DNA of 64,000 bases from the NCBI GenBank assembly GCA_964016885.1, contig OZ024742.1:153264001-153328000 (forward strand), read 5' to 3'. Below are positions 1 to 64,000 of the stretch, piece after piece. Every line of letters begins with the position of its first letter. Positions within the stretch are counted from its first letter, which is position 1. This DNA is from Eledone cirrhosa (taxonomy: Eukaryota). The notes below the pieces were generated by a model. It had not been told where the DNA came from, did not search any database, and was given only the letters and a program-made list of their open reading frames with translations. The position numbers were made by a program, and so were the translations under genes.

Positions 1-129
1 AACATTTTGGGTGTTAAATGAAACGGCTATTTGAAGGAGTACATTTTAATTATATAGATGGTTATAGTTGCTGTTCATGTGCTTGCTTTGAGCGACACAG
101 ATACTCCCACACACAGCGTATGTCCTAGA

Positions 130-1550
130 TGCTTTCTATCGGAAGCATCCTCACCCGAGTGGCCGACACCAGGGACGTCCCAGCACCTGTCAGTTACATT
201 GCCTTGACCGTTTTCCCTGGAAACATGATTGAAGATGGTATGTGACCCAGCCACCTAACAGATCTAATATTTTCACATTTCACTGAGTACAATGTCTCCG
301 GTCTACTGCTGCTCTAAAGAACAATCTTCGCTCTGTAAACATCCTCCGCCATGCCCGTGAACTTTTCTTCTCAGCCAACCTACTGCATTGAAGACGAATT
401 GTGCCGATTGCACTCAGCAACATCTCCCGGCACTTGCACCAGGATAGCTAGCAGGGCAGTCATCGATGACCGGAGCGAGATACTAATCCATGTCCAGCAT
501 TGACTGGTAATTAAAGTGCGGGTCTGAGACGACTGTTTATATGACCTGATATTTCATTCAGCACACGCCTCATTTGTTCCCTCACCTCCTAGAAAAGCCT
601 GACATGCGAAGCGACTTTAAAAGCCTTAGGCCGGGTCATATCTTAGAGTCATGCTCACGTAATACTCAATAATACACACTGCTCCTTTGAGACACCCATC
701 ACGGATGGCTGCTGGTATCAAAGTGATTTCGTCTGCGCCAGGTATCCAGCAATTGAACCAACTCGGCCTTGTCACCTTCTCACAGATAGCCTCGTGGAAT
801 TCGATTCCATCATACGACATCGTGGTGAACTAATTTGCAATGTTAACTTTTACATTACCAGCTGGCAACTGGCGAACCACTCCGTTAAATCCATCGGCCT
901 CGGCCTCTGACTCAATCACATTATCCTCCAGCGTCACTCTCATCAGCGAAACCCTCGGTTCGACGGCAGAAATTGATGCGTCCCGGGTGCTGGTGTTTGC
1001 TCTGGCCGATTGGACCAATTAAAAGCCTCGACGTCCTGCAATATACAGATGTCCAACGTAACTGAGACGACCCCAAGTGCATGTACATCTTCAGGCCGAC
1101 AACGGACCAACAGCATCTCGTCTATGTCCGTTCCGCCTCGCAAACAAACAGAAGGACGGGGATCAATTTGGTGCCCATCAAATGCTACCCTTTTTCATGA
1201 TGAGTGCACTCGCATCAGAGCAGTTCAGTGACTTGAAGTCCGATTGTGTAATCTACTCAAAAACTCTCGGGCAGCTGTTATTGAAAAGCTCGGCCTCCAC
1301 CCATTATTATGCCACTATAGTTCACGCCGGTTTCTCTGACACACCGGCATGATGAGCCTCGACACAGGCGGCTTCCTGTCAGACCTGGAGCCAACAGGAT
1401 TCGACTCTGAATCTAGTAAGCGCCCGAGTGAATAACCCTCCTCCTATTCAAGGGAAGTAAACCCCTAAACCTCGACGCAAATTATGATGACTTCTTCTCC
1501 GCCTGCAACCTTGTCACTTTGGCCGAAACCCAGGGCATCATCACCCGCCA
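130..1550 (-). mobile_element. Degraded Gypsy-type LTR retrotransposon internal region (gag-pro-RT relic)
   Basis: The minus strand shows a frameshifted protease motif LDT(G)ADEITLIP (~715-750), an RT-like YLAPVIDD (~459-483), SVRWLG (~246-262) and decayed Cys/His knuckle-like residues (~1120-1225). Many stops and frameshifts are present. It abuts a PBS-like TGGCG.. and an LTR. Confidence 0.6.
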
Positions 1551-1869
1551 TGTAGAAGAGAGGAAGATAACCAAATACTTCCTTTTAGAACTTCTCGCAG
1601 TCGGGACCACAGATGTCCTCAGTTCTTGAACTGCTATTTTCTTAATTACAATCATGACCCGTCAGGTGATGTGTCTGTTGCAGCGGGTATCACTGGCCAT
1701 TCTTTGTGGTAATTTTATGTCATTTTGTCCGCAGGGCGCAGCCGAAGCACTACCCAGACTACCGTGTCACTCTCTCCCTCTCTCCGTTTCTTTCGTTGTT
1801 TAATTCATGTTTTCTTTCTCTTTTTTTCCGTTCGTTTTCTTGTTTCCCTGTGGTCAGCTATATTCTACA
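1551..1869 (-). repeat. 5' LTR of the Gypsy relic
   Basis: Bounded by a perfect 7-bp inverted repeat TGTAGAA(1551)...TTCTACA(1869). On the minus strand it is followed immediately by TGGCGGGTGATGATG, a PBS-like sequence loosely resembling tRNA-Ser. Confidence 0.6.
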
Positions 1870-3789
1870 GATTTTATCACATTTTCCATTCAGTAAAATA
1901 CTATTTTCCATGAAATATTACTTCTAAGTAATTTATCGTTTCAGGGAACACCCTATATATTTATCGTTTGAGAATGGAACACCCTATATATTTACCATTG
2001 TTCATGTTCAAATTTCCAATCTCGCCGATGTATTTTAACACTCTTGTGGTACATAGAATAAATAGCATTTACTACTGAAGATCAATTGCAGAGAGAATAC
2101 TTTACACGCAAATTCTGGAGCTTGTGTATATGAAAAAAAAAATCAATAATCATCAAATAAGAGGAAAAGTATTGTAAACGCATTAGAACGGGAAAAAAAT
2201 CTGGTGATATTTTATTACGAATATTTCTCTTTGGGTACAATACCCGCCGGTATCGATACAGTAATATCAACTTTTCCCTGAGCCGAAATAGGTGGATCTG
2301 GAGCTGTGTTACGTACAATTAATATGATGTGGTTAATTTATTTAACAATAAATTTCCCACACAGAAATTGGCGGAGAACTTCTCTCAGAAATATATTAGA
2401 TGTTATTCCTCAAGAATATAATTACGTTTCGATCCCTTATATATCTAGACAATGGAAGAGCAAGTGTTAAATTAAGACTCGCAGAGTCCACTAATAAGAT
2501 AGTCTACTTATTCCGAGAGAATTGTCAACTCTGAATGAAATACCTTTCAGAGTTGTAGATTAAAAGATACATGTATGTTATCTTTTGATTTCATTCCTTG
2601 AAATGATGGCTCGTACGTTAAAGTTTCGGGAAATAGTTTTGTAACATTATAAATATGGTTGTGTCTATAGAGTGAGGTATCGATTGAAGTAGCTAATTAA
2701 AGAGGTTATATCCCTGTGGTATAGACTTATTACAAATTGAAACACGATGAAAGGACAATTAACATTGATTTGATGCGGGAATGGTGAATATATACGCTGA
2801 AATGGGATAAAATGCTGCATTACTAGCAATAGGATAAGACAAACTATTGTATTTCGATAAGTTGCATAACATTTATAGAAGATTTATTTCCATATATTCA
2901 CCGCACTGAATAGATTCCCGAATCACCACAAACAGATTCGTTTCAATTCCAATGCAATCGACTAATTATTTAGTTGGCTGATCATAATACGTATTTCGAA
3001 AAGGAGTAACAAATAACGTACATTGTGATAGTAAGAATTAAGCACTTTAAAAGTTCATTTTTCATCGAAAGATTTCAATGGGTTTTGTGGATAGAAATGT
3101 AGTTGTTGCATTTTATAAAACAAATATTATCAGAACAACAAACTTTCAACAGACGATAGATATATCAAACAATCGTAAGAAAGAAACAAATATGATCTAA
3201 CCGCCATATCCAATTCATTCCTTAAGACTTACACTTGTTTAATTCCATTGGTTATATAGGCTGATAGCTTAGAAAAATTGGTAGAGCGTTGGATTAAATA
3301 TCATTTAATATCATTTAATATCATTTATACTATTTGACATGGATTTTACATTCTGTGTTCAAATATGACACAAGTCAAGTTTGCATTTTATACTTCGAAA
3401 GTAAATAAAATAAAACAACAGCCACATACTGAGTTCGTTTCCTCGAATATAACTTTTTTCTCAATTCTCTATCTCACTCATCGATTTAAAAATCGATAAT
3501 ATGTATATAAACAAATAATATGCTTCTATTGTATTTTGTCACTCGAGGCATGAGTTTCTTGTTTCGTCACTTCATTCTTGTAATTTTTACGATAGTTATT
3601 CAGCATTTTACATTCTTTCATTTTTCTGTTCATCCTTCTTTTCTTGTGATCATGTGACATGCATTAGCATGTTTACAAGTCTCCATGGTCAACTACATTC
3701 ACACAAAATACGATTGACAAATATAATTGTGAATAAACATTTACTTTTTTTAGTGCAGCAGCTTTATCTTTTGTCACTTAATTCATTTA

Positions 3790-3813
3790 TACACACACAC
3801 ACACACACACACT

Positions 3814-3890
<77 letters not shown>
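3790..3890. repeat. Compound (CA)n(TA)n(GA)n microsatellite, representative of dozens in the window
   Basis: Directly visible dinucleotide arrays. Similar blocks lie at ~8940-9220, 9950-10270, 30540-31530, 36400-36520, 42600-42800, 50560-51580, 53130-53390, 57750-57895, 58505-58620, 59840-59950 and 60775-61010. Confidence 0.95.
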
Positions 3891-3891
<1 letters not shown>

Positions 3892-6800
3892 TGGGGGGAG
3901 CGAGAGCGAGAGAGAGGGAGATTTGATTACAATATAGGCATGAATTTATGAGCGGGATAATGTGATTTCACGGTAGGACACATGTCTTCAAAACCATAAC
4001 GTCTACTTTTAGGGATTGCGTCAATATATTGCACGCACAATGTGAGAAAACATGCCATGCGATGGTGATGGTATAATGATATAATTAATGATTATTTGAA
4101 AAAGCTTATAAATCTATTTAACCTGTAAATTGAAGTGGTGTTTATACAGCTATAATTCTCGGAATATATTGTCATGTAAAAGGTTTGAATATGTATACAT
4201 ACACGTAATCATATACTTATATGTGTGGCCCTACACACACACACGGGCGTAAACCTGCAGGCACAAACACCCATATATATATATTCATATGTGTGTTTTC
4301 ATATATATATATACATATATATATATGTATGTATGTATATATGTATATTATATCTTTGTTCGCATGCATAAGTATATACCTAAAAGGAGTAATCGCACAT
4401 TTATTGATTCTGGAATTAGAGTTGGGTAATTACTTTACTTTATGGTTTTCAGTTGTAATTTGGTTTGGTAAATAGCTGTCAGTTTAAAATTACATTGTTT
4501 ATTCTCAAGTCCAAAAAAATGGGAGTGCAAATCAAAGTTAATAGGTTCAATCATTAAAGCTACGATATCCGTTTATTGTTGTATGTACTTCAGTTATATT
4601 TTAGTTTTTAGAATCAGGTAAATTGTAAGGAATGAAATAAATACAAACATGTTTCGCATTTTATTTCGTGGGATTCATAAAATATCACGATACATTTACC
4701 TTTATGTATTTAATTACTATTTTACAATGCTTTAAACTTCGCAAACTTCGTAAATATTCTAGCTAGAAAACAAATCAGAAATCTGTAAACTATGCAGTTA
4801 AGTTAGAAGATCGATTATATTCAGCTTTCTATCAAGTTTAAATAATTCCCCACTAATGAATAAGCCACTAACTTTTAGTGAAAATAGCTAGTTGCAAACA
4901 CGAAAAGAAGACATTTTAAAAACTAATTTAATGATATTTGTGGTGCGTTGCGGTGACCATAGATGTAAAATATTTCAATTCATGATGTACATTCATTCCC
5001 CTGAAGCATCTAATGTAAGGAGAGAATTCATCAAGCTAAGAACTTTAATTAATATTACCCCAAATTATACGGTATTGTATTTTGTCACGATGCTAAATTA
5101 GCTGAAAGTGCATTAAGGAACAATAATTATACAGTTTTGTATATTTATTCCCTGCGTATTTACCGTTAAATAGATTTAGCAAACGAAACCCATTGCTTAT
5201 TTTTCCTTGTTTCAGAAACTACCCTTTATATACAAACATTGACTCCTTTCGACAAACTCTCCCAATATTTATTACCACTCCGTTCACTTTCATTCTAGTA
5301 CTTCCATAACTCCATACACAGCTCTTTCACTCTATACTTTATTCAATAGTTTACGCAGAAAGCAATAACATTTTTACTTTATTGTTTTCATTCTCAGACG
5401 ATGATTATGAACAAAACTTATTATATTCTTCACATCTCACGGCCACCTAACTAAAGGACTCTTTCCAGAAACCAATTTTTGGATTCATACTTGTTGAAAT
5501 ATGTCAACAGCAGATTCACCTGATCCCTGACATTCAGTTAAAAACAGGTTACTTATCTAGTCACCTTCACGTAACTTACGTCACATCACCGTACGGATTG
5601 TCACAGATTTGAGATATAGTGGAGAAGAGAAAACGAAAACATACCATCAGATGTAAGATTGGAATCATTGGTCCATGTATCAGTTAGTCATGTCGATAAA
5701 TTTCAATTTAGCACCTAACTTATCTTACCAAACATGGTCATGAGTAAAAAATCAAAGAAATAAGTTGTAAAATAACATGATTTAATAATGTATGTCGTAA
5801 TACGTCAATCCTGAAGGAGTCATAGTCTCACCGTCATGATATACTGTATTGTATGGCTGGTGTGTCTGTCCCGTCTCAAAATCTGAACAAAGTCAAGTTT
5901 TTCCATAGCATAGGAGAGATGAATGCAAACATATGTATAGATGAAAGATCAACCACAAGGCTAGACTGATACTGTTTTTATCGACCACATAATAATAAAA
6001 CACAAAGTAAACCTCGGTGGTATTTGAAATCATAGTACAGAGAGTCGAAATGCATACCAAAAGGCAATATATCCAACCTGCCAATTTGCTGAGTGTAGAG
6101 AAGAAAACGTGTTGATGTTTGCTTAAAAATACTGCTCAGTTTAACTGAACCACCTATAAAGATCTCGACAAAGCACCTGAGTCCATTCAACATATTAAAT
6201 CAGGTTAGTTAATGAGATTTGATATTCTAATTAATGTCGAGGCACAATGCTACAACGTTTATTCCATATAAAAATTATAAATATTCAAAAACGATTAATA
6301 GTAATGCAGAAAACGTGAAATAGTGACAGGTGATTCTTTAATGTGATTTCACAGGTTTCAATATAAATATTTAAATTTTACAACACGCTGACATGGCATA
6401 ATGTTTTAGTAATAGTGAGGCATTTCAAAACGCTGATAAATTATGTTCTAGAAATTGCTATTTGTAGGATAATATTTTTGCATTTTGTACCTCTGCATGG
6501 GCTAATAAGCATCTTCTCTACAACTGTTTATATTGTAGAGGTTAACAACACAAATGCCTATACAAGACTAGAAAATACGGAGTAACGCATAATAACGTAT
6601 CCAGGAAGGTGAATAATTATTTGTTCATTTGAAAGAATGTGGTGGGTCGGTAAAAAATGAGGATCGATAGATTATTCTGAGTTAATTATAATTCCCTTGA
6701 CCATATTTTAAAATGTTAGACGCAATCTTTATAGCATAGCGCTCATACTTTAATCCTTAAATATTTATATTGAAATCAACAAAGTCATATTTAAGCTTTT

Positions 6801-9116
6801 CTTGTAATCAATGTTTCTTTCATTTCTGCATTGTTTTGGTTTCTTTTTTAAATTAGTTTGGCAATAATGTCTCTATCCATTAATTAAATACCTCAAAGAC
6901 ATCTTTATGATTATCCTTTGAAGAAGCTAATTAAATATTTTGGATGAAATCGCCTGCTTTTTTAAATTTCGACGTGTGCTTTACTAATAAGAGAATTTTT
7001 TGTATTAATTTAACAAAAAACGGTAAATAGCATGAGAGAAACAACAAACATTACTCGAGTATGGATTCTAGTGAAAGGTTCTCATGTAGTTTAGTTCCAT
7101 GTTGATCTTCATTGTGCACATCCAAGATCAAAAGCATTTATGTCGTAACCATTCTATCATTTATTGTCGGGCACATTATATTTTGGCAGCAATGACTTGG
7201 ATATATATCTTTTCTTCACTACAGGAATTATATTTTCCTTTTCTTTTCCGTGGAAAATTTTTATGATAAAAATATGGGTCACATGCGGTTCTTTTCTGAG
7301 ATATCGTTTTCGAAATGAGTAGAAGCCTAAGTAATTTGTATGAAATAATTCAGAGCTATTCATAATGTGCTGTATTTAGCACGGCAATAAATCAATTGTA
7401 AAATACGAAATATTTCAATGTTAACACAAGAAAGATTTCCTGAGGCTTTTTCAAGCTAGTCACAAATCAGATGCTGCAATGCTTCGAGCTGCAATGCTTC
7501 GAGATTATGAATATTTTCATAAATATTAATATGGCGGTGAATATTGCAGAATCATTGACATAGCAGACAAAATGCCTTGTGGTATATACTTATGTAATTT
7601 ATGTTCTGAGATCAAATTTTACTAAATTCAATTTTTCATATCTTCTATATTAGATGAATCTAAACACTTTGGCCCCTATTGTCGGCTAAACATAGTTCTG
7701 TTCCAGTAAATTATAATATCGATATTTTGGGCTACGCTAAACATCGTTATAACACATAAATATTATAACGCAAAGTTTTAAAACCAGCGAAGTCCTACAC
7801 AGATCGTATTTACCTGTGAATGTAAATTCAGTGGTAATTTTGTCAAGTAAAAGAGAGTCATTGGTTGTTAATGGTAACTTTATTACGTAAAAGGTGATAG
7901 ATTCTATTGTGAGAAAAGACTTGATTAAAATAACTGTTTCTACTTTTGACACAAGGTCAGCAATAACCCAGTGCATTACTGGTACTTTATTTTATCGACC
8001 TCGTCAAAGTTAACCTTGATTAAAATACTTGATTAAAATAACACTTGTATATTACCAGTAGATAAGCTTTTTGCACTGAAACGCCCATTAAACATGTCTA
8101 TTTTCTTACTCTAACTAATGTAGGATCCGCGGCAAATTCAGGCACTTGAAATATACACGTTGTAGAAGAGGTAATGTTGCTTTGGTGAAGAATATGAAAA
8201 ATAATATTAATCATTGGCATAGTTTACATATTTTACATTCACAGCATCATTATGTATTTCTGAATTGATAATAAGTGAAATGTATTCACAGTTACTGTGG
8301 AATATATAATTAGACACATCGTATAATTCCTTACTAATTATATCATCACTATTTCTGTTAGTGTTGGAAAGTGTCCCCTTCATTGATGACATTGTGATTA
8401 ATCAGAAATATATTCAGAGTTTCAAATGTCGAAAATGTGAAAATAATATTTATCTTATTAAATAACAATTACTTATGCACAGCACAATGTATAAGAGAAA
8501 CTTTCAACTAAATTAAATGTAAATATGATTACATTTGAAATGAAAAGATTACATGTTTATTTCTTACTGCATAATTATTCCCGCTTAGCCTGTTAATGCT
8601 ACATGTGTTTAAGAGCTTAACACCAAATGAACTTTGAAATAAAAACAATATTTAAAATCCTCATAGTCTTCACTGTACGCACTATGTCGAATTGTCACAC
8701 ATTTTTCTTTAATTATGTTAACGTGTATTGAAATATTTAATTTAACACAATTGACATTTTACTGAAGAATATTTACAAGTTTGATGTAGTTGATTATCTT
8801 ACGCATTGAATATACTAACGTGTGACAAATTATTCATAATCTGAGAAATATTAGGAAAACATCGAGTAATTGGAAAACACAGATAACCTGCTACAAACTA
8901 ATTTACAGTTTAGTGATGTACACGCACTCACGCAATCACACACATACACCCAGTACACACAAACACGTACATACATACATACACACACACACAGGCACAC
9001 ACATATATATATATATGCATATGCATCTACATATATAAATGTATACATATGTATACATATATATATATATACATTTATATATATATATACATGTGTGTGT
9101 GTGTATCTATACACAT

Positions 9117-9150
<34 letters not shown>

Positions 9151-11148
9151 GTATATATATGTTACATGCTTACGCGTACACACAAACTCACACACATTCT
9201 CTCTCTCTCTCACATACAAACACAAATAACTTATTTTTGTGCCAATAAAGTTATCTCAATTATTTCAAAGTGACAGCTAAAGTTTACGAAATGCTACCTT
9301 TCAGAATCAGCGCTCCACGGAGAAAATAATATATAAGTGATTAAAATAAATTGAATCAGCAAACTATTTTAATTATAGAACTTTTGAATGACAAACAAAT
9401 GTTTAATATATCATTCCTTCTAGCTTTTGTCAGTTTGCTTCTATATTTAAAGAACACTATTACACACAGAATGATCCTATATCAGAAATACCTTTAGATT
9501 ACAACATAGCATAAAAGAAGGACACAACGAATCCCTCTGTTCGTAGCATGAGGAACTCTCTGCCCGATTCACTTTGAACGTCTCTCTACCTCTGGCATCC
9601 GTTCAAATTTGATTCATTTATATCAGCCAGCTCTCATCGACTAGACATAACTGTCTCCTAATTAGTTCTTCTATAATGTCATGCCGCATTAATTTGATTG
9701 CCATCATCTAATTGATTTATAAAATCATCCAGAACCACCAAATTTCTTATGTTTATTTCCATTAAGTATTTTCTTTAGGACAGTATGCAAATATTCTTCT
9801 CATCTGAAAGCAGCGATAAAATAAAAGTGAACAGAACGAAAGAAATGATATAAAGGAAAATGTTAAAGCGGAAGAGAGACAATAATAGACTTCAATACTA
9901 CAAACCGATCCTCCGCAGTTTCAGAGAAAAATACAAATAAACAACTCAACAATTTAATTATACATACACACATAGTAATATATATTTACGCATGCATTCA
10001 TCCATAAATGCATACATAGATACATACATACACACACACACACACACATATATATGTATGTATATATATATATATACATGCATACATACATACACGTATG
10101 CATACATTCAAACATACGTGTATTTATACATACATACATGCATACATACTAACCGACAAACAGAAAGACATACATAGAAACAACACATACGTATATGAAA
10201 ATAAATACATAATATATACACTTACAGATGTAGACACACAAACGCACACCCCACACACACGCACACATATGTATATCTTTGATTTTTTTATATTAACCAC
10301 ATTTTAAACAGGAAGTATAATCATCCTAAGTGAAAGGCTATGAATAGTATTTGATAACATTGTAAGAGGTGCCCCTGGAGAAGAAAGATAAGTGAGCACA
10401 GAACCCTGCATCTATCAGATGCCCACCGAGCGCAGGAATAGGCATGTTAAATGGTACCTCGTGCAAAATTGCAGTCCTTTGCAAGATTTAAAGCATGTAG
10501 TTATAATTTGAAATTTCTAATGCAGTGGTCTAAACGTAAATAAAACGAATACATTAGATGATGATACATTATATTTGAGGTTTAAGGTATCACTAGATAC
10601 GAAGTAAAGGAAAGAGAACTGCTTGGAAGGAATTTAATAGAAAAAACTCAATGCTTCATTTAATTACAACAGACATTATGACGCACGCAAAATTATTACA
10701 CATAATTGAATTAAAAATATTTTTTTCAGGAGTCATTAACATTTCAAATAAAGGGATAATATTTAACTATTCGGTATAATATGATGACGCTGTAGCTAAT
10801 AGTCATTTAAAGAAAGCTAATATATAGGTTTCAATTTGTGTCAGACATACACAAGGCAACGACGTTACCTTTTAATCTAGGGTATCGAAAACTTTAAATT
10901 ATCAGATTAGTGAAGATAAACTAACTACCTACATATACATATATTATATATATATGTATAATTATATGTATGATGGATTTAAAAAACATATGTCTAATAA
11001 ATCATTTATCTATAACATCTACAAATATCTATTACACCTTCGTCAACAATAAAAAAAGTTATTTTACATATTCCAAGTTATTTAACGAAGACGAAGATTG
11101 ATGTTACACTCTCACTATCATTCGGTTCTGTATATCTCTCTCTATATC

Positions 11149-11198
<50 letters not shown>

Positions 11199-11204
<6 letters not shown>

Positions 11205-11417
11205 CATAACAGATTAGAGTTTAAGCAAAAATAGCTGCTTTCAGCCTTAACGGGATCTTCTGAAGATCTCGTTGAGGGTGAAAGAGAAAGATTCTTTGCT
11301 TAAACTTTAAGCTGTTATTTTAATAAATATTTACTCTACGGTCCTCATATATTTGATATATATTTTTCCTTATCGAGCCCTCTTTCGGATTTTAGTCTTA
11401 ACATTTATTAATATTAC
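11199..11417 (+). mobile_element. Small (TA)n-embedded fold-back element centred on a CTGAAGA hammerhead-like motif
   Basis: TAACAGATTAGAGTTTAAGCAAA pairs with TTTGCTTAAACTTTAAGCTGTTA, and CTTTCAGCCTTAACGGGATCTTC pairs with GAAGATCTCGTTGAGGGTGAAAG. TA runs flank both sides. The tail recurs at 50914-50952. Confidence 0.6.
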
Positions 11418-11437
11418 TATATATATATATATATATA

Positions 11438-13974
11438 TATATAATCAATAACAAAGAACGCCTATAGCATATGCATATCTTTACTTGCTAACATTGTTTC
11501 ATCCGCACTATAAGTGGGACTCATCAGAGCATAAAGGTTAATTACATACCACACAAGCAATAACAAATCCAAGACATTGAAGAAAAAAAGAATTAAAAAT
11601 AATAAAAGATAAAAGATATTGAGGAAGTAAAAATAAAAATAAAAATAAAAATAAACATTGAAAAATAAACAATGAAAAATAATTGAAAAATAAGGGGTGC
11701 TATCAGTCACAGTTGGGTGGGGTGCTGTCAACATATAGTTACATACAAGCATACACATGGATAAGAGAACAGACAAGAATAGATAAGATAGATAGGATTA
11801 GGTAAGAGTAGATAAAAAATAGGTGAAAAATAGGTAAAAAATAGACTTATAATATATATAAGAAAATATAAAAAAACATACATATAGAATATAAAATATA
11901 CAGATAATAGTGATACAGGGTAAGGAATGAAATAAAATAGAATAAAATAATATAAAATTAAAATTAAAATTATATAAAATAGAATATAATATAATATAAT
12001 AATAAAATAAGATAAAATAAAATAAAATAAAATAAACTAAAATAAAATAAAATAAAATAAACTAAAATAAAATAATATAATATAAGATATAATTAAATAA
12101 ATAAGATAAATAAAATTAAATAAAATGAAATGAAATAAAATCAAATAAAATAAAATAAAGTAAATTGAGATAAGATATATATTTTTTTAGAATATATTTC
12201 TTGAATATATCAGGGGCCCACGAAGGCACTAAGTGTCACAGTTATCAGTATCACTTGATCATTGCAATGCAATGGAGACGTCCCAGGTTGGGCAGTCTCA
12301 AAAGTTCACTCGAAAGTCACGGGTGTGCATTCACACAGTTGAGCGGTGGGGTAATCACAAACCGGTTCACACCCGGGCAGGAGTCCAATGGTCAACAGAG
12401 GTACATCGAAGGAAGGTAGGAGAATTCACGTGCAGCAGCAAGAGGCAGACAGGTGGGCCGAAAGCAAGCAGGTGCAGGCGGGCTAGCCGAAAGCAAGCAG
12501 ACACAGTTGGGTCAGGCGGCTTAATAGGCATACTCAACAGCGCATACAAAAGATATATAAAAAATAAAAGATATATAAAAAATAGCTTCAAGAGCCAATA
12601 TCATGAATTCACCGCATTGGGACATCTCAAGATTATACACACCAATATGTTCAGCACGTATATGCACATATACACACCACATGCATATGCAGAGACGGTA
12701 TACATATATATATATTTTTATATACAGACATATACAACCACCTACACCCATACACATATAAATTTATACACAGACACACACGCACACACACACAGCGTAG
12801 GACACCCGGGTCAAAGCTGATATTAAACACAGAAATAACACATTAGGCAAGACCCACCACCACGGATAATACATTCAAAATAAATACATACGATGAGATG
12901 CAGTAAAATAAATCAAATTGAAATCCTACGGAGATAATCATGTCCGCACGTGCCATTGCCCGATTCAAGTGTACACAGACCGTTAGTTACTACGGAGGGC
13001 TATCGGGGCCAAAACGTTACTTTCGGGATAATAACAACGACCGTCAATATATGGAAGGTCAATCGTGCTAGAAAGACTACAACCCCGGGCAAGAGCTCCC
13101 AGAAGTCAGCCTGTAGATCTTAAACCACAGAATAGGAGGGCAACACGTACATGTGCCACGTATCTACTGCTTACGGCGAGATGGCGCAGGTCCGCCCACA
13201 GTTACAGGCTAAATTTCTATTTGTGCAGCCTATATCACAGTACACGCTCTACATAGATACATTACATCATAACTCATGCGCATACAGAGGTACAGATCCG
13301 CAAGATACACGTCGGGATAGACCCACCAATGCACCAATGGTGGGTAGGCGAACGTGGATGGGTTACATCCGCTGTGCCAAACAGGGGTGCTTATTAACAT
13401 ACACACCCACTCACCTGTACACCGCAATATCCAGATCAATATTCTCCCGCAGGCATACGTATACACTCACTGACTCATATACATAGAAGACAAACAATAG
13501 GAGACAGTTACACACAATAAGAGACAGTTACACAAGATAGCCCAACTGGAGAATTAAGGAAGTGCTAGCTAATAGGTTTAAAGTAGAAGAAAGAGCTTAA
13601 TATTCGGTGGGGGCAAGAGGAAAATATTTCTGACTTTCTGTTTAGTAGAGGGCATTTAGCAAATATAATAGAGTGGGATTCGGCAAGGCATAGGTTACAT
13701 ACTCTATTATGAGGAGTATATGGATGGGATTAAGCAACCTGCCGCCAAGTAAGTGTGTAATGTGTTCGTGCATTTTTAAGTTGTGGACGTACGCTGCCAA
13801 GGAGGTGGAGTTCCTCAGTTTATTGTGTCTAAAAGTGCACTGGTGAGAGTTAAACCTGGTCTTAAAGGGGGTGGAGGTTGATCCTATATAGGTTTTAGTG
13901 GACGCCGTAGTTACCACATCACACGCGTAAACTATGTTTCTAATAAGGCAGAAACCATTCAGGGGCCAGCCTGA
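11438..13974 (-). repeat. 2.5-kb inverted copy of the element's 3' part (GIY-YIG C-terminus, 3' UTR, pLTR)
   Basis: Mirror ORFs in the track (12233-12820+ vs 17684-18271-; 13151-13486+ vs 17018-17353-) differ by only a few residues. The junction is CAGGGGCCAGCCTGA|TTATTTTATCTACTC at ~13974. Confidence 0.97.
11479..11536 (-). ncRNA. Type I minimal hammerhead ribozyme (pLTR copy 1)
   Basis: Reverse complement reads CTTTA-TGCT-CTGATGA-GTCC CAC TTATA GTG C GGAT-GAAAC AAT GTT-AGCA-AG-TAAAG. Confidence 0.85.
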
Positions 13975-14451
13975 TTATTTTATCTACTCTTACCTAATCC
14001 TATCTATCTTATCTATTCTTGTCTGTTCTCTTATCCATGTGTATGCTTGTATGTAACTATATGTTGACAGCACCCCGCCCAACTGTGACTGATAGCACCC
14101 CTTATTTTTCAATTATTTTTCATTGTTTATTTTTCAATGTTTATTTTTATTTTTTATTTTTATTTTTACTTCTTCAATATCTTTTATCTTTTATTATTTT
14201 TCATTCTTTATTTCTTCAATGTCTTGGATTTGTTATTGCTTGTGTGGTATGTAGTTAACCTTTATGCTCTGATGAGTCCCACTTATAGTGCGGATGAAAC
14301 AATGTTAGCAAGTAAAGATATGCATATGCTATAAGCGTTCTTTGTTATTGATTATATCACGGCTCTGTCCTCAGACATCGAGCTAACCTTATACTGCCTG
14401 TTGGATAAGTGGAGTATTATACACCCCTGATCCTCTCCCTAGTATACTATA
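13975..14451 (+). repeat. 5' pseudo-LTR of the PLE
   Basis: Near-identical to ~18688-19171 (TTTATCTACTCTTACC...CCTCTCCCTA(G/C)TATACTATA). Confidence 0.93.
14260..14317 (+). ncRNA. Type I minimal hammerhead ribozyme (pLTR copy 2)
   Basis: Core CTGATGA at 14269-14275. Stem II is GTCC/GGAT plus CAC/GTG, and GAAA lies at 14296-14299. Stem III is only AC-AAT-GT, with a GUU cleavage triplet at 14304-14306. Stem I is TGCT/AGCA extended by CTTTA/TAAAG. Confidence 0.87.
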
Positions 14452-14519
14452 CGGCTCCCACTGGTTGAGCTTAAACTTTGATATACGTGGATTTGTATCC
14501 TTGTATATTATCAGGCAGT

Positions 14520-16939
14520 ATGCTAACAAAGACATACTTACCAATTTCCTTGAAGAATATTCCCACCACCCCCCCACTAAAATCGCATATGAGAAATCAC
14601 TGATAACTAGCATAAACTCCTTCGTAAAACGTGTTCGGTGGCGTGCGTTCCATTTTGATGAGAAGTATGATAGCCCTGAAGAGAAGCGTAGTTTTAATAA
14701 TTATGGATTTAAGACATATAGGAGCCCCCCCCCCCGCATAACAGCCTGTTGGATAACTTCGAAAGTGAGCTATTATCCCTCGTTAGGAATATTAGATATA
14801 AAAAATCTAGATGTACCAATAAATTTCAGAGTAAACTAAGTTCTATCGTTAGGGACTTTAGGGATAATAAATCCATTCTAGTCCCCTCTGACAAAACTAA
14901 AAACTTATATAGTATGGATTATAAAACCTATCGCGGCTTCATCTATAATGAACTACATAGGAACTACAAAAAAACAACGCAGAGTAATTTAGATAATATT
15001 AATCTGGAGGGGTATAACATAGTGGTAAAATTAGGTCTGGATAAACACACTCAGCCTTATTACCCCAAGCAGCCTAGATTCACCCTCAAGGACCACAAGG
15101 AAAATTTTATTAGCAGACCCTCAGTTAGGCTTATCTGCCCCTCCAAGTCTGACCTGGGGATTATTAATAAGGGAATCTTGGATAGCGTTATTCCCCTGGT
15201 TAGAGAAAAAACTTTCCTTGAGCTTTGGGGTAACACTAGTGAAGTCATTAGGTGGTTCTCTACGGATTGTGGTCGTGACTCACTCAGATTCATCCAATTT
15301 GATATTGATGCTTATTATACATCTATATCTCCTATTATCCTCAATAAGGCCCTTATCCTAGCCATGCAGAGGGGGGCAATTACAAGGCCACAGATAGATA
15401 TTGTTCTCGCTGCACGTAAAAGCATTATCATGTTTGAGGATAATCTATGGACGAGAAAAAACACACCTGATAATTTTGACATTACTATGGGGTCGAGTGA
15501 TTCTGCTCAGGTCACCGACTTAGTTGGGCTATACCTCCTCAATGAACTGCATAGTAACTTCCCATTCCTTAGGGGCGGGTTGTACCGGGATGACGCCCTA
15601 CTCTCCATAGATACTAGTAAGTATAATATAGTGCGCATTAGGAAAAAGCTGCATAGCTTTTTTAAAACCTTTAACCTATCCATTATGGATATAAATGATA
15701 GAACTGTGAACTTCCTGGATGTTACATTGGACTTGGATAACCATACGTACACACCGTACCATAAGCCTAATGAATTGCTGACTTACGTGAATACCAACTC
15801 TAACCACCCTAGGTCGGTCATCAGCGGTATACTGAAGGGCGTATCTAACAGAATAAGTTCACTCTCACATAGTGAAGCGGCGTTTGACTCGCAGGCTGAT
15901 TACTATAATGATGCCTTAGCTAGATCCGGCTTTAGGGACAAATTGTATTATACCCAGGGAAATAATAGTCCTAATAGTAGCTCTACCAGTGTTGTTATAA
16001 CACATAATATGTCCATTGGTAATAGAGGTGTCGCGAATGGGAGGGTTCTAAATGCCGGTGGAATGAACCAGCAGGGCACCATTAGTCTAAGTAATAGCAA
16101 TGGTAGGACTCGCAGCTCCACGCATAAACTAGGTGAGCATAGTAACCGTAGAAATAATAATGCTAATAATAGTGATGGAAATAAAAAGAATAAAAAGAAT
16201 AGAAGAAGATTGAATACATACTTCAACCCCCCTTTTAACTCTGAAGTGGCTATACATATTCCTAGGGCCTTCTTCTCTGTGTTAGAAAGGAACTTCCCTC
16301 CTGGTAATAGGTACCACTCTATCCTCAATAAGAATGTTGTTAAACTTTCGTATTCTACAACCCAAAATCTGGCCTCTCATCTGGCCATTACTAATAATAG
16401 GAAAATAAAGGAAGGCCTGGACAACCTAAGCGTAGGGGAAAACACGGTAGTGGACAGACGGGGCCGGAACACAAGTGGTGATCATTCTGAGAATAGCATC
16501 ACCAGAAATTGTAACTGTAGAAGGGCTTCAGGCTGCCCCCTGAATGGTTTCTGCCTTATTAGAAACATAGTTTACGCGTGTGATGTGGTAACTACGGCGT
16601 CCACTAAAACCTATATAGGATCAACCTCCACCCCCTTTAAGACCAGGTTTAACTCTCACCAGTGCACTTTTAGACACAATAAACTGAGGAACTCCACCTC
16701 CTTGGCAGCGTACGTCCACAATTTAAAAAAATGCACGAACACATTACACACTTACTTGGCGGCAGGTTGCTAAATCCCATCCATATACTCCTCATAATAG
16801 AGTATGTAACCTATGCCTTGCCGAATCCCACTCTATTATATTTGCTAAATGCCCTCTACTAAACAGAAAGTCAGAAATATTTTCCTCTTGCCCCCACCGA
16901 ATATTAAGCTCTTTCTTCTACTTTAAACCTATTAGCTAG
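14520..16939 (+). pseudogene. PLE reverse transcriptase / GIY-YIG endonuclease polyprotein (~805 aa once 3 homopolymer frameshifts are repaired)
   Basis: Motifs in order: MLTKTYLPISLKNIP; YEKSLI..RVRWRAF..GFKT..PP; VPSDKT; FIQFDIDAYY; MGSSDSAQVTDLVGLYLL; GGLYRDD; VNFLDVTL; CNCRRASGCPLNGFC; NIVY..YIGSTSTPFKTRF..H; and after the last shift WRQV..CNLCLAE..LLNRKSEIFSSCPH..TAG (16937). The longest open segment is ORF 14749-16773. Confidence 0.92.
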
Positions 16940-18687
16940 CACTTCCTTAATTCTCCAGTTGGGCTATCTTGTGTAACTGTCTCTTATTGTGTGTAACTGT
17001 CTCCTATTGTTTGTCTTCTATGTATATGAGTCAGTGAGTGTATACGTATGCCTGCGGGAGAATATTGATCTGGATATTGCGGTGTACAGGTGAGTGGGTG
17101 TGTATGTTAATAAGCACCCCTGTTTGGCACAGCGGATGTAAGCCATCCACGTTCGCCTACCCACCATTGGTGCATTGGTGGGTCTATCCCGACGTGTATC
17201 TTGCGGATCTGTACCTCTGTATGCGCATGAGTTATGATGTAATGTATCTATGTAGAGCGTGTACTGTGATATAGGCTGCACAAATAGAAATTTAGCCTGT
17301 AACTGTGGGCGGAACTGCGCCATCTCGCCGTAAGCAGTAGATACGTGGCACATGTACGTGTTGCCCTCCTATTCTGTGGTTTAAGATCTACAGGCTGACT
17401 TCTGGGAGCTCTTGCCCGGGGTTGTAGTCTTTCTAGCACGATTGGTCTTCCATATATTGACGGTCGTTGTTATTATCCCGAAAGTAACGTTTTGGCCCCG
17501 ATAGCCCTCCGTAGTTATTAACGGTCTGTGTACACTTGAATCGGGCAATGGCACGTGCGGACATGATTATCTCCGTAGGATTTCAATTTGATTTATTTTA
17601 CTGCATCTCATCGTATGTATTTATTTTGAATGTATTATCCGTGGTGGTGGGTCTTGCCTAATGTGTTATTTCTGTGTTTAATATCAGCTTTGACCCGGGT
17701 GTCCTACGCTGTGTCTGTGTGCGTGTGTGTCTGTGTATACATTTATATGTGTATGGGTGTAGGTGGTTGTATATGTCTGTATATAAAAATATATATATAT
17801 GTATACCGTCTCTGCATATGCATGTGGTGTGTATATGTGCATATACGTGCTGAACATATTGGTGTGTATAATCTTGAGATGTCCCAATGCGGTGACTTCA
17901 TGATATTGGCTCTTGAAGCTATTTTTTATATATCTTTTATTGTTTATATATCTTTTGTATGCGCTGTTGAGTATGCCTATTAACCCGCCTGACCCAACTG
18001 TGTCTGCTTGCTTTCGGCTAGCCCGCCTGCACCTGCTTGCTTTCGGCCCACCTGTCTGCCTCTTGCTGCTGCACGTGAATTCTCCTATCTTCCTTCGATG
18101 TACCTCTGTTGACCATTGGACTCCTGCCCGGGTGTGAACCGGTTTGTGATTACCCCACCGCTCAACTGTGTGAATGCACACCCGTGACTTTCGAGTGAAC
18201 TTTTGAGACTGCCCAACCTGGGACGTCTCCATTGCATTGCAATGGTCAAGTGATACTGATAACTGTGACACTTAGTGCCTTCATGGGCCCCTGATATATT
18301 CAAGAAATATATTCTAAAAAAATATATATCTTATCTCAATTTACTTTATTTTATTTTATTTGATTTTATTTCATTTCATTTTATTTAATTTTATTTATCT
18401 TATTTATTTAATTATATCTTATATTATATTATTTTATTTTAGTTTATTTTATTTTATTTTATTTTAGTTTATTTTATTTTATTTTATTTTATCTTATTTT
18501 ATTATTATATTATATTATATTCTATTTTATATAATTTTAATTTTAATTTTATATTATTTTATTCTATTTTATTTCATTCCTTACCCTGTATCACTATTAT
18601 CTGTATATTTTATATTCTATATGTATGTTTTTTTATATTTTCTTATATATATTATAAGTCTATTTTTTACCTATTTTTCACCAATGT

Positions 18688-19164
18688 TTTATCTACTCTT
18701 ACCTAATCCTATCTATCTTATCTATTCTTGTCTGTTCTCTTATCCATGTGTATGCTTGTATGTAACTATATGTTGACAGCACCCCGCCCAACTGTGACTG
18801 ATAGCACCCCTTATTTTTCAATTATTTTTCATTGTTTATTTTTCAATGTTTATTTTTACTTTTATTTTTATTTTTATTTTTATTTTTACTTCCTCAATAT
18901 CTTTTATATTTTATTATTTTTCATTCTTTATTTCTTCAATGTCTTGGATTTGTTATTGCTTGTGTGGTATGTAGTTAAACTTTATGCTCTGATGAGTCCC
19001 ACTTATAGTGCGGATGAAACAATGTTAGCAAGTAAAGATATGCATATGCTATAGGCGTTCTTTGTTATTGATTATATCACGGCTCTGTGCTCAGACATCG
19101 AGCTAACCTTATACTGCCTGTTGGATAAGTGGAGTATTATACACCCCTGATCCTCTCCCTACTA

Positions 19165-19171
<7 letters not shown>
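18688..19171 (+). repeat. 3' pseudo-LTR of the PLE
   Basis: Direct repeat of 13975-14451, ending in a long (TA)n. Confidence 0.93.
18980..19037 (+). ncRNA. Type I minimal hammerhead ribozyme (pLTR copy 3)
   Basis: Core and stems identical to 14260-14317. Confidence 0.87.
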
Positions 19172-19260
<89 letters not shown>

Positions 19261-19290
19261 GCTCCTATAAATATATATATATATATATCC

Positions 19291-19855
19291 ATTAATTAAG
19301 CAAAACAAGACCACACATTTCACAATGAAGATATTATTAACAGATTGTCAACATATTTTAGTTTGATGTAAGGAATGTTGAGAATAATAATAATAATATT
19401 AATAATAATAATGTCCGTTTACAATTGTTTCGCTACTCCATATAATATTTCTGGATCAGATGACTATATATCGTTATTGAGCTAGTTCAGTTGAAAATAA
19501 TTAACATATGTAAAAACAGACCGGCTCATCGGAACTTCAAAGGAATATAAATTAAAATAAGGAGCGAATGTTACATAATGTAATGTTCCATATATTGGTA
19601 TTTCACTATTGTGTCGTGGTTGTATCAATATTTTAAATATGTTAATTATTTTCAATTGAACCAGATCAATAATGATATATAGTGATCTGATCCAGAAATA
19701 TAATATGGAGTAGCGAAACAATTGTAAACGGACATTATTATTATTAATATTATTATTATTATTCTCTACATTCCTTACATCAAACTAAAATATGTTGACA
19801 ATCTTTTAATAATGTCTTCCTTGGGAAATGTGTGCTCTTGTTTTGCTTAAATAAT
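19291..19855. mobile_element. Fold-back element with ~220-bp inverted arms and a hammerhead-like motif
   Basis: 19291-19509 pairs with ~19638-19855. Both arms carry GCGAAACAATTGTAAAC, and the spacer has GTT-CCGATGA-GC on the minus strand. Confidence 0.75.
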
Positions 19856-20039
19856 TGTTTCTACTTTAGGCACAAGGCCAGCAATTACCCAGTGCATTAC
19901 TGGTACTTTATTTTATCGACCCCGTAAGGATGAAAGGCAAAGTCTACCTCGGCGGGATTTGAACTCAGATCGTAAAGAGATGTAACTATGCTGGAAAGCA
20001 TGGCGTCCGACCCTCTACCGATACTGCCAATCCACCGCC
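19856..20039 (-). mobile_element. tRNA-derived SINE, full length, with 19-bp TSD
   Basis: Minus strand has A-box TGGCAGTATCGG and B-box GTTCAAATCC, and a 3' tail ..AAAGTAGAAACAATTAT. The TSD CTTGTTTTGCTTAAATAAT lies at 19837-19855 and 20040-20058. Confidence 0.92.
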
Positions 20040-20219
20040 CTTGTTTTGCTTAAATAATGAAAATTTCCAGCTCTGCGCGCCTAACTTCTGCATGAACCCA
20101 GCCACCTAGCTGCCTTCTACTGCATATTGCACATTGAGCCTTTACGCTTTGTTACGCTAGTTCACCAATCTCTCCTCTCCTATCCTCATCTCTCTCTTTA
20201 AGATTGATTACTCTTGAAC

Positions 20220-20255
<36 letters not shown>

Positions 20256-20266
20256 CATACATACAT

Positions 20267-20345
20267 CAGTTAGTAACTATGCCCATACCGAGCTCTGAGT
20301 ATCCGCTAAGATGAAACAATTGTTCTCGGTATGGTGAACTAACTG
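20267..20345 (+). ncRNA. Orphan, core-damaged hammerhead ribozyme between TA tracts
   Basis: Stem I CCATACCGAG/CTCGGTATGG (10 bp) is extended by CAGTTAGT/ACTAACTG. The core reads CTCTGA where CTGATGA is expected. Stem III is the palindromic GAAACAATTGTT. Confidence 0.7.
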
Positions 20346-22950
<2,605 letters not shown>

Positions 22951-24183
22951 CCCATCGTCATTATTACAATGAGAGGTTCCTTGACAAGGGGCCACACACT
23001 CTCAGTTATGCTGAACTCCAGGCATATTCCACCTCTTTGTCCAGGTGGAGAGCTTACAGTAACCGTTACCCAAGACAATAGCAAGAGTGACGCGATACAA
23101 TAACTATATCATCTTGCAGGTTTCACTGCGGTGCGAGGAGAACACCGAATTCATGCCAAGGGAGGTAGTCCGAGGATCGAGAACACGAGGTGCTTACATC
23201 CTTATAGGCTCAATCATGAACCTATTGGAAACTAGTGGATAATTCAGTGGCTTGCGATCTTCGGCTTGTCGTGTGAAGTGTCCTTGATCTATTATCAACT
23301 CCACTAGGTAGCTCTTGAAGAAAATACCCATACACATCAATAAAGTTTCAATTATCTTCGCCGTATCTCAAGGATTACATTTCTTATATTTCCTTTCCCA
23401 CGAAAGAAGGGTGTGTGCATGCTATTTCAGGCATGCGTAGAATCTTTAGGTGTTGGCGGCCATGTCGTGGGTCACTTGATGGTTTTCTGCTGATATTTTA
23501 TTTGCTCACCGTTATATAATTCCGTCAACGAGCATGTCATTTTTTTTTGCAATGTGTGGAGGCATCTGGTTAGCTTGTAATAATTGTTTCTACGTTTGGC
23601 ACAATGCCAGCAATTAACCACTACATTACTGGTACTTTATTTTATCGACCCCGTATGTGTTTTATTTTAGGCACAATGCCAGCAAATGTGAGTAAAAGGG
23701 AAAGTTGCTTAAGTCAACCCCCAGTACTTTATTTCTTTGAATCCGATATGATAAAAACACAGTTGATACCTGCAGGTTTTGAACTCACTATAAAAAAAGG
23801 AGGAAAATTATACAAGAATGATCTTTAATCTGGCAATCTATACATTTTTCCCAACAATCACCCTGTAATAAGTGCTTCTAATTTAGCACAGGGCCAGCAA
23901 TTTGAACGGAAGGGTAAATTTGATTATATCAAACCCAGTATTTTATTGATATTTTATTTTATCGACCTCGGAAAGACGAAGGGAAAAGTTTACCTCGGTA
24001 GGCCAGGAACGGAGAACGTAAAGGGCCGTAGCTAAATTTAAAAGTGTCATAGAGACGTTCCAGACGATAACTAAACATGGAACTATAAATTATTTCTAAT
24101 GTTTGAAATATCTTCATTTGGAACCATATCCAAATTCTCGAGGTTATAATCCATTCTTGTTTCATGAAGGGTTAATAGTGACC

Positions 24184-24293
24184 TACTACTACTATAACTA
24201 CTACTATTACTGTTGGTGCTGCTGCTGCTGTTACTACTACTGGTGATGCTACTACTACTACTACTACTACTACTGCAGCTGCTGTTGCTGCCG

Positions 24294-24331
<38 letters not shown>

Positions 24332-24353
24332 GCGACTACTACTGCTGCTGCTG

Positions 24354-24403
<50 letters not shown>

Positions 24404-24432
24404 GCTACTACTATTACAACCACTACTACTAA
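24184..24432. repeat. (TAC)n/(TGC)n trinucleotide array
   Basis: Directly visible; it produces the poly-L and poly-V ORFs. Confidence 0.95.
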
Positions 24433-24451
24433 CACAATGATCATTGTGTTT

Positions 24452-24831
24452 TGTTTAGGCACCTGGCCATGAACTACAATAGTGTATTATTGGTGCATTA
24501 TTCTATAGACCCCGTAAGGATGAATGGCAAAGTTAATCTCTGCGGGATTTGAACTCAGAACGTAAAGAGCCGTAACTATATGATGCAACGCATGGTGTCT
24601 GACGCTCTACCGATAATAACAATAATAATAATTTTTCATTTATTTATTCAATAATAATAATAATTGTTCTACATTTTGGTACAAGGCCAGCCATACCCAG
24701 TGCATTACTGGTACTTTATTTTATCAATCCCGTAAGGATGAAAGGCAAAGTTAACCTCGGCGGGATTTGAACTCAGAATGGCAAGCATCAAAGCATGGCG
24801 TCCGACCCTCTACCGATACTGCCAATCCACC
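24452..24831 (-). mobile_element. Two tandem SINE copies (~24452-24615, ~24662-24831)
   Basis: Same GACCCCGTAAGGATGAAAGGCAAAGTTAACCTCGGCGGGATTTGAACTCAGA core as 19856-20039. Further diverged fragments lie at ~7950-8020, 23580-24070, 34440-34550 and 58980-59180. Confidence 0.88.
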
Positions 24832-25199
24832 AATGGATGTCTATGAAAAAGATTTCTGTAAAATTTGAAATACATTAGACATTATTGATGAACCGAGAGT
24901 AAATTTAGACATAAAACGGAGAAGAATATTTTAAACGAACAGTACCAAATATATATTATATATAGAGATAGATTATTCTTATCATATGAATTTCTTTGGT
25001 AATACTGGAACTACCTGCGTAAAATGCAACTAGTTGAAAAACAGTCACAATAGTCACGCGGGGAATTTACAAACAAACAAAACGAAAATAAACAAATAAA
25101 AGGTAAACAAGCAATAAAAAATAATGAAACATGTATATAATATAAACTTTGTTGCTTTTATTACAAGTGCTTATATTATGAAAATAGGGGAAATAACGA

Positions 25200-28100
25200 A
25201 AATAGCAAAAATAGCGAAAACCACATACACGTAAGAATGTTCGTACTTAGAACTTCTGAAAAAAATTGTACGAAGGCGGATGTGTCCAAAAAGTACACAT
25301 TTAAACGTAGAAAGTTCACCTATTCAGAATTTAAAACATGCAGATAAAAGCAAAATATCAAAAACAGATAAAGGTAACAGCAAACGTAACAAACCCCAAC
25401 CCTAAAAAGTACTAACCAACAAATCTTATTCAGGACAACATAATCAATACAATCTACACAGCACCTGAACTACAGTGGGAATATATTACATTGGAAGAAG
25501 TGTCTCGCACTCTGAAAACTGTAAACAAGTGAAAAGAAATATGAGGAAAAAGATGTGGGAAAGTAAAACCATAAACACCACAATACGATAAACCTGGAAA
25601 TGACCCAATAACTCCAAATAATAGAAGATATTCATATGACCCAAAAGAGGGCTTCCGAATACTAGAAATAAATATTAAAATAGCAACAATTATTAATAGT
25701 GACGGTCTACTTGTCTCAATAAATACAAACTGAATCATTCGTATCACAACGCTAAATAACTTACTTTATGCGACAGCCGCTGTTGTTATGAAAGAAAGAG
25801 GTTACCCATTTATATTTACACAAAAAAGAGCGGCAATAATCACAGAGGCATGTAAATTAAGCTTACAAAAATATAGAAAAATAAAGGAAAATATCTCTGA
25901 AATTGGACAGTATAAACAAAAGAAGGAATATAAAAAAAAATAAAAATACAAAAAAAAAATGTAAGAGAAAAGAAAATCCGACAGACTAAGGAAGGACTAA
26001 ACAACAATACTTGCAAAGGCACAAATAATCTATAGATATGTAACGTGCCAAATATTTTGAACAAAACCATCTATTCCAATCCAAATGACTCTGCAAGGAA
26101 ACTAAAAAAACAAAATAGAGGTTATTGCAGCCCTGAAAGTAAAAGAAGTTGAAAAGTTCTGGAGATTTTGGGCAGACGTAGAAGGGAAATTACCATGCAT
26201 GTAACTAGAAAATACAATCTACACAGCACCTGAACAACAGTGGGAAGATATTACATTGGAAGAAGTGTCTCGCACTCTGAAAACTGTAATCAAATGGAAG
26301 ACACCAGAAAATGACAATATTTGGTTGAAATATTATACAGGGACACATGGTGTATTGCGAAAATAATTAAGTAGATGCTGACAGAGCCAGCAATAAAACA
26401 CCTGACTGGCTCACTATGGGTAAACCACCCTGATCCCCAACAATATTGACACAGCAAACACCCGAAATATACTATATACATAACCAATTGCAATAGTACC
26501 GCAGAAACTGACCAAACATCTTGGACAACACACCTGCTGCTGGAAAAACAGAAAGGATGCTGCCTAGCACTAACTCTATTATCTGGAATACTAAACAGGA
26601 CTAGGCTGGATCATAAATGATGCAAGATGCAAATTAGCCATGTCTTGTATATGCAGGATGTAAAGCCGTATGTTGCAGACATAAGAACTGGAAACACTGC
26701 TACATGGATTCACAAGAGTAAAAATCATGATAAAAACATCAAGGCAAATAGATCAAACCCAGAGATGAAAGACAAATTTAGAAGGGAATATTCTAGTCCG
26801 TTACGATTACTACTTAAATCAGAAATATATGAAATTAATAAGGTTCTTGCGATTAACACGGTAGTAATTTTAATATTCTCAATTAGATATTAAAAGAATT
26901 AGCAGAAAACAAACAAGAAAAATATTGATTGAACTTTTAATACACCATCCAAAATGAGATGTAGAAAAATTATTCCTACCATGGCCGCAATGTGTAAGTC
27001 CCATGTGCAACAAGGAAACTATTATAAATGTATAACCATCAAATCCTGCATGAACTCTAGGCACCCCTCTAAACAACTCACTGACTTTGCGGATGACATT
27101 GCACTTCTTGCAGAGTGCCTAGAAAATGCTCAACAACTTTTGACATCTCTCGAGGAAGCACCAGTCCTCGTTGGGCTTCATTTCAACGAGAGAAAAAACA
27201 GAGTACATATCTAACTGGACAGGCAACACCATCAAAGCAATCAACGTCAGTGATATCAAGTCAAGGATTTCAAGTATCTTCGGTCCTCGATCATGGACTC
27301 TGAGAAGGATTTCGCCACGAGAAAGGCCTACAACAGGATGGATCGAGTTTGGCGCTAAAGTTTTTCCAATCACAAGATCAGACTCTTCCAAGTAACAATT
27401 CATACTATCTTGCTATATGGAAGTGAGACATAGGCGGTTTCATCCAAACAACAAAAGCATCTTGATGTCACTTACTCTCACCTGCTTCAGCGCATTCAGA
27501 ACATAAGCTGGCGCCATCTGCCTTTGAGAGAGATATATGGCGGCCTCACACGCATATCTGTCGTTTTACGTAAGAGGAGAGTACGATTTAGCCACTGCCA
27601 TTGTGCCACCTTCGAGGCTGTTTTCACACTGGTGCTTCGGAAACCACAAGCAGTCGCTAATAATAGGGAGCACAAGCTCTCCTACCACGATGTCATCTCC
27701 AGAAATGCTAGTGTTTAAGTTGAGTTCTTGACAACGACAATGAACGACCGATCCACGTGGAGATCAATTGTTGAGTCCATTTCAGTTGAAGCCGCCAGAT
27801 GATGATGATAATGATTATAAAATAACTTCTATAGGACGACAAAATGATATAATGAAGTACGAAAAAATAGCTACGAAACATGAAAAGACAAAATAATATA
27901 CTCTATCTTCAAGGAAGTTAACATATTTAAAATAGAAACTGGATAATCTGCTGAGGTTGAGGAAAATTAAATAACAGAAATTGTGCAAAATGTAAAATTT
28001 CAATTGAAAACGGACGTCCACTGTGCTACGTCAAAACGATGGTAAAAAACCTTATTTGGCCAATACCTGAAAACGTTGCATAAAGAGGAAGTAGACAAGC

Positions 28101-28475
28101 AAACTCACAAAGTTAACTCTGAAGCACTTGGCAAAAAGCGAAAGTTGAAGGATTTCTGAAAGCAGCAATATACCAAAGCCGTCCAAACAGAAACCAACAG
28201 ATGTCCATATTGATGTAAGTAACTGCTGATTATATGGAGTTCACAATTAACCGCATTATCTCTGGCTACAAATTTTAGCCAAAAGAGAATATATCCAAAC
28301 GCAAAATAGAGGAGAGATTTACATACATTGGAAGGTATGCCAACATTTCGAAATAGCAACAGAAAAATATTGTACAGGCATACACTAGAAAAGGTGTCAG
28401 AAAATGTCAAATCAAACATGTGGGATGTGATTTTTAATGTATCTTCTTCCCTACTGGAAGACAGGGTGCCTGTGT
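25200..28475 (+). mobile_element. Degraded R4/Dong-like non-LTR retrotransposon, interrupted by an RTE
   Basis: Relic motifs WKTPEND.IWLK, PDWLTMG, QKGC, ISHVLYMQDVKPY (cf. ISHLLYMDDLKLY), LLKSE..NKVLAINT and HPK*DVEKLFLP. After the insertion come KNLFGQY-like and EGFL.A motifs and an AAT tail. A 70-bp segment is duplicated at 25453-25525 and 26218-26289. Confidence 0.7.
26981..27815 (+). mobile_element. 5'-truncated RTE-clade LINE
   Basis: LTDFADDIALLAE..AQQLL..VGLHFN..TEY, DFKYL, ILLYGSET, and a (GAT)n tail at ~27798-27815. Confidence 0.82.
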
Positions 28476-29341
28476 CTGTATGTGTATAATAATAGATTTG
28501 AAGATATCATAGTTTTTATTTAATAAACTAATAACATTTATTCGCCGTATTAGTGAATATTTAGCTGAAATTTTGCTCGGTATAATTAATAAATTTATGC
28601 TACATTCATATCTCGCAACCTTCCAATAGACTTCAGTTATGTGTTTGAAAAGTTACTTAAAATGTAGATCGATGTGAGAACAAAAATTGACATAGAACTA
28701 ATATGCTTTCAAATATATTTTTCCATAATGCCACGGAAAAAAGATCAAAACATTGATTCATACAAGGCCATGTAAATGAAATTAATCCACTACCGATTTG
28801 AAAATGAACCAAGTATTCCTCAAGTAGTATAGATTCTCTGAAAGGTTTCCAGATAACATAGCATTTACATAGGAAATTATGAATGCCATTTATATCTTTG
28901 TTTTGCTATATATCAAAAATGGTTTCGAATATTTGTGATGTATCTGTGAAACATGTTAGATATTTTAACATTTCACCGAAATTTCAGATTTCGGATTGGA
29001 AAATTGTCGCGGATTTAAGGGACCATTCATAATAAGAAGGCAGTGTAACTTCTAATGACGACTTAGAGTTTGGCAATTTCCCGAATATACCACCTGCGTT
29101 CTGAATAAATAATGGATTGTAATATTTGTGTATTTCTTAGTTTTTAAGTTATGGCCACATCGAATATTTATCGTTTTGATATATGCCAATGTTGGTTTGT
29201 AGATTTATATTTAAGTACATACAACGCGGAAAACAAAAGTGGTCGCATACATTAACATATGTGTCTGTTTGAATATCCAGAAAGATGATAAACAATTAAA
29301 AGAAAAGGATTCTACCACAGGTCCTCAATTCCCCGTACATA

Positions 29342-29408
<67 letters not shown>

Positions 29409-29531
29409 TTAATGTATAACCGTACGAAGTAGAGATAGCCCGCCATTAATTTAACGGCAGAGTAAGTGACGTGTTTCTTTATGTATATTTCATACTTTTG
29501 TACACAACAAAACTTTTACCTAGTGCAAAAT

Positions 29532-29807
<276 letters not shown>

Positions 29808-30735
29808 AACATAGTGCAAACATTTATACATACATACATAGATACACACACAGACACACACATATATATATATATATATATTTGGGAGTGCCTGTATGTG
29901 TGAAAGTGTGTATGTAAGTGCATGCTTATTGTCTATGCTTGTGTTTCTATGTATTCACACATAAGCAGGATGCAACCGATATCAATAATTTAGACACAAC
30001 TTTTTCTCCGTCCTCGTACTGAGGATATTTGGCTTACGTATAAACAAATATCGCTTATAACAGAATATAACAACGTTGATCAATAACGGATAGTTTCATG
30101 AACTCATACCCATATATATATATATATGGTGGAGTTAACGGCTGGAGTGTACCAGAGAAGAGGAGCGAGAGTGTGATATTTTTACAAACTCAGGGGAAAC
30201 AAAATATAATAGAAAAGAAGAAATCAACAGAAAAATCAACCGACAAAATATAGCTTTAGAACATCACATATCCAAAAACATCGTCACATGAGATGCATTA
30301 CTGATTGAACATATTTTAAAATAGTGATTATGTTTGATTTATAGCATTTTCCAGTTGTGCAAAAGCGATATTTATAGATTAAAAACTTTAAAATGGTTTA
30401 TAACTTGCTTTCATCTGTGTATATTAAATATACGATTACATGAACTTGTGTCAACGTATAAAAATTTATCAAACATTTCCTGGCAACCTACTTTGTTTTA
30501 AAACGCATAATATTTTCATATTTATCTCCACACTCATACACACACATGTATATATATATATATGTATATACATACACATGCTCATACGTATACTGACACA
30601 TACATACACTGACATTTAAACACACACAGAGGAACACACTCGCTCATATATGTGTTTGTTTGCCTATAGGTATGCCTATATATATATGTATATATGGATA
30701 TAAGTATGTGCTTAAGTATGCCCATATATATATAG

Positions 30736-30824
<89 letters not shown>

Positions 30825-30864
30825 TGTGTATGTGTATACTTACACACGCATATATACGTATTTA

Positions 30865-30901
<37 letters not shown>

Positions 30902-31253
30902 TTGTATGTGTATGTATATAGGTATATATGTACTGAATAAAATTGAATTGAAGGATGTTGAATGTTATGCTGGTATGAATTATATCCTCTTGCATGCAAA
31001 CAGTTTTCTCTACGAGGAAAACAAAATATTATTTGTTTTTATTTATGTGAGATTCAGTATAAATTTACTATCAAACAATATTGATATAGAAACGTATATG
31101 TATGTGTAATATTCAGCAATGTATCGGCATGTGTATCGCATATACTGATATGGTCACATATAGAGACTCTCTGTCTCTTTTTCTCCGCATATATGAAATT
31201 GCGTTTGTACGTATAAGCGTATATGTATATATATATATATATATATGTATGTT

Positions 31254-31302
<49 letters not shown>

Positions 31303-31318
31303 ATGTATATATATATGA

Positions 31319-31393
<75 letters not shown>

Positions 31394-31477
31394 TATACAT
31401 ACATACACACACATACGCATACACACACACACACATACACACACACACACACACCCACAACACACCCACACACACAC

Positions 31478-31531
<54 letters not shown>

Positions 31532-32148
31532 GTAGTTTTTATATACTTGTACGAATGCCTGGGATTGTATGGGTTTTTATGTTATTGTTTGTTTCATCGT
31601 ATTCGAAATAGGTTTAAATATACAATACCTCACATTCTCACTACAGCATTTACTCTGTGTTACAAATTATATATTCCAATATACATTACATTATACTTGC
31701 TTGCCATTTGTGACAGATATAATTTGATTATTTATTGTTGAGTTTCCTTGTTGTTATTGTTAGTGATGTAAATATTTGTTTAGATTTGTATTGGTTTTGG
31801 TGCTATTGTTATTTGTATTGTTTATTTATTTAATAGACCCCGGAATTGTAATATATAGGTGTCAAATTAAGGAAATCAGTTCCTTTAGGTAAATTTACTG
31901 CATGTTTTTTCATGGGTTAAAATCCTAGAAAATGTAACAAATTGAAACATTATTTAAAGAGCAAAGTACAATACAGTGTCAATATACATTTTCTGAAGAT
32001 TGGATAAATTATTTTTAGCAAAGATAAACGCAAAGTAAACAGGTTTCAGAGGCGAAATTCGCAACTTCAAATTTAACCTGTCTAATCTAATTACAAATTA
32101 TATAAAAATACATGTAGTGTTTAAATGAAAGCATTATTATTATTAATA

Positions 32149-32258
32149 GTTAACCTCCCGCCGAGGTTAACTTTGCCTTTCATCCTTTCGGGGTCGATAA
32201 AATAAAGTACCAGTAATACACTGGGTTAATTGCTGGCCTTGTGCCAAAAGTAGAAACA
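32149..32258 (+). mobile_element. 5'-truncated SINE with 16-bp TSD
   Basis: SINE 3' half flanked by ATTATTATTATTAATA at 32133-32148 and 32259-32274. Confidence 0.85.
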
Positions 32259-32679
32259 ATTATTATTATTAATACAGTGATTTAAAAATACTACACATCG
32301 AAATATATAAATGCTTTGATATAGTAATTAATAAATCTCTTTAAAAAGACATTCTATTAGTTTTATTCATGAAAATAATTAATGGTGATAATTTCAATTG
32401 TAAATTAATATTTATCCGATATATAATCTGCAATAAATATATCATTATGAACCCAGTTTCTTTGACTAATATTTAAACCTAGGTTATGTCATTTTGGTTG
32501 GTTGTTACAGTGAAAATATATGTATAGTATATTGGTATTTTATAAAATTTTCAGCTTGTATTCGATTTCATCTTACTTGATATCCTTGCATTTATTAGTG
32601 TGTTGGGTACATTGTCCAATGTTATATTCCAAGACAGGTTAGACTCTGGCAACATAATTCTATTTGTCATATACTGCAT

Positions 32680-32954
32680 TATATATGATAAATATAATCT
32701 AAGTTTTTCGAATATTAATAATAATATTTGATTCGTTTGCAATAATGCAAACAGCCTCTTTTAAGCAATGTCAATAGAATGAGCCCCTCATCCTTGCTCT
32801 TGTGTTGGCATGTAAACAGAACTGCAGAAAATAATGTTTCTGCGTCATCAGTGCAGTTTCCTGTTCACCTGCCTACTGTTAGAGCTAGTGAAAATATACG
32901 AATCGAATATTATTATTGATATTCGAAAAACTCAGATTACCTTTATTATATATA
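32680..32954 (-). mobile_element. Fold-back mini-element with an apical hammerhead-like core
   Basis: 57-bp inverted arms at 32680-32736 and 32898-32954. The minus strand of 32820-32858 reads AACTGCA-CTGATGA-CGCA-GAAACATTATTT-TC-TGCAGTT. Confidence 0.72.
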
Positions 32955-35900
32955 GAGTATTATATATGAATTTCTTTCTAATATAGACACGGAGCAAACA
33001 TTCTACTCCACCACTATAATCGTATTTATTGTATCGACCAGATAAAAATGAAAGGCATAGTAAATCCAGGACTAGAACTAAAATAAGAATGTATAGAAAC
33101 ATAATCGTTTTCTCAATTCTGCCGTTCGTTTCAACCCTCTTATAGAGATTTATTGTATTTTCATGAGACCAAACAAATTATTCGTTGGCTAATCATTAGT
33201 TAAAATATTTAGGGCGTTGAATGTAATGATTGTCATGTGTTTCGAGTCCAAAAATTACCATGTTCAAACTTGTCTTTCAGCTGTATGGTAGTAATAGTTA
33301 ATGCACAAATACTAATATTGCTACTTATGTCGGCTTCAAATATATGGCCTCATAGAAACGGTTGTTGGAAAACATTCCCATCATCTACATCTGCAGAAAT
33401 AGAGAAATGCTGAGCGAGCGGCTGTCAACAGTTGCTCATAGAGAAGCTTAATCTTAATCGAAACCGTCCACGGATGATCTAATGCGCAGTATAGTTCAAA
33501 ACGCTACGTCTGCTTTTATTGTTTTTCCTGTTGTTTATGGTTTAGTAATCATCATCATGACAGTATTCCGGAAACAGTTTCTGCATATGTATTTTGGAAC
33601 AGGTGAAATCACGAAAAAAAAAATCATTTCAGATTAAAAGAAATATTGAAAAGTCATTTCTACATTGCTGTGTCCAAATTTATTTTCTATAGTTTTATTA
33701 ATGTATTTTAAGAAGAGAAATAAAGAAACACTAACACGCATTATATGATTGCATCTTTAAAAGTGTAATTTACTTACATATAACTTTCAAAATACATTTA
33801 TATTATTATTACATTCGTTATTATCAATATAGTAATTTATAAATTGCAAACTTTGAAATATATAATTTTATGGATATGATATTATTTAGTAATTAATTTT
33901 ATTCTAAAATATAATATTCTTTTGTTCTTTTTTTTCTCTGAAAATAATTAATGAGAACATATTGAATTTGAATTGAATAGACGCTCTGTAAATAATCTTC
34001 TATAATAAATATAACATCATGGAACCATTTCTTTGAATTATACTTGAAAGTAAGTTATGTGATTTCTGTTGGTTTTGAATTAAAATATATTTTTGGTATT
34101 ATTGTTTTAGTAAAAATAGATATTTGTTTTATTATTTTACTGAGCTTAATTATTTGACTGCACGCTTGTTGGAGCACATGCTTGATGGGGTGTAGTCGAT
34201 CATCCTGACCGCAATACTGATATTACTTTGAAGACTGATATTGATTTAATCGATCGCTTTCTGTGAAAGAGCTCAGTTACGGGGCATAGTCTAACAGTTA
34301 ACGTATATACAGATATGAACACACAAGTAAACACATGCGCATACAAGATGTTATATCATACGGATCTCTAATGTATGCTAATTAACCACCATTTATAATG
34401 ACGGAACAATATACTATTTCGAACTGTTCGTAGACTAGCATATATTTTATCGATACCTGAAGGATAAAAAGCACAATTGACTGCGGCGGGATTTGAATTC
34501 AGAACACAAAGAAACGTAACTAAATACTACAAGGCTCTTTGTTCGCCATTTTAAAGGCTAATTATAAAAATCATTAAAAAAATACAATATAGCGAGTTGA
34601 AAAATTCGTTAGAGCTTCGGAGACAATTCTTTCCTGTATTTGGTCCGGATTGCACCGTTGGGAGGGTTGTGTAAGATGATTCACAGAATACTGCTTTCTC
34701 CAGTAATGGGGAAATATTGAGCAAAGGGCTGGGAGCCTCCTCTCACAGAAAAATAAAATGTTAGACAAATGATACCGTCCAGCAAGAATACAATATTCAC
34801 TAGAGTCCGGAATCTTATGAAGTAAATGTAACGAATACATATTTATTTCGATAAACACTCCAATAAAACAGCATGGTTTTAAAGAAACAATTAGATGAAG
34901 GATAACTATTAGTTTCAAGACATTAATAAGATACTGCAACCGTTTATAACATGCTTGGAACCATGGGTATGTTGTCCAGGATATTGGGGGAGTTGCACTA
35001 ACTATTATCGGACGATAACGTGTATTTAATGAATTTTTAATAAATAATAACTCGAGATAAGTTATAACAGTTTTAATGAAAATCAAATTGATATTTACGA
35101 TATATTGATCCGAAATCTATTACGAACAAAATATATATGAAATCGGGAATCCTTGTAGAGTCGAAGTAGAGTCGCCATACCATAGGGTGTTGCACGGCCA
35201 TTTTAGACCTAACGGAAGCCATTCCCACTCCAGGTCTCAACACAGCCGTTTCCTTCCAGATGATTAGAGAGAGAGACGGAAAGAAAGAGAGAGGGATGGT
35301 GGAGATATAAAGGAAGAATAGACAGTAGTACTCAAATGATATTTTTTTTGTATCAAACATGACAGTTTGAAAGGCAACATATACCTCAAAAGCAGAAAGC
35401 CGGAATGAATACTACATCTTGTTTGATGCGACGTTCTCACGACACTGTTAAAAGACTGCTTCCTGAAGTTTATATATTGAATGTAGATATCATTTGTAGT
35501 AATGAGATTTGAAACTCAACCTGTACTCTCATAAATAATCTGTCTATAAGATCATTGATAGTTACAGCAATAACGGTCTCATATATTTATAGAAAGAACG
35601 ATTAGGTATACAAACACAGACCTTATCTCTATAAGTATATGTTTGGATAGTTAGACAGCTCAGCAAACTAAAAAGGGAGTATTATAGAAACTGTACAATA
35701 ATAATGATTTCTTTCTTTATTTCTTTCCTTATTTATTTATTTATTTATTTAATGATAATGGCAATAAGAATGCGAAAACGAAGGGAATGAAAAAAGAAAA
35801 CGTAAAGGAAAAAGAAAGAAAAGCAGCGGGAAAAAAGGCAAAAACGAGGGAAAGATAGATTTTACGCCCTACTCGCAGCCGTATGTTTCAGCTGTGTTAC

Positions 35901-36400
35901 ACAGACGAGATATCGTTGGCATTTCCGTGGGGAATGGCCAACGTTACCCACCGCTTCAGGCACACCACACTTCGTCAGCCGGGATGCTGCCTTTTCAAGT
36001 TAAGGGAAGAAATCAGCACTTCGGAGATAGAGGATACCTGGGATCTAAACGGTGACCAGCTCGAAACGTTAATATTAAGAATCGTATTACAATCTCATTC
36101 AAAGAACACGAATAGAAATGATGTAGCCGTTTGTTATAATTGAGAGTCGAAAGCAATGTATATGGGGTGTATGTTATAATGAGCATTATATTCAAACAAA
36201 ACACTTTTTGCTTCAACTTAGTTATATGTTACTCTACACACACACACATAGACATACACGCGCACACCCACAGAACCAAACACATACCCAAACACTGAAA
36301 CACACACACACAATTTATATGTAGAATGATAATCTGCATCACAAAAGTTACATTATATATCATATACACATCTATTTCACTCTATCTTCCCCCTCTTGCT

Positions 36401-36500
<100 letters not shown>

Positions 36501-38488
36501 TATGATGTATATATATATACAGATATACCTTAGATATGTTTTACGTGATTCTTTATTAAATTAAACGCAAAAGCTCTGAGGAATAATATGTTCGGGTACT
36601 ACTTATAATCCAATAATACAAGCACATCTAAATGTGTTACACATGCATTAGTTATAGGCAACTCTGTTGGAAATTTTTGCTAAATAATGTTTTCACTGAA
36701 TCACGTGCTTCGTGTTCCCTAGCTGTTAACATTAGCACATTTGATAAAGCTTTGCAAAGCTAAATAGAAGAACAAAACTGATCAATATTTCATACGACAC
36801 ACACTGTTAATGACGAGTCAACAGAAAGGAAATAACAATAAATACAGAAATATGGCGTATTAGGTGTCTGAAAAAAACCGTACTTCAAACAATGTTAAAG
36901 CAATTTGTTGAAAATATCCTTTTTTTTTAAATTGCGTGTAAACTACTGAGCAAAAGTACAAGGACTATTAGTTGTTATGACAGATATTATTATGGCAGTT
37001 TAGTAATGGTGAAGTTAATAAAGGAACATTCAATGAGAGTTTGGTTGTAGTCTCTGAATTACGGGCTTTACATAGTTGCTTTGTGAATATTATTTGAATT
37101 TTGAAATAATTATATCAGATCATTTTAGTAGTGAATATTAAGAAAATGTCAGAAGGATTATGGTATACATCTTGCGCGGTTGCAGAATTCTTTTTCTTTT
37201 TACCTTTTTACGAATCTTATAAAGGTGCCTAAATTTCAGTTTGAAAAATGATTTCTATCGGAAGAGACAACATATTTTAATGTACGAGTTTAATGCATGA
37301 GATTCTTCATATTACTTGTCTAACCATCATTTATCAGTATAACAGAAGCATGGATGTTAATGACTAGTTCTGTTTCTTCTGCATTAGTTGGTATACTTGT
37401 ATTTGCCCAATGTGAAATTGGAATTCGCAGTTTAGCCCTATCATAATTTCTCTACTTTAATTATTTCATAGAGTGGTCGATTTGGAAATATCCGGGTCTA
37501 TGGTTTCTGAGTTCAAATCTGGCCAAAGACCACTTTGCTGTTCTTTTTTTTCGGAGTCGATAACGAGTGTAGCTGCCTAGCGTTCGTGTGGCCCTCTGTT
37601 CTTCCATCTGTCACATCCAGCTTGTACTGTTGGATTAAAAGAGGTAAGGACGAAATAGTTTTTTTTTGTCTGCTCTTGACTGCAGGGGTACACAAACCTT
37701 CAGCGAAAGTATGGTACATACTTCAAATCATACTCGATTGCGAGTGACGATTGTTATCCTTTCAAATGTTTAATAGAGTACCAATTCAGGCTCCTCTACT
37801 TGCCTTTCACGTACTAAGATTGGCTTTTGTCCAGTGGAGTTGATCTTCCTCGTGTCATCTCCTTTCATGAACTCACCCAAGCACTCTTCTTATCCTCACT
37901 CAAATTGTGACCCGCCATGCATTGAAATAAAAGTTTTTCTCATTTCCTTTTCATGCGAAATTCGAACCTCTAGAATTCTTATCTTATTTTTCTATTTAAT
38001 CCAAATCCGAGGTGTCACTTGTGTCGCAGGATCTGCTAACACTTTTCTATCAGTATCCACTATATTTGATATATATATATTTTTCAAATTTATTCATAAC
38101 ATTATTCTTGTCTCCAGTTATAAGATTATTCTATTATATTTTATGGCTCAGTCAGTGTGTGTGTGTTCAACTATTTTTGATTGCTTGCTATCTAGATGCC
38201 TTTGGGATCCTATTTTGATATCACTTCACAGATAAAAACTAGAATCCGACATTTTAAATAGAGAATTAAACCATTGGAGTATACTTGATCATGCCTTTGC
38301 TTGTCTCACATCGGTGTTATGTAGACAGTCTCCAGACTTTGATATATTTCAATTACATACATGTATCTTTGTATTAAATATTTGATGTTAAGATACATCT
38401 CGAAGGGTTTCTCTTTTTCTCTATTGCGATATCCTGTTTATAACTTCACTCGCCTTAAGATATTCTCTGATTGCAATATGTATATATA

Positions 38489-40769
38489 TTTAACAGCATC
38501 GTATATAAATGTTATTGGGACACGAGTAACATAATAATGATGGCAACAGCAGAAATTAGAGATAAAATGTATGTTTATTTTTGTTGTAGCACAAATAATT
38601 GTTCTACTTTAGGCACAATATTTGTTAATTTGTATGGTGGAAGTTACACATAAAATGAGGTTACAAAAGGGAATGTGCCATTGTGCCAGGCCCAAGGAAG
38701 GCCGGAAAGCCAAAGTTGAAAATGTCACTGTCACATGCTGTACGCGCTGCTCCTTCGAAGTTGAGGATGCGAAAGGCTGATTCTTCAAATCAACGCGGGA
38801 ATTGTTCCCTCAGGGCGCGTAGAGATACATTCTCTTCTACTGGCGCTGATTGGCTGAGCTGAGCCAAATCGCGCACAGAGAATATATGTGAGCCCGCAGA
38901 ATGTAGGTCACTACAATACTCCCCTCTAGACGTAAGACAATATAGATTATTGAATCAGCAGGAAAAAATGCTGAAAGAGCACATCAGTGAAAATAAATAA
39001 TTAAACAGAAGAATGCATGCAAGAAAAAAATGAGGCGCTAAGGGCCGTGTTGAGCCGCTGTGGCAAATGACTAGCTGTTTTGTAGTTTATACGTGACCAC
39101 CAAAGGTCTAACAAAAACGGATAAAGTCTGACAAGGGAAAAGTTGCTGTTCTTGCATTAAATGTTAATGGTAAGTGTTGTACCAGTAGCTCTGGATGAAG
39201 CTATTATGGTATTTTACGAGTGATGGCAAGAAGATGATGGGTAGGCGAGAAAATGTCGGCCTCCTAGATGTATTGCCGAAAGTGCTAGGCAGCCAGGAAA
39301 AAATGGCTGGTTGCTTTGAAAAGAAAAAAGCAATTTGAATCTGTAGGTGGGTAGTAGTTGAAATGTGAATTCTATAATTCTGGCGAATCCATAGAAGTGG
39401 TGGAAATGCTGACAGGTCCAGTTCCATTTGTTTTCCCGGTGAGTCGGGTAAAGTAACAAGATGTATGTTGTTATGGACGAGATGCGAAACTGTTTGAGTT
39501 CAGCTACAATTAGCATTCACGTGTTGCGGTGCAGGTGAATTAAGCTGCAAAGTGTTGATAGCATGTTTGGTGTCTCCAGAAATTGAGAAGGGATCTCGCA
39601 CAACTTTACGACGTTCGAATATCATACACTTAGAACAACATGCTGGTGGTGTGTCAAATAAATATGTGTGCATATGCAGGCATGTAATAAAGCAACGAAT
39701 GTGTGGGTGCAGTCATATATACAATGATAAAGAAAATGATGCAGTCATATATACAATGATAAAAACATCTTTTTTTCATATAATGCAGTTCTAAAAGAAT
39801 AAATGTCCGGACATTGCCTGTAAATAGAGAAAGAAACAAATAATTGTTTCTTGAAACAAAGTTCGCTTTTTCTTTTCTTTGGGATCGCTCTTACTAGGAA
39901 GCTAGTAGAGTTGTTGTTGTTGTTGTTGTTGTTAAAGCAACGTCACAGTGAATATTCTGTAGAATCGAAGTCGAGCGTTGAAGAGCCTGGAGCCACCAAT
40001 ATGCCAGTCAAGCCTGACGCCATAGTGGTGAGAAGACTGATGTCTTCATTTCTCGAGTCCCTGTGGTAACGAGACAGAAGGTATGGTGGTCGCGTCGGTA
40101 AAGTTACAAGCTGCCACATCGCTATTCCCTGGTGTTGGATAGTAATTAACCATGTGTTGTCGCTGCTGCTGATGTATTTGGTAGTGGTGATAGCCATGTG
40201 TTGCTGCTGATGGCTGGTAGTAGAGAAATACTTGGTGGTAGCCATTTTGAAATTTCCTCCTGAAGAAACATTTTCTTATACATACACTGCCAATTTTAAT
40301 TTTATTTCAAAAGGAATATTTTGAACTGAAAATATTCATTACGTCGGGGTCACTATTTTTAGCAGCATAGTATATAAATGTCATTGGGACACGAGTAACA
40401 TAATAATGATGTCAACAGCAGAAATTAGAGATTAAATGTATGTTTATTTTTGTTGTAGCACAAATAATGTTTGTTAATTTGTATGGTGGAAGTTACACAT
40501 ACAATGAGGTTACAAAAGGGAATGTGCCATTGGGCCAGGCCCAAGGAAGGCCGGCAGGCCAAAGTGCAAAATCTCACCGTCACATGCTGTACGTGCTGCT
40601 CCTTCCCTTCGAAGTTGAGGATGCGAGAGGTTGATTCTTCAAATCAAGGCGGGAATCTTTCCCTCAGGGCGCGTAGTGATATATTATCTTCTACTGGCGC
40701 TGATTGGCTGAGCTGAGCCAAATCACGCACAGAGAATGTATGTGAGCCCGCGGAATGTAGGTCACTACA
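38489..40769 (-). mobile_element. Non-autonomous LTR retrotransposon (TRIM/LARD-like)
   Basis: Direct ~415-bp LTRs at 38489-38915 and 40358-40769. The PBS TAGTGACCCCGACGTAAT (40338-40355) matches the tRNA-Trp PBS TGGTGACCCCGACGTGAT at 16/18. A PPT AGAGGGGAG lies at ~38919-38927. The 1.4-kb interior has no pol motifs, and the flanks are TATA. Confidence 0.9.
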
Positions 40770-42651
40770 TATATATATTATTTGTCTCCGCATGTTATTG
40801 CTTTCCCAGTGGGCAAAGTATTCGATACACTGAGTGTATAATAAATGTCCTAAATGTACAATATATAAACGTATGTGTACAGATTAAAGTAGGTGTTTCC
40901 GATCAATTATTTGATTCCAACATACAGATTTGTTGAATATTAAAAAGACTTATAAAACTGCTACTGGAAAGTACTCTATGACGGTTTTGCTACATAATCT
41001 TTCTGTTGGGAGGTACCCAACATATGCCGATGTACCAGTGCTCAATTCTCGCAAAAATGTAAAAGCTCACTATGAAATAGTACGTTTGAGTTAGTTATTC
41101 AATCATTTTACATGAACTGATGATTTTTAGTATACATTTCTTCATATAATCTAATGCGAAATAAAACTCTATACATTTGTTCACTCCAGCAAAATATATC
41201 TACTCTTTCCAGAATAGTACGTCAGGATTTGCATGTACACTCATTTTCTTGACCAGCTTCCTCCATGCTAACAGGTTCAATCCTAGAGTCAAATCAAATA
41301 TTATTTCATGAATATGTGTTTTTCTTTTCTATATCTAGTTAACTATTCTATTTATCCACTATATTAATAAAATCCATAAACAAAGAATGACTGAGAATTC
41401 TGAATTTATGCACAATTCCATGTTTATGGAGACTTTCATGATGTATTTATTTAAAACATAAATATATACCTGGAGAAAAGATATTAACTTGAATATCTCT
41501 ATTTCACATATAACTGATCCAGTATGTACACGCAGTGTAAGTAAAGTTCAATACATTATTCCTCAGAAATTGTAAGGCAAAGTGTAAATGAAGATCAATA
41601 GTTCGAAATAGAGCATTGTGGCAGCAATTAGAAAATATATGTCGTACAAATAATACAGTTCTTGGAATCATTTATAATTGAAATATTTAACTGTTTTACT
41701 TTACACATATTACTATTGGACCCTTTTATATTTCATTGGTGCTTTTACATACTAATTTCAACGGCTACGTAATGAACATATTTGCCATGCCATTGCGTTC
41801 AATATAAGTTCCAGTAATACAGTGAGTTAACAGACATGACTTCTGTTCTCCTGCAAGTGTGTAATCGTATAACATCTTAATACTTTCAGTGTTATTAACT
41901 TTATATTAACCCATTAGTACTTAAGCCGGCCGTATCCGGCCAAAATTCTTTCACTTCTTTCTGTTCAAATGTGCTGTAACTGGCCACTCATACTGATGTT
42001 AATGTATTGATCTTAAAATAAATAAAATCAAAATCTCATAGATCGATATTATGTGTAATATTATGTAAGATAAAGGCTTTACCATGAAAATATAATATGT
42101 GAATACTAAAGGTTTAAGATAGTGAGGGACTGGTAGACACTTTACGGCATGGGACAGGCGTTTCAGCATTTGTTTCTGTTCAAATTCCGCCATGGTCATT
42201 TTTGCCTTTCAGTTTTCGGTTGTAGAAAAAAGTACCCATCAAATATTGGGTTTGAGTTACGCAAATTTTACCACACTCAGATTGCTGGCTTAGTGCCGAA
42301 AAAAAAATCATATATATATATATTATAATCTATATAATTTATGTTATATTCATATTTTATTTAATAAAGTGTAAGGTTACGGCATCATTGATGTTGTCTT
42401 TCGGCAAATCTTGGGTGGTGGAATACATTTTCTCAATGGCTACTCTAGTGCTTCACACTTCACACATTTCTCAAAAGCCAGGCACTTCATTAATCATCAC
42501 GCAAAATAATTTTCTTTTAAACTTTTAGAAATATATTTTATTGAAATAATTTAATTGTCTAATGTAATATCATATAATTTATATTTTGTGATTTAATCTA
42601 AACTAGACAGACACACAATCACACAGACACACACACACATGCGCGCGTGCA

Positions 42652-42745
<94 letters not shown>

Positions 42746-43080
42746 TGAGTGAGAGAAGAGAGAGTGAGAGCGAGAGAGGGAGAGAGAGAGTGAGAGAGAG
42801 ATTAAGTAGAATCGATTTCAGTGTGGCAGCATATGTACACACTTTATTAGAATGTTTCGATATTGATCAGCAAATTGATGAGACTCAACTCATTTCGACG
42901 TCTCGTCAAATATGCGAGTTTATATAAGCAAAAACACCCAGCATACTACAGCTGCCTTACCTTAACTTTGAAATACAACCCACATGAGACGGACCACGTG
43001 ACAGCTTTGACTGCTTCGCCGACACACCACCTGTAACTGTAGTTACACACATCACTAGCACGCACACACACACACACACG

Positions 43081-43114
<34 letters not shown>

Positions 43115-43329
43115 CAGGGTGGGCTAGAATTCATATACTTGCTTGCTAGTTATATTTCTTAACATGCTTATTTTATTTTTATTGTATTGTTTTAATTTAT
43201 TATTTTATTTGTATCGTGTTCATGATCTTATGCTTGTATCTGGTATTATATTACTTAACTTGTTTTATAACATTTTGTGTTAACAGATCTATAAATAATC
43301 AAGTGAGTTATGCATTCTGGCCCATCCTG
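43115..43329. mobile_element. Tc1/mariner-type MITE
   Basis: TA|CAGGGTGGGCTAGAATTCATATACTTGCTTG ... CAAGTGAGTTATGCATTCTGGCCCATCCTG|TA, with imperfect ~30-bp TIRs and a TA target. Confidence 0.75.
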
Positions 43330-43917
43330 TATATATATATATATATATATATATACAGGATGCACACATACATCTCAATCTCAAGAATTGTCATGACTTG
43401 ATCCCCTCCCACACATAAGTGGCATGGAAAAAATACTTTTTTCAGTTACGCCTATTCCTGTTTATGCAACATGTGAAATATGTTTAGATGAAATGATGCC
43501 ACTGCTTGAAACTGTTTTCACTGAACAAAAGCTTTGTACTGGATCACTCTCTGAACAACGATGTCAGGCAACCGGAAAAAAAGGAAAACACGTCAATATC
43601 GTTGTCTGCTGTTTAGTCGGAGTTGAGGTTTACACCAGAATCTTCTTTCTCCTAGAACGATGTCCTGAAAACGATTAGGATGTTCACACTCCCGCTGGGC
43701 TAACTGCGCCCTCGGGCACCAAGCCATATATTTCCTTGTCAAATACATATACCTACAGACATAAATACATATACCTACAGACATAAATACTTACACACAT
43801 ATATATATACATACTTACATACATGCATACATACATATATACATAATTACATATGGATATATGGATATATGTGCGTATATATATATTCATATATAAATGA
43901 AGAGTGGAATATAATAA

Positions 43918-44092
43918 TTGTTTCTACTTTAGGCACAAGGCCAGCAATTATCTAGTGCATTACTGGTACTTTATTTTATCGACCCTGTAAGGATGAAAGG
44001 CAAAGTTAACCTCGGCGGGATTTGAACTCTGAATGGAACTCTATTCTGCAAAGCATGGCGTCAGACCCTCTAACGATACTGCCAATTCACCG
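43918..44092 (-). mobile_element. tRNA-derived SINE
   Basis: Full-length match to the family at 19856-20039. Confidence 0.9.
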
Positions 44093-44402
44093 AATAATAA
44101 TGTCAATTAACTAATGAATGATTACGTTTTCACATAGACCAAAGCAATATATTTCAGTAACTTACACACTTTTCAATAAATGATTAGCAACATAGTTTTA
44201 CATATGGATCACAAACTGTGTTGCCCTATCATCGTTTATATTATGCGACTTACACAATGACAATCAACTCAGTTATAAATATATTGAATAGACAAATAGA
44301 GAGATTTTTTTATTTATTGAATAGATCCTAGTTTATTATTTAACTGATTTTATAGGATCAAATGAGCGGCATTAAAAACTACAAGTAAATATTAATTTAT
44401 TT

Positions 44403-44770
44403 ATGGAATATTCGCACTGGTCGCTGTCGAGAACTCAGTCGAGTTCCTCCGCAAGATCGGAACGTCGCTGGCCCGTCTGAGAAAAGATCCCCGCGAAATG
44501 CGGTGGCTGTTGCAGCGGACTTTGCTGGCCATTGTTCGCGACAATGCTTTTGTGGTCTCGTTCACGAGGTGCCGTCCCTTTACAGCCGCACCCTTGGTCC
44601 AGAGCCCAATCACCCTCGGTTTCCCTCCCTATTCTTCTGTGATACTAGAGTACTTGCATTCCCTCCCTTGTCTGTTTTTTCTTCTTTATATTTTCCTATT
44701 TTACATTCCATTCTTTCATCTCAATCTAAATTTTCTTTTTTTTCTTTTTCTATTAAACTATATTTATATG
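44403..44770 (+). mobile_element. 3' end of a CRE-like non-LTR retrotransposon
   Basis: IFALVAVEN..FLRKIGTSL...DPREMRWLLQRTLLAIVRDNA resembles the CRE C-terminus (F.P.AVET..FL..IG..D.RE..L.QR.S.A..RGNA). A pyrimidine-rich UTR with ATTAAA follows. Confidence 0.7.
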
Positions 44771-47599
44771 TTATATCCCAGGTATAAATTAACATGTAAC
44801 TACAAATTATATCAGAAACAGATCGTAGAAAGTTTATTAAGGCATTAAAATATATTTGATTCAACGTTCTGATATTTAAGACACACATCGTTAATTACTT
44901 AGGATTAACATTTTTAGCATTTTTTATAACAATCACATATAGTCGACTAAATGGACTCACGATGTACAACACTTGACATATACGTGTTATCAGTACGATT
45001 ATTGCTCTGTATGGATATATGCAAAACTGCATTCATTTCTATTTATTTACTGAAAACAATATATTAATATTTCACATGTGCTGATACCATCATTTGTAAA
45101 TACTTGCTTATTGATGCATGGTTTATTGATGTAGGTTATATCCATCAAGTAACTATATTTCATAGGTTTTTCTTCAAATGCATATGGTAATTTGAATGGA
45201 ATGGATGAGAACTATTCACTGTTTCCATTTATCAAATATTCCCAGCTTTTGTAGTTCTCTGTCAATTTGGATAATAATAGCGAGAACTATTTTCAGATGA
45301 AGATGATCCTATGATTCAATCAATGGCATTAGGATAAAGACGATTGGAAAGTTTCTTTTTGTTAGATTGTCAAAAGAAAACGTAATTTTCCATAGAAAAT
45401 CCCAAAGAGGAATAAATTATGTTAATATTTGCTTTAGAAGAAATAAATATTTCTAAAATTAATCGTTTTGAGGAATTTATTGTTTTTGTTACCAGTATAG
45501 AATAAATTTAACGTAAGCAGGCAATGTTTGACAATTCAAACTGGAAACGTTAATATTAATAAACATTAAGAGGATATTTATGAAAAAACCCTATTTCAAT
45601 TTGACATTTTTCTAATTAATTTTATATAATAATATGATATTTGATTCCAGTTTTATTGCTAGCAATATCTTGTGTCATATAAGTATATTATAAAAAAGCC
45701 CCATATGAGTAAAACACTAATGAGGAATGTTCACTTGGTTAGTTTCATTCATGGATAGAATTGAAAATAACACGCTATCCTAACACCGCATAAACAATTA
45801 ATGAATTTAGTGCCTTGCTTCTGTCTCACATCTGCCCGCACTAGAGTACCTATTATTTTGCTTCTTGTGCAAGTGATGCGTCCCAATAATCAGGCTACCC
45901 ATCTGCTGTCACACCCACTTCGTGGAGGACTGGGCATGCGGTGGATGATGATGTCCAATATATTGTGAGGATAAGACATCTCCAACTTTTCTTCGACGAT
46001 GAACTAGTGTGCTCGTCATTCTTCAGGCAAGTGTTACTCCAGCTCGACTCTTTCACGGGACTGCAATCCAAGATATCTGGCAAAATCCGAGAGAGTATTT
46101 GCAAACTAGAATGTCGTCAAGCACACCCAGCCACCTAACAGTTGGGCTATCCGAACTGTAAAAAATATACTTTGGCGTTTCATAGAGAATTAGTGGTAGG
46201 GGAAAGCGACGGCGTTCTTGGGGAGAAATTGGGTGTCAGAATGATCAACTAACAGCTTTCTTCTGTTCGGGGCTAATGAATATCTTTCAAAAATCCCCGG
46301 CCTTTCAGTACTACCGGAGCAGCATGACCAGTTTGATATACATTCTACAGGCACGGACGTGCTGTCAGCCGAGCCTGCATATAAAGGGACGAATCTGTCA
46401 TTGACGCTGCCATTTAAGTTCCGAGGATTGCTAACGTGTGTGAAACAGCTGTTTTGACGAATACGAGAGATTCGGCTATCGACTGAAGACATCGTGAATA
46501 TTTCCCCGTCACATTCCTTTAGTCGGTAAAATCAGGCACTTTTCATCTTCCTCATGGCTATTGGTAAAAGTCGTTTTGTGTTGGATGCCGTTAAAGCGTT
46601 GAGGACCAGCCATTTCCTCTACAGTGACGCCCTGATTACACTTTTCAAGTTTCCATTGAAGAGGAAAATCAGATTGGAAAGGAAATGATGCTTTGGAAAC
46701 AATTTTGTTAAAGGTGGATGTAATTGTTGAGCATTTTCCGAATGAACGGGCCTGTTCTGAGAATGCACCTATACCTATATCTGGATATGGAGAGGGGCGT
46801 ATATACCCGATCATTCATGGTAATCTTGAGGTTTTGTGGGCTTTATGCTCGAGTTATCCTCTGTTGTTTTGAACGTTTACATGTTTCTTGTTTTCGTAAA
46901 CAAATTTTTACATGAAAAATCCAACTGTCTTTCTGTGGTTTTTTTAAACTTCTTCATGCGGGTAATTTTTGGTTAGTAAAGAAATTAATTTTTCCCTTTT
47001 TCCTTCAAATTTATTTCTACTTCTTGCTGAGTATCTTCCCGACACTTGGGGCAGAGAAACTCATTGTAAGCTACAACATAAACACACCAGATTGTTAGCG
47101 TTATGCACTTTATCTACTTACAAGTATATCCTTTGTTTTTTACATGTGCACATTATCTGTTTAAAATCATGATTACTATAGAATGATATTCAATCATATA
47201 AGAGTGCTCAATTATTTACAACGTATATAATTATGGAATATAATCTAATAAAAGCAATACATATAATTACACAGATGATTATCTTTCTCACTGCTATAGT
47301 ACTCTTCTCAATACCTGTGACGAATCACTTAAAACATATTTTGCAATTCTTGCTGTGATCCGAGCTTATCAAATTGATTTGCTGCAACATCACACAGAAT
47401 GCTCATTTTAAATCAATAAACGTGCTATTTTTATTTTGGTCCTTTACAATATTATCCGGTCTGTCAGTTTTGATCGTTCTGTGTGTATGTACAAAAAAGT
47501 CCCAATGAATCCCCTTCAGTTACAAACTCAGCGCGATGTTTATACCACTTACCAGCAGTTTTGAATTTACAATGCCGACATGTTAACCAGCGTAGATTT

Positions 47600-48150
47600 T
47601 GCCAACTCTGCCATGACTATCATCTACTGTTGCTAAAACTTTACTCCAGAGATTAAGTGGCCCATGATTTCAAGTTACAGAATCAGTACTTTGGAACTAC
47701 TCCATTTCTCATCTTATTGGCTTGATCATTCCGAGTTTGATCTTGAGAAGCTAATATGAAGGCTTCACTCTCTGCATTTAGCCTTGCGCTACGTATCCAC
47801 TAACGGTTGGGCTTCTGGCCAACATTAGCTTGTTTCCTACGCTTCACATATTTGCCACGCAGAAGTTTCTGATCCTACCTCGATGTTAATTGTTCTTGCC
47901 CTTTCTTCCTAGCAATTAATTGGTTGCCACAGTTACCTCAGTCTGTCCAGCCTGGATATTAGTCATGATTTCAGTTGCAGATTTTTGGTTATCTTTCAAG
48001 ATCTTGCTCCTCTTATAATTTCAAAGAGTTCAGGCATCCAGTCATTTGTTTCTAGTCCAAAAGTTGTGGTTTTGTAAGAAATTTGAAACTGGGTGAGGCC
48101 TAAGCGTCTTTGACTTCTGGGAAGATAAAAACGATGTAGATTTGCCTGTT
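47600..48150 (-). mobile_element. Highly degraded RLE-type LINE relic (HERO/NeSL-like)
   Basis: Minus-strand fragments NDW, RLD, EVTV and RTINIEVGS occur in the order of the RPD..ELTVP..IEVG restriction-like endonuclease motifs. Confidence 0.4.
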
Positions 48151-48902
48151 GGCTGTCAACTCTCTATATATCTCTGATATTCAAGTTCATGTACACCTAG
48201 GTGTGTTTCAACAATTAATTCGACTGAATTCGATTTTATGAATTTCTCGCTCTTTTTTTAGTGCTTTCTCTATCAATGAGTTTCAAAGGTATCTCCACTT
48301 TTGGGGAATTTGTTAAGTATTATTTTTAAATATTTATATTTTAGTTTACTTTATACAAGCTTCTCTCACACAAAAAGCTCACACTGTTGACTGGTTAATT
48401 TGACGAGACAGGTGCTCTTCTTCGATGCTCTCGAAGTGTCAGGTGGTTCAGGTTTGGTGGGGAACCTGAGACACCCCTGGGCAGTTCTCTCGCCTATTGA
48501 GCATTTTTTCTATTGTATGTGTCTGAGAAGATGTATGGTGTATAATAATAATACGTAAGATTACAGAATGTATGGGAAAAAGTATGATGATACCCTTGTT
48601 TCTGCTTTTGTTGTTAAGCAGTCATACAATGAAAGTCATTAATAGAGTCATTAAGAAAGGAATCCCTATTAATAGAGTCAACGAAAGCATCAAATTAGCA
48701 AAGTCGTTAGAATGTCAGAAACACGCGTGGGGGGTTCTGATTTCAGCTTCCTACGTACTGAGTTTTAACTCCCTCGTGGACGGCTTTCCCTTTGATTTTT
48801 TTGTTCTGGTAGATAAAATAAAGGAGCGGTTTTGTATTCGGGTCAAAGTATTTGAAACACCCTTCCTCCTAATATTGATGTCATTGTGTTTCTTTAGATA
48901 AC

Positions 48903-48988
48903 ATTCATCCTTACGTGGTCGATAAAATAAAGTACCCGTAATACACTGGGATAATTTCTGGCCTTGTGTACAAAGTAGAAACAATTAT
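48903..48988 (+). mobile_element. SINE 3' fragment
   Basis: TTCATCCTTACG..GTCGATAAAATAAAGTACC..AAGTAGAAACAATTAT. Confidence 0.8.
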
Positions 48989-50188
48989 TTCTATAGCCAT
49001 TCTGTAGATAATTTTCATGCGTTTGTGTTCATTTGGTTTATTGTTTTTAAAGTTTAGATAAGTTTTGAGGAAAATGTGACAGAATTTATTAGCTCATCGC
49101 GTGAACACGTCGTTGTGACACACACGCTGTTTGCAATACTCAAACATTTCTTGTCATTTGCAAACATACAAGATAATATCATTCTAAGAATAGAAACAAG
49201 CGCGATTTTCTTGCCCCAGGGGGATTTTGTCGTTGCTTTTGAAAAAAAGTCCTACTTTAATATCTATAAAAAATATCACCGTATTTTAGGAAAATAATAT
49301 GAAAATATGAAATTCCCATTATCCATGTAAGCAGCCATGTATTGAAATGGGAAGGCAGATATCTATCCAAGTAAAATTGCTTCTTTCCTTAATACATTTT
49401 ATATCGGATGATATAGGTAATATCTTCGACATACTCGTGCATAGGATAATGTTAGAGTAGAATCTGGGAGATGGAAGCAACAATGCGAAAATGGTTGTAA
49501 TCCTACATCATGTAGAGATTAATCTAAAATTAAATATGGCGGTATAAGGAAAATGTATAAAGAAAATTAGTTTAATAACCGCATCTTATCATATATATTT
49601 CCCATTAAGTGTTTCATGCATAAACAACACATAGGTTATTACATTAATGGCAAAGCGGCATGTATGCATGAATGTACGTATGTACATATGAGTGTATGTT
49701 TGTATCTATGATTGCATGAATGTATGTATATTTGTATGTATGTCAGTAAATATATATGTCTGTCTGTATGTATGTATGCATAAATGCGTAACTTTCTCAT
49801 AATTCAGAGTTTATTTATGTATGCATGTTTGTATAATTGTATGCATGTATAAAACCATGCATGTACGAATGTATTTATATCAGTGTAAATACATTTGTGA
49901 TCATATACGTAGTGCGTGTGATGATGTATATGTCTGTACATATGCATGTATTCATGAGTTTATGTGTTCGTATGTCTGATCTAATCTTTATGATGTTTGG
50001 TTCTAAATCAGGAGACACCTGGTTAGGACCAGTTTGGGTGTTTTTGAAACAACAAGCTTTAAGAAGAAAGTTACTGTAATTCACACGGTCGGCTTTGCCA
50101 CACAAATGTTTATGCCCATTTCGACATGGAATCGCGTGCTACCAATGTATATATTTGCGTGGCTGCATCTGCATGTTGATGTGTGTAT

Positions 50189-50221
<33 letters not shown>

Positions 50222-50635
50222 GCATAAATGCGTAGGTATATATAAATATATATTCACGTAGAGGAGGTGGGGTTGGTGTGTGCACTTGTCTCTGTGTGAG
50301 TGAGTGTTTCTATACGTGAGTGTTCATAGATATAATATATACGTATGCCTGTTCGTGAGCATATTTAATATACAAAGCCCATTGTCCCACTTTTTTTCTA
50401 TATAATGCAAGCATGAGTGAATAAATATAAAATGAAAAATGTTCAGCGCATTAAAAAAGATCGAAGTTATGTTTAACAGGTTAAATATCTCCACATTTCA
50501 TCGGCCAACAAAATTACCATTGTTTAGTTCATGGTAAATAATTCAACTTTCCATCTCATTATATATATAAATATAAAACTAACTAAATAATTATATATAT
50601 ATACACGCATATATATATATATATTTATTTAGTTA

Positions 50636-50681
<46 letters not shown>

Positions 50682-50946
50682 CATATATATATATACACAT
50701 ACATATATATAGATGTATGTATATATTTATATATATATATATATAATATATATGTATATATAAATAAATATGAATATATACATATATATATAAATGTGTA
50801 TGTATATATGCATTATATATATGTATATATATATATGTATATATATATATAAATATATATATATACATATATATATATAACATATATATACACACACACA
50901 TATATATATATGCGATTCTTTGCTTAAACTTTAATCTGTTATTTTA

Positions 50947-50987
<41 letters not shown>

Positions 50988-51238
50988 TTTTGTTCTAAGA
51001 TTTTCATTGCCTGATTTTTTAACCACAGTATAAATTAGATGTTTTAATGTTTTCTCTTTGATATAAGGGGAACCATTTATTCATACATAAAATAATCTAA
51101 TGTAAATTTAAAAAAACCCGAATATTTTAATCGGGATTAATATCTAGACAATTAGATGCTTACCTGTTCATTTTCTGACAGAATTCACGCAAATCGAAAA
51201 ACTGACACCTAATCATCTATGCGAGGTTAGATATATTT

Positions 51239-51311
<73 letters not shown>

Positions 51312-51325
51312 TATATATATATTTA

Positions 51326-51357
<32 letters not shown>

Positions 51358-51520
51358 TGTACACACATATATATATATATGCATACATATAAATATCCAT
51401 GAATATAAAAACACACACACACACACGCGCGCATATATATATATATATAAGTATGTATACGTGCATACAGATATGTATACATACGTACAGTAGTATGTAT
51501 ATATATAGCTACATGCACAT

Positions 51521-51585
<65 letters not shown>

Positions 51586-51589
51586 TATA

Positions 51590-51978
51590 GATTTACCGAA
51601 CAGTTATTACAATGCTCGGTGTGTTTGTAAACTAACATCCCGAATTAAGCTGTACAGTGTTTAGCAACCATCGTTGCCCTTTTGTTCAACACTGACACAG
51701 GAACGATGTACTAGTTTCAAGCTTATTACCTATCGTCAGCACCGTATACCTTCCTGCCAGATGATTGAACGTTTGAAAGAATATACTTACCTTATGCATA
51801 TTAACGGCTGAGCAGCCCAATTTGCATATCGAGAGAGTTGCTCGGCCGGGGGCATCGAAAACGATAAATGTTGTCAGTTTTGAACAAAAGGGAAACGATG
51901 GTTGCTAAACACTGTACGGCTAATTCGGGATGTTTGTTTACAAACAAACCGAGCATTATAATAACTGTTCGCTAAATC
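51590..51978 (-). mobile_element. Fold-back mini-element (~108-bp arms) with internal hammerhead
   Basis: 51590-51697 pairs with 51872-51978, in a TA-rich context. Confidence 0.85.
51698..51756 (-). ncRNA. Type I minimal hammerhead ribozyme
   Basis: Minus strand: CAGGAA..CGGTG-CTGACGA-T AGG TAATAAG CTT-GAAAC TA GTA-CATCG-TTCCTG. Stem III is the palindrome ACTAGT, with a GUA cleavage triplet. Confidence 0.8.
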
Positions 51979-52239
51979 CATGCGTACATATATATATGTG
52001 TGCATGTATGTATATATATATACATACTACTGTAGTCTGTATACATATATGTATGTACGTATACATACTTATATTTAAGTAACAGACGTACTAAGAGTGA
52101 ATGAGAAATAAAATTTCGTTTCCTTCTTTTCCATTTATATATATATAAATATGTGAGAAAGTTAATGTGTGTGTGTATATATGTATATTTTCCCATGTGC
52201 CAAGGACATAGCTGAACATATTCTTGCTGCAAAATTCAC

Positions 52240-52950
52240 ACGGCCAAAGAACCACCGAATCTATACATATTCAAACTATATTTTGAAAGCAATTACTGCC
52301 ATAAAGTAAAGATTCCAGCACAATTTTACAATTTCATGTTGAGGAAACTGGATAACTAAACACAAGTCCTAGAAATTAATCAACAAATTTGTTTTTAATA
52401 TTTTGGATGTTTACCGGACAAAGAAAATACCCTATGCCTACAGCTAGATGTAAAGGATTTTTAAATGAGGAATTCTAAATCCTCATCCATGCAAGGAAAA
52501 CATTTGTGTACCATGACGGATGTTTATACGTAAACAGGAAATCCATTCGCCCTTACCATGTTAGTAATGATGCAAATGATTCTGCAGGGATCACTAAATT
52601 ATTTGTTCCGTATATCCTGAAAAACAATTAAAACCATTTTCCACGAGGATTAGTGGTGACCTACAGCATGAACACTACATATTCCCACCGCAAATTTACC
52701 ACTTGTACGTCTAATATATACAGACAAAATCTCCACCTGATCTTAAGTAACATTGAATTCAAAGTAACAATATGGATACATACATATGATTATATTATGG
52801 TAGGAAAATACAAACAGCAATAAATATATCCCACTTACACTGATATTTCAAATAACATGCAATTGGTTTGGAAGACGAAATGTTTTACAGAATAAATCAA
52901 GACAATCCTATCCGCAGTTATCTGTCCTGTGAGACTGAAATCTTCCACAT
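52240..52950 (+). pseudogene. Ancient Naiad-type RT relic
   Basis: Collinear fragments CLQLDVKDF (~FIQFDIDAY), ILIHARKTFVYHDGCLY (~IVLAARKSIIMFEDNLW), NDSAGITKLFVPYIL (~SDSAQVTDLVGLYLL) and RSYLSCETEIF (~RISSLSHSEAAF). Confidence 0.7.
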
Positions 52951-53251
52951 TATATATATTGAATATATATTAGCTTTCACATTTTCCTATGTACTTAATA
53001 TTGTCATTTATGTATTTTACCTGCGCTTCTTCTTAAATTCGTGTTATCCAAGGACATTTATTAGCAGTTATTCCAAACCTCTGCTGCAAGTAAATAATGA
53101 AAAATATGTTTTTAGAACTGAACTGCAAATATACACACATACATGTATGCATACACACACATGTATAATATATATATATATATATATATATACTGTGTGT
53201 GTGTATGTGTCTGTGTGTGTGTGTGTGTGGGAGTGTATGCATATATATACA

Positions 53252-53291
<40 letters not shown>

Positions 53292-53304
53292 CAAACACAC
53301 ACAT

Positions 53305-53395
<91 letters not shown>

Positions 53396-53461
53396 CAGAA
53401 AACTCTGACATCGAAGTTATTGTTTTAAAAATCCTATTACATATGTGTATGTATATGTATA

Positions 53462-53632
53462 ATAATTGTTTCTACTTTTGGCACAAGGCCAGCAAATTTC
53501 CCAGTGTTTTACTGGTACTTTATTTTATCAACCCCGTAAGGATGAAAGGCAAAGTTAACCTCGGCGGGATTTGAACTCAGAATGGAAAGGGCTGTAACTC
53601 TTTGCGTCCGACCCTCTACCGACACTGCCAAT
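53462..53632 (-). mobile_element. tRNA-derived SINE
   Basis: Family match with a small internal deletion. Confidence 0.88.
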
Positions 53633-54420
53633 GTATAATAATATTTAGTACAACCATAAACTTCAGAATTTCCCTATACTTACGTTTATGCATGAAGTTA
53701 TTGTTTTGAATTAACCTTCTCCGTTCAATTGAGAGACGTTCATACCACGTGGTTAAACTCGTTCTAATACAAGTATACCCATGATTTAAGAATAACAACT
53801 GAGATGCATATATATATACAAAGATCAATTATTTTCATAATGTAAAGTGTTTTATAAGCCAAATTCGAGCTGACAGATATGCTTTATTTTTAAGATTGGG
53901 GATTTAGAAATGAAAATATTAAATATATAGAAATACAATATTTTCTCATTATATTATATCTTTAATTGGACAATACAGCTTGATAGAACTTGAATAGATG
54001 AATTGTTTCAACTTGCGGTTTGCACATTAACATTTTTCTGATTTTGTTTTTTCTATAATCACTTATTTAAATTGTTTTAACACTAAAATAGCATGTGTAC
54101 CTAGCTCAATGTTTCTATTACAAATCCCGTAAATTCTCTTTCATCCTGGAATTAGACAGTTCTGTATGTTAAACATTTAATATTTCAGAACAAGATGGTG
54201 ACATCCAATATTGATTAACAATTAGTTAACGGTGACCATCGGTAGAAAGATTTTCTTTTGATCATGGTTATACGAAATTTCCCTCCTTCAAAATGTGAAC
54301 AAATTAAATATTGACAAGGACTTGAGGTACTTAAACCTTCTACTCCAAGGTATGAGGATTTTGAAAATTCAATTTCAAGTGAATTAGACCTCCGTCAGTC
54401 GTGCAAAGAACAATTTTAAC

Positions 54421-54560
54421 ATTGGCAGTATCAGTAGAAAGTCGGACGCCATGCTTTGCAGCAAAGAGTTACGGCCCTTTATAGTCTGAGTTCAAATCCC
54501 GCCAAGGTTAACTTTGCCTTTCATCCTTGCTGGCCTTGTGCCAAAAGTAGAAACAATTAT
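54421..54560 (+). mobile_element. SINE with internal deletion
   Basis: A-box TGGCAGTATCAG and B-box GTTCAAATCC, then TTTCATCCT joined directly to TGCTGGCCTTGTGCC. Confidence 0.85.
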
Positions 54561-54583
54561 TTATGCTCAATTACACACCTGCG

Positions 54584-54717
54584 TCTACTAACTTCTGTTT
54601 TTTTCCTTGAGGAACGAACGTTTTTGCACCTGTGATGAGCGGAAAGTAACTTTCACACATTTTAACAATAGAGCAAAGGTCGACTTACACACGGGCAACG
54701 CCGGGTACTTCTGCTAG
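54584..54717 (+). mobile_element. Helitron-like 3' terminus
   Basis: CACGGGCAACGCCGGGTACTTCTG-CTAG|T: a GC-rich subterminal element followed by CTAG and T. The 5' boundary (TCTACTA at 54584) is uncertain. Confidence 0.55.
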
Positions 54718-54739
54718 TATATATATATATATATATTTT

Positions 54740-55945
54740 TAAGTTGCGACAATAAACAGAAAACAAAAAACGTGGAAGCGAAGAGGCAGTACAAAAGATA
54801 TTATTAGTTTCACGCTTGAGAGTGGGGGATGGTGGACGACGTTTCGGGCTTACACCCTTCATCCGGAGAAAAGTGGGCAGGAAGTGAGTTCCGAGGGTGT
54901 GTGGGGAGTGGTCGAAAGACCTTAAAAAAATGTGTTAAAAAACTTAGTTTAAAAAGGGGAAGGAAGAAACTGGAGTAAAATGAAGTGTTTGGAGAGTAAA
55001 AAAAAAGAAACCAGTGGTGAAATTGTGTTAAACGTGTAAGGCTGGTGGTGAGTGGAGGGGGGATGGATAGAGGAGAGGGAGACGAGGGATCCGAGCGGAG
55101 AGAGCTGAAAGTGGTGTGTGTGTGTCTAGATGTACGTGTGTGTGTGTGTGTGTCTGTGTGTGTGTGGATGTGAATGTGAGTGTTGGGGGAAAAAAACGAG
55201 GTTCCATGTTTGGGTAATCGGGAAAACCGGTGTGTACATGGGATGGGGTGTGAGTCGGTGTGTGTGCGCGTGTAGATGGAGAGAGGTCAGAGGGGGTGGA
55301 TGAGAGGGGCGTGTGGAGTCCTGAGGCTGAGTGTGTGTATGTGGGGATACGCACGTGTGTGTGTTTATATGTGGTGTGGGTGTATGGTGGCGGGGTGTGA
55401 AAATAGTGTAAGTGTTTGTGTGTGTGTGTTACTGGGGTTTTTCCGCGGATTGTGTGATCAAATGTTGGAGATTCTGGTTGTGGCAGTATGGATTGCTGGA
55501 GCGATGGGATAGTGGTGTAAAATCCTGGTGTGTTACTAAGGAAGTGGAGAGTTTGGGGTGCGCGCGCAACAGTTGTCAGATGATCAAGGCATGGAAAAGG
55601 AGGTGGGAGGAAGGAGATGGCAGTAGGGAGATGACAGCGGTAGTAGTGTGGAGGCTGACAGGTATAGAGAGGTCGGTTTGTGGTGGGGAATGTATGTATG
55701 TGTGTCCGGTGGACAGATGAGAGAATGGGTAGGTGTGAAATGTGGAGGGAGAGGGTGGTGGTGTGGGGGATCGGTGTGGTGATATTAGTGGAGTTGTTAG
55801 TGGGAGTGGGGAAAGTTGGTAGAGCGGGGAGAAATAGGGGTGGAGTAAGTGTTGGGGAGTTAGAAGGGAGTGTAATGTACTGGTGTGTGCGTGAGGATGT
55901 TTGGATATGAATGTGTGTGTGTGTGTGAGGTGTATATATATATAT
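54740..55945 (-). mobile_element. Non-coding TA-embedded element with strong G/C strand skew and a hammerhead-like core (probable PLE 3' tail)
   Basis: Minus strand 54835-54866 reads CCGGATGA-AGGG TGTAAG CCC-GAAAC GTC GTC. TA runs lie at both ends. Confidence 0.45.
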
Positions 55946-55949
55946 ATAT

Positions 55950-56795
55950 GTAAATATGATAATAAGGGCGCTGCGGAGTTGCAAATGGGTTACATATGAA
56001 AAAAGTTTGTCCTTCATCAGTGATCTTCCAACTATCATAGGTATTTCATCGCTTTAAAGACCATATACCTCCGGTTGGTGCGAGCAACGGCTAAAGAAAG
56101 TCGTTGGGACACGTAAATAAAGGGGACGCGAGGGTAAACAAACAAAATGGTGAGGCAACAGAAAGTGAGGAATAAGGAGACAAGTCCCAGATTTATATGA
56201 ATTTAAGTTCGGTGAAATCGTGAACGAGAGAATAAAGACCATCAAACCTGGTTGAAATGTGAGCAAGGAAGGAATTTCGCACAGGTCTAACGGGAGGAAG
56301 AAGGGGTCTGGTCTGCGAATTCGGTAAACATAAGTTCTGTGAAATCCTGGACGAGAGAGAAAAAATTACGACCAGCTTGGCCGAGAATGTGAGAGAAAAG
56401 AATTACTCACAGGTCAAGCGGGAAGAAAGAGGAGGAGGAGGAGAGGTAGTGACAGAGAATGAGTGAGTGAAGGGTGAGGTGAGGAAGAGGCTAACAGAGA
56501 GAGAGACTGCTAGAAAGGGTAAAGATATATAGAACGAAAAAGACGGTGTAGCAGCAGAGGAAAAAATATGTGTAAATATGATAATAAGGGCGCTGCGGAG
56601 TTGCAAATGGGTGCCTTATTATCATATGTACACATATTTTTTCCTCTGCTGCTACACCGTCTTTTTCGTTCTATATATCTTTACCCTTTCTAGCAGTCTC
56701 TCTCTCTGTTAGCCTCTTCCTCACCTCACCATTCACTCACTCATTCTCTGTCACTACCTCTCCTCCTCCTCCTCTTTCTTCCCGTTTGACCTGTG
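55950..56795 (-). mobile_element. Non-coding element with 42-bp terminal redundancy and ~185-bp inverted arm
   Basis: TGTAAATATGATAATAAGGGCGCTGCGGAGTTGCAAATGGGT occurs at ~55950-55991 and 56571-56612. Segment 56408-56591 pairs almost perfectly with 56613-56795. Confidence 0.75.
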
Positions 56796-56862
56796 ATATA
56801 TGCATTGAATATATGCAGTGATATATGCATTGAATATATGACCAGTGATATATGCATTGAAT
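56796..56862. repeat. Short minisatellite (ATATATGCATTGAATATATG(AC)CAGTG, ~2.5 copies)
   Basis: Directly visible immediately after the inverted arm. Confidence 0.85.
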
Positions 56863-57805
56863 AAGAGTAACTAATTAGAATAGAGATATATGGTGAACAA
56901 TGTAATTTTGGTTTATTACATAAGCAAAACGTATCAATAATTATTTTGAAATGTTAATTATTCCCCGGGGAGAGCACAATATCTTATATTCCATTACAAT
57001 ACGAAATAATACCTTGAAATATTTTAAAATCAAATATAAATTTGCTGTTCGATTCATTGAGGTTCTTTTTTGTAGCGGAAGTGTGTTTCAGGAAATGAGT
57101 TAAACCGAAGTGGCATCGCACCCACCGATGCTAGAACTTCATGAAACTAGGTAGACAGATGAATTAACCAACTATTCAGAAAACAAAATATCAGGACCCC
57201 TGCATTACAAATGTTAGTCGAAATTGAACAATTTCCTACAAATCATGTGAGTGTTGTATCAGGAATATCATTTCTGGCAGCCGATTCTGAAACAATACTA
57301 CTGACCTGTGGAATATTCTAAAAACAAAACAAAACAAAAAGCAAAAAGAAATACAAAAGCAAAAATAACAACAACACTAAATACGTGATAGTAATTATAA
57401 TGGTCAATTAATTATTTCTTTAGTGGAGTTAAAATCATTCTCTTTTATTTGTTATTTTGTTTGAAAAATATCCGCTGCAACTAACTCCCGTTTTATTTTG
57501 TTCCAGGAATTAATCAATATTCATAGCTCATTTTTGAGATTTTGACACGATGTTAAATATTATTCGCATGAAAGAATGGAATCTAATCTATTTCCAAAAC
57601 AAAATCTGTCATTAATATTCATGACGTCATAATGGTTGATGTTATTAAATTCTGTTAGTTGTACACCGCAATTCATCGCGAGTAATAGTTTAAAAAATGA
57701 TATTCTCTTCGACAATGCTTGAACATTTTTCACGAGGCGCATATTCATATATAATATATAATATATAATATAATATAATATAATATATATGTATTTATAT
57801 ATATG

Positions 57806-57898
<93 letters not shown>

Positions 57899-58502
57899 GA
57901 ATACATGGTGGCTGCCAACTCGTTTTCGAGTACGGCCACTACTTTATATCCATGTAGAAGAACCCCTACCGAAGCGCTGAACGAGTGTGACTTTTTAGTC
58001 CAGCCAGCGAATTGAAAACTCTGGTACAAACACTATACTTGTGACAATTATTGACACATATTGCTGGGCCCATGGAACAAGTGCAGAGAGATCACCAGAT
58101 ATAAAGCAATGCCTGTGCCGTGAAGCTTTTATAGTGAGCAAAGGTACTGCACAAATCCAGTCCCACTCTCTTAACCATGATGATATTTACCAAAAAGTAG
58201 AACAAGTCAACATCATTGGATACCATCAGAGTTGCAGGTGTTATATCAGAGTTTTCCTTCTCCTAGAATCCTGCCTTGACAAAGGCTAAGGGGTCATCTC
58301 TCCCGGTTATTTTGGATGGCCATTGACTCTTAAGAACTCCTTTGCCCTTTTGACAGGTTTTGTTTTTAGTCCTGCAGGATGTCCAAAGTCACCTTCCTCA
58401 CCAAGAAACCTTGGTGGGGTTGCCAGTTTAGTCGCCAACGACCCGACCATGAGACAGGTTGTACTGGGATACATGTTACTAGTAGCACCAACTGGTGACC
58501 TG

Positions 58503-58586
<84 letters not shown>

Positions 58587-59352
58587 GTATATATATATAT
58601 ATTTATATATATATATATATTTAAACATTCATATATATGCGTAGAACGCAGAAATTTAATAGACCCTTTCAATTAACATGCAGATGAGGGAGGGTAACGG
58701 TACGAACGTGATTAATATGTTGAAAGTAGGTGATTTCAAGCTAAAGTGAAAAATCAATAGTTAATATTTGATCCTGTTGATGGATACAGTATGCCGTTAA
58801 TCATATTTCTTTCTAGATACAAAAATGTGAGGCCATGCTGAGCCAGCCTCAAAAATGTTAGGAGGTCATTAATTTAGCTTTACTTCTCTGTCCGTTTTTG
58901 ATATATGTCCAGCCGATATCTGGATCTCCAATATCCTACACTCCTCTATATATATAAATGTATATAAACATACATAATATTTCCTAGTTTAGGCACAAAG
59001 GCAACACTTTTTGGGTAGGGAAATGTCGATTAAATCGACACGAGTGCGTCACTAGTTTCTGTATATATTGATCCAAAAGGAGGAAAGGCAATTTAACCTA
59101 GGTGGGATTTGAACATAATGGGCCATAACTGCATGTCACAAAGTATGTTGTTTAACGCTCTACCAATACTGCCAATCCATAGCCCTGATTTAATGGTAGG
59201 TAAAGAAAGTCAAACCTTGACGCCTAGCGCTTTAGGCTTGTATTTGGCTTGAAAAGACTCACCGAATACAAGACCAAACCACCAGGCTTTGGAATCAGGT
59301 CTTTGCCATTCGTTTATTCACTCTGCATATGCCCCGTCATAGCATGGCAGAT

Positions 59353-59388
<36 letters not shown>

Positions 59389-59841
59389 TTCGAGTATATG
59401 TTGGTTAATTACCAGCACTTCAATATTTTTTAATATGCTCAGTGTTGAAGTTTCGTGTTGTTTTCTCAAAACCGACAACTACCCACAACTAACTGTTGTG
59501 TTACCACTTTTACCAAACTCGTCCCATGGAATGAGTGTTCTACCACTACGGATATTACCTTTCAGTATTCTACCTCTCTCTCTCTATATATATATATATA
59601 AGGAAGAAATAAAATGGATGAGAAGACATCACAAACATGAAAATATGGTCTTCAGAGTTCTGTCCTTCGAGGTAATATGCAACGCAATGCCGCTTCCACG
59701 GCATTTTGCTGTATTAACAGCTTCCTTACAACGAATTTTCCCATTTTCCCATTCTCCTATGCATATATATATATATATATAGGTGCAATAACATAACATA
59801 TGTAAATGCAGCTATGTATATATATAAATAAATAAATAAAT

Positions 59842-59947
<106 letters not shown>

Positions 59948-59954
59948 TATATAT

Positions 59955-60518
59955 TATTCGGTAAAGGTAGCCATAGTGAGTAAAGTTAATTTTTTTTAAT
60001 TTATCTTGAAACTTTTTATTATTTGCTAAACCTTGATTATATGTGTTCTGGCTCGTTAATATATTAACCTGCCATTGAACCACATTGGCATATGGTTGTA
60101 AAATACATGTGTCCCTATGCGCTTTGTGCGTGTAGGGATATATACTTTATTATTATTCTCCTCTTAGTCGAGAAAAAAATTTGGTCGTTCTGACTGCTGT
60201 TAGTTCTAGTGGTAGTAGACTGACCTCCCTGCCTTTGCTTCTCTCTTTACATACGGCACTTGAAGGAATTGCTCCCACATCATTTACTCTCATCTCGGGA
60301 ACAATTTTGAATAGCGCTAGGTCGTAATTTGAACTCGGAAATTTTATATTCTCCGAGTGAAAAGATCCTTCTGACGAGAGTTTTTATTTGCAATGGATGC
60401 CGTAAGGACTGTCCATTTATTTTTAAAACTCGAAACCTATTCGCTAAAGGTAACCATAGTGAGTAAAATTACTTTTTTTAAATTTATTTTGAAATTTTTC
60501 TTATTTGCTAAACCTTGA

Positions 60519-60520
<2 letters not shown>
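59955..60520 (+). mobile_element. Retrozyme-like element: 483-nt unit plus ~82-nt terminal redundancy, in (TA)n
   Basis: Direct repeats at 59955-60036 and 60438-60518. A hammerhead spans the start of the second repeat, and there is no ORF. Confidence 0.8.
60367..60450 (+). ncRNA. Type I hammerhead ribozyme with extended stem II
   Basis: CCTT-CTGACGA-GAGTTTT...AAAACTC-GAAA-CC TATTC G(C)TA-AAGG. The upstream repeat retains GGTA, which restores stem III ACC/GGT. Confidence 0.8.
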
Positions 60521-60593
<73 letters not shown>

Positions 60594-60822
60594 AGTGTAT
60601 ATGTATATATATGTATGTATATGCACATACATGAACAAGCACTGTTTTTCTCGGATCACCAGTTAGAAGAGCAGATAGATAATGGAGTCCGGTCCCTAAC
60701 TAGCATGGCTGATTCAAAACCACAATCGATACACAATAAAAATAACTAAATATATGTAAACGAGAGTTCATCGTTATATATCTATATATATCTATCTATA
60801 TCTATATATATATCTATATATA

Positions 60823-60910
<88 letters not shown>

Positions 60911-60958
60911 AACGAGTAAGACCCCGACGGCTGAGCTCAAGCCGTTTCGACGGCTAAT

Positions 60959-61015
<57 letters not shown>

Positions 61016-61611
61016 TTATTTTGTTTGACCTGTTTAGCTTGATTAGCTTAGGTGGTTAATGACTTCTAAACCACTTTTTCAGTTTGTATGGCGTGTTAAC
61101 ATATTTTTTAGCTCTACAATTTCTACGATTTTGCGTTTCGTTTCGCTTTTTCTACCAGCCGAAATACGATTCTCGCTTAATTATATTTGTATATATATAT
61201 ATACTGTTACATTTTAAGCCGCAATTGTAGGTTTCTGTGTGCGGGATTTGAATTGTGTAAGGATATTTTTCTGATATAACGTGCGTTATTTGAAGGGATA
61301 CAATCTGAATTGGAAAGAGCCGCCAGACGTTGCATATACTGCGACAAGCTAGAAGTTTCATCAACGCATCTTTAAGGCTAAGTACCAGGAGTTTCTCATC
61401 ATTTGAATATGTATTGACGGCAACGAGGCAACACAATATATTACACTAAAGCACACATAATAACATTTGATGTAAACTATTAATTAAAAAGAAACTACAA
61501 TTCTATATTTCGTTTCAGAAATTGGAGGACATAATCTATGAAGGCTTTACTAATAGTAAAGAATGTTCGGATCTATTGCAATGCTCGAGATGAGATTATA
61601 CTACTGACAAG

Positions 61612-61992
61612 GTGGATTGGCAGTATCGGTAGAGGGTCTAACGCCATGATGTGCAGCATAGGGCTACAGCCCTTTACGATCTGAGTTTAAATCCCTCCTA
61701 GGATAACTTTGCCTTTCATCCTTGCGGGGTCTATAAAATAAAGCTTCAGTAACGTACTGGGATAATTGTTGGCTTTCTTCCAAAAGTAGAAACAATAATT
61801 TTAAGTCTGATACATTATACAAGGTGCGATGGATTGGCAGTATAGGTAGAGGATCGGTTGCAATGCTTTGCAGCATAGATTTACGGTCCTCTATGGGCTG
61901 AGGTTACCTTTGCCTTTACGGCCTCTATAAAATAAAGTTCCAGTAATAGACTGGTATAATTGTTGGCCTTGCACCAAAAGTAGAAACAATTA
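61612..61992 (+). mobile_element. Two tandem SINE copies (~61612-61798, ~61829-61992)
   Basis: Each begins GGATTGGCAGTAT.GGTAGAGG and ends AAAAGTAGAAACAAT. Confidence 0.85.
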
Positions 61993-62104
61993 TTCTATAT
62001 CTGAACATGGCCCTGTATGCATATGAAAACTTTAATTGACTAATGGTTTCGGCGAAGCTATTATTTAAAACCAAACACAAATGCTTAAAACCGTATTGAT
62101 ACAC

Positions 62105-62169
<65 letters not shown>

Positions 62170-62236
62170 GTAGGGGAGAATGGGGTATGTGGATCTACAG
62201 ACAGACATATACATATATACATATATATACATACAC

Positions 62237-62267
<31 letters not shown>

Positions 62268-62869
62268 CTATAAACTATGCCCATAGAATAATTTCATAAG
62301 ATCCATATCCTCCCCCAATTAGCATAATCAACTATACAAAAAACCAAATAAACCAGGCTATGAGATTAAAAGGCACCTATGAAGAAATAATAGATAAATA
62401 AACGACATCCATCTATTCGCGATCAACAGCTATAGAATATTTACCCATTATTTCAATAGCACGTGGAAATCGATTAAATATATCGTCAACCATACACACT
62501 TGGGTATAACATTAAAGTTAGAAGAACAAATGCATATACAAATACGTTCGCTTTCGTAAATATCCTCTCAAGGATAAATTCTCGAGCTTCGAACTCATCA
62601 GGAAAGAAACTCATTTGGACAAAGATTTTTCTTAAATGATCCCCGCCAGAAACGAATTCAAAATGGCTAAGAACTGTGACGTGGCAGTGGTAAAGTCAGA
62701 AAGAATGTGATTGGTGCCTTACGGCTAGTGGGCTGGTTGCTAGAAAGCGCAGCCTAATATTGCATAAATTGCATCTCAACCTTATGGGAGATTATCAGAT
62801 ATAAATATTTATATATACACAAACTAGACAAAGTCATAGATATGTTTTTGGCAGCCATTCACGATGTGG

Positions 62870-64000
62870 CTCAATGATGGAACACATTCCATTATGATAA
62901 AAACAAATCTAACAATGTTAATAATACTAACAATGTTTGACTCCTTCGGCTTTTAAACCTTTAGAAGCCCCCCTCATAACACACTACTAAACTCATTTGA
63001 AAATGACCTAATAAAACTAGTTAAGAACATTAAATACAATAAGCACCGTAATAGAAACAACACCTTCTTAAACAAACTTAACACATCTATTAATGAATTC
63101 AAAACTAGTAATAACATTATTGTACATGCGTATAAAACTAATAACGTATACAGCCTAGATTATAATACTTATAGAAAGTTTATATATAATGAACTACATA
63201 AAAGCTACAAGAAAACTACTCTGAATAACTTAGAAGATATTAATATAGAGGGATATAATATAGTATCTAAACTAGGACTTCAGAGGCATACACAATCATA
63301 TACCCCAAACCCACCCTAGATTCTCTCTGAAGGACCATAAGAAGGACGTCATTAGGAACCCCTCGATTAGACTTATCTGCCCTTCCAAGTCTGACATTGA
63401 CATTATCACTAAGAAAATTTTAGATAAAATCATCCCACAGATTAAACACAAGATGTACCTTAAACAATGGGGAAATTCGGGTGAAGTTATTGAATGGTTC
63501 AAAGATATCAAGATTAACAAGGACAAAAAATGTATCCAATTTGATATCAATTCATACTACACCTCTATTTCTCCTATCCTATTAAATAAGGCACTAATCA
63601 TGGCCATGAACAATAGCGACCTGACTAGAACCCAGATTGATGTCATTCTTGCGGCCCGTAAAACCGTAATCACCTTTGAAGACCAAGTATGGACCCGCAA
63701 GGATACGCACAACAACTTTTACATAAACATGGGGTCTAGTGACTCGGCGCAGGTCACTGATTTGATCGGCCTATACTTACGTAATGAAATCCATAAGCAC
63801 ATTCCATACCTCAACGGTGGTTTGTACCCCGATGATGCACTTCTACTTTTAGAATTTAAAAAATTCAATATAGAAAGAACTAGAAAACTATTGCACAATA
63901 CATTCAAAAACTATAACCTTAGTATCACCATGGACAAAAGCACTAAAAACGTTAACTTCCTAGACGCCACCCTTTACCTAGACTCAAAGATATATACACC
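62870..64000 (+). pseudogene. Degraded Naiad-type PLE RT running off the window end
   Basis: WNTFHYD..FGF*TFRSPPHNTLLNSFENDL..TYRKFIYNELH..RLICPSKSD..CIQFDINSYYTSISPILLNKAL..MGSSDSAQVTDLIGLYL..GGLYPDD..VNFLD, collinear with the 14520 ORF. It contains stops and frameshifts. Confidence 0.92.

Follow-up and report, generated by a model that had tools for sequence, protein, structure and literature searches.

The element at positions 51448-52137 of the window, a 64,000-nucleotide stretch of the Eledone cirrhosa genome (contig OZ024742.1), is best explained as a non-LTR retrozyme copy, two-armed and decaying, from an abundant family with a 435-nt unit, likely mobilised by a Penelope-like element (PLE); we put the probability of this reading at roughly 0.85. 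The family is built from a tandem unit and carries a hammerhead ribozyme motif with covarying stems, and its insertions feature (TA)n targets, two fixed 3' end sites (one per arm), and variable junctions. The initial annotation had described an apparent MITE with PLE geometry and no ORF. The geometry was right, and the proposal that this is not a true MITE is supported by variable siblings, (TA)n at both ends, and a one-sided tail; both that diagnostic tail and the known class of non-LTR retrozymes had been overlooked.

Alignment to the family majority unit resolves the whole insertion into two head-to-head arms of the non-coding tandem unit. Borders initially placed at 51590 and 51978 were thus too narrow, and the low-complexity continuation of both arms, out to 51448 and 52137, is part of the element. 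The inverted arms themselves are real, with the left arm downstream of the minus-strand ribozyme as had been described, and between 51590-51697 and 51872-51978 complementarity is 92.6% over 108 bp. Arm A (51448-51870, minus strand; placed by alignment and end class) is one near-complete unit (unit ~434-435 plus 1-378) that contains an internal TA expansion and ends at the fixed A site. Arm B (51871-52137, plus strand) is a 5'-truncated unit (171-435 plus 4) that lacks the ribozyme, ends at the fixed B site, and is 91% identical to the majority unit. Their 5' ends meet in a head-to-head junction at 51869-51872 (unit ~435/1 against 171). Arm B alone carries the tail, the sequence that separates end site A from end site B (52072-52137, plus strand), which adds about 66 bp without a counterpart on the left arm and measures 61 nt in the majority unit. 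The 3' end of each arm sits in (TA)n, with target tracts at 51433-51447 on the left and 52138-52147 on the right; a target site duplication is unreadable in such sequence. Apart from TA-repeat frames, the element contains no ORF of at least 120 aa, and none with reverse transcriptase (RT) and GIY-YIG domains. The two arms have one rare variant in common. Overall, the window copy is a damaged, otherwise ordinary member of its family.

Sequence and family comparison place a type I hammerhead motif at 51698-51756 on the minus strand, directly next to the left arm on its inner side. The CTGACGA/GAAA core, ACTAGT stem III, GUA site, and bipartite stem I noted initially are all present. Read from 51756 to 51698, the 5' strand of stem I consists of CAGGAA, a GGTATA bulge, and CGGTG; CTGACGA (51739-51733) and GAAA form the core; stem III is the palindromic ACTAGT with 2 bp; the cut at the GUA site is predicted between 51709 and 51708; and the 3' strand of stem I consists of CATCG and TTCCTG. 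The description "well-formed", however, passes over stem II, which has a U-U closing pair, an AAUA loop, and, at 51729 (minus strand), a substitution that turns the family C-G pair into G-G and is rare among the copies (5/241). In run X1, whose contigs show neither strand nor ends (as is true of all four runs used), the pairing base occurs at this position in 99.4% of contig depth. ViennaRNA predicts an alternative, non-hammerhead fold for the window copy, with probabilities of 0.01-0.02 for the proximal stem I pairs, under a model that does not include the 2-nt loop of stem III. Rfam returned no hammerhead match for the window, the element, or one sibling. Judged from the sequence, the G-G mismatch likely impairs the ribozyme of this copy.

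Exact matches across the 3.0 Gb searched number 10,108 for the 32-nt ribozyme core and 3,856 for a 30-nt tail motif; the reversed control of each has none, and the core motif is therefore not a product of chance. The unit, a majority of 362 pieces, is 435 nt long and non-coding, and copies range from dimers to long tandem arrays. We mapped 195 loci and excluded as biased the 35 that had been chosen for resembling the window insertion or the junction in it. The other loci, all within the initial 85 Mb of a single contig, comprise 179 distinct pattern-picked insertions: 94 contain direct copies only, and 85 are head-to-head, their 5' end abutting an inverted copy that is itself 5'-truncated. The siblings with other arm lengths or tandem arrays that the initial annotation had suggested looking for are therefore present, along with the direct-only copies, and LTR structure is absent from the mapped loci. 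Inner breakpoints differ among copies and are spread evenly over the whole unit, and gaps or overlaps at the inner 5' ends are mostly 10 nt or less. The ribozyme of the window copy does begin at the first base inside the left arm, as first reported, but this position is not fixed; the ribozyme would lie there because the cDNA of the second arm stopped there. A 16-nt perfect palindrome occurs upstream of the ribozyme at unit 79-94 (window ~51775-51790), and the junction of one locus, L030, falls on it. Identity within an insertion exceeds the best outside match in only 8 of 89 arm pairs, so the family copies are too old for a test of within-insertion identity.

The outer ends follow a strict rule. 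Each classed 3' end lies at one of two sites, A (unit 378) or B (439), separated by 61 nt give or take a few TA nucleotides. Setting aside the 25 of 85 inverted insertions that have an unclassed end, 58 of the other 60 pair one A end with one B end, two are B/B, and none is A/A; both B/B cases belong to one local duplication (L093). In the ribozyme-picked set, which is unbiased for the tail, every insertion is A/B (22/22; P about 5e-8 for independently chosen ends). TATATA directly follows 166 of 204 classed ends. Either arm may exceed one unit (A arm, 21/58; B arm, 24/58), and in 47/58 the summed arms are longer than one unit and overlap in sequence. Arm pairs mismatch at 143 of 1,757 subfamily sites (8%) versus 36% in random pairs. 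These sequence patterns indicate that the outer ends are the PLE "tail" footprint, with two fixed sites and one of each per insertion. As the ends are fixed and unequal, a Penelope-type enzyme likely made the insertion from an RNA template.

Stem II closes with U-U in 236/241 family copies, and one stem I pair varies among subfamilies (U-G 110, G-U 74, and A-U 42 of 241). The core is intact in 91/115 tail-picked copies, and none of 27 subfamily-diagnostic sites lies within the 31-nt core. Inserted copies decay alike inside and outside the core (2.4% against 2.6%) with no visible selection, and together these observations place selection on source copies only. Cleavage itself leaves no genomic trace, since 5' ends at the cleavage site do not pile up (2/264 versus 3.6 expected); ends at unit 170-173, just past stem I, number 5 versus 2.4 expected, which is not significant (P=0.10).

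A sister family with a unit of 465-470 nt, 62% identical, was discovered in flanking sequence, and its core has 9,276 genome matches. Copies lie at L129:380-760, L169:2370-2950, and L290-L309. Stem II of the sister ribozyme has a canonical G-C closing pair; core, loop, bulge, and stem III are kept, while stem I and II pairs are swapped. In eight hand-picked sequences spanning both families, 6 of 12 pairs in stems I and II have changed on both sides. The sister tail measures ~70 nt, and the A/B rule holds in 10/10 classifiable cases among 17 arrays. These arrays are very young and two-armed, with up to 32 ribozymes. In the youngest, the two arms together comprise 18 full units, all identical and all containing three clustered A>G changes that are missing from the 8 other arrays compared. 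A degenerate ribozyme pattern recovered the sister family alone among the 100 of 5,318 matches listed. Further hammerhead families, many with U-U closing, occur as inverted pairs or 310-bp tandems at seven loci (L053, L082, L083, L102, L128, L144, and L159). In the window, short palindromic or inverted elements at 19291-19855, 11191-11333, and 56541-56662 are possibly ends of other two-armed insertions.

The window also harbors a near-complete, ORF-bearing element at 11439-19171, which we take to be a PLE from its RT and GIY-YIG motifs together with the hammerheads in its pLTRs (14269 and 18989, plus strand; 11527, minus strand). Its frame of 683 aa at 14722-16773 has frameshifted ends and no Pfam family. 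Like the retrozyme it is two-armed, with an inverted arm of 2.5 kb, a 94-bp tail, and (TA)n at both ends, and its family is young and high-copy, with many copies that retain open frames of 800-870 aa. GIY-YIG-like fragments occur at 21219-21853, and another hammerhead motif at 62601 (minus strand) lies beside a PLE-like ORF fragment at 62957-63319 (plus strand). For comparison with the retrozyme, 150 PLE candidates were scored of 27,928 places. Homology of the unit to pLTRs was absent from 14 PLE loci, which represent a few related families, and no ORF-type continuation lay beyond site B in any of the 30 loci read out of 234, where tandem continuation, TA, or unrelated flank was seen instead. 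A retrozyme copy adjoins a PLE end inside a shared (TA)n tract in 3 of the 14 PLE loci (L227, L228, and L232), suggesting that such tracts are insertion hot spots. Autonomous PLEs have a similar GCTC...GAGCT hairpin after each end site (pLTRs of L228, L232-L234, and L236; window 14357-14451), a candidate protein-binding signal, and the retrozyme has other hairpins at its end sites.

We propose the following route for these insertions. Tandem copies would be transcribed, and the ribozyme would cut the RNA, probably as a dimer because stem III is palindromic and only 2 bp long; palindromic helix III and dimers have been described elsewhere (PMC4209133). A PLE protein, probably itself a dimer, would then nick a (TA)n tract on both strands; of the two cDNAs, each primed from a nick, one would start at site A and the other at site B. 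Both would end at random points and be joined head to head, leaving inverted arms with a tail on one of them. In keeping with this, experiments with a purified PLE protein showed cleavage and extension of both strands, with initiation at two internal RNA sites that delimit the tail (PMC11167929). An inverted, 5'-truncated copy with a one-sided tail is regarded as a PLE signature (PMC8557442, PMC3846280), and the ORF-bearing PLE of the window has the same layout. Against this reading, the PLE loci and B-end flanks surveyed yielded no autonomous partner, and the tail of ~60 nt (sister, ~70) exceeds the 30-40 bp published for PLEs, for which inverted copies and (TA)n targeting are likewise reported (PMC8557442, PMC3846280, PMC8969392). 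The lack of a pile-up of 5' ends at the cleavage site and of visible selection on inserted cores, together with the DNA-level growth of long arrays, also weigh against it.

Alternatively, the inverted arm could stem from fold-back or self-priming of a single cDNA or antisense template, rather than from priming on both strands. Self-priming from junction palindromes has been argued for Penelope palindromes (PMC3846280), and a few junctions in our sample are near-palindromic (L010, L038, and L136). Most junctions, however, unite unrelated unit positions, the longer arm may be either one, and fold-back alone leaves the end of the second arm at the other fixed site unexplained; we regard this origin as unlikely. 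In L1 twin priming, head-to-head inversions form with short microhomologies. A SINE-like element with a LINE partner and priming of this kind would share the inversion and microhomologies, but poly(A) is absent, both priming sites are fixed, the arms overlap and sum to more than one unit in most classed insertions, and the same footprint marks an ORF-bearing PLE, all of which makes it very improbable.

A true MITE or foldback DNA transposon with a captured ribozyme would fit the 108-bp complementary arms, the TA flanks, and a junction common to four other loci. We give it next to no chance of being correct: the arms are unequal because of the tail, inverted arms are missing from 94 of the 179 sampled insertions, junctions range across the whole unit, and tandem arrays exist. 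Moreover, three loci that share the window junction (L005, L007, and L017) have their A and B ends on opposite arms relative to the window copy, and they are therefore separate events. A MITE-like spread of this junction was rejected, as only five loci, window copy included, have it among 10,108 cores; the initial annotation had named uniform, TIR-bounded copies as what would count against its view, and the copies found are non-uniform, which refutes the MITE reading.

Within the preferred reading, a PLE-mobilised retrozyme, the nature of the template can be narrowed. Many arms are longer than one unit and extend past the cleavage site, which means that either a circle or an uncut multimer served as template. 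Rare variants present in both arms (n=27) include 11 sense A>G changes and no T>C, a bias that fits reverse transcription of edited RNA and is suggestive only; the overall excess is not robust, with P=0.004 when insertions are counted, 0.05 when sites are counted, and 0.16 under a stricter filter, and this speaks against the reading. Periodic shared variants in 3 of 6 long arrays tested mean that later DNA duplication accounts for at least part of the growth of long arrays, and a purely rolling-circle origin is rejected for those three. We give a circular template about even odds. More specifically, and tentatively, a PLE protein dimer could grip one circular ribozyme RNA at two sites, roll round it twice, and prime both (TA)n strands, a model to which we would assign somewhat less than an even chance. 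If it is true, each two-armed insertion preserves in the genome an event of reverse transcription from circular RNA, and the pairing of one A end with one B end accounts for PLE inverted repeats plus tail. The same retrozyme could instead be copied from linear uncut multimers or from two RNA molecules, with the ribozyme selected for another step or carried as a passenger. Ribozyme cleavage is dispensable for PLE insertion in vitro (PMC11167929), junctions do not pile up at the cut site, and periodic variants point to DNA-level expansion; on the other side, 18 identical units with three private A>G changes in one sister array fit a single edited monomer template, and related retrozymes build up as circles (PMC7229834). 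A route with no circle is plausible, if short of probable.

Cervera and de la Pena (2020; PMC7229834) define non-LTR retrozymes and name PLEs as candidate mobilisers. Li, Clavereau and Pollet (2026; 10.64898/2026.07.22.740005) support a PLE origin in vertebrates by co-occurrence and pLTR homology. Mobilisation of animal retrozymes by PLEs has so far been proposed on such grounds; the family described here displays the PLE footprint directly, in a near-absolute one-A-one-B rule across thousands of short copies. It bears on how the inverted repeats and tails of PLEs arise, and offers, for in vitro work, a template of 435 nt whose start sites are mapped. Two-armed copies are also prone to misannotation as MITEs. 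The word "inverted" does not occur in the main text of the former paper, nor "tail" in that of the latter, and our literature search, which covered mainly openly accessible papers, found no account of two-armed retrozyme insertions or of a one-A-one-B rule. The components are known; the two-armed footprint is new relative to the retrozyme literature examined.

Finally, the family can be set against four known systems. Like MITEs, it is short and non-coding with inverted arms and TA flanks; unlike MITEs, its arms are not fixed termini, and its copies are non-uniform and mostly tandem or direct-only. With the non-autonomous, PLE-derived Chlamys elements such as MRC1 it shares multicopy head-to-tail insertions, although those elements have a 3' end resembling that of an autonomous partner and are described as mostly lacking canonical hammerheads (PMC8557442). 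Published PLEs likewise feature partial tandems, 5' truncation, an inverted adjacent copy, a tail at one end, microsatellite targeting, and a hammerhead inside the repeat, whereas here there is no ORF, the tail is ~60 rather than 30-40 nt, and the repeat unit is the whole element. Metazoan non-LTR retrozymes are the closest match: each has a non-coding, low-GC tandem unit of a few hundred nucleotides with one type I hammerhead, in thousands of copies from monomers to multimers, and PLEs in the same genome. The family here, analysed at the DNA level, differs in a unit slightly above the reported 170-400-nt RNAs, in (TA)n targeting, in the strict one-tail rule, and in the two-armed form of about half of the sampled insertions; it also differs from the 24/57 Xenopus families with a TE match (10.64898/2026.07.22.740005) in having no pLTR homology in the 14 PLE loci compared. 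At 435 nt, it nevertheless fits the class size of a tandem non-coding unit of ~150-450 bp, and its helix II, closed by U-U, and its helix III of 2 bp match those of the axolotl ribozyme HHR_Amex2, which cleaves better as a dimer (PMC7229834).
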